Assembly: GCF_051307035.1 (NCBI RefSeq) | Contig: NZ_CP195536.1 | Coordinates: 1,680,001-1,712,000 of the forward strand | Source: Psychrobacter sp. DM4 | GTDB lineage: Bacteria > Pseudomonadota > Gammaproteobacteria > Pseudomonadales > Moraxellaceae | Direction: 5' to 3' | Length of the DNA: 32,000 bases | Shown here: one piece after another, positions 1 to 32,000 of the stretch | How the letters are laid out: the number at the start of each line of letters is the position of its first letter | Numbering within the stretch: the first letter of the stretch is position 1 | Program-made: the position numbers and the translations under genes | The notes under the pieces: model-generated | The model's database searches: none | Seen by the model: the letters and a program-made list of their open reading frames with translations, nothing else | Told to the model about the DNA's origin: nothing

Positions 1-78
1 ACAAGTGGCTCAGATACCTCTATTACCGATCCAATCGGCCCAAAGTCAGTAAGCGACATCTCTTTGGACGATAAGTAA
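1..78 (+). CDS. 3' end of an unidentified CDS entering from upstream of the window
   Basis: Frame 1 is open from the window edge to TAA at 76-78 (...SVSDISLDDK*) and is followed by a hairpin plus T-tract. Only 25 codons are visible, so no product can be assigned. Confidence 0.3.
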   Translation, partial: TSGSDTSITDPIGPKSVSDISLDDK

Positions 79-82
79 AGAC

Positions 83-110
83 AAAAAAAACGCCTTTATC
101 GGCGTCTTTT
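83..110. terminator. Putative bidirectional rho-independent terminator
   Basis: An A-tract is followed by a short stem ACGCC/GGCGT (loop TTTATC) and then a T-rich tract. It lies between two convergent CDS ends (78 and 143). The stem is only about 5 bp. Confidence 0.45.
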
Positions 111-142
111 ATATCAATGAATCTTTGACTAAGAACAACGAG

Positions 143-751
143 CTATTCTGATGGCTGATGCTTGATAATGGTTTTTGCCAAGTGATCACCGAACCAAATA
201 GCAGTATCGATATCGCCCTTGCCCGGTGTCTGTTCAGGCGGACCGTCTAGTGACTGTGTCATCAGTCCCAAAAAACTCGATAGACGATTGAGGTCAGTGG
301 ACTCATGGCCGGTCGGCATCAGCGGCAGTCCGATCCAGTTCATACCGTGTTGCATACAGTACAGATTAATCTGTTGCAACACCGCAAGCTTATCACCACT
401 TAAACCACCAGAATTAGCAAATCCAGCAGCCCACTTGCCCTCCCACTTACGGTTATACCAGCGTTTTGAGGTCTCATCCATAAAGGTCTTAAACTCAGCA
501 GTAACGCTACCCATGTAGACGGCGCTACCAAAGACTAGTAGATCCGCTTGATCTAGATAGTCCCAATCAACCTCATAGACATCAACCGCTTTTGCTTGCG
601 TGTCTGGTAATTGTTGGCGCGCGCCTTCAACGATGGCCTCGGCCACACGTCTGGTATGACCATAATTACTATGAAAGATCACAGCAATAGAGACGCTAGG
701 TACCTCTTTGAGGCGACTAGTGGGTTGCGATGAGGTGTCAGGTGTATTCAT
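143..751 (-). CDS. Flavodoxin-fold protein, WrbA-type NAD(P)H:quinone oxidoreductase family
   Basis: 202-aa ORF. The motif pattern parallels WrbA: IAVIFHSNYGHTRRVAEAI (FMN-binding N-terminal strand/loop), LVFGSAVYMGSVTAEFKTFMD and GKWAAGFANSGGLSGD. Confidence 0.75.
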   Translation of the reverse strand: MNTPDTSSQPTSRLKEVPSVSIAVIFHSNYGHTRRVAEAIVEGARQQLPDTQAKAVDVYEVDWDYLDQADLLVFGSAVYMGSVTAEFKTFMDETSKRWYNRKWEGKWAAGFANSGGLSGDKLAVLQQINLYCMQHGMNWIGLPLMPTGHESTDLNRLSSFLGLMTQSLDGPPEQTPGKGDIDTAIWFGDHLAKTIIKHQPSE

Positions 752-784
752 ACAAGCTCTAATAATGTCTAATAAATGATAGGT

Positions 785-1762
785 TTAAGGGTTTGGTAAA
801 AGGTGACTACGTACGATGATCAGCGCCATTCTTCCTGTAGCAGGCTCTTGTATATGCGTCTGACGTCGATAAGAATAATAGCGAGTATCCTCATAACTAC
901 AGTCTACTGGCAAATTAGTACTCAGAGTAATGCCTAGAGCAGTCAGCTGATCGGCTGCAAGTCTTGGTAAGTTTAGCTTAATTTTACCTGCGTTTACTTT
1001 AGCGTAATTTGATAATTTATCAAGGGTCTTATGTAAATATTGAGAAGCACTCTGTGTCTTATTAAGACGATTGGCATAGGCCTCAGTATCAGTATCAGTA
1101 TCAGTATCAGTATCAGACGCTACGCTATATAGAAGCTCAAACTCTCTTATAGTAGAGGCAGCTAACAGTTCATGCTCTACGCATCCTGCTAACAACTTAT
1201 CACGTACGTGTTGGTCAACTTCATAATGCTCTTGACTGATACAAGCGCCCATCCAAGCTATTATCGGACTTGAACGAGTAAAACGCTCGGCGGCACTCTT
1301 TATCACTCCGCAAGCAAGTCCCTGCCAGCCTGCATGAATGGCAGCTATCTGTCCACTGGCAGGCTGATGCAATACGATAGGCACGCAATCTGCGGTCATA
1401 ATCGCAAGTCCGACATCGCTTTGAGTACTAACCATCGCATCAGCCGCCACTGGCTGCATCCCGATAAGGGTATTATCAATATCATAAACGTGGCTGCCAT
1501 GCACTTGACTGACCCAGTGCAAGCGTTCTATGGGAGCAAAATGACGCTCTTTTAGCTGCTCGTTAATAGTGCTGAGAAGTTGCATACGATTATTCAATAC
1601 TCGTATAGGATCGTCCAAAACATGCAAGCCTAGATTGAAGTCACCATAACGTGCTTGTCCTACAGATAATGCTTTTTGCTTATCAACAAAAGCTCTGGTC
1701 TGAAAGACCGCACTATCACCTAGCATCGCTATGAGCTCTACAGGATAGCGTTTAGCAGTCAT
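785..1762 (-). CDS. pgeF: YfiH/PgeF family (DUF152) purine nucleoside phosphorylase / peptidoglycan editing factor, carrying an internal insertion
   Basis: Family motifs are present: SQVHG, TADCVPI, IHAGWQGL and C-terminal CSYEDTRYYSYRRQ. It sits immediately downstream of rluD, as in E. coli (rluD-yfiH). At 325 aa it is longer than the roughly 243 aa of E. coli because of an inserted segment. Confidence 0.85.
   Translation of the reverse strand: MTAKRYPVELIAMLGDSAVFQTRAFVDKQKALSVGQARYGDFNLGLHVLDDPIRVLNNRMQLLSTINEQLKERHFAPIERLHWVSQVHGSHVYDIDNTLIGMQPVAADAMVSTQSDVGLAIMTADCVPIVLHQPASGQIAAIHAGWQGLACGVIKSAAERFTRSSPIIAWMGACISQEHYEVDQHVRDKLLAGCVEHELLAASTIREFELLYSVASDTDTDTDTDTEAYANRLNKTQSASQYLHKTLDKLSNYAKVNAGKIKLNLPRLAADQLTALGITLSTNLPVDCSYEDTRYYSYRRQTHIQEPATGRMALIIVRSHLLPNP
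1085..1116. repeat. Perfect hexanucleotide microsatellite (AGTATC)x5, in frame within pgeF (encodes DTDTDTDTDT)
   Basis: Directly visible as agtatc agtatc agtatc agtatc agtatc ag. On the coding strand it is (GATACT)n, matching the DTDTDTDTDT run in the ORF translation. Confidence 0.95.
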
Positions 1763-1818
1763 GGCTTGTGTTCCTACTCTATTTAATTAATCAAGGTCTA
1801 AATGAGTAACAACTCAAA

Positions 1819-3054
1819 TTACTCGTCACTCAAGATAGCAATCAGTGACTTCATATCCTCTGGAATAGGCGCCATTACTTCAACGTCCTCGCCTGTAGTC
1901 GGATGCACAAATCCCAATCGATAAGCATGCAAGGCTTGACGAGGAAAATGACTAATAGTCTCACGCTGCGCCTCTGTCAGACCAGCGCGCAGCTGACGAC
2001 GCCCGCCATAAACGCGATCGCCTACGATAGGATAAGTGATATGACTCAAATGCACGCGAATCTGATGGGTACGACCCGTTTCAAGCCCCACATCCAATAA
2101 GCAGTAGTTGTTATTCAGCGCGGTAATATCAAGCAGATGCGTCACCGCATCACGTCCAGCAGTCATGACAGTCATCTTGGTACGCTGGTTGCGATGGCGA
2201 CCGATTGGTGCATCAATTCTTATATGACGCTTAAGACTGGCCTGATCGCCTGCGACCACGCACTGATAATGACGGTACACAGACTTATCTTTGAGCTGCG
2301 CCATAAGTGCCATTTGTGCAGGTTTGGTTTTGCCAATCAACAGTAACCCTGAAGTATCCTTATCGATCCGATGCACTAACCCTGCACGCGGCAGATGGTG
2401 CTGCTGCGGATAATGGTAAAGTAGCGCATTGACCAGCGTACCCGTTTGGTTGCCCGCACCAGGATGTACCACCATACCGACAGGCTTATTAATGACGAGC
2501 ACCTCATCGTCTTCGAATATGACATCGATAGCGATATTCTCTGGCTGATCGCTACTATGCTGCTGTAGCGTCGTCGATAGATGAATGACATCGCCTTCCT
2601 TAACGCGGTATTTGGGTTTTTGCACGCAGCCATTACAGAGCAAACTCCCATCACTGACCCAGCCTTGCAACTGAGCACGTGAAAAATCCGTAAAGGCTAG
2701 CGCGGCGAGTTTATCAATACGCAGACCCGCCTCATTACTTGCTACCGTATGACTCCCATCGATGACGACAGGTACAGATCGTCCTACGTCGACTGTCTCA
2801 TCGTCATCATCACTGTCGTTGTCGATCAAATCATCATCTGTAGATTGAGCGTCTGTGGTAACGTCATCCGCTACCTCACTATCTTGTAATTCAAGAGTGG
2901 TATCTGACGCTTTGCCTGTAGTTACACGAGTCGACTCTTGCTTATTCGCAACTTGACTCTCAAAAGAGGTGTCATCGTTCAACTCAGATGTTGATGACTC
3001 CATAGCTGATAGTTGCGTTGGCGTTACTTTGGTTGTCATGGCATCATTATTCAT
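1819..3054 (-). CDS. rluD: 23S rRNA pseudouridine synthase RluD (RluA family) with a long acidic N-terminal extension
   Basis: An S4-like segment (RIDKLAALAF...SRAQLQGWV) is followed by the catalytic motif HRIDKDTSGLLL and by GRTHQIRVH. Synteny is rluD-yfiH divergent from bamD. It is 411 aa against roughly 326 in E. coli. Confidence 0.9.
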   Translation of the reverse strand: MNNDAMTTKVTPTQLSAMESSTSELNDDTSFESQVANKQESTRVTTGKASDTTLELQDSEVADDVTTDAQSTDDDLIDNDSDDDDETVDVGRSVPVVIDGSHTVASNEAGLRIDKLAALAFTDFSRAQLQGWVSDGSLLCNGCVQKPKYRVKEGDVIHLSTTLQQHSSDQPENIAIDVIFEDDEVLVINKPVGMVVHPGAGNQTGTLVNALLYHYPQQHHLPRAGLVHRIDKDTSGLLLIGKTKPAQMALMAQLKDKSVYRHYQCVVAGDQASLKRHIRIDAPIGRHRNQRTKMTVMTAGRDAVTHLLDITALNNNYCLLDVGLETGRTHQIRVHLSHITYPIVGDRVYGGRRQLRAGLTEAQRETISHFPRQALHAYRLGFVHPTTGEDVEVMAPIPEDMKSLIAILSDE

Positions 3055-3679
3055 AGCAGATTCGTATTTATCAAAGTCATTAATGAAGTGTACATTTATC
3101 GAATAGCACTTATTAGGTGACGGGTATCAAATGGCTCTTATCGAGTGAACTTTATAATATAAGCAAAATATAATATAGACAAAACTGCGCATGAATTAAG
3201 GGAACTAAAACCGCAGATTTGATATCGCCCTAGTGTATCATGCCAGCCTCTTAAGCCCTATAGCCACTCACAGTTATCTCCTCTACTTCATACAAAGTCT
3301 TATTTGAATATTGATGAGGAGGATAATCTAACATCGGCGTAACGGACTGTGTAGTTATCGATGCCAGTAGCAATTCATATCCCTCGCCGTTATACCTCGT
3401 GTTAAACTGCAAAACGAGTCACTAAAAATTATCATGCTCACTGTTATTGTATAAAATTGTCCCTATTTTGCTGTATGCTATGGCACTATATTGAATCAGA
3501 AATACAATTGAGCCAACAATATAAATGCCCTATTTGCGCTTAAGCGAAAGCTTGCACTATAAAAGCCTGTCTACTGATAGATACAAACACTGTGACGGTT
3601 GCAAGCTGCGCCTTTATCATTAACTTATTATAAGCATATAGCATTCACGCTATCATGCGTCTTGTGTCGGAGAAGAAGT

Positions 3680-4909
3680 ATGCACGCTGCTCGCAATACC
3701 TTTATTAAGCTATCCTCAGTAACGATGCTGGCACTCAGTGTCAGCTTGGTCGGTTGTCAGACCTTTAATAACCTAACCGGCAAAGATGTCGATGCGGTCG
3801 CCACAGCTGAAAAGTCAGAGCAAGGCTATTACGGCGGCGCTATCGAAAAAATCAATAAAGGTCGCTACACGCAAGCGGTAGAGGATTTGAACAATCTGCG
3901 CACCTTTTATCCCACTGGGCAGTACGCGGAGCAAGCGTTATTAGATACTATGTATGCTCAGTACGAGGCGGGTGAATTTGAGTCAGCAGCGAGCAGTGCC
4001 GAGCGTTTTATTAGTCTTTATCCGTCCAACCCGCAAGTGAGCTATGCCTATTATGTACGCGGCGTAGCTAATATGGAGGGACCATCGGGCGGTATCACTA
4101 TATTTAAGACCAATCAAGCGGAGCGCGATACCTCGTTTTTGCGTATTGCCTTTGCAAACTTTCAAGAGCTGGTTAATAAATATCCAAACAGTCCTTATGC
4201 ACCAGACGCCGCTCAGCGCATGACGTTTTTGTACAATCAGTTTGCAAAGAGTGAGATAAATGCTGCTGATTGGTACATTGAGCGCGAAGCTTATGTTGCG
4301 GCGGTCAACCGTGCCAAATGGGTATTTCAGTATTATCCACAAAGCGATTCCACACCCAAAGCGCTATCTATTCTCGCTTATAGTCATGAGCAGTTAGGAC
4401 TTGATGATTTGGCACAAGAGTACAAGACGCTATTACAGCTCAACTACCCGAACACTTTGACTGATAATGGCCGCGTTAATCTCGATACCAAACGCGATCG
4501 CACTTTTTTGAACAAAATAACCTTTGGTAAACTTGGCCGTGCCAATACGTCAAATACTACAGCTGTAGACGGTCAATATACTGGCGCGACCAAAACACAG
4601 ATCGTGCGCGCGGCAGCGCAGCTTAGATTGCCAAGCAATGCGACAACGACTAGCGCTGATAATACCATTAACTTCTCACAAAATCGTACGGGTGGACTCA
4701 ATATTGGTTTAGGTCTGCCTGAGGAGTCAACGGAGCAAATCACAAGCCAAGGCAGCACCGCGTCTGCTGCAAGAGAGGCGACTGTTGATCCCCAAAACAT
4801 CAATCCTACGCGCCGTACCACTCTGCCTAGTGATAACGTCAGCGACCGTATTCAGCTCAATACCCCTGATCTAATCGATGCTGATGATGACATAGAAGAC
4901 ACTGAATAA
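3680..4909 (+). CDS. bamD: Outer membrane protein assembly factor BamD (lipoprotein) with a long C-terminal low-complexity extension
   Basis: The start is placed at ATG 3680 (MHAARNTF...), preceded by GGAGAAGAAG. Signal peptide plus lipobox LVGC is present. TPR-like blocks are collinear with E. coli BamD (LRTFYPTGQYAEQALLD, YVRGVANM, KYPNSPYAPDA, WYIEREAYVAAVNR). Confidence 0.85.
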   Translation: MHAARNTFIKLSSVTMLALSVSLVGCQTFNNLTGKDVDAVATAEKSEQGYYGGAIEKINKGRYTQAVEDLNNLRTFYPTGQYAEQALLDTMYAQYEAGEFESAASSAERFISLYPSNPQVSYAYYVRGVANMEGPSGGITIFKTNQAERDTSFLRIAFANFQELVNKYPNSPYAPDAAQRMTFLYNQFAKSEINAADWYIEREAYVAAVNRAKWVFQYYPQSDSTPKALSILAYSHEQLGLDDLAQEYKTLLQLNYPNTLTDNGRVNLDTKRDRTFLNKITFGKLGRANTSNTTAVDGQYTGATKTQIVRAAAQLRLPSNATTTSADNTINFSQNRTGGLNIGLGLPEESTEQITSQGSTASAAREATVDPQNINPTRRTTLPSDNVSDRIQLNTPDLIDADDDIEDTE

Positions 4910-4949
4910 GTTGTCGGTTTTGATGATCTAACCCCTCTTGCATCCTACA

Positions 4950-4981
4950 CAAGGTCAACGATAATGTTGGCCTTGTTTTTC
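4950..4981 (+). terminator. Rho-independent terminator after bamD
   Basis: 10-bp stem CAAGGTCAAC/GTTGGCCTTG (one G-U pair), loop GATAAT, then TTTTT. Confidence 0.7.
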
Positions 4982-5039
4982 TGTCCGATTTCTTATCACC
5001 GCTCACCCTTTTATCGCCCTATGGTAAACTATTTATTGT

Positions 5040-7178
5040 ATGAGTATTCCAAGCCATATTCTTGAACAATTAAATAGCCAAGCTGACCTGATCAGCATCA
5101 TTGGTCGTCATACGACGCTCAAACGTGCTGGCGGTGAGTTTAAGGGCTGCTGCCCGTTCCATGGTGAGAAATCGCCGTCTTTTTATGTGAATCCTCAAAA
5201 GAACATCTATCACTGCTTTGGCTGTAGTGTCGGCGGCAACGCCATTAGCTTTTTGCGCGATTATGAGAACCTTACCTTTATCGAGGCGGTCAACGAGTTA
5301 TCGAAGCAAACGGGTATCGAGGTCCCAAAAGATGAGCAAAAAAACGTCAGCTATCAGCGCCGCGCATCCAAACCTGTTAAACCATCAAAATCAGCGACGC
5401 CGCCTTCAGCCTCATCGATTAGCAACAATGCGTCCAATAAAACAGCGTCTGAACAGCCGCCTATCAGCACCGATGAAAATAATCACCACTCTCAAGACCT
5501 GCCTGTAGATATTCCGTATGGTGCGGACTACGATGTCGGTCGTTTCAACAGCCCTTATGATAACGACCACAACTTTGATAACTTTGGTTATGATAATAAT
5601 CAAAACCTGTCGCCTGCGTGGGATACCGACAATGACGCTGGATTAGCAGACCCGCAAGCTGACCAAGATGGCAACTTATATGATCTACTAGAGCAGATTG
5701 CAACCTTCTATCAGCAAAGCTTAAGTACGCACCCGCATGCTATGCATTACTTTACTGCGCGCGGCGTGACACCTTCTATCATTGAGACCTTTGGACTAGG
5801 CTACGCACCTTTTGGCTGGCAGCACTTAGAGCATCAATTCCCGCAAGACATCGAAGGACTCAAAGCGTTAGGTTTAGTGCGTCAGTCAGAATCTGGGCGC
5901 GATTATGATCTGCTGCGCGATCGGGTTATCTTCCCGATACGTGATAATCAAGGTCGCACCATAGGTTTTGGCGGGCGGGCGCTCGATGACGAGGTCAAAC
6001 CTAAATATATCAACTCCTCCGACTCACCCGTCTTTCACAAGCAGCATGTCCTCTATGGCTACTATGAGTCGCGCCAGCAGCGCGCAGATAGCTGGCTTGT
6101 AGTTGAGGGTTACATGGATGTTATCGCCTTATATCAAGCAGGTATTTATGGTGCAGTGGCCTCAATGGGTACGGCAATCAACGAGAGTCAGATTGCACGC
6201 CTGCTCACTATGAACCCAACACTGACCCTAAGCTTTGATGGTGATAGTGCTGGACAAAAGGCCGCTTGGCGGACGCTTGAGGTCGCGCTGCCCGTACTTG
6301 GTGATGACAAAGAGCTGCGGTTTTTGAGTTTGCCTAGTGAGCATGATCCCGATACGTTTATCAAGGCCAATGGGCTGGACGCCATGCGCGAGCAAATAGC
6401 CCATGCCATGCCTTTATCACAATATATCTTTGCCTACTTAAGCGAGCGCCATAATCTAAGCCTAGCGGAAGGCAAGGCTAAGCTGATGTCGCAAGTTCGC
6501 GCCTTGACGACCTCGTTGCCCAAAGGAAGTAGTTTTCGGTATTTGCTCAATAATGATATCTATCAAAAGCTTGGCGGCAAACGCAGTCAGAATACTGAGG
6601 CCAAAGACGCTTTACTCAACTTTGATGGCGACATGACCATCAGTCAGCAGTTGCAACTGTGCTTTTTGTTTCAACCGCGTATGCTCATTGACGATCCCAT
6701 CGAATCCATTTGGCGACAAGCAGGCATCGATCGCTTAAACATACCGGCACATATTATGCAACGAGCATCGGCTGATACCTTGCGCCCACTTGCTTGGCAG
6801 GATTTGCAGGATACTGCTCTGTTCGATGTAGTCAGTACCATTCAGCGCTGCCTAAGCCATTTGCCAAATGACGCTAACGCCGCCGCGCACTTTGTTTTAT
6901 CAAACCTCAATCCCGATCATCAGCCTATGCTGAGTCGCAACTGGGGCGCGTTCTATAAAGCGCTGACTACAAGGAATGTCCTTAGCCTCGATGATTTGGT
7001 CGAAGAATTGGTTAGTCAATTGCTTGAGCGCACAATGAAAAAAAGAATGCAGGAGCTGATAAAAAACCCTGACCATATCAAGCAAGCCATCGTCAATATG
7101 CAAACTCAGCATTTGAGCAACTGGCTACGTGCCAAGCGAGCAGAACAAGCCACTCAAATGGCGAGTAGCCAGATTTAG
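5040..7178 (+). CDS. dnaG: DNA primase DnaG with an expanded low-complexity linker
   Basis: CHC2 zinc finger CCPFHGEKSPSFYVNPQKNIYHCFGC. TOPRIM motifs VVEGYMDVIAL and SFDGDSAGQKAA. It lies upstream of rpoD, as in the macromolecular-synthesis operon. It is 712 aa against roughly 581 in E. coli. Confidence 0.92.
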   Translation: MSIPSHILEQLNSQADLISIIGRHTTLKRAGGEFKGCCPFHGEKSPSFYVNPQKNIYHCFGCSVGGNAISFLRDYENLTFIEAVNELSKQTGIEVPKDEQKNVSYQRRASKPVKPSKSATPPSASSISNNASNKTASEQPPISTDENNHHSQDLPVDIPYGADYDVGRFNSPYDNDHNFDNFGYDNNQNLSPAWDTDNDAGLADPQADQDGNLYDLLEQIATFYQQSLSTHPHAMHYFTARGVTPSIIETFGLGYAPFGWQHLEHQFPQDIEGLKALGLVRQSESGRDYDLLRDRVIFPIRDNQGRTIGFGGRALDDEVKPKYINSSDSPVFHKQHVLYGYYESRQQRADSWLVVEGYMDVIALYQAGIYGAVASMGTAINESQIARLLTMNPTLTLSFDGDSAGQKAAWRTLEVALPVLGDDKELRFLSLPSEHDPDTFIKANGLDAMREQIAHAMPLSQYIFAYLSERHNLSLAEGKAKLMSQVRALTTSLPKGSSFRYLLNNDIYQKLGGKRSQNTEAKDALLNFDGDMTISQQLQLCFLFQPRMLIDDPIESIWRQAGIDRLNIPAHIMQRASADTLRPLAWQDLQDTALFDVVSTIQRCLSHLPNDANAAAHFVLSNLNPDHQPMLSRNWGAFYKALTTRNVLSLDDLVEELVSQLLERTMKKRMQELIKNPDHIKQAIVNMQTQHLSNWLRAKRAEQATQMASSQI

Positions 7179-7391
7179 CGCACTGGCAAATTTACTACTC
7201 TAATGTTTTTTCGATGCAAAATAAACATGCTATTTAAACCCAAGTTGTCTTTAACCCTTTAAAACATTAGCCATAATCCCCATTGTTTATACATACCAGA
7301 TGTTAAAACCCTACTCGTACTGATGGTTATTAGAACACGTTGAGCTAGCCAAATATAAGAATAAGCCGTTTGATAGTTAGGGTCTATTAAT

Positions 7392-7436
7392 AACAGTACG
7401 ACTAAAAACAGTATAACTAAGAACAGTACGACCGCC
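7392..7436. repeat. Three tandem copies of a 15-bp unit in the dnaG-rpoD intergenic region
   Basis: The three units are AACAGTACGACTAAA, AACAGTATAACTAAG and AACAGTACGACCGCC, contiguous and sharing the AACAGTA core. Confidence 0.7.
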
Positions 7437-7682
7437 AAAAACGTCTATTACGCTTTAACGTGAATTGCCCAGTCTGTGTTAAACTACGCCGTTGTGCACT
7501 TTTGAGCATCTTTAGGTGTTGTATTTGTTATAACCGTTTCAAGCCTTAATTATATCCACTCATTTTTATTATTACTGACGAACCTGACGCTCATTTTTGA
7601 CCTATTCCCTATTTGGGTCGTTACTGTATAAGCGCCTCACTGTCACGTCATAAAAATGTCTGTACAAAAAAAGCGAGTATTT

Positions 7683-9611
7683 ATGAACGATAAGTCAGTT
7701 TCTAAATCTACCTCTCAGCTAGCCACCTTGATTCAAATGGGTAAAGAGCAAGGGTATCTCACTTATGCTGAGGTAAACGATCAGCTACCCGACTCTATTA
7801 CCGAAAGCGATCAGATCGAGGACATCGTACAGATGTTAAGTGACGTCGGTATCAAAATCTTTGAGTCCGCACCCGACGCTGATGATATCTTGATGAATGA
7901 TGACTCAAGCGATGACGAAGCGGCAGCTGATGAGGCGGCGGCAGTACTCGCAGCAGTCGAGACTGAGCCTGGTCGCACCACAGACCCTGTGCGTATGTAT
8001 ATGCGTGAGATGGGTACCGTTGATCTCTTGACACGTGAAGGTGAGATTGCCATTGCCAAACGTATCGAAGAAGGAACTCGTGACGTACAGCACGCGATGG
8101 CGTATTGGCCTGGTACCGTGCAGTTTATCCTTGACGAATATCAGCGTGTGCTCGATGGTGACAAAAAACTCTCTGATGTGATAACAGGATTCTTAGATCC
8201 TGAAACTGAAGCAGATAAGCAAGCCGCCAAAGAAGAAAAAGAGCGTGCCAAAGAAGAGCGCGAACGTATCAAAGAAGAAAAAGAGAACGCGCCTATCATC
8301 AAACCAAAAGCCAATGTTAAAGATGATGATGAAGACGATGAAGACAGCGATGATAATGATGGCGATGATGAAGGCGAAGAAGAAGAAGAAACAGGCGGTA
8401 TTGATCCTGAAGAGGTTCGTTTACGTGTCGAGGAAATCAGAGAGCTATTTATCACTGCTAAACAAGCTCTGCTAGACTATGGGCGCGGTAGCGCGCAAGC
8501 TGTAGAAGCCTACGAGCAACTCGCCAGCCGCTTTATGATGCTCAAACTTAATAATCGTATGTCAGATCAAGTCATGGCTATCATGCATGATGTGTATGAT
8601 GACGTGCGCAAACAAGAGCGTCAAATCATGCGCCTCGTCATTCGCCGTGGTCGTATGCCACGCGAGGAGTTCCGCAAGACTTTTCCTAGTAATGAGACCA
8701 ACGTTGATTGGCTCATTGAGCGCCTAAAAGGTAAGCCCGTCTTTGGTGAAACCTTAGAAAAAGTCACCGACGATGTCATTCTGTTGCAACGCAAGATTCG
8801 CGATTATGAGCAGCAGCTCGATATGCAAATTGTCGATATGAAAGATGTGGCACGCCGTATGGCGGTCGGTGAAGCAAAAGCCCGCCGCGCCAAAAAAGAA
8901 ATGGTCGAGGCTAACTTGCGTCTGGTTATCTCTATCGCCAAAAAATATACCAATCGCGGTTTACAGTTCTTGGATCTGATTCAAGAAGGTAATATTGGTC
9001 TGATGAAAGCGGTCGATAAGTTTGAATATCGCCGTGGTTATAAGTTTTCAACTTATGCCACATGGTGGATTCGTCAGGCGATTACGCGCTCAATAGCTGA
9101 TCAGGCGCGTACGATTCGTATACCAGTGCATATGATTGAGACGATTAATAAAATCAACCGTGTCTCACGCCAGCTATTACAAGAGATGGGTCGTGAGCCA
9201 ACCCCTGAGGAATTAGGCGAACGCTTAGAGATGGACGAGGTTAAGGTGCGTAAAGTACTAAAAATTGCAAAAGAGCCTATCTCAATGGAGACGCCAATCG
9301 GTGATGATGAAGACTCGCACTTAGGTGATTTCATCGAAGATGGGACGATTTCAAGCCCTGTCGATGATGCAACCTCAGCCGGTCTACGTGAGGCGACGCG
9401 TGATGTATTAGGTAACCTGACTGAGCGTGAAGCTCGCGTACTTAAAATGCGTTTTGGTATCGATATGCCAACCGATCATACGCTTGAGGAAGTCGGTAAG
9501 CAGTTCGATGTGACGCGTGAGCGTATTCGTCAGATTGAGGCAAAAGCGCTGCGTAAATTGCGTCATCCTTCACGCTCAGAGCACCTGCGTTCTTTCTTAG
9601 AGAATGACTAA
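7683..9611 (+). CDS. rpoD: RNA polymerase primary sigma factor RpoD (sigma-70)
   Basis: The N-terminus [17 protein letters not shown] is conserved. Region 2 is [54 protein letters not shown]. Region 4 is [33 protein letters not shown] 7656 is an alternative start. I prefer 7683 (MNDKS...) for alignment with E. coli and a weak AGCGAG upstream. Confidence 0.92.
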
Positions 9612-9646
9612 ACTTTAAGTATTGCTAAGTCGATTAGAATTAAATA

Positions 9647-9672
9647 AGCTGAGCGAGTCTCAGCTTTTTTGT
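9647..9672 (+). terminator. Rho-independent terminator after rpoD
   Basis: Stem AAGCTGAG/CTCAGCTT, loop CGAGT, then TTTTTT. Confidence 0.8.
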
Positions 9673-9897
9673 GTCTGCTAGATATAAAGTAGCTTGCTAC
9701 CATACATGTATTAACAAGCTGATAAGACTTATATTTGTAGCGATAACATAGCTCCTACTGCCTCTTTATAGCTCAATACTGACCCTTGAAAAATCACTTA
9801 CCGGCCACTATATATAGTGCATAAAGTGATTCGACTAAGCTTACTGGTATAAAAAAAAGCTTATCGGGCGCTACCAAACAACAATAAGGACTCTACT

Positions 9898-10311
9898 ATG
9901 AGTAATGATTCAAACAACACTATTGATCAAGGCAACCTCACTCAAAACCAAAATCAAGCGACAAAAGCGGATAACAAAAAGGACGTTAAAGTCACTGAAT
10001 TGGTTGCCAATGACGGTATCTTAAAAGGCAAAAAAACCGATATTCAAAATCCTGAGCTATGGGACTTTCCCATGGACTACCCGATGAGCATCATCGGTCA
10101 CGAAGGCGAGCATGAGAACTTACTCAATGAAGTCAAGCTAATCCTTGGCAGTCAGTTTCCAGATTTTGATTTGGCATCCATTCAAGTCAAACCGTCCAAG
10201 ACAGGGCGCTTTCATTCAGCTCGCGTTAATTTGTATTTGACTGAAGCTCAGCAAGTCAACGCCCTCTATGCAGCACTCGATGAGGCCAAGACGGTACGTA
10301 TGGTAGTGTAG
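9898..10311 (+). CDS. DUF493 / YbeD-family protein with an N-terminal extension
   Basis: The C-terminal ~85 aa are collinear with E. coli YbeD: FPMDYPMSIIG..., VKPSKTGRFHSARV..., ending VRMVV (E. coli ends VRMVL). A good SD, AAGGA, lies upstream of the ATG. Confidence 0.75.
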   Translation: MSNDSNNTIDQGNLTQNQNQATKADNKKDVKVTELVANDGILKGKKTDIQNPELWDFPMDYPMSIIGHEGEHENLLNEVKLILGSQFPDFDLASIQVKPSKTGRFHSARVNLYLTEAQQVNALYAALDEAKTVRMVV

Positions 10312-10343
10312 AGGTCATAGCACCACCGATGGCTATTCACTCT

Positions 10344-10376
10344 AATCGCTACCTTTTATAGAGTAGCGATTTTTTA
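10344..10376 (+). terminator. Rho-independent terminator after the ybeD-like gene
   Basis: Stem AATCGCTAC/GTAGCGATT, 10-nt loop, then TTTTT. Confidence 0.7.
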
Positions 10377-10598
10377 TGATCATCTTTGTGCCAAATCCAT
10401 AATCTGAGCGCAAAATTTGAGTGTACTTATGCCTATTTTATAAATAGATAAATAATTTCATTTTTACAAAAATTTTATAAATAATCTTAAATTCTCCTAC
10501 CCCTTGCCACATCACCCTTTGCGTCAAAATCGCACCTCTTTACTGTCGTCACAACATAAATAAATCCTAAAATCAATATAGTATTTTCAAAATATTCG

Positions 10599-10643
10599 GG
10601 CTATATTGTGCCTACTTAACAACAAACACGCTATATGTAGTGC
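10599..10643. promoter_or_regulatory. Candidate NrdR boxes upstream of nrdA
   Basis: ACGCTATATGTAGTGC (10628-10643) matches about 13/16 of the published NrdR-box consensus acaCwAtATaTwGtgt. A weaker CTATAT-core site, GGCTATATTGTGCC (10599-10612), is centred 30 bp upstream. Tandem boxes about 3 helical turns apart are the typical arrangement. Confidence 0.4.
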
Positions 10644-10803
10644 TCGGTGAATTTTCTTGTCACTAGGGCTACGGTATCGTTTGGCTCAAAAAAAGTGCAC
10701 GGTATGCGTAATGTTTGGAACGATGAATGTTCAAGACTACATGTCGTACTATAAAAACAATCGCTAAGATTTTGGCAGATAACAACATTAAATGAGGGAC
10801 AAC

Positions 10804-13080
10804 ATGACACATATCGATACGATAAAAGTAACCAAACGCGACGGACGCTTAGAACCTATTGATTTAGATAAAATTCATAAGGTGATTGAGTGGGCAGCCG
10901 CAGATTTGGATAATGTGTCAGTGTCACAAGTTGAGCTCAAATCACACATTCAGTTCTATGAAGGCATCAAAACGCGCGACATTCACGAGACGATCATCAA
11001 ATCTGCCGCTGATCTGATCTCAGAGGAGACGCCTGATTATCAATACCTTGCTGCTCGCCTTGCCGTCTTTCATCTACGCAAAATCGCCTACAATCAATTT
11101 GAGCCGCCACACCTCTTTGATCATGTGACCACGCTTACCAATGCAGGCAAGTACGATGAGCATATCCTAGCCGATTATAGCCGCAGCGAATTCGATGAGT
11201 TAGAAGACTACATGGATCACTGGCGCGATATGAACCTCGCCTACGCTGCTGTTGAGCAAATGGCGGGCAAATACCTCGTGCAAGATCGCGTCTCCAAAAC
11301 CGTTTTTGAGAGTCCGCAGTTTCTGTATATGCTGGTCGGTATGTGTCTATTTGCCAATTATGACAAAGCTGAGCGATTAAGCTACGTCAAACGCTTTTAT
11401 GATGCCACCTCACAGTTCAAAATCTCACTACCGACACCAATCATGTCCGGTGTGCGTACGCCATCGCGTCAGTTTAGCTCCTGCGTACTGATCGAATGTG
11501 GTGATAGCCTAGACTCTATTAATGCCACCACCAGCGCTATCGTGCGTTATGTGTCACAGCGCGCAGGTATCGGCATCAACGCCGGTCGTATCCGTGCCCT
11601 TGGTAGCCCAATCCGTGGCGGTGAAGCGCAACATACGGGCTGTATCCCCTTCTATAAGCTATTCCAAACAGCAGTGAAATGCTGTTCACAAGGTGGCGTG
11701 CGTGGTGGGGCTGCGACCCTCTTTTATCCATTATGGCATTTAGAAGTGGAATCGTTACTCGTCCTCAAAAATAATCGCGGCGTTGAAGATAACCGCGTAC
11801 GTCATATGGATTACGGCGTACAGATTAATAAAACTTTATATACGCGCTTAATCAAAGGCGAAGACATCACGATATTCTCCCCAGGCGATACGCCAGGCTT
11901 GTATGATGCATTCTTTGAAGATCAAGACAAATTCGAAGCGTTGTATACCAAATACGAGCAAGACGAGTCTATTCGTCAGCGCAAAATTCCTGCGTCAGAA
12001 CTATTTAGCTTGATGATGCAAGAGCGCGCCAGCACGGGTCGTATCTATATTCAAAACGTCGATCATTGCAACACCCATAGCCCGTTTGATGCGACGGTTG
12101 CGCCAATTCGCCAGTCCAATCTATGTATGGAAATCGCTTTACCGACCAAACCGCTTGATAACATCAATGACGAAGCAGGCGAAATCGCCCTGTGTACGCT
12201 ATCTGCGGTCAATCTAGGTAAAGTCGATAACGTCAGCGACATCGAAGAGCCTGCCGAGTTGATCGTTCGTGCGCTTGATGCCCTACTCGACTATCAAGAC
12301 TATCCAGTTAAAGCGGCTCATAATGGCAGTATGCGTCGCCGTACGCTCGGTGTTGGCGTCATTAACTATGCCTATTACTTAGCCAAGAATGGCGTGCGCT
12401 ATTCCGACGACTCGGCATTGGGTCTCACCCATCAAACCTTTGAAGCATTACAGTACTATCTGTTAAAAGCGTCAAACAAACTAGCGAAAGAACAAGGCGC
12501 GTGCCCTGCCTTTAATGAGACGACGTACTCGCAAGGTATCTTGCCGATTGATACTTATAAAAAGGACTTGGATAAGATCTGCCAAGAGCCACTACATCTC
12601 GATTGGGAAACGCTACGGACTGAGATTACCGAACACGGTCTGCGTAACTCTACCCTAACCGCGCTGATGCCGTCTGAAACCTCCAGTCAGATCGCCAACG
12701 CGACCAACGGTATCGAGCCACCACGCGGCCTGGTCTCTATCAAAGCGTCGAAGGATGGCATCCTCAAGCAAGTCGTGCCTGAGATCGAAAAGCTACGCGG
12801 TCAATACGAGCTACTGTGGCAAATGCCGAATAATGACGGCTATCTCAAACTCGTCGCTATCATGCAGAAGTTCGTTGACCAAAGTATCTCAGCCAATACC
12901 AACTACGATCCGGTTCGTTATGAAGGCGGTCGTGTGCCGATGAAGATATTGCTCAAGGATTTACTCAACGCCTATAAGCTTGGGGTGAAGACGTTGTATT
13001 ATCACAATACCCGTGATGGTGCGAATGATGCGCAAGCGGATATGGAAGATGATTGTGCTGGCGGTGCTTGTAAGATTTAG
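10804..13080 (+). CDS. nrdA: Class Ia ribonucleoside-diphosphate reductase alpha subunit NrdA
   Basis: ATP-cone VTKRDGRLEPIDLDKIHKV, active-site SNLCMEI, and a C-terminal redox tail CAGGACKI (E. coli has CESGACKI). The start is placed at ATG 10804 because GAGGGA lies 5 nt upstream. The in-frame ATG at 10792 is an alternative. Confidence 0.95.
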   Translation: MTHIDTIKVTKRDGRLEPIDLDKIHKVIEWAAADLDNVSVSQVELKSHIQFYEGIKTRDIHETIIKSAADLISEETPDYQYLAARLAVFHLRKIAYNQFEPPHLFDHVTTLTNAGKYDEHILADYSRSEFDELEDYMDHWRDMNLAYAAVEQMAGKYLVQDRVSKTVFESPQFLYMLVGMCLFANYDKAERLSYVKRFYDATSQFKISLPTPIMSGVRTPSRQFSSCVLIECGDSLDSINATTSAIVRYVSQRAGIGINAGRIRALGSPIRGGEAQHTGCIPFYKLFQTAVKCCSQGGVRGGAATLFYPLWHLEVESLLVLKNNRGVEDNRVRHMDYGVQINKTLYTRLIKGEDITIFSPGDTPGLYDAFFEDQDKFEALYTKYEQDESIRQRKIPASELFSLMMQERASTGRIYIQNVDHCNTHSPFDATVAPIRQSNLCMEIALPTKPLDNINDEAGEIALCTLSAVNLGKVDNVSDIEEPAELIVRALDALLDYQDYPVKAAHNGSMRRRTLGVGVINYAYYLAKNGVRYSDDSALGLTHQTFEALQYYLLKASNKLAKEQGACPAFNETTYSQGILPIDTYKKDLDKICQEPLHLDWETLRTEITEHGLRNSTLTALMPSETSSQIANATNGIEPPRGLVSIKASKDGILKQVVPEIEKLRGQYELLWQMPNNDGYLKLVAIMQKFVDQSISANTNYDPVRYEGGRVPMKILLKDLLNAYKLGVKTLYYHNTRDGANDAQADMEDDCAGGACKI

Positions 13081-13101
13081 GTTTTTTAGCAACTAGTGAG
13101 G

Positions 13102-13128
13102 ACACACTTCAACATTGAAGAAGTGTGT
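13102..13128 (+). terminator. Hairpin just after the nrdA stop, a possible weak terminator or attenuator
   Basis: ACACACTTC ... GAAGTGTGT inverted repeat (9 bp) around AACATTGAA. It is followed by an AT-rich run rather than a clean U-tract, so its terminator function is uncertain. Confidence 0.35.
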
Positions 13129-13246
13129 TAAATATATATAAATCACCACTATCAATAAATGTCTTCTCAAAGCATAAGACTAATTTATGAGCCAACTGTA
13201 AAGAAACAATCAATCTAACGACTTAGTTTTCAAAAGGAATTCTTCT

Positions 13247-14242
13247 ATGGTTGCTAGCTTTAACAATTTAAATGAAAACAGTCCGAAAAAACAAGGTATT
13301 GAAGTAGTAAATACAACAAGCATAATTACTCCCAAAATATATCAGGACATTTATCATCAAATTACTGGTAGAACTGAAAAGATATCAAAAACCTACGATG
13401 ACAACCTTCTAGTTAGCTTCGAAGAAGTCAAACAACTGCACATAAAAATACTACAAATAAAAGATATTCATGAAATTTTAGCACAAAATGAAACTATCAC
13501 TATATTCTATGCTGGTGATAGAAAGGAAATCTTTACTTCCTTCGCAAGATTTGAAAAATATAATTCCAGCAATACAAAACCAACAGTAAGCTTGATACTT
13601 AAGTATAACTTTTCACTTTTACTAGCTGGTACTTCAGCACCTCAAGAGTATGTAATAACAATAAAATTATCATCTAGGCTTTCTATTATTGAATCTTTAG
13701 AAGAGAAAAAACCTAGATTTATACCTCAGGGTTTGATAAATGCATTTACTTCTGATACTGCTGAAATTAATGTTGAATATGTAGATTACTTAGTTGCAAG
13801 TACCTATCTTCATTCTTTCGACGAATGGATTACTGGTTGCCCTACAAATCCTAGTAATAAGATACTAATACGGGCGCAATCTCTTTCTCATTACATCCCA
13901 AGAATAATTCAGCTAGCTATTATAATTGTTTGTGTATTTTATTATGATATTTATATAGGTACGTTACCAGACTACTTTAATAGAGATTGGGGACAATTCT
14001 TTTTATACTCTTTGGTAGCTTTTTTCATACTAATAAAACTAGCATTTATGATTGGCAGAAAAATTGAAAGATACTTAGATAGCTTTCAACAGGATTCTTA
14101 TTTAGATCTAAATAAAGGGGACTCCAAACTAATAGCCAACTCTTCCTATAAAAGAAGGAAAACTTATCTAAAGATTTTCTTTCAGTTATGTTTAACTGTT
14201 ATTTTAGGTATTATTAGTTCGAAAGTTTCTATACTATTTTGA
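13247..14242 (+). CDS. Orphan hypothetical protein with a ~210-aa soluble N-terminal domain and three predicted C-terminal TM helices
   Basis: A 331-aa uninterrupted ORF in a strikingly AT-rich segment. SD AAAGGA lies about 8 nt upstream of the ATG. Hydrophobic segments are IIQLAIIIVCVFYYDIYIG, FFLYSLVAFFILIKLAFMIG and IFFQLCLTVILGIISSKVSILF. I recognise no family motif. Confidence 0.7.
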   Translation: MVASFNNLNENSPKKQGIEVVNTTSIITPKIYQDIYHQITGRTEKISKTYDDNLLVSFEEVKQLHIKILQIKDIHEILAQNETITIFYAGDRKEIFTSFARFEKYNSSNTKPTVSLILKYNFSLLLAGTSAPQEYVITIKLSSRLSIIESLEEKKPRFIPQGLINAFTSDTAEINVEYVDYLVASTYLHSFDEWITGCPTNPSNKILIRAQSLSHYIPRIIQLAIIIVCVFYYDIYIGTLPDYFNRDWGQFFLYSLVAFFILIKLAFMIGRKIERYLDSFQQDSYLDLNKGDSKLIANSSYKRRKTYLKIFFQLCLTVILGIISSKVSILF

Positions 14243-14258
14243 TGATATGCTTAGAGCT

Positions 14259-14371
14259 GTAGGGTGGGTTAGCCAAAGCGTAACCCACCATGGATATTTA
14301 AAAATGATACAAACGGTGGGTTAGTTTTATCAAATTCTCTACGAGAATTTGATAAAACTAACCCACCCTAC
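14259..14371. repeat. REPIN-like inverted doublet of GTAG-headed REP elements
   Basis: The left copy (+) is GTAGGGTGGGTTAG-CCAAAGCG-TAACCCACC at 14259-14289. The right copy (-) has the same head and tail, GTAGGGTGGGTTAG...CTAACCCACC. It is expanded to a perfect 25-bp stem (14315-14339 pairing with 14343-14367) with a 3-nt loop. The heads face outward. Confidence 0.85.
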
Positions 14372-14404
14372 GCCCAAATAGCAATAGCAATAGTGATAAG
14401 GGTT

Positions 14405-14470
14405 GTGGGGTGCGGCCAGCGCACCGAAGATATCAAAGTTAAGTACGATGGTGCGCGAGGCACACCCTAC
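14405..14470. repeat. Second, divergent REP-like inverted doublet
   Basis: The (+) copy is GTGGGGTGCG-GCCAG-CGCACC at 14405-14425. The (-) copy is GTAGGGTGTGCC-TCGC-GCACC, read from 14470 downward. It shares the GT(A/G)GGGTG head and the outward orientation of the first doublet but has a different stem sequence. Confidence 0.6.
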
Positions 14471-14547
14471 AAATTACGCTTATATAATAAAGTGTTCAAG
14501 AAGTGCGAATGGTGCTCAAACTAGGCTTTTTAGCTCCGACTGTAGCG

Positions 14548-14655
14548 GTATCCTGCCAACGCTGATGGCGATGCAGGCTGTGGCTGGTCGTAGTATCGAG
14601 GCAACAGGAATGCGACCAGACACAATAGACTGCACGCCAGCGGCTAGGCAGATAC
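14548..14655 (+). other. Long imperfect hairpin (~108 nt), either a candidate structured RNA or an extended REP-type palindrome
   Basis: Nested complementary blocks:
- 14548-14557 with 14647-14655
- 14560-14564 with 14638-14642
- 14568-14570 with 14635-14637
- 14572-14576 with 14630-14634
- 14579-14582 with 14621-14624
- 14584-14590 with 14613-14619
The apical loop is 22 nt. GTAG sits just 5' of it (14542-14545). Confidence 0.35.
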
Positions 14656-14763
14656 AAGCGGTAGGCGGGATGAGCTACCCAATAACCATACGATGATACA
14701 CAGAGACTCAAGCTTTAACGCTATAATAAAAATATAGAACCACAGACAGCGGAGGCTGTAGAC

Positions 14764-15093
14764 ATGGCATATACCGCAATCATCAAAGACGGTGGGCTCT
14801 TTATCCCTAATGTATTTTCAGACCTAGACGATGGCAGCTCGCATATCGTACAAGTGGAGCTAGATCTGGACGAGGTACGCGAACAACTTGAGATAACTGA
14901 CGCACCCAAAGAGACAAAAACGGTAAAAAGAGCGCCAAAGAAACCACCAAAAAAAGCCACATCGAAACAAACGCAAGATACTGAAACCAGTATGCTTGGT
15001 AAAGGCGATATCGGTGAGCTACAAGGACTCAATGATATGGAGCTAAGTGAGATTATAAAAGCCTACATGAATGACGAATCAGAATCATCATAG
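14764..15093 (+). CDS. Small hypothetical protein (109 aa) with an N-terminus resembling AF2212/DUF104 antitoxin-like proteins
   Basis: A strong SD, GGAGG (14751-14755), lies 8 nt before the ATG. The N-terminus [34 protein letters not shown] fits the DUF104 pattern (xAxYxNGvfxP...l.egxxvxvxi). It is followed by a K/P-rich stretch ([14 protein letters not shown]) and an acidic tail. Confidence 0.6.
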
Positions 15094-15163
15094 GTCGCTC
15101 TATAGCATTTATGACGTATCGCACCTAAACATTAATAACCGCATAACCACTAAAGGCAGTCCC

Positions 15164-16297
15164 ATGACGTATTCAATCTTTAATCAAACGCCAAATAATG
15201 CGCTCACCGAGCCAATGTTCTTTGGTCAGCCGGTCAATATTGCCCGTTATGACCAGCAAAAGCATCCGATTTTTGAGCAATTGATTGAAAAGCAGCTGTC
15301 GTTTTTTTGGCGTCCTGAAGAGGTTGATGTCTCAAAAGATCGTATCGATTATGGCAATCTGTCCTCGCATGAGCAGCATATTTTCATTAGTAACCTTAAG
15401 TATCAGACCCTACTCGACTCGATCCAAGGTCGTAGCCCTAATATTGTACTGCTGCCACTGGTATCTATCCCTGAGCTTGAGACGTGGATTGAGACGTGGT
15501 CATTTAGCGAGACTATTCACTCGCGCAGCTATACCCATATCATTCGTAATATCGTCAATGATCCGGGTATTGTGTTCGATGATATTATGCAAAACGAGCA
15601 TATCTTGGAGCGCGCCTCGGACATCGCAGGCTACTATGATGAGCTGTATCGCAACTCGCAGCTCTATAGTCTATACGGGGCGGGTACGCATAATGTCAAT
15701 GGCGAAGAGATTACCGTTGATTTGCGCTCACTCAAAAAGCAGCTGTATATCTGTATCATGGCGGTCAATGTCTTGGAGGCGATTCGCTTTTATGTGTCGT
15801 TCGCCTGCTCGTTCGCCTTTGCTGAGCGTAAGCTGATGGAAGGTAACGCCAAGATTATCAAACTCATTGCTCGTGATGAGGCGCTACATCTAACGGGTAC
15901 GCAGCACATGCTCAACCTCATGCGTCATGGCAAAGATGATCCTGAGATGGTCGAGATCGCCGCTGAGTGTCATGAGCAAGGCATCGAGATTTTCCGCAAA
16001 GCGGCTGAACAAGAAAAGGAGTGGGCGGGATATCTATTCAAAGATGGTTCGATGATCGGTCTGAATAAAGACATTCTGTGTCAGTATATCGAATATATCA
16101 CTAACTTACGTATGGAAGCGGTTGGCTTGCCATCAGCGTTCCCGAACTCGAAGTCTAATCCGATTCCTTGGATCAATACGTGGCTGTCCTCCGATAACGT
16201 ACAAGTTGCACCGCAAGAGACGGAGATCAGCTCATACCTCGTTGGTCAGATTGATTCGGACTTGTCAGAGAGTGATTTTGACGACTTTGAACTTTAA
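15164..16297 (+). CDS. nrdB: Class Ia ribonucleoside-diphosphate reductase beta subunit NrdB
   Basis: The start is set at ATG 15164. [56 protein letters not shown] is collinear with the E. coli NrdB N-terminus ([33 protein letters not shown]...). Di-iron ligand motifs are [13 protein letters not shown] and DEALHLTG. Confidence 0.95.
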
Positions 16298-16364
16298 TAC
16301 TGAGCTCTAATACTGGGACTTAGTATCAGAGATTGAATGAGCACTGAGCAGTACGGAATTTATT

Positions 16365-16631
16365 ATGACATGGGTAAAGACGAGTAAAAAACAGTTCTAC
16401 TTGCATGCTGACGAGAGTCTGCTCGATGGGCTATTACGTACTGGTCACGAGGTTAACTTTCAGTGTAAGGAGGGCTATTGTGGTAGTTGCCGAGTTCGAA
16501 AAGTCTCAAGCTCGCATGAGGTCAGCTACCCCTTTGCACCCCTTGCAATGGTTGAAGATAATGAGATTTTGCCTTGCTGTTGTACGGTACAAGGCGTCAT
16601 CCATATTAGTCATGAGTTCATTGACAGGTAA
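16365..16631 (+). CDS. yfaE: YfaE-type 2Fe-2S ferredoxin (NrdB diferric-tyrosyl radical maintenance)
   Basis: Cysteine pattern CKEGYCGSCRVR ... ILPCCC, as in E. coli YfaE, and it lies immediately downstream of nrdB. Confidence 0.85.
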   Translation: MTWVKTSKKQFYLHADESLLDGLLRTGHEVNFQCKEGYCGSCRVRKVSSSHEVSYPFAPLAMVEDNEILPCCCTVQGVIHISHEFIDR

Positions 16632-16658
16632 ACACTAAATATCCTTGTTAAAATCGTT

Positions 16659-16696
16659 AAAAAACGCGCTGTCCTAATCAGGACAGCGCGTTTTTT
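16659..16696. terminator. Bidirectional rho-independent terminator between yfaE and the protease gene
   Basis: AAAAA, then an 11-bp perfect stem ACGCGCTGTCC/GGACAGCGCGT (loop TAATCA), then TTTTT. Confidence 0.9.
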
Positions 16697-16715
16697 GTGG
16701 TTTACCAATTAAGAC

Positions 16716-18032
16716 TTACTGAGCGGCAGCGTCTTGCTCAAAGAGTTTCATCAGCTCCTCACGCATACGGTCGCGTTCGGCCTCTGACATCATTGGTGTA
16801 TCGCCATTATCTTGCAGGTGTGGATTGATACCACCGAGGCCCTCTTGTTGCATCGCAACGGGGCGCTGTACGGCTTCTTGTACTGGACGCTCTTCTAAGA
16901 CGATCTCGACTTCAGCGTTTTTGCCGCGGCGCAGTATTTGTGTCTTTAGCGCAGTGTTTGGCGGTTTGCGTGCTACATACTGGATGAGCGTATTAGCATC
17001 AGTCATCTCAACGCCATCAATCGTTAAGATCACATCGCCAATTTGCAAACCACTCTTGGCAGCAGGTCCTTGTGGTACGACGCTCAATACCTCAACCCCT
17101 GTTGTGGTTTCAAGCTGAGTGGGATCACGTAGCTGCGACTGAATCTCGATACCTAGCCAGCCACGACTGACGCGTCCGTCTTTGATCAGCGCATTCATCA
17201 CCTGCTCAACGAGTGCCGTTGGAATAGCGAAGCCAATACCCATCGAGCCACCAGAACGGGAGAAGATCACGGTATTGATACCGACCAGCTCACCGCGTGC
17301 ATCGACGAGTGCTCCACCTGAATTACCTGGGTTGATCGCCGCGTCTGTCTGGATAAAGTCCTCAAACTTATTGACGCCAAGACCAGTACGACCTGTGGCC
17401 GAGATAATACCTTGGGTCACCGTCTGACCCACCCCAAATGGATTGCCGATTGCAAGGGCCAGATCGCCAACACGGATAGGCTCTTCACGAAATCCTAATG
17501 GTGTCAGCCCCGTTATATCAACCCGAATGACTGCTAGATCACTGTCAGGATCAGTGCCGATAACTTTGGCTCGGCTTTTGCTCCCATCACTAAAAGCGAC
17601 GGTTATCTCATCGGCTTTTTCGACTACGTGAGCATTGGTCACAATATAGCCATCTGCTGATACAATCACGCCAGAACCTAAGTTGGTGGCGGCTGGTCCC
17701 TGCTGATCACCTTGATTTTCAAAAAAACGGCGTAGCACAGGATCATCTATATAGGGATGCTCTGCCATCGTTTGGGTGGTATAGATATTGACTACCGATT
17801 GCGACGCGCGCGCGACCGCGTCATGGTACGACGACACCGGAACAGGCGTGTCCAATATAGGAGATGCGGTTTGCTCGATAGGCTGCGCTCTTGGTGGCTC
17901 CCATGTTGCCTCTGATGGTGTTCTCATACTCGTAAACAACCAAACAAACGCGGCGATTACTATCAGTAGCAATATCCAAGGTAGCCATTTTAGTAAGCTG
18001 TTTTTGCTGTTGACATTACGAGACGATGACAT
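16716..18032 (-). CDS. Membrane-anchored periplasmic serine endoprotease, DegS/AlgW-like (S1C, single PDZ) with a C-terminal extension
   Basis: N-terminal TM LKWLPWILLLIVIAAFVWLF. Catalytic triad contexts are TNAHVV, DLAVIRV and GNSGGAL. There is one PDZ (GVEVLSVVPQGPAAKSGLQIGDVILTIDG). Confidence 0.85.
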   Translation of the reverse strand: MSSSRNVNSKNSLLKWLPWILLLIVIAAFVWLFTSMRTPSEATWEPPRAQPIEQTASPILDTPVPVSSYHDAVARASQSVVNIYTTQTMAEHPYIDDPVLRRFFENQGDQQGPAATNLGSGVIVSADGYIVTNAHVVEKADEITVAFSDGSKSRAKVIGTDPDSDLAVIRVDITGLTPLGFREEPIRVGDLALAIGNPFGVGQTVTQGIISATGRTGLGVNKFEDFIQTDAAINPGNSGGALVDARGELVGINTVIFSRSGGSMGIGFAIPTALVEQVMNALIKDGRVSRGWLGIEIQSQLRDPTQLETTTGVEVLSVVPQGPAAKSGLQIGDVILTIDGVEMTDANTLIQYVARKPPNTALKTQILRRGKNAEVEIVLEERPVQEAVQRPVAMQQEGLGGINPHLQDNGDTPMMSEAERDRMREELMKLFEQDAAAQ

Positions 18033-18272
18033 ATAAAAGACCTCTGATGTTCGATATAAGCTATGGTTAATTCAATACAGATAATGGTTAAGAGCACGGA
18101 TAGACAATGCCAAGATAGCTCTGAATTATAGCGCTCCTTGACCCATTATAGTAACGTATCCTGTACCATTTCAGTTATTGTGCTTATCTATGCATTTACA
18201 AGTGCTATGGTAATATAGCGACCTACTTCACTGATACAAATACAACTTATTGACTTATAACAAGGACAAGTA

Positions 18273-19079
18273 ATGACTATCAAAGGCGACTTACTTATCA
18301 CCGCTCAAACTTTGACGCAGTTTTGTGATAATTACTTGCAAGCGGATGCTTTTAAAGACTACTCGCCAAATGGTTTGCAAGTGGATGGCGGTCGTCCTAT
18401 AGCCCGTATCGTGACTGGCGTGACCGCGTGCGAAGCGCTCATTGACGCCGCGATTGAGGCGGGTGCCGATGCCATTATGGTACATCATGGCTATTTTTGG
18501 AAAGGCGAAGATGAGACTATTACAGGGACGAAAGGTCGACGTATCGGTAAACTCATGCAGCATGGTATCTCTCTGATTGCCTATCATTTACCGCTTGACG
18601 CGCATCCTACCCTTGGCAATAACGCGATGTTGGCACAAGCATTCGGACTAACGATAACCGGTGCGCTCTACCCTCATGAGTCGCATCCTGTTGGCAATAT
18701 AGCCACTTGCACCCCGCAAACTGCTGACGATCTAAAAGCGACCATCGAAAAAGCCCTACAGCGGACGCCTTTGCATATAGCAAGTCATTACGATGTTGAG
18801 GGTAAACCAAACCATGAGCCAAAGCTTATCGAACGCGTTGGTATCTGTACAGGTGGCGCGCAAGATATGATAGAGCAAGCCGCCATTATGCAATGCGATG
18901 CTTATATCTCAGGAGAGATATCGGAGCGTACCACTCATAGTGCGCGTGAGCTTGGTGTCGATTATTTTGCTTGTGGTCATCATGCTACTGAGCGCGGTGG
19001 TATTCAGGCTCTAGGAGAACTGGTAGCGACACATTTCGGTCTGCCAGTTACATTCATAGATATAGACAATCCTGCTTAG
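18273..19079 (+). CDS. Nif3-family dinuclear metal centre protein (YbgI / GTP cyclohydrolase 1 type 2 homologue)
   Basis: Nif3 motifs are present: ADAIMVHHGYFW, AYHLPLDAHP, and C-terminal CGHHATERGG. Confidence 0.85.
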   Translation: MTIKGDLLITAQTLTQFCDNYLQADAFKDYSPNGLQVDGGRPIARIVTGVTACEALIDAAIEAGADAIMVHHGYFWKGEDETITGTKGRRIGKLMQHGISLIAYHLPLDAHPTLGNNAMLAQAFGLTITGALYPHESHPVGNIATCTPQTADDLKATIEKALQRTPLHIASHYDVEGKPNHEPKLIERVGICTGGAQDMIEQAAIMQCDAYISGEISERTTHSARELGVDYFACGHHATERGGIQALGELVATHFGLPVTFIDIDNPA

Positions 19080-19887
19080 TCTAAGTGTTTCATTGGACAC
19101 TGATGAGTACATTGGTATAAAAACCTACTAAATGTCTATTGTAAGCTACTATACTATCTCTAAAACTGACCCTGATTTTGACCGTTTACTACCCTATTAT
19201 TAAGTTTTATCGCCTTTTACTTAACCCTACTTGAATAATAGCTATGAAAACCTCATAGTAATGGGATGTAAAAGACTGTCTTGTCATGAGACATTCCATT
19301 TATTATAGCTTCCGGTTATGGTGCTATCAGTCTACGGTACTGCGCTTTGTAGCGTTTAAAATACTGTGTTTGGACTTTTGGTATCGCGGCAATAGCAAAG
19401 TATGAGATTCTTTGTAAGTTAGGGAAATGTCTTAGCTAGTAAGATTACTCTTCTTTGCGTTATTGATATCGCTAGATGACAGCTTATCAAAACTGCTCAT
19501 TTATACTTAGTATGTTTTGACATCGTACAACCTGCATTGAATACTCATTTATTGTATCGATGCATCTGCTGTTGTTTTATAACTTTTTCATGACCTTATC
19601 TGTTTTATAGCGCCATTTAATCTGTTTTGATGAAGGAATCATCTGAATACTATCCTTCATAATGCTGTGCGCGTAAGTTTCTTAATTTAATACTTTGGCT
19701 CTACGCTTACAGATAGATTGCTCGCTGATGTCAGTTAATGACTGACGTATAACGAGCGCGCTATTAAAACAAGACGATACCTTAGCCAATCATAGGCTTA
19801 GGCATAGTTTAAAACGTATCAGTTTAGACTTTTGAGTGTATTTGATATGTTTTGGATAAGTAGGATGGCTAAAATCAGGAGACATCC

Positions 19888-21096
19888 ATGCAACGTATTA
19901 CTTATCGTGTCAAAGTGTCAACGCAAGGGGTTAAACGCCGTATATCGCATTTGCTAAAACCTTCTAAGCGCACGCTTATCACTAGAAGTAACCTCGTTCC
20001 ATCAAGCCCTACCCTTACAAAAGGTCGTTTTGCAAAATCCAAAAAATTAGTTCAAGTCTCAGGTATCGCTATGCTATCCTTGCCTGCCGAAAGTTTGACG
20101 ACTATGAACAATACTGTTCCAGCATACGATAACGTTATGCTTGAGCAAACTCTAACGATTGCGGCGGTTCCAGGTGATAGTACCTATTTTGCCACCGATG
20201 GTTTTCAGCATGGTTTTGGCTATGATTTGGTGCGCAGTTATGCTGACGAGCTAGGCGTTGATGTTAATCTAAAAGCTTATGCCAATGAGCAAGCAGCACT
20301 AAAAGCCGTTCGCTCAGGTGCTGCTGATATGGCATTGACGACCGCGAGCACGCAATTAAAAAGCCAGCTTGGTGTCTCCTCTGTCAATCTAAGTTGCGGT
20401 TACGATAGCAATCTAACTGACAATGGCTTACATCCAAAGGTGAGTTGGAGCTTTAATGGCGCAGACGATCCTTTATCACAAAAGGCCAGTACCTTTTTGT
20501 GTGATAGCATCAAGCTCGATGATACGCAAAAGCTAGCTGCATTTTATAATCAGAACTTGCTCAAAGACGCTTATAGCCAAAATCATTTCCAAAAGACTTT
20601 AACTGAGACCTTGCCCGATTATCAATCCTCTTTTCAGCAACAAGCCCAAAACTATAATCATGATTGGGAGCTGCTCGTCGCTATGGGCTACCAAGAGTCG
20701 CATTTGGATGCCAGTGCAGTATCACCAACGGGTGTACGTGGTATCATGATGCTTACCAATACTACAGCTAAAGCGATGGGCGTCTCAGACCGCGTTGATC
20801 CGTATCAGAGTATTGGCGGCGGCGCGCGCTATCTGGAGCAAGTCAAAGAAGATTTCGCTGATGTACCAAAGAACGATCGTATCTGGTTTGCGCTCGCAGG
20901 TTATAACATGGGCCCAAATGCGGTAAAACGTATCCAGCGTGAACTACGCGCACAAGGGGTGGATGATAAGAGCTGGGCGAATGTCTATGCTTATCTATCA
21001 GAAAATAGAGCCTCTAACAGCCGTTATGGTCAGGCGATGCATTATGTTAGTAATATCAGAAGCTATCTTGAAACCCTGAAGACACAAACCGTATAG
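19888..21096 (+). CDS. mltF: MltF-like lytic murein transglycosylase (periplasmic-binding-like domain plus SLT domain)
   Basis: The C-terminal block GYQESHLDASAVSPTGVRGIMMLTNTTAKAMGVSDRVDPYQSIGGGARYL...DRIWFALAGYNMG is collinear with the E. coli MltF SLT domain. SD AGGAG lies 7 nt before ATG 19888. No obvious signal peptide is visible. Confidence 0.8.
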   Translation: MQRITYRVKVSTQGVKRRISHLLKPSKRTLITRSNLVPSSPTLTKGRFAKSKKLVQVSGIAMLSLPAESLTTMNNTVPAYDNVMLEQTLTIAAVPGDSTYFATDGFQHGFGYDLVRSYADELGVDVNLKAYANEQAALKAVRSGAADMALTTASTQLKSQLGVSSVNLSCGYDSNLTDNGLHPKVSWSFNGADDPLSQKASTFLCDSIKLDDTQKLAAFYNQNLLKDAYSQNHFQKTLTETLPDYQSSFQQQAQNYNHDWELLVAMGYQESHLDASAVSPTGVRGIMMLTNTTAKAMGVSDRVDPYQSIGGGARYLEQVKEDFADVPKNDRIWFALAGYNMGPNAVKRIQRELRAQGVDDKSWANVYAYLSENRASNSRYGQAMHYVSNIRSYLETLKTQTV

Positions 21097-21129
21097 CTTG
21101 AGATAGTTTAGGATGGGTCTAATGGACAT

Positions 21130-21161
21130 AAAAAAGCGGCTCTTATAAGAGCCGCTTTTTT
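21130..21161. terminator. Bidirectional rho-independent terminator between mltF-like and mltD-like genes
   Basis: AAAAAA, then the palindrome GCGGCTCTTA/TAAGAGCCGC, then TTTTTT. Confidence 0.9.
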
Positions 21162-21184
21162 ATGCTTGTATTTAATGATCAGGA

Positions 21185-24178
21185 TTAACGATTCGGTACT
21201 GTCAAACGCTGTCCACGCTGTAGCATAGTGTCCGCTGCAATGTCATTCATATCAGCAAGCTCTTGTGTCGATACACCATATTTGCGTGCAAGACCGATCA
21301 AACTATCCCCTGAACCAACGGTATAACTGACCATCACTTTAGGTACTTTAATCGTCTGCCCGCGCTGCAACTGAGCGTTACTAGCAATGTTGTTAGTCGC
21401 CGCAAGATCGTCTACTGATACGCCAAAACGACGCGATAGAGCAATCAAACCATCTCCTGATTGCACTTTATAATTCTCAGTGTTACCCAGCTTTTTGCCG
21501 CTGCTAGTCGTTGAACTAGTGCTAGCACTGCTATTAGAAGTGCTGTTACTACTAGAAGTCGTACTTTTCGAGCTACTGTCAGTAGCTGGAATGGTAATTG
21601 TACGCCCTCTGATTAGATTGGATCTCGTTGTCAGGTTATTAGCGGCTGCCAAATCACTCAGACCGATATTGTAACGGCTAGCCACACCCGTTAAGGTATC
21701 GCCAGATTGGACTTTATAGCTGACAGGCTTATCGTTTAATTGACGCTCAACCTTATCCTTTGATACTGGAACTTTGATCGTCTGACCGCGTTGCAAGCGT
21801 GCACGCGAATCAAAACTACTGTTTACGGCAGCGATATCAGCGGCGCTAACCTCTAGACTATTAGCAATTCCAATCAAGGTATCTCCTGATTTGACGGTGT
21901 AGTTGCTAGTCGCAACTGAACGGCTACTGGCAGCGCTACTTTTGCTGCTAGTACTGACATTGGCACTAGCAGGTACGACTAATTTTTGACCGACGTATAG
22001 GGAGTCTGTAGTACTTAGTCCATTTATATTAGCAAGAGTCATGGTCGGAATATTGAACTGACGCGCTAAAGCAATGAGACCATCGCCTGATTTGACCGTA
22101 TAGCTCTTGGTAGGTATCTTTGATGAGCTGCTACTCGATGAGCCGCTAGATCGAGTCGATGGCGCCGCTTGAGTACTTGCAGGCGCTTTGACTTTGTCAG
22201 GTACTAGCCACAGCTTTTGTCCTATGAGCAGATCAGCACGGCTACTTAGATTATTGTAGGTCGCTAACTGAGTCACAGACATATCAAAACGATTGGCAGT
22301 ACCTATGAGTGTATCGCCGCTTTGTACCACGTAGCTCTCAGGCTGACTGGCAGTCTCACTGCTGCTAATAGGTGCAATGGTTTTGGCATCATATAGATAC
22401 AAAGTGCTACCTGATAACAGATTAGCACTTGAATCAATCTGGTTCCATTCAGCGATATCGCGCCAGTTTAGTCCTGCGCGGCCTGCGATGTTCGATAGCG
22501 TATCACCGCGTTTAACAGTATAAGTACTACGCTCTCCTTGGGGTTTTGGCTTGCTAGGCTTAGAGCTCGCTCCTGATGAGAAGGTAATCTTTTTCTCTTT
22601 GCCGCTAGCCTCCAAGATAGACTGCTGCGTTTGTATCGCGGATAACTTGATGTTGCCATCGATAGGACTAATCGCTTGGCTGACCTCATTTGTCTGTCTT
22701 TGAATTTGACTGGCGATAAAGTCACGCTCCTCTCTAGTCAGAGGTGGCTCTTGAACGATAGTATTGTTACTCGTGATTTTGGCTGAAGTCGTCGGCAAGC
22801 TATTACTACTTTGCAATTCAGCATTAATCTTTTTGGTCTCATTACTCGTAATGGCAGGCTCAGTACGCAGCGAGGTATTACTATTGTACACAGAGCCGCC
22901 CGCTTGCGTTGTCGTAGGTGAGATATAACTGGTCGTCTGCTGCGGTACGATAGCACTTGCGGCGTAATCTGCCAGACCGCTGCCAGTAGAAGGCAGTGAT
23001 GAGCTAGTATAAGGCTGGTTGTTATAGCTTGGTGTTGCTGGCGTCGTTGCAGCAATGACGTTGCTACTACCATTACCTCTAAGGGTACTAAGCCTAACAT
23101 CGATATTACTATCGACATCGTTTGGAATGACGACACGCTGCGGACCTGACGAATCAATACGGCCTGAGATGAGCGCGGTATTCAAACGCTCCAGCTCATC
23201 GTAACTGACGCCTGTCACTTGCGCGACCTCCGCCAAGCTTACCCCGTAGTTGACAGGGACACTGCGAAAATGCTGACGGTTGGCAATAGCTGGTAAGTAG
23301 ACGCCGTACTGCTCAGGTTTTGAGACGATCTCGGCAACAGCTAAGAAGCGCGGTACGTAGTTCATAGTTTCAGTAGGCAGTCTTAGTGACCAGTAGTCCG
23401 TTGGTAACCCTTGGGCAGCATTGGCATCAATAGCCTTTTGAATACGACCAGGCCCTGCGTTATAAGACGCGAGTGCTAACTCCCAGCTGCCAAACTGATT
23501 GTATAGTGCGGTCAAAAAGTCATAAGCGGCGCGAGTGGATTCGATAACGTCGCGGCGACCATCATATGTGCTGCTTTGATTAAGACCATAAATACGACCG
23601 GTACTTGGAATAAACTGCCACATGCCAGCGGCAGCGGCACTGCTGGTCGCCCCTGGGTCGTACGAGCTCTCAATGATCGGTAGTAGTGCAAGCTCCGTTG
23701 GAATGTTGCGGCGCTCAGCTTCTCGTACCGTGTGATATAGATAGCGGCTTGAGCGCGCAGTCAGACGATTGAGGTAATCTTGACGACTGGTGAACCATCC
23801 TTTTTGCGCCTCAATACGCTGATTGAACACAGGCTGACCTCTATTTATGCGGTAGCCTGCACGTAGACGACTCCACAAGTCACCATACTGCTGGATGACC
23901 AGTTTGTTACCCTCAACCATCGTCATATCGCTAGCTTCTAGCAAGTCCGCCAACTCATCCAAACTCTCAGCGTCCAAATACGCGGTAGAATAATCAGTGC
24001 TGCTCGCTGCTGTATTGACCGTAGGCTGTGCTGCAGGCCTTTTTACAACAGGTTTAGTTGTTAATCCTGTATTTTTAACCGTTGAGGTATTACTACAGGC
24101 GCTTATCAGCAGAGTCGATACCACAAGCGCCAAAGGTAGAGCGATAAATGAGCGAGATTTTGAGGACACAGTAGACAT
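21185..24178 (-). CDS. mltD: MltD-like membrane-bound lytic murein transglycosylase lipoprotein with an expanded LysM array
   Basis: Lipoprotein signal ending in lipobox LISAC. SLT catalytic region LLPIIESSYDPGATSSAAAAGMWQFIP. Seven clear C-terminal LysM modules follow (Y[TVK]V[KQG]SGD[TGS]L...) plus one degenerate module after the SLT domain. Ser-rich linkers separate them. Confidence 0.9.
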   Translation of the reverse strand: MSTVSSKSRSFIALPLALVVSTLLISACSNTSTVKNTGLTTKPVVKRPAAQPTVNTAASSTDYSTAYLDAESLDELADLLEASDMTMVEGNKLVIQQYGDLWSRLRAGYRINRGQPVFNQRIEAQKGWFTSRQDYLNRLTARSSRYLYHTVREAERRNIPTELALLPIIESSYDPGATSSAAAAGMWQFIPSTGRIYGLNQSSTYDGRRDVIESTRAAYDFLTALYNQFGSWELALASYNAGPGRIQKAIDANAAQGLPTDYWSLRLPTETMNYVPRFLAVAEIVSKPEQYGVYLPAIANRQHFRSVPVNYGVSLAEVAQVTGVSYDELERLNTALISGRIDSSGPQRVVIPNDVDSNIDVRLSTLRGNGSSNVIAATTPATPSYNNQPYTSSSLPSTGSGLADYAASAIVPQQTTSYISPTTTQAGGSVYNSNTSLRTEPAITSNETKKINAELQSSNSLPTTSAKITSNNTIVQEPPLTREERDFIASQIQRQTNEVSQAISPIDGNIKLSAIQTQQSILEASGKEKKITFSSGASSKPSKPKPQGERSTYTVKRGDTLSNIAGRAGLNWRDIAEWNQIDSSANLLSGSTLYLYDAKTIAPISSSETASQPESYVVQSGDTLIGTANRFDMSVTQLATYNNLSSRADLLIGQKLWLVPDKVKAPASTQAAPSTRSSGSSSSSSSKIPTKSYTVKSGDGLIALARQFNIPTMTLANINGLSTTDSLYVGQKLVVPASANVSTSSKSSAASSRSVATSNYTVKSGDTLIGIANSLEVSAADIAAVNSSFDSRARLQRGQTIKVPVSKDKVERQLNDKPVSYKVQSGDTLTGVASRYNIGLSDLAAANNLTTRSNLIRGRTITIPATDSSSKSTTSSSNSTSNSSASTSSTTSSGKKLGNTENYKVQSGDGLIALSRRFGVSVDDLAATNNIASNAQLQRGQTIKVPKVMVSYTVGSGDSLIGLARKYGVSTQELADMNDIAADTMLQRGQRLTVPNR

Positions 24179-24531
24179 GATAAGGGGTGATTCCTAACAA
24201 TAAGAGAAAAATAAAGAAGAATGACAGTATAGTATGCAATACAGATTAAAAACCAGTATCAGATAAAAGATAGTGATCAGACTTTGAGAATAGTCATTAA
24301 ATCGCAATGACCAGTTAACCCAAGCGGATAATAGCTTTATAGCATGTTAGGCTAAAAAATGGCAAATATAACTGACAAATTGATATGAGTAATTTAAAGA
24401 GCGTTGCGGATATAAAAATAACCATTAACATCAGTCAATGGCTATCTGCGTATCAGCAATGAGTAAAATCAGTAATTACATACTGTTGCAATCATAAACA
24501 GTCGTAGTTATTAATCGGTAATTGCCAATCC

Positions 24532-25026
24532 CTAATCAATAGTTACTTGAGAGACCGCTCGTAGCAGCAGAGCATTACCTGTTGATAGGGTTAAAGTCAC
24601 ACGCGAGTTGGTCACAAAAGACACATTTTTGCCGTCTTTGACCCAGCTTTCAGTAGTAGTCACATTGGCGCGCGCCTGCTCACCAGTAGTCACTATATTA
24701 TCAATAGTAATGTCATAACGGTAGTTTGACGTCTGGTTCCAGCTATTCTGTAGTAGTTTAAGATAAGCATCTTTATCTAAGCTAGTCGATTTACCTTTTC
24801 TAGATAAAGAAATCAAAGCATCATCAGCAACTAAACGAGATACTTGACCGATGTTTTGGTTATTGGCCGACGTTTTCATCGCTGAAGCATAGTTCTGTAC
24901 TAAAGCTTCAGTCATCGTTGCTGCTTGGGCGCTAAGGCTCATTGTAGTTGCTACCGCTACGACTGCTACAATACTAGAGCTTTTAATTAATAAGGCCAAT
25001 AGACCTTTTCCCCAGAGTTTTTTCAT
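24532..25026 (-). CDS. Small secreted hypothetical protein
   Basis: The start is placed at the internal ATG (25026), preceded by TAAGGAT. The signal peptide ends ...SLSAQA. The mature ~125 aa have no motif I can name with confidence. Confidence 0.6.
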   Translation of the reverse strand: MKKLWGKGLLALLIKSSSIVAVVAVATTMSLSAQAATMTEALVQNYASAMKTSANNQNIGQVSRLVADDALISLSRKGKSTSLDKDAYLKLLQNSWNQTSNYRYDITIDNIVTTGEQARANVTTTESWVKDGKNVSFVTNSRVTLTLSTGNALLLRAVSQVTID

Positions 25027-25418
25027 TGTAATCCTTAGTGTTTTCTTCTTCATATTATCTTATAGGCATCAATAGTTTAGCCTAGCATTAAATTCTCACA
25101 GTCGTGTAACGGGCTGTGTAATTCTTAGATGTATTATATGCAAAATCAAGAACTTTACGGTTAATACAATAAAATTAAGTCAAGACCTAACGACAGTGGT
25201 TTGTAGCGATGCTGACTATGTAGTTAGTTCAATATAAAGAAGATATAGCAGGACTGGGATGAATTTTTCGCAGCATCGGGCGGCGTAGGCACAGCAAGCC
25301 AGAAAGATTTATACCAGTTTCGCGTTATTAAATAACGTATCCATTTTATTTAGTATCGACTATATATCGCCATAATAGGGGCAGCTAGTATAAGCTAAGC
25401 CAATCAAACTACGTCTTA

Positions 25419-26717
25419 TCAAAAGCTATCGTCACCTACCTCATCATCACTGATTTTCATACCCAAACGCTCAACTCGCCTGTCCATCATTTGACGTGCT
25501 AACGCTTGCATGTCCTCTACGCGATCGATCTCATCGACAATTTCAAGACCAAGCAAAGTCTCAAATACATCTTCTAAAGTCACAAGACCTTTAACTTCAC
25601 CGTATTCGCCGACTGTGACTGCAATATGAATACGATTCTTGAGCATGAGCTCTAATAGATCGAACAGTTTCATTTTTGAGAACACAAAAGTAATATCGCG
25701 TTTGAACTGCGTTAGGGGCTTGTGCATCGCATGATTGACCTTAGCGAGCAACATATCCGTCTTTAGAACAAACCCTGTGATGTTATCCAAATCCTCATCG
25801 TAAATAGGCAGACGAGAAAAGGTCAATTTTGGTCTATCAACGAGCAGCTCAGCGACGGTCTTTTTTTGCTCAAATGCGAGCATCACCGAACGCGGCGTCA
25901 TGATATCCTCAACTTTGATCGCACCAAAGGCTAATAGATTGCGAATAATTCGCGACTCAAGTGGATCAATTTGACCCGACTCTTCACCGATACTTGCCAG
26001 CGCTGCAAACTCTCGGCGACTAAAGACATTGGCTTCTTTACCGCGAACCAGCAGCTTCGTTAAACGCTCTGATATCCATATCAGCGGATATAATAGAACA
26101 ATAATACCGCGGACAAATATCGCGACTATACCGCTCAGTTGACGCCAATAGACTGTGCCGAGTGTCTTTGGAATGATCTCTGATAAGAACAAAATAGCCA
26201 AAGTCATGATCCCAGAAAACAGACCGAACCACGTACTACCAAATACGATGGTCGCCTGCGCACCCGCACCGATAGAACCTAACGTATGTGCGACTGTATT
26301 TAAAGTCAAAATAGCGGCAAGTGACTGATCGATATTGTCGACCTTGAGGCGCTTGAGCATCTTCGCTTTTTTGGGATTGCGCTCTTGTACATCGGCGATA
26401 AACGAGGGCGTCATACTAAGCAGTGCCGATTCAGCAAGTGAGCAGACAAAAGAGACACCAATAGCAATAGCAACGAAGAATACGAGTAAGAAGATGTTTG
26501 ATGCTGTTGGGTCTGCAGCCACAGCACCGCTAGTAACGCTACCAGCTGCTGCCCATACGGACTGCGGCGCTATAACGAACAAGAACGTTAGCAAGGCTCT
26601 TTTAGAGAATTTAAGACCTAAGAGTACAGGCTTGAGCCTGTTTGTCGGCTCAGGTTCTTCAGGGGCGTCATTGTCGCAAGTTTGCAGATGACTGATATGG
26701 GAGGTAAACGTAGACAT
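25419..26717 (-). CDS. CNNM/DUF21 plus CBS-pair transporter-like protein (HlyC/CorC family, putative divalent-cation efflux)
   Basis: Multiple N-terminal TM helices (DUF21-like) are followed by a CBS pair (VEDIMTPRSVM..., RLPIYDEDLDNITGFV..., HIAVTVGEYGEVKGLVTLEDVFETLLG). The protein ends soon after the CBS pair, so a CorC_HlyC C-terminal domain appears absent. ATG 26717 is chosen over the TTG at 26726. Confidence 0.75.
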   Translation of the reverse strand: MSTFTSHISHLQTCDNDAPEEPEPTNRLKPVLLGLKFSKRALLTFLFVIAPQSVWAAAGSVTSGAVAADPTASNIFLLVFFVAIAIGVSFVCSLAESALLSMTPSFIADVQERNPKKAKMLKRLKVDNIDQSLAAILTLNTVAHTLGSIGAGAQATIVFGSTWFGLFSGIMTLAILFLSEIIPKTLGTVYWRQLSGIVAIFVRGIIVLLYPLIWISERLTKLLVRGKEANVFSRREFAALASIGEESGQIDPLESRIIRNLLAFGAIKVEDIMTPRSVMLAFEQKKTVAELLVDRPKLTFSRLPIYDEDLDNITGFVLKTDMLLAKVNHAMHKPLTQFKRDITFVFSKMKLFDLLELMLKNRIHIAVTVGEYGEVKGLVTLEDVFETLLGLEIVDEIDRVEDMQALARQMMDRRVERLGMKISDDEVGDDSF

Positions 26718-27060
26718 AGTGGGCAAGTTAGCAACCTAAAAAAGAGAAAGAAAGAAGAATAGCTCATCGCAATAAATGCGAACGATAGTAGCACTGATAG
26801 GGTTTTTTCACAATAACGGGTACTTGCTTTTGATGGTACTTGCTGCATATAAATTCAATAGCGAGCGTGAGCACTTTACAACTTTTTAATCTCATTACTA
26901 TTACCCCTATGACAGTGCCATAGTCGTGCAAAATTATGCCAAGCTTATTATAAACAGTTACCAAGTCAAAGAATTTTTGTTACTATGCGTTTAATTTTAT
27001 TATTGTGCGTCTATCTTATGAGCGTACATCTACCTTGATAGTCAATCACCGAGAAACATT

Positions 27061-27393
27061 ATGGACTTTTTTATTCAATCCGCTCATGCCGCTGATGCAG
27101 GCGCCACTGGTGGTGCTTCGATATTTGGTCAGATTCTACTACCCGTTGCTTTTTTTGCTATTTTTTACTTCTTGGTTATTCGCCCGCAGTCAAAGCGTAC
27201 CAAGGAGCACCGTGCAATGGTTAGCGCTTTGACCGTTGGTAGCGAGATTATCTTTGCAGGTGGTCTTATGGGCCGCATTAAGCATTTAGAAGGGGATTAC
27301 GCTGTCGTGAGCTTGAACAATAACACCGATGTTAAAGTGCAGCGTGCGTCTGTGATTTCAGTTCTACCTGTTGGCACTATTGAGAGCGTATAA
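27061..27393 (+). CDS. yajC: Preprotein translocase subunit YajC
   Basis: A single TM followed by LVIRPQSKRTKEHRAMVSALTVGSEIIFAGGLMGRI, the YajC signature. It lies upstream of secDF. Confidence 0.9.
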   Translation: MDFFIQSAHAADAGATGGASIFGQILLPVAFFAIFYFLVIRPQSKRTKEHRAMVSALTVGSEIIFAGGLMGRIKHLEGDYAVVSLNNNTDVKVQRASVISVLPVGTIESV

Positions 27394-27687
27394 CTTGCAC
27401 AGTCATTGTCGTGGATAGTTACACTTATAGTTATAGTATCTACAATTTCCCTATTTATGGAAGTGACCGATTATCATGAGCGGTCGCTTTTCTGCTCTTT
27501 GGCAAATGAGTAGTCTCTAAAGCTTTATACGTATGTCCTAGTAGACGTGAGTCACTATAGAGCGCTACAGTGCTCTATTGATAGCCGGATTATCCTCGTT
27601 TAGATAAGCTATCTAGCTATCGTCACTCTCGTATCTACTAACTTATGGCCTGTGTTGTCAGACCTTTATCAACTTTAAGAAGTGATT

Positions 27688-29565
27688 ATGCAATATCCAG
27701 CTTGGAAATACCTAGTCATTACCGTCGTGCTCATCATTGCCGGTCTATATGCAGCCCCTAACCTCTACCCTGACGAACCTGCTGTACAGATTACCAGTGC
27801 AGCAGCGGGCACTCAGCTGTCTGAAGGTATCTTGACTGAGTCTGAGAGTTTGCTAGAGGCGGCTGGTATCGACTATCACGATGGTACGTTTGAGGGTAAT
27901 AGCGCACTGGTACGTCTCGATAACCCAGATGCTCAGCTTCGAGCACAAGAAGTGCTCAAGCAAAATTTGAGTGAAGATTATGTCGTGGCGCTTAACTTGG
28001 CACAGACAACGCCGCAATGGCTGCGTGACATCGGTGCTAAGCCCATGAAACTAGGTCTGGATTTGCGTGGCGGGGTACGATTCGTACTAGAAGTCGATAT
28101 GGATAAGGCTCTAGAGCAGCGCTTGACGAGTGCTAGCCGTGATATGCGCCGTGAGCTCCGTGCTGAGCGCGTAGCAGTGACCGGTATCAAGACAGAAGGC
28201 TTAAATATCGTACTACATTTTGCGGATACGGACAGCCGTAATCGTGCGCAAAATATATTGCAAGGCTCGATGGGCAATACCTTTAATTTGCAATCGTCTA
28301 TCGATGAGCAAGGCCCTGCCCTTGTGATGGCATATAACGATGCCACCATAGATGAGATCAATAGCTACGCGGTCAATCAAAACCTGACGACTTTGCGCAA
28401 TCGAATTGCAGAGCTTGGCGTAACTGAAGCTCTGGTTCAATCGCAAGGCGCTAGCCGTATCGTCGTTGAGCTGCCTGGTGTTCAAGATACTGCTGAAGCT
28501 AAACGTGTCCTGGGTCGTACAGCCAATCTTGAGTTTCGTCTAGTCGCAGAAGGTAGCGAAACTTTTACTGGTGGTATTCCGCCCGCAGGTACCGAAGCCT
28601 TTCCGTTTGAGACTTTAGATGGTCCGCCCGTACTGTTAGAGCGTCAAGCCATCGTAACTGGTGACAAGGTGACTAACGCACAAACGGGTGTTGATGAAAG
28701 CGGTATGCCTGAGGTTAGTATTACTTTGGATAGCGCGGGCGGCAGATTAATGCAAAATGCCACGCGCACCGCTGTTGGTGATCAGATGGCGGTTTTGTTT
28801 ATTGAAAACAAGCAAAGGATCACTTATGAAGAAGATCCGGCGACTGGTGAAACAGTAGAGATACGTACGCCTTACGCTGAGACTAAAGTCATTAACCGCG
28901 CCAATATTCAGGCCGTTCTTGGTTCATCATTCCGTATTACGGGTCTTGATAGCAGTGCAGAAGCGGCTGAGCTGGCACTACTACTACGCTCAGGTGCACT
29001 AGCGGCGCCGATGTACTTCGTCGAAGAGCGCACCATTGGTCCCTCATTAGGTCAAGAGAATATCGAAAAAGGTCTGTTCTCGACGCAAGTAGGTTATCTG
29101 TTAGTCTTCGCATTTATGATTATCTTTTATCGTCTGTTTGGGGTTATCGCTAACGTGGCGCTGGCGATTAACGTCATTATCATTATCGCTATTATGTCAA
29201 TACTAGGCTCATCACTGACCTTGCCTGGTATCGCTGGTATCGTCTTGACTATCGGTATGGCGGTAGATGCCAACGTGCTAATCTTTGAGCGTATACGCGA
29301 GGAGCTAGCAAACGGGGTGCGGCCAAAATCCGCTATAGTAGCAGGTTTTGATCGCGCCTTTAGCAGTATCTTTGATGCTAATATCACGACGCTCTTAGTC
29401 GCTTTTATTCTATTCGCCATCGGTACAGGCCCTATCAAAGGCTTTGCCATCACTTTAGCTATCGGTATCGTCAGCTCACTATTTACGGCGATTTTGGTCA
29501 CGCGCGCGCTGGTACAAATTGCCTATGGCAAGCGTAAATCAATCAAACGTCTGAGCATCGGTTAG
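27688..29565 (+). CDS. secD: Protein translocase subunit SecD
   Basis: MQYPAWKYLVITVVLIIAGLYAAPNLY parallels the E. coli SecD N-terminus. Other motifs are LGLDLRGGVRF and LGRTANLEFRLV, with a C-terminal 6-TM RND-like block. The GTG at 27682 is an alternative start. Confidence 0.93.
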   Translation: MQYPAWKYLVITVVLIIAGLYAAPNLYPDEPAVQITSAAAGTQLSEGILTESESLLEAAGIDYHDGTFEGNSALVRLDNPDAQLRAQEVLKQNLSEDYVVALNLAQTTPQWLRDIGAKPMKLGLDLRGGVRFVLEVDMDKALEQRLTSASRDMRRELRAERVAVTGIKTEGLNIVLHFADTDSRNRAQNILQGSMGNTFNLQSSIDEQGPALVMAYNDATIDEINSYAVNQNLTTLRNRIAELGVTEALVQSQGASRIVVELPGVQDTAEAKRVLGRTANLEFRLVAEGSETFTGGIPPAGTEAFPFETLDGPPVLLERQAIVTGDKVTNAQTGVDESGMPEVSITLDSAGGRLMQNATRTAVGDQMAVLFIENKQRITYEEDPATGETVEIRTPYAETKVINRANIQAVLGSSFRITGLDSSAEAAELALLLRSGALAAPMYFVEERTIGPSLGQENIEKGLFSTQVGYLLVFAFMIIFYRLFGVIANVALAINVIIIIAIMSILGSSLTLPGIAGIVLTIGMAVDANVLIFERIREELANGVRPKSAIVAGFDRAFSSIFDANITTLLVAFILFAIGTGPIKGFAITLAIGIVSSLFTAILVTRALVQIAYGKRKSIKRLSIG

Positions 29566-29574
29566 GAGAATATT

Positions 29575-30876
29575 ATGGCGATTAATGATAATAATAACCC
29601 AAATAACGCAAATCTTGAGAACAAAAACACACCAGCCTCTGGTGGTTCAGGTAATGGCTCAACTAACGATTCGAGTAACACCAGTAACCGCCGTCGCAAC
29701 CGTAACAAACCGCGCCGTGACGGTAAAGGGAGTAACACCCAAAAAAGCAACGCACCAAATGATAAGCTATCATCGAAAAAAGGCAAATCAAGCCGTACTG
29801 GTACTGAGCTGACAGCGGGGACGCCTGTAGCAACGACCGATCTTGTTAAAGATGAGCCGATGAATGCTTATGATAGTGCTGCTGAGGATGCAGCGGCGCA
29901 AGCAGAAGGCGGCATCAAAGCCGTCGGTAATCAGCGCATCATCCCCTTTATGAAGATAGAAAAGCCGATGGCGCTTTTGTCTTTATTTATGGTCATCGCT
30001 AGCATCATAGCCATCGCCGTGAATGGCTTGAACTTAGGGCTTGATTTTACTGGTGGCGTCTCCGCTGATGTCCGCTATGAGCAACCTGTTGAGCAGGTCG
30101 ATGTGGTGCAGGCATTAGCAGACAGTGGCTTTGATGATGCCGTTGTACAGTACTTAGGAACGCGCGAGGAGCTACTCGTACGTTTGCCGCCTCAATCTGA
30201 TAATATTGACGGACTCAGCACTGGCCTCACTCAAGCGCTAGCCTTACCTAATAACACCGCTGAGATCAGTAATGTCAACATTATTGGTAGCCAAGTTGGT
30301 AACGAAGTATATTTGAATTCAGTTATGGCTCTAGCTCTAGCCCTGCTATGTATGCTCGGTTATGTGGCACTACGCTTTCAGTTTAAGCTATCACTTGGCG
30401 CGGTGCTCTCACTATTTCACGATGCGGTGGTGACTATCGGCGTCTTTGCGCTGTTTGGTCTACCCTTTGATTTGACGGTGCTTGCAGCAATCCTAGCTTT
30501 GATCGGTTACTCACTGAATGATACGATCGTCGTCTATGACCGTATTCGTGAGAACTTTCGCCGCGTACGCGGTATCACGCCGTATCAGACTGTTGATTTA
30601 TCGCTTACAGAGACGCTACGCCGTACTATCATGACGATATCCACGGTGCTATTAGTTGTCCTTGCCATGATGTTCTTAGGCGGTGATGGTCTCTATTGGT
30701 TCTCAGTGGCGCTATTTATCGGTCTGCTGGCAGGTACTTACTCCTCTACTTATATCGCAAGCTCTATCCCGTTACGCATGGGTCTATCGCGCGATGATTT
30801 TGTCGTAAAAGTAAAACCTGAATTTGAAGAAGAGATCGTCACCTTCAATGATCCAAAGATGTTTGAACAAGATTAA
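29575..30876 (+). CDS. secF: Protein translocase subunit SecF with a ~115-aa low-complexity N-terminal extension
   Basis: The conserved core begins near IIPFMKIEKPMALLSLF...LGLDFTGG. SD AGGAG overlaps the secD stop 6 nt before ATG 29575, which supports the long form. An internal ATG at 29860 is the alternative. Confidence 0.85.
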   Translation: MAINDNNNPNNANLENKNTPASGGSGNGSTNDSSNTSNRRRNRNKPRRDGKGSNTQKSNAPNDKLSSKKGKSSRTGTELTAGTPVATTDLVKDEPMNAYDSAAEDAAAQAEGGIKAVGNQRIIPFMKIEKPMALLSLFMVIASIIAIAVNGLNLGLDFTGGVSADVRYEQPVEQVDVVQALADSGFDDAVVQYLGTREELLVRLPPQSDNIDGLSTGLTQALALPNNTAEISNVNIIGSQVGNEVYLNSVMALALALLCMLGYVALRFQFKLSLGAVLSLFHDAVVTIGVFALFGLPFDLTVLAAILALIGYSLNDTIVVYDRIRENFRRVRGITPYQTVDLSLTETLRRTIMTISTVLLVVLAMMFLGGDGLYWFSVALFIGLLAGTYSSTYIASSIPLRMGLSRDDFVVKVKPEFEEEIVTFNDPKMFEQD

Positions 30877-30956
30877 AGGGTCGTTAAACCTTGGTCAATG
30901 CTATTCAAACGATCAGCTATAGCTAATCCTAACCAAGCTGTAAAATTTAAATAATA

Positions 30957-30999
30957 AGCACCTGACTCATAATCGTGAGTATTGGGTGCTTTTATTTTT
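30957..30999 (+). terminator. Rho-independent terminator after secF
   Basis: Stem AGCACC...ACTCA / TGAGT...GGTGCT with an internal loop, followed by TTTTATTTTT. Confidence 0.7.
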
Positions 31000-31103
31000 G
31001 TATACTGTATGAGCAATAGACATACTAGTCCACTAATCTAGCTTTGATGTTAGCTATAACCCTTAAACCCCATACGTATACGCAAAGTATAAGTGACTCT
31101 CCT

Positions 31104-32000
31104 ATGTCGACAACCTCGCAGGCCGAACACGCGCCTGATATTAAGCCTATTGATACTCGCTACGCGCACATCATTGCGATAGCCTTGCCCGTATTATTGG
31201 CTAATTTAGCGATGCCGCTACAAAGTGTGATTGATACTGCTATCGTTGGTAATATGAACGATACCGCCAAATTAGCAGGTATGGGATTAGCGATACAGCT
31301 GTTGTCTTTACTACTAGTGAGCTTCAACTTTTTGCAATACGCCTCCTCTGGTCTCTCCGCGCAAGTGGTTGGACAGCAAGCTAATAACGAGGTATCGAAC
31401 AGTCAGACAACTGCTCATCAACCATGCCCGCTATTGTCTATTTTACAACGAGCCTTGCTGCTGGCATTTGGCATTGGTGCGTTATTGTTCATCGCAAAAC
31501 CTTGGCTTATCGACTATGGTTTGCAAGCGCTATCGGCAAACCCTGCGAGTGGCATTGCCGCAAAAACCTATCTCGACGTACGCTTTTGGGGCGTAATCGC
31601 TGAGCTGATGAACTTTGCCTTTATTGGCTGGTTTGCAGGACAAGGCAAAACGCGATATATGCTTTATCAGCAAGGTTTTATCGCTATCGTCAACATTGTA
31701 TTGACGCTATTTTTTGTCTTTGGTTTACAGATGGGTTTGGTCGGCGTGGCTTTGGGAACGACGATTGCCTTTTGGCTGGGGGTCGTATTAGCATTATGGC
31801 TCAGCCGCCGCCATTTGCACTTGTCTTGGTCGGCTTTATTCAGGGCTGATCCACAAGACTTTGCCAAACATAAAATGCTTAGGCTATTTTCTTTGAATAA
31901 AGATATCTTTATTCGCACGCTTATCTTGACCCTAAGCTTTGCTTGGGTGACTCGTCTTTCCGCGCAAAGTGGTGATTTGATACTTGCAGCCAACGCTATT
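31104..32000 (+). CDS. MATE-family efflux transporter (DinF-like), 5' partial, running off the window end
   Basis: This ORF is absent from the supplied track, which appears to list only ORFs with a stop codon inside the window. My own translation from ATG 31104 in frame 3 gives 299 codons with no stop, up to position 32000. It reads IALPVLLANLAMPLQSVIDTAIVGNM... followed by successive hydrophobic helices typical of MATE/DinF. Confidence 0.75.
   Translation, partial: MSTTSQAEHAPDIKPIDTRYAHIIAIALPVLLANLAMPLQSVIDTAIVGNMNDTAKLAGMGLAIQLLSLLLVSFNFLQYASSGLSAQVVGQQANNEVSNSQTTAHQPCPLLSILQRALLLAFGIGALLFIAKPWLIDYGLQALSANPASGIAAKTYLDVRFWGVIAELMNFAFIGWFAGQGKTRYMLYQQGFIAIVNIVLTLFFVFGLQMGLVGVALGTTIAFWLGVVLALWLSRRHLHLSWSALFRADPQDFAKHKMLRLFSLNKDIFIRTLILTLSFAWVTRLSAQSGDLILAANAI

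Follow-up and report, generated by a model that had tools for sequence, protein, structure and literature searches.

The nrdA-nrdB junction of the genus Psychrobacter is a highly variable hotspot of anti-phage defence, and the gene for a 331-aa protein found at this junction in Psychrobacter sp. DM4 is one of its alternative cargoes. On balance, the product of this gene is most likely a stand-alone inner-membrane phage-defence protein with abortive infection as the outcome. Catalogued protein families gave no match and structural comparisons no significant one, and the proposed function is derived from context and architecture; we infer it from the fact that in other Psychrobacter species the same slot holds known anti-phage systems, which makes the 331-aa gene a good candidate for single-gene phage defence. 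All coordinates given below refer to the window, i.e. the whole analysed stretch of 32,000 nucleotides, and the features discussed are collected in Table 1.

The nrdA-nrdB slot across Psychrobacter

The junction was compared in 73 loci, comprising the window and 72 species loci. NrdA and NrdB retain 87-98% identity across this set, and the spacer between their genes varies in length from 1660 to 5115 bp. Since it is occupied in all 73 loci and empty in none, the view of the first-pass annotation, that a one-off insertion had split adjacent nrdA and nrdB, had to be abandoned. The contents of the slot fall into approximately 70 unrelated clusters of cargo proteins, their median GC is 0.32 vs 0.49 for nrdA, and 95 of 96 large cargo ORFs are co-oriented with nrdAB. 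Annotated occupants are mostly complete defence systems, and the defence matches span E-values from 1e-20 to 1e-205. Among them, in slots of other Psychrobacter species, are Thoeris ThsA/ThsB (5e-192 and 3e-71), CBASS of two types (a cyclase with a 2TM effector, the effector matched at 7.9e-87, and a cyclase with E1-E2, 4.5e-205, JAB and a NucC-like nuclease), fused PARIS AriAB (4e-191), DRT8 (2e-139) and PDC-S20 (9e-90). PDC-S31 and KAP/PifA-like NTPases were also registered, as were SLATT_6 and S_4TM effectors. It is this variable AT-rich cargo, with Thoeris, CBASS, PARIS, DRT8 and PDC-S20 in it, that identifies the slot as a defence hotspot. Several secreted or unknown proteins, including the commonest occupants (clusters C3/C4 and C6), have no recognised defence domain, and about half of 45 cargo representatives gave no match in Pfam. 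Because some occupants are not demonstrably defensive, guilt by association is probabilistic in this case.

One unannotated two-gene cassette of the slot is present in 13 species, and a Phd/ParE pair, an independent module absent from the window, was found at the right edge in about 26 other loci. There were no integrase or transposase domains among the Pfam matches listed for the slot cargo (25 of 34 families). Homologous recombination within the strongly conserved flanks is probably what exchanges the cargo from strain to strain.

Of the 73 loci, three have the 331-aa gene at the junction, namely the window, L028 and L050; it was also found in another assembly of the species represented by L028 (L001) and, at the same junction, on the metagenome contigs L005-L007. 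Its slot alleles share 49-62% identity, while NrdA and NrdB share 93-96%; measured against the window, the alleles of the other two loci reach 51-62%, with ~93% for NrdA. The nearest relative, L008, carries a different cargo between identical breakpoints. Thus, the idea that this is a horizontally acquired cargo gene is corroborated by its foreign composition, by its occurrence in only three of 73 loci and by its replacement in L008. In other species the slot is taken by signal-activated effectors of the 2TM and 4TM kinds, a point in favour of the defence reading.

Layout of the spacer in the window

Comparison with L008 placed the borders of the variable cassette within several nucleotides of those given by the first-pass annotation (13081-14258). 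The end of nrdA at 13080 and the start of nrdB at 15164 follow from the ORF list and from NrdB homology, this start giving a 377-aa product, as called in relatives. The single clean 331-aa ORF with its own Shine-Dalgarno sequence is in place, and the first ~1.2 kb of the spacer is AT-rich relative to its neighbours: GC and GC3 of the ORF are 0.297 and 0.217, against 0.481 and 0.518 in nrdA, 0.462 and 0.540 in nrdB, and a GC of 0.449 in the whole window. In windowed GC no other 1-kb stretch of the 32 kb falls as low as the ORF (z = -3.8), and GC3 of 0.18-0.24 was obtained for all three alleles measured (window, L001 and L005) vs ~0.52 in flanking genes. The cassette itself has a GC of 0.28-0.33 throughout and aligns to no other locus except carriers of family members. 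On its left side DNA similarity to all other loci stops at positions 13078-13092, within ~12 bp around the stop codon of nrdA.

Table 1. Features of the nrdA-nrdB junction in the window
Feature	Position	Strand	Basis and remarks
nrdA, conserved left flank of slot	10792-13080	+	762-aa ORF; 93-96% identity to NrdA in 70 Psychrobacter loci
Variable cargo cassette, replaced relative to nearest relative L008	13085-14258	+	blastn of window vs L008 stops at 13084, resumes at 14259
Perfect 9-bp hairpin: ACACACTTC, 9-nt loop, GAAGTGTGT	13102-13128	+	Read from sequence; directly after nrdA stop, within cassette
Promoter-like hexamers TTGAAG, 16 nt, TATAAA	13115-13142	+	Candidate; positions verified in sequence
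Shine-Dalgarno-like AAGGA	13234-13238	+	8 nt before ATG of 331-aa ORF; read from sequence
331-aa ORF	13247-14242	+	ORF list; member of unnamed ~330-aa family
Soluble alpha/beta N-domain, residues ~25-205	13319-13861	+	AF2; predicted cytoplasmic; putative sensor or catalytic part
TM helix 1, residues 214-237	13886-13957	+	Hydropathy >1.5 over 212-241; AF2 helix 214-237
TM helix 2, hydrophobic core residues 248-271	13988-14059	+	Hydropathy up to 2.44; AF2 helix 246-278
Juxtamembrane motif SYLxLNKGDxKLI, residues 283-296, basic TM2-TM3 loop	14093-14134	+	Family conservation
TM helix 3, extreme C-terminus, residues 306-331	14162-14239	+	Hydropathy; part of AF2 helix 290-330
Nested palindromic element	14259-14371		Repeat search; perfect 25-nt-arm hairpin 14315-14367 inside outer arms 14259-14272 and 14358-14371
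GC-rich non-coding module A, conserved, right flank	14402-14477	+	In 28 loci, always + strand
GC-rich non-coding module B, conserved, possibly structured RNA or leader	14519-14690	+	In 37 loci
Conserved 109-aa ORF, right anchor of slot	14764-15093	+	Directly upstream of nrdB; GC 0.43, host-like
nrdB, conserved right flank of slot	15164-16297	+	NrdB homology begins at 15164; 87-98% identity across loci

The 331-aa gene fills the 2.1-kb spacer of the window only partly, the rest including modules A and B and the 109-aa ORF. To the right of the cassette lies the nested palindrome, which is 90% identical to its counterpart in L008, where another cargo lies on its left. The REP cluster seen earlier at this border is at best a putative one: within the window the core motif is confined to positions 14263-14367, with one single-mismatch variant at 17424, and among 95 loci L008 is the only one with further clusters of it, the solitary copies in L003 and L004 being probably fortuitous. 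The alignment of module B contains 73 invariant columns, and RNAalifold proposed 34 pairs for it, three of them with compensatory double changes, so that it is possibly a structured RNA or a leader; no match at E <= 1 was found in Rfam. The 109-aa ORF has 117 relatives in GTDB species genomes, of which 80 were retained, nearly all labelled Psychrobacter and always in the same position, and no family match in Pfam, PADLOC, PHROGs or NCBIfam.

The family of the 331-aa protein and its surroundings

To judge from hundreds of full-length homologues of constant length sharing the same motifs, the 331-aa ORF is clearly a genuine coding gene. A search with the protein gave 46 homologues at E < 1e-66, and the family profile matched 241 sequences, every one labelled 'hypothetical'. 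Clustering at 50% identity divides the family, which is spread over Gamma- and Betaproteobacteria, into 708 clusters. Its members are all unnamed and ~330 aa long, and the gene is therefore not the orphan it had been taken for. A spurious ORF can hardly be reconciled with such homologues, their constant length and conserved motifs. Nor does the gene belong to the core of a Psychrobacter lineage: it does occupy the same position in several lineages, but it is absent from 70 of 73 junctions and its composition is far from that of the host, which also argues against a housekeeping role at this locus.

Models of Pfam, PADLOC, PHROGs and NCBIfam gave no match to the protein; in particular, none of the 5027 models of PADLOC-DB v2.0.0 matched it at E <= 1. 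The family profile found nothing at E <= 10 among PDB sequences, and a search of 50,697 phage genomes gave no hit. Two contigs in IMG/VR carry the family, and one distant homologue resides on a prophage-like Shewanella replicon. With these counts a phage or plasmid origin of the family was discarded. A 548-aa 'fusion' (P0124) was also set aside, as the surplus N-terminal stretch seems to stem from a wrongly placed start codon rather than from an extra domain. Cluster C31 (L052 and L057), considered as a distant member because it likewise combines an N-domain with three TM helices, was missed by the family HMM; by hhalign it aligned with the family collinearly with a probability of 11% and E = 0.0027.

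The absence of partner genes, claimed earlier for this locus, was confirmed, and the gene is solitary in all of the ~16 contexts examined. Neither a conserved neighbour nor a cyclase, CD-NTase or TIR partner was found in the window, in L001-L007 or in L088-L100, and no toxin-antitoxin partner ORF was seen at 13081-14400 of the window. Outside Psychrobacter the gene lies directly upstream of SIR2 and DUF87/HerA in L003, and in L091 it stands at one end of an island that contains pAgo, an MmeI-type enzyme, KAP, MZB and PLD. Its neighbours are a filamentous prophage and a GmrSD fragment in L090, Phd/YoeB or ParE pairs together with a type I R-M system in L088 and L098, and DUF6602, NERD, Fic and BrnT in L097; in one further context it belongs to an accessory cluster that resembles a prophage and includes CHAT, HNH and DUF2326. 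A split integrase adjoins it in L096 and IS elements in L100, and the surroundings in L096, L099 and L100 are limited to integrase, IS elements or unknown ORFs, with no named defence system. In at least 8 of 12 non-Psychrobacter contexts defence, toxin-antitoxin or prophage genes are situated within 8 kb, and in all seven non-Psychrobacter loci compared the family gene is AT-rich relative to its own flanks.

Thus, the earlier idea of a defence effector obtains strong contextual support both from Thoeris, CBASS, PARIS, DRT8 and PDC-S20 in the slot and from the defence, toxin-antitoxin and mobile neighbourhoods elsewhere; defence as a function, and disruption of the membrane as its means, are proposals. 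The gene may instead encode an accessory membrane protein without a role in defence, which merely rides in a recombination hotspot; a selfish toxin of the addiction type would be one example, a niche-specific factor that acts in stress, regulates transport or modifies the envelope another. The secreted proteins and clusters C3/C4 and C6 in the slot, the failure of the family to match PADLOC and the plain surroundings in L096, L099 and L100 are compatible with this option, but we regard it as unlikely, because the annotated occupants of the slot are mostly complete defence systems, the neighbourhoods outside Psychrobacter are predominantly of the kind listed above, and defence genes typically show the same patchy distribution, marked AT bias and deep divergence between alleles.

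Expression in the context of the nrd operon

The sigma-70 promoter proposed for the 331-aa gene has its hexamers exactly where they were placed, but promoter-like sites in the AT-rich stretch (7 found) are no commoner than in shuffled sequences (8.1 expected), so that this promoter is only plausible. The hairpin overlapping it has no T-run and did not score as a terminator; as similarity to other loci breaks off before this point, the hairpin has no conserved counterpart there. NrdR-like boxes were found upstream of nrdA only, and the spacer of the window contains no terminator-like site. Over all 73 spacers 43 sense-strand terminators were observed vs ~24 expected from block shuffles, i.e. 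there is no depletion, and the asymmetry between plus and minus strands tracks the A>T skew. A read-through operon embracing the cargo therefore found no support as a general rule and is kept as a speculation of low probability. A link to DdaA (WYL), a DNA-damage/defence regulator of Moraxellaceae, was also dropped, as the paper on DdaA does not mention nrdAB.

The boldest scheme that can be drawn from these data would regard the family as a single-protein immune module, with a sensor fold not seen before mounted on a three-helix membrane effector, and the slot as a purpose-built expression site for swappable defence cassettes inside the NrdR-controlled operon of ribonucleotide reductase, induced when dNTPs run low under phage infection or replication stress. 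Past any cargo, expression of nrdB would then be restored by the conserved GC-rich RNA-like module together with the small ORF at the right edge. As a whole we consider this scheme quite improbable.

Architecture and possible action of the protein

A soluble N-terminal domain followed by three C-terminal TM helices with a basic loop had been read from the sequence, and both hydropathy and AlphaFold confirmed this plan. Hydrophobic segments at residues ~220-240, 250-271 and 308-331, the second and the third being separated by the basic loop, coincide with predicted helices 214-237, 246-278 and 290-330. The full-length AF2 model has a pLDDT of 81 and a pTM of 0.70, and the model of the N-domain only has values of 80.7 and 0.75. 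Conservation in the family is strong in the N-domain and in the TM2-TM3 loop, while the sequences of the TM helices are variable. The N-domain contains 22 invariant residues, including Y32, Q33, Y36, T40, G41, T43, E44, K67, R144, D180 and W194. In the loop motif S284, G291 and D292 are invariant, Y285, L288, N289 and I296 are conserved to at least 90%, and the model has a short strand at 285-287. Based on the loop composition, the positive-inside rule predicts that both the N-terminus and the TM2-TM3 loop face the cytoplasm.

The profile and structure searches suggested for the N-domain gave no Pfam match, and neither the full-length nor the domain-only model had a significant match in Foldseek. 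Among the top non-significant matches of both models proteins of the triphosphate-tunnel type recur: thiamine triphosphatase 5a65, PH1012 2dc4, Sulfolobus TTM 7ns*, 1yem, the mimivirus capping triphosphatase 3bgy, VTC 9umg and 8i6v, viral LEF4 and capping enzymes. One can therefore imagine a diverged CYTH/TTM-like barrel, the protein being a membrane-anchored enzyme or sensor of nucleotides or polyphosphate that could still serve defence; in VTC a tunnel domain is likewise combined with three TM helices. We consider this very improbable, however, since none of these matches reaches E <= 1e-3, their TM-scores are 0.14-0.25 with rmsd above 11 A, barrels of the Med18/20 and PNPOx-like types do just as well, and Pfam CYTH is not matched at E <= 1. 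Moreover, the first strand, with the sequence TEKISKTY, lacks EXEXK, the signature of CYTH enzymes. The second, domain-only model gave this fold no support either.

In the favoured reading, that of a stand-alone abortive-infection protein, the cytoplasmic alpha/beta domain (~25-205) would detect an infection cue or carry out a reaction, the cytoplasmic juxtamembrane loop with SYLxLNKGD between TM2 and TM3 might couple it to the membrane part, and the three-helix module would compromise or gate the membrane, leading to abortive infection. Such division into sensor and effector, with membrane damage as the output, is put forward tentatively. No conserved polar pore-lining residues were found in the TM helices of the family alignment, and since these helices are also poorly conserved, a simple membrane anchor fits them as well as a pore.

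The latter property would equally suit a protein that is defensive but not abortive, i.e. one blocking phage at the envelope (at DNA injection or through a phage membrane protein), similarly to superinfection exclusion, with the N-domain binding a phage component. The contextual evidence is the same for both, and the divergence of alleles (49-62%, with 93% for NrdA) would be in keeping with a protein that recognises rapidly changing phage proteins directly. Classical superinfection-exclusion proteins are, however, typically encoded by prophages, and phage genomes are essentially devoid of this family; by the positive-inside rule, moreover, the large conserved domain should be cytoplasmic, not periplasmic. 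We regard an envelope block as unlikely.

With its 708 clusters, constant length and invariant residues to mutate, the family lends itself to experiments as a candidate for a new anti-phage system made of a single gene. Its host site is a compact defence hotspot inside an essential, highly conserved operon, of which a full-text literature search found no published description; PCR with primers in the conserved nrdA and nrdB could recover it from a range of Psychrobacter isolates. As about half of the ~70 cargo types are unannotated, the slot also offers a discovery list for new defence genes of cold-adapted and food-associated bacteria.

Comparison with known systems

A free-standing gene for the HNH homing endonuclease MobE is situated at the nrdA-nrdB junction of phage T4 (PMC2790892). 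The likeness to the 331-aa gene, drawn in the first-pass annotation, is limited to the position of a foreign gene between nrdA and nrdB. Unlike mobE, the 331-aa gene codes for a membrane protein, resides on a bacterial chromosome, has no nuclease domain (neither HNH nor GIY-YIG in Pfam and PHROGs) and belongs to a family absent from phage genomes; the slot shows no sign of a mechanism driven by an endonuclease, and the analogy was given up.

Similarly to CBASS/Pycsar 2TM, S_4TM and SLATT effectors, the 331-aa protein joins a soluble domain to a small TM bundle. Unlike them, it has its parts in the order of an N-terminal domain and then three TM helices, it has no match to effector models of Pfam or PADLOC, which score true members of the slot at 1e-70 to 1e-87, and its gene lacks an adjacent cyclase or other signal-generating partner in the ~16 contexts. 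In being solitary, AT-rich, sporadic and located in defence neighbourhoods, the family resembles lactococcal Abi genes and the PDC-S series of PADLOC; the single-gene candidates PDC-S20 and PDC-S31 even share the slot with it, although the 331-aa protein matches none of the 5027 PADLOC models.

Defence hotspots and islands flanked by conserved core genes have been described in E. coli, Pseudomonas and Vibrio. Like them, the nrdA-nrdB slot has conserved flanks, sharp breakpoints and AT-rich variable contents dominated by recognised defence systems, and it differs in cargo between closely related genomes. In contrast to them, it sits within the normally single essential operon nrdA-nrdB-yfaE, is never empty in the 73 loci, has its cargo almost uniformly (95 of 96 ORFs) oriented with the operon, is small, usually accommodating one system of 1-4 kb, and bears at its right edge a small conserved ORF, non-coding modules and often a Phd/ParE pair.

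Composition and exchange of the gene

The 331-aa gene has a GC content of 0.297 and a GC3 of 0.217, versus 0.481 and 0.518 in nrdA and 0.462 and 0.540 in nrdB, and it ranks as the kilobase of lowest GC in the entire 32-kb window (z = -3.8). AAGGA is found 8 nt upstream of its ATG codon. Hexamers TTGAAG (13115-13120) and TATAAA (13137-13142), taken for a plausible sigma-70 promoter in the first-pass annotation, are indeed present, but such promoter-like sites are not enriched in the AT-rich stretch (7 found, 8.1 expected from shuffles).

Loci were gathered at the species level of GTDB, anchored on the small conserved ORF that precedes nrdB. It has 117 relatives, 80 of which were taken as loci, nearly all labelled Psychrobacter; the junction is complete in 72 of these, and with the window in 73 loci. 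There nrdA stop and nrdB start are never close together, the distance varying from 1660 to 5115 bp with a median of 2426. Family members occupy only 3 of the 73 junctions, including the window, and the others carry different AT-rich genes, with about 71 protein clusters in this variable slot and a median GC of 0.32 for the cargo versus 0.49 for nrdA. In every locus DNA conservation breaks off no more than 12 bp from the nrdA stop codon and is back from ~14400 with two GC-rich modules, followed by the small ORF. Alignment with L008, which is the nearest relative and bears other cargo, delimits the replaced segment.

Two homologues from Psychrobacter-like contigs (P0010 and P0006) likewise lie between nrdA and nrdB. 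Across the window and these two contigs NrdA and NrdB share 93-96% identity, versus 49-60% for the 331-aa proteins, and GC3 is 0.18-0.24 in each allele. All Psychrobacter slot alleles of the family form one deep clade in a neighbour-joining tree, which points to a lineage that has long circulated inside the genus and not to repeated import from other genera. With its foreign composition, polymorphic presence and fixed breakpoints of exchange, this real coding gene is horizontally acquired cargo, as was initially proposed; the idea of a core gene or a spurious ORF is refuted and keeps practically no probability. Cargo is probably swapped via homologous recombination in the conserved flanks, and no recombinase domain occurs among the Pfam families listed for slot occupants (25 of 34).

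Coordinates of the features in the window and, where a locus handle (L) is given, in compared loci
Feature	Position	Strand	Remark
Best NrdR-box match of the window, CCACTATATATAGTGC	9805-9820		upstream of DUF493 gene at 9898
Two NrdR-box-like palindromes	10599-10643		~31 bp apart, upstream of nrdA
nrdA	10792-13080		left neighbour of the 331-aa ORF
Segment replaced versus L008	13085-14258		
331-aa ORF	13247-14242	+	single clean ORF of the nrdA-nrdB spacer (ORF finder)
Nested palindrome	14259-14371		perfect 25-nt-arm hairpin within outer 14-nt arms
Module A	14402-14477	+	conserved, non-coding, ~75 nt; 28 loci
Module B	14519-14690	+	conserved, GC-rich, non-coding, ~150-165 nt; 37 Psychrobacter loci
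Module B in relatives	L011:5784-5965		example from L008-L085
109-aa small ORF	14764-15093	+	immediately upstream of nrdB
nrdB	from 15164		start by NrdB homology; 377-aa product as called in relatives
PhdYeFM/ParE pair	L001:9432-9960, L024:5430-5958		also ~25 further loci; between module B and small ORF
Two-gene cassette (C3/C4)	L080:3822-5051		also L029, L030, L034, L039, L053, L058, L059, L065, L067, L069, L082
C31 cargo protein	L052:4647-5717, L057:2243-3295		351-357 aa
Y1 (RAYT-like) transposase gene	L091:11150-11659		directly downstream of a family member

Right edge of the slot and expression

The 3' boundary, previously described as a REP cluster, is a nested palindrome for which REP status is not supported. 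It is common only to the window and L008, where the cargo on its left is a different one, and it therefore belongs to the flank, not to the cassette. Module A holds GGTGCGGCCAGCGCACC-type hairpins and often lies ~80 nt upstream of a Phd/ParE pair. Module B, always situated to the right of the cargo, has a nearly invariant 3' half, and both arms of its apical hairpin are swapped in L008, L052 and L077. RNAalifold gives 34 pairs, 3 of them compensatory, and Rfam contains no match; the module is possibly a structured RNA, or else a leader of the small ORF and nrdB. A 97-aa "ORF" reported across both modules by the ORF finder is spurious. The 109-aa ORF is host-like in composition, with conserved N- and C-termini (the latter LSEIxKAYMND) and a variable lysine-rich middle. 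It matches no family in four libraries; its N-terminus may resemble DUF104/AF2212-like antitoxin folds. In roughly 1/3 of species, though not in the window, a PhdYeFM/ParE toxin-antitoxin pair (83 and 95 aa, 83-100% identical across species) occupies a fixed position and may stabilise the slot.

Among slot ORFs of at least 150 aa, 95 of 96 are co-oriented with nrdA and nrdB (73 spacers). No NrdR-like boxes are found between the two genes, and the window's spacer contains no terminator-like site. Read-through of cargo from the NrdR-controlled nrdA promoter is nevertheless unsupported, since sense-strand terminator-like sites are not depleted across the 73 spacers (43 observed, ~24 expected); terminator depletion does not account for the co-orientation.

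Family and predicted architecture

The gene had been called an orphan, a label that does not hold. A word-indexed search gave 46 homologues at E < 1e-66 (305-340 aa, all unnamed and without Pfam domain) from Psychrobacter sp. DM4 (100% identical), P. piscatorii, Shewanella baltica, Salinivibrio and many metagenomes, and exhaustive phmmer retrieved representatives of 708 clusters at E ≤ 1e-3, of which 118 reached E ≤ 1e-30; almost all are full-length proteins of ~325-345 aa. Profile search added Acidovorax, Nitrosomonas, Plesiomonas, Limnohabitans, Limnobacter, Zoogloea, Thiopseudomonas and Parasulfuritortus, every added member being labelled "hypothetical protein". The protein itself has no match in Pfam, PADLOC, PHROGs or NCBIfam, nor does the family profile match PDB sequences. 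Twenty-five invariant positions are concentrated in the N-domain (YQxIYHQITGRTE, FTSFxRF, PQEY, SR, EYxDY, FDEW) and in the TM2-TM3 loop (SYLxLNKGD), unlike the TM helices, which vary in sequence.

Hydropathy reveals three hydrophobic segments (~220-240, 250-271 and 308-331), and the full-length AlphaFold2 model (pLDDT 81, pTM 0.70) places an alpha/beta domain at residues ~25-200 before helices 214-237, 246-278 and 290-330. Together with the ORF and its composition this confirms the AT-rich gene for a soluble N-domain with three C-terminal TM helices that was noticed at first. By the positive-inside rule the N-domain and the TM2-TM3 loop with its ~10 Lys/Arg should be cytoplasmic. Foldseek of the full model against PDB and BFVD returned nothing at E ≤ 1e-3. 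The weak matches repeatedly included triphosphate-tunnel (CYTH/TTM) proteins, and the N-domain was therefore modelled alone (pLDDT 80.7, pTM 0.75) and searched again. The same proteins headed the list, but their TM-scores lie at 0.18-0.25 and their rmsd exceeds 11 Å; this fold is not supported and a TTM-like enzyme is very improbable.

Neighbourhoods, slot cargo and a possible role

Outside Psychrobacter the family gene is solitary in every context and richer in AT than its flanks (7 of 7 loci). In Salinivibrio it lies directly upstream of SIR2 and DUF87/HerA; in L091 it borders an island that contains pAgo, an MmeI-type enzyme, KAP, MZB and PLD. Elsewhere it has a filamentous prophage on one side and a GmrSD fragment on the other, adjoins Phd/YoeB or ParE pairs with a type I R-M system, DUF6602, NERD, Fic and BrnT, a split integrase, or IS110 and IS4 elements, or is placed within a block of unknown ORFs that has HipA and NOV_C at its borders; on a Shewanella replicon it belongs to a prophage-like accessory cluster (CHAT, HNH, DUF2326). 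None of 50,697 phage genomes contains it, and IMG/VR has hardly any copies.

The family thus resides in defence or mobile neighbourhoods, and the slot is dominated by defence systems. The cargo and defence reading of the first-pass annotation largely stands, apart from the parallel with phage T4 mobE, as the ORF has no homing-endonuclease domain in Pfam. We consider it somewhat better than an even chance that the protein is a stand-alone defence protein with membrane-acting output, and its gene makes a strong candidate for a novel defence family of the single-gene type. Sensing or catalysis would fall to the conserved domain together with the juxtamembrane loop, whereas the module of three helices would act on the membrane and so bring about abortive infection. 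Exclusion at the envelope is rather unlikely; a passenger without defence function is a little less so.

Several common occupants are unannotated: the C3/C4 pair (13 loci), C6 (9 loci), C11 and C31. The C3/C4 cassette (77 aa and 295-310 aa) is the commonest cargo, present in 13 species without PADLOC or Pfam match, and C6 (375-405 aa) has C-terminal TM helices; both are candidates for further putative defence genes. C31 repeats the layout of the 331-aa protein, with a ~200-aa soluble domain, three TM helices and SFIxLTN ahead of TM3. The family HMM does not retrieve it as a remote homologue, and hhalign aligns it with the family collinearly but weakly (probability 11%).

In the full-text literature we found neither an nrdA-nrdB hotspot nor defence islands of Psychrobacter described. 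In bulk, 45 representative occupants match 352 PADLOC models and 34 Pfam families, including SMODS, KAP_NTPase, ThsB_TIR, SLATT_6, S_4TM, STALD, SIR2_2, AIPR, RVT_1, Peptidase_C14, Prok-JAB and ThiF. Scanning occupant proteins separately assigned complete systems to individual species: Thoeris ThsA and ThsB (L084; E 5e-192, 3e-71), a CBASS cyclase with 2TM effector (L044; 6e-179, 8e-87) or with E1-E2, JAB and NucC-like nuclease (L055/L086; 4.5e-205 for E1-E2), fused PARIS AriAB (L037; 4e-191), DRT8 (L085; 2e-139), PDC-S20 (L022; 9e-90), PDC-S31 (L077; 6.4e-20) and a KAP/PifA-like giant protein (L032; 1.5e-15). These recognised systems among its cargos make the Psychrobacter nrdA-nrdB junction a hotspot of anti-phage defence, and this hotspot, more than the single gene, is the larger finding.
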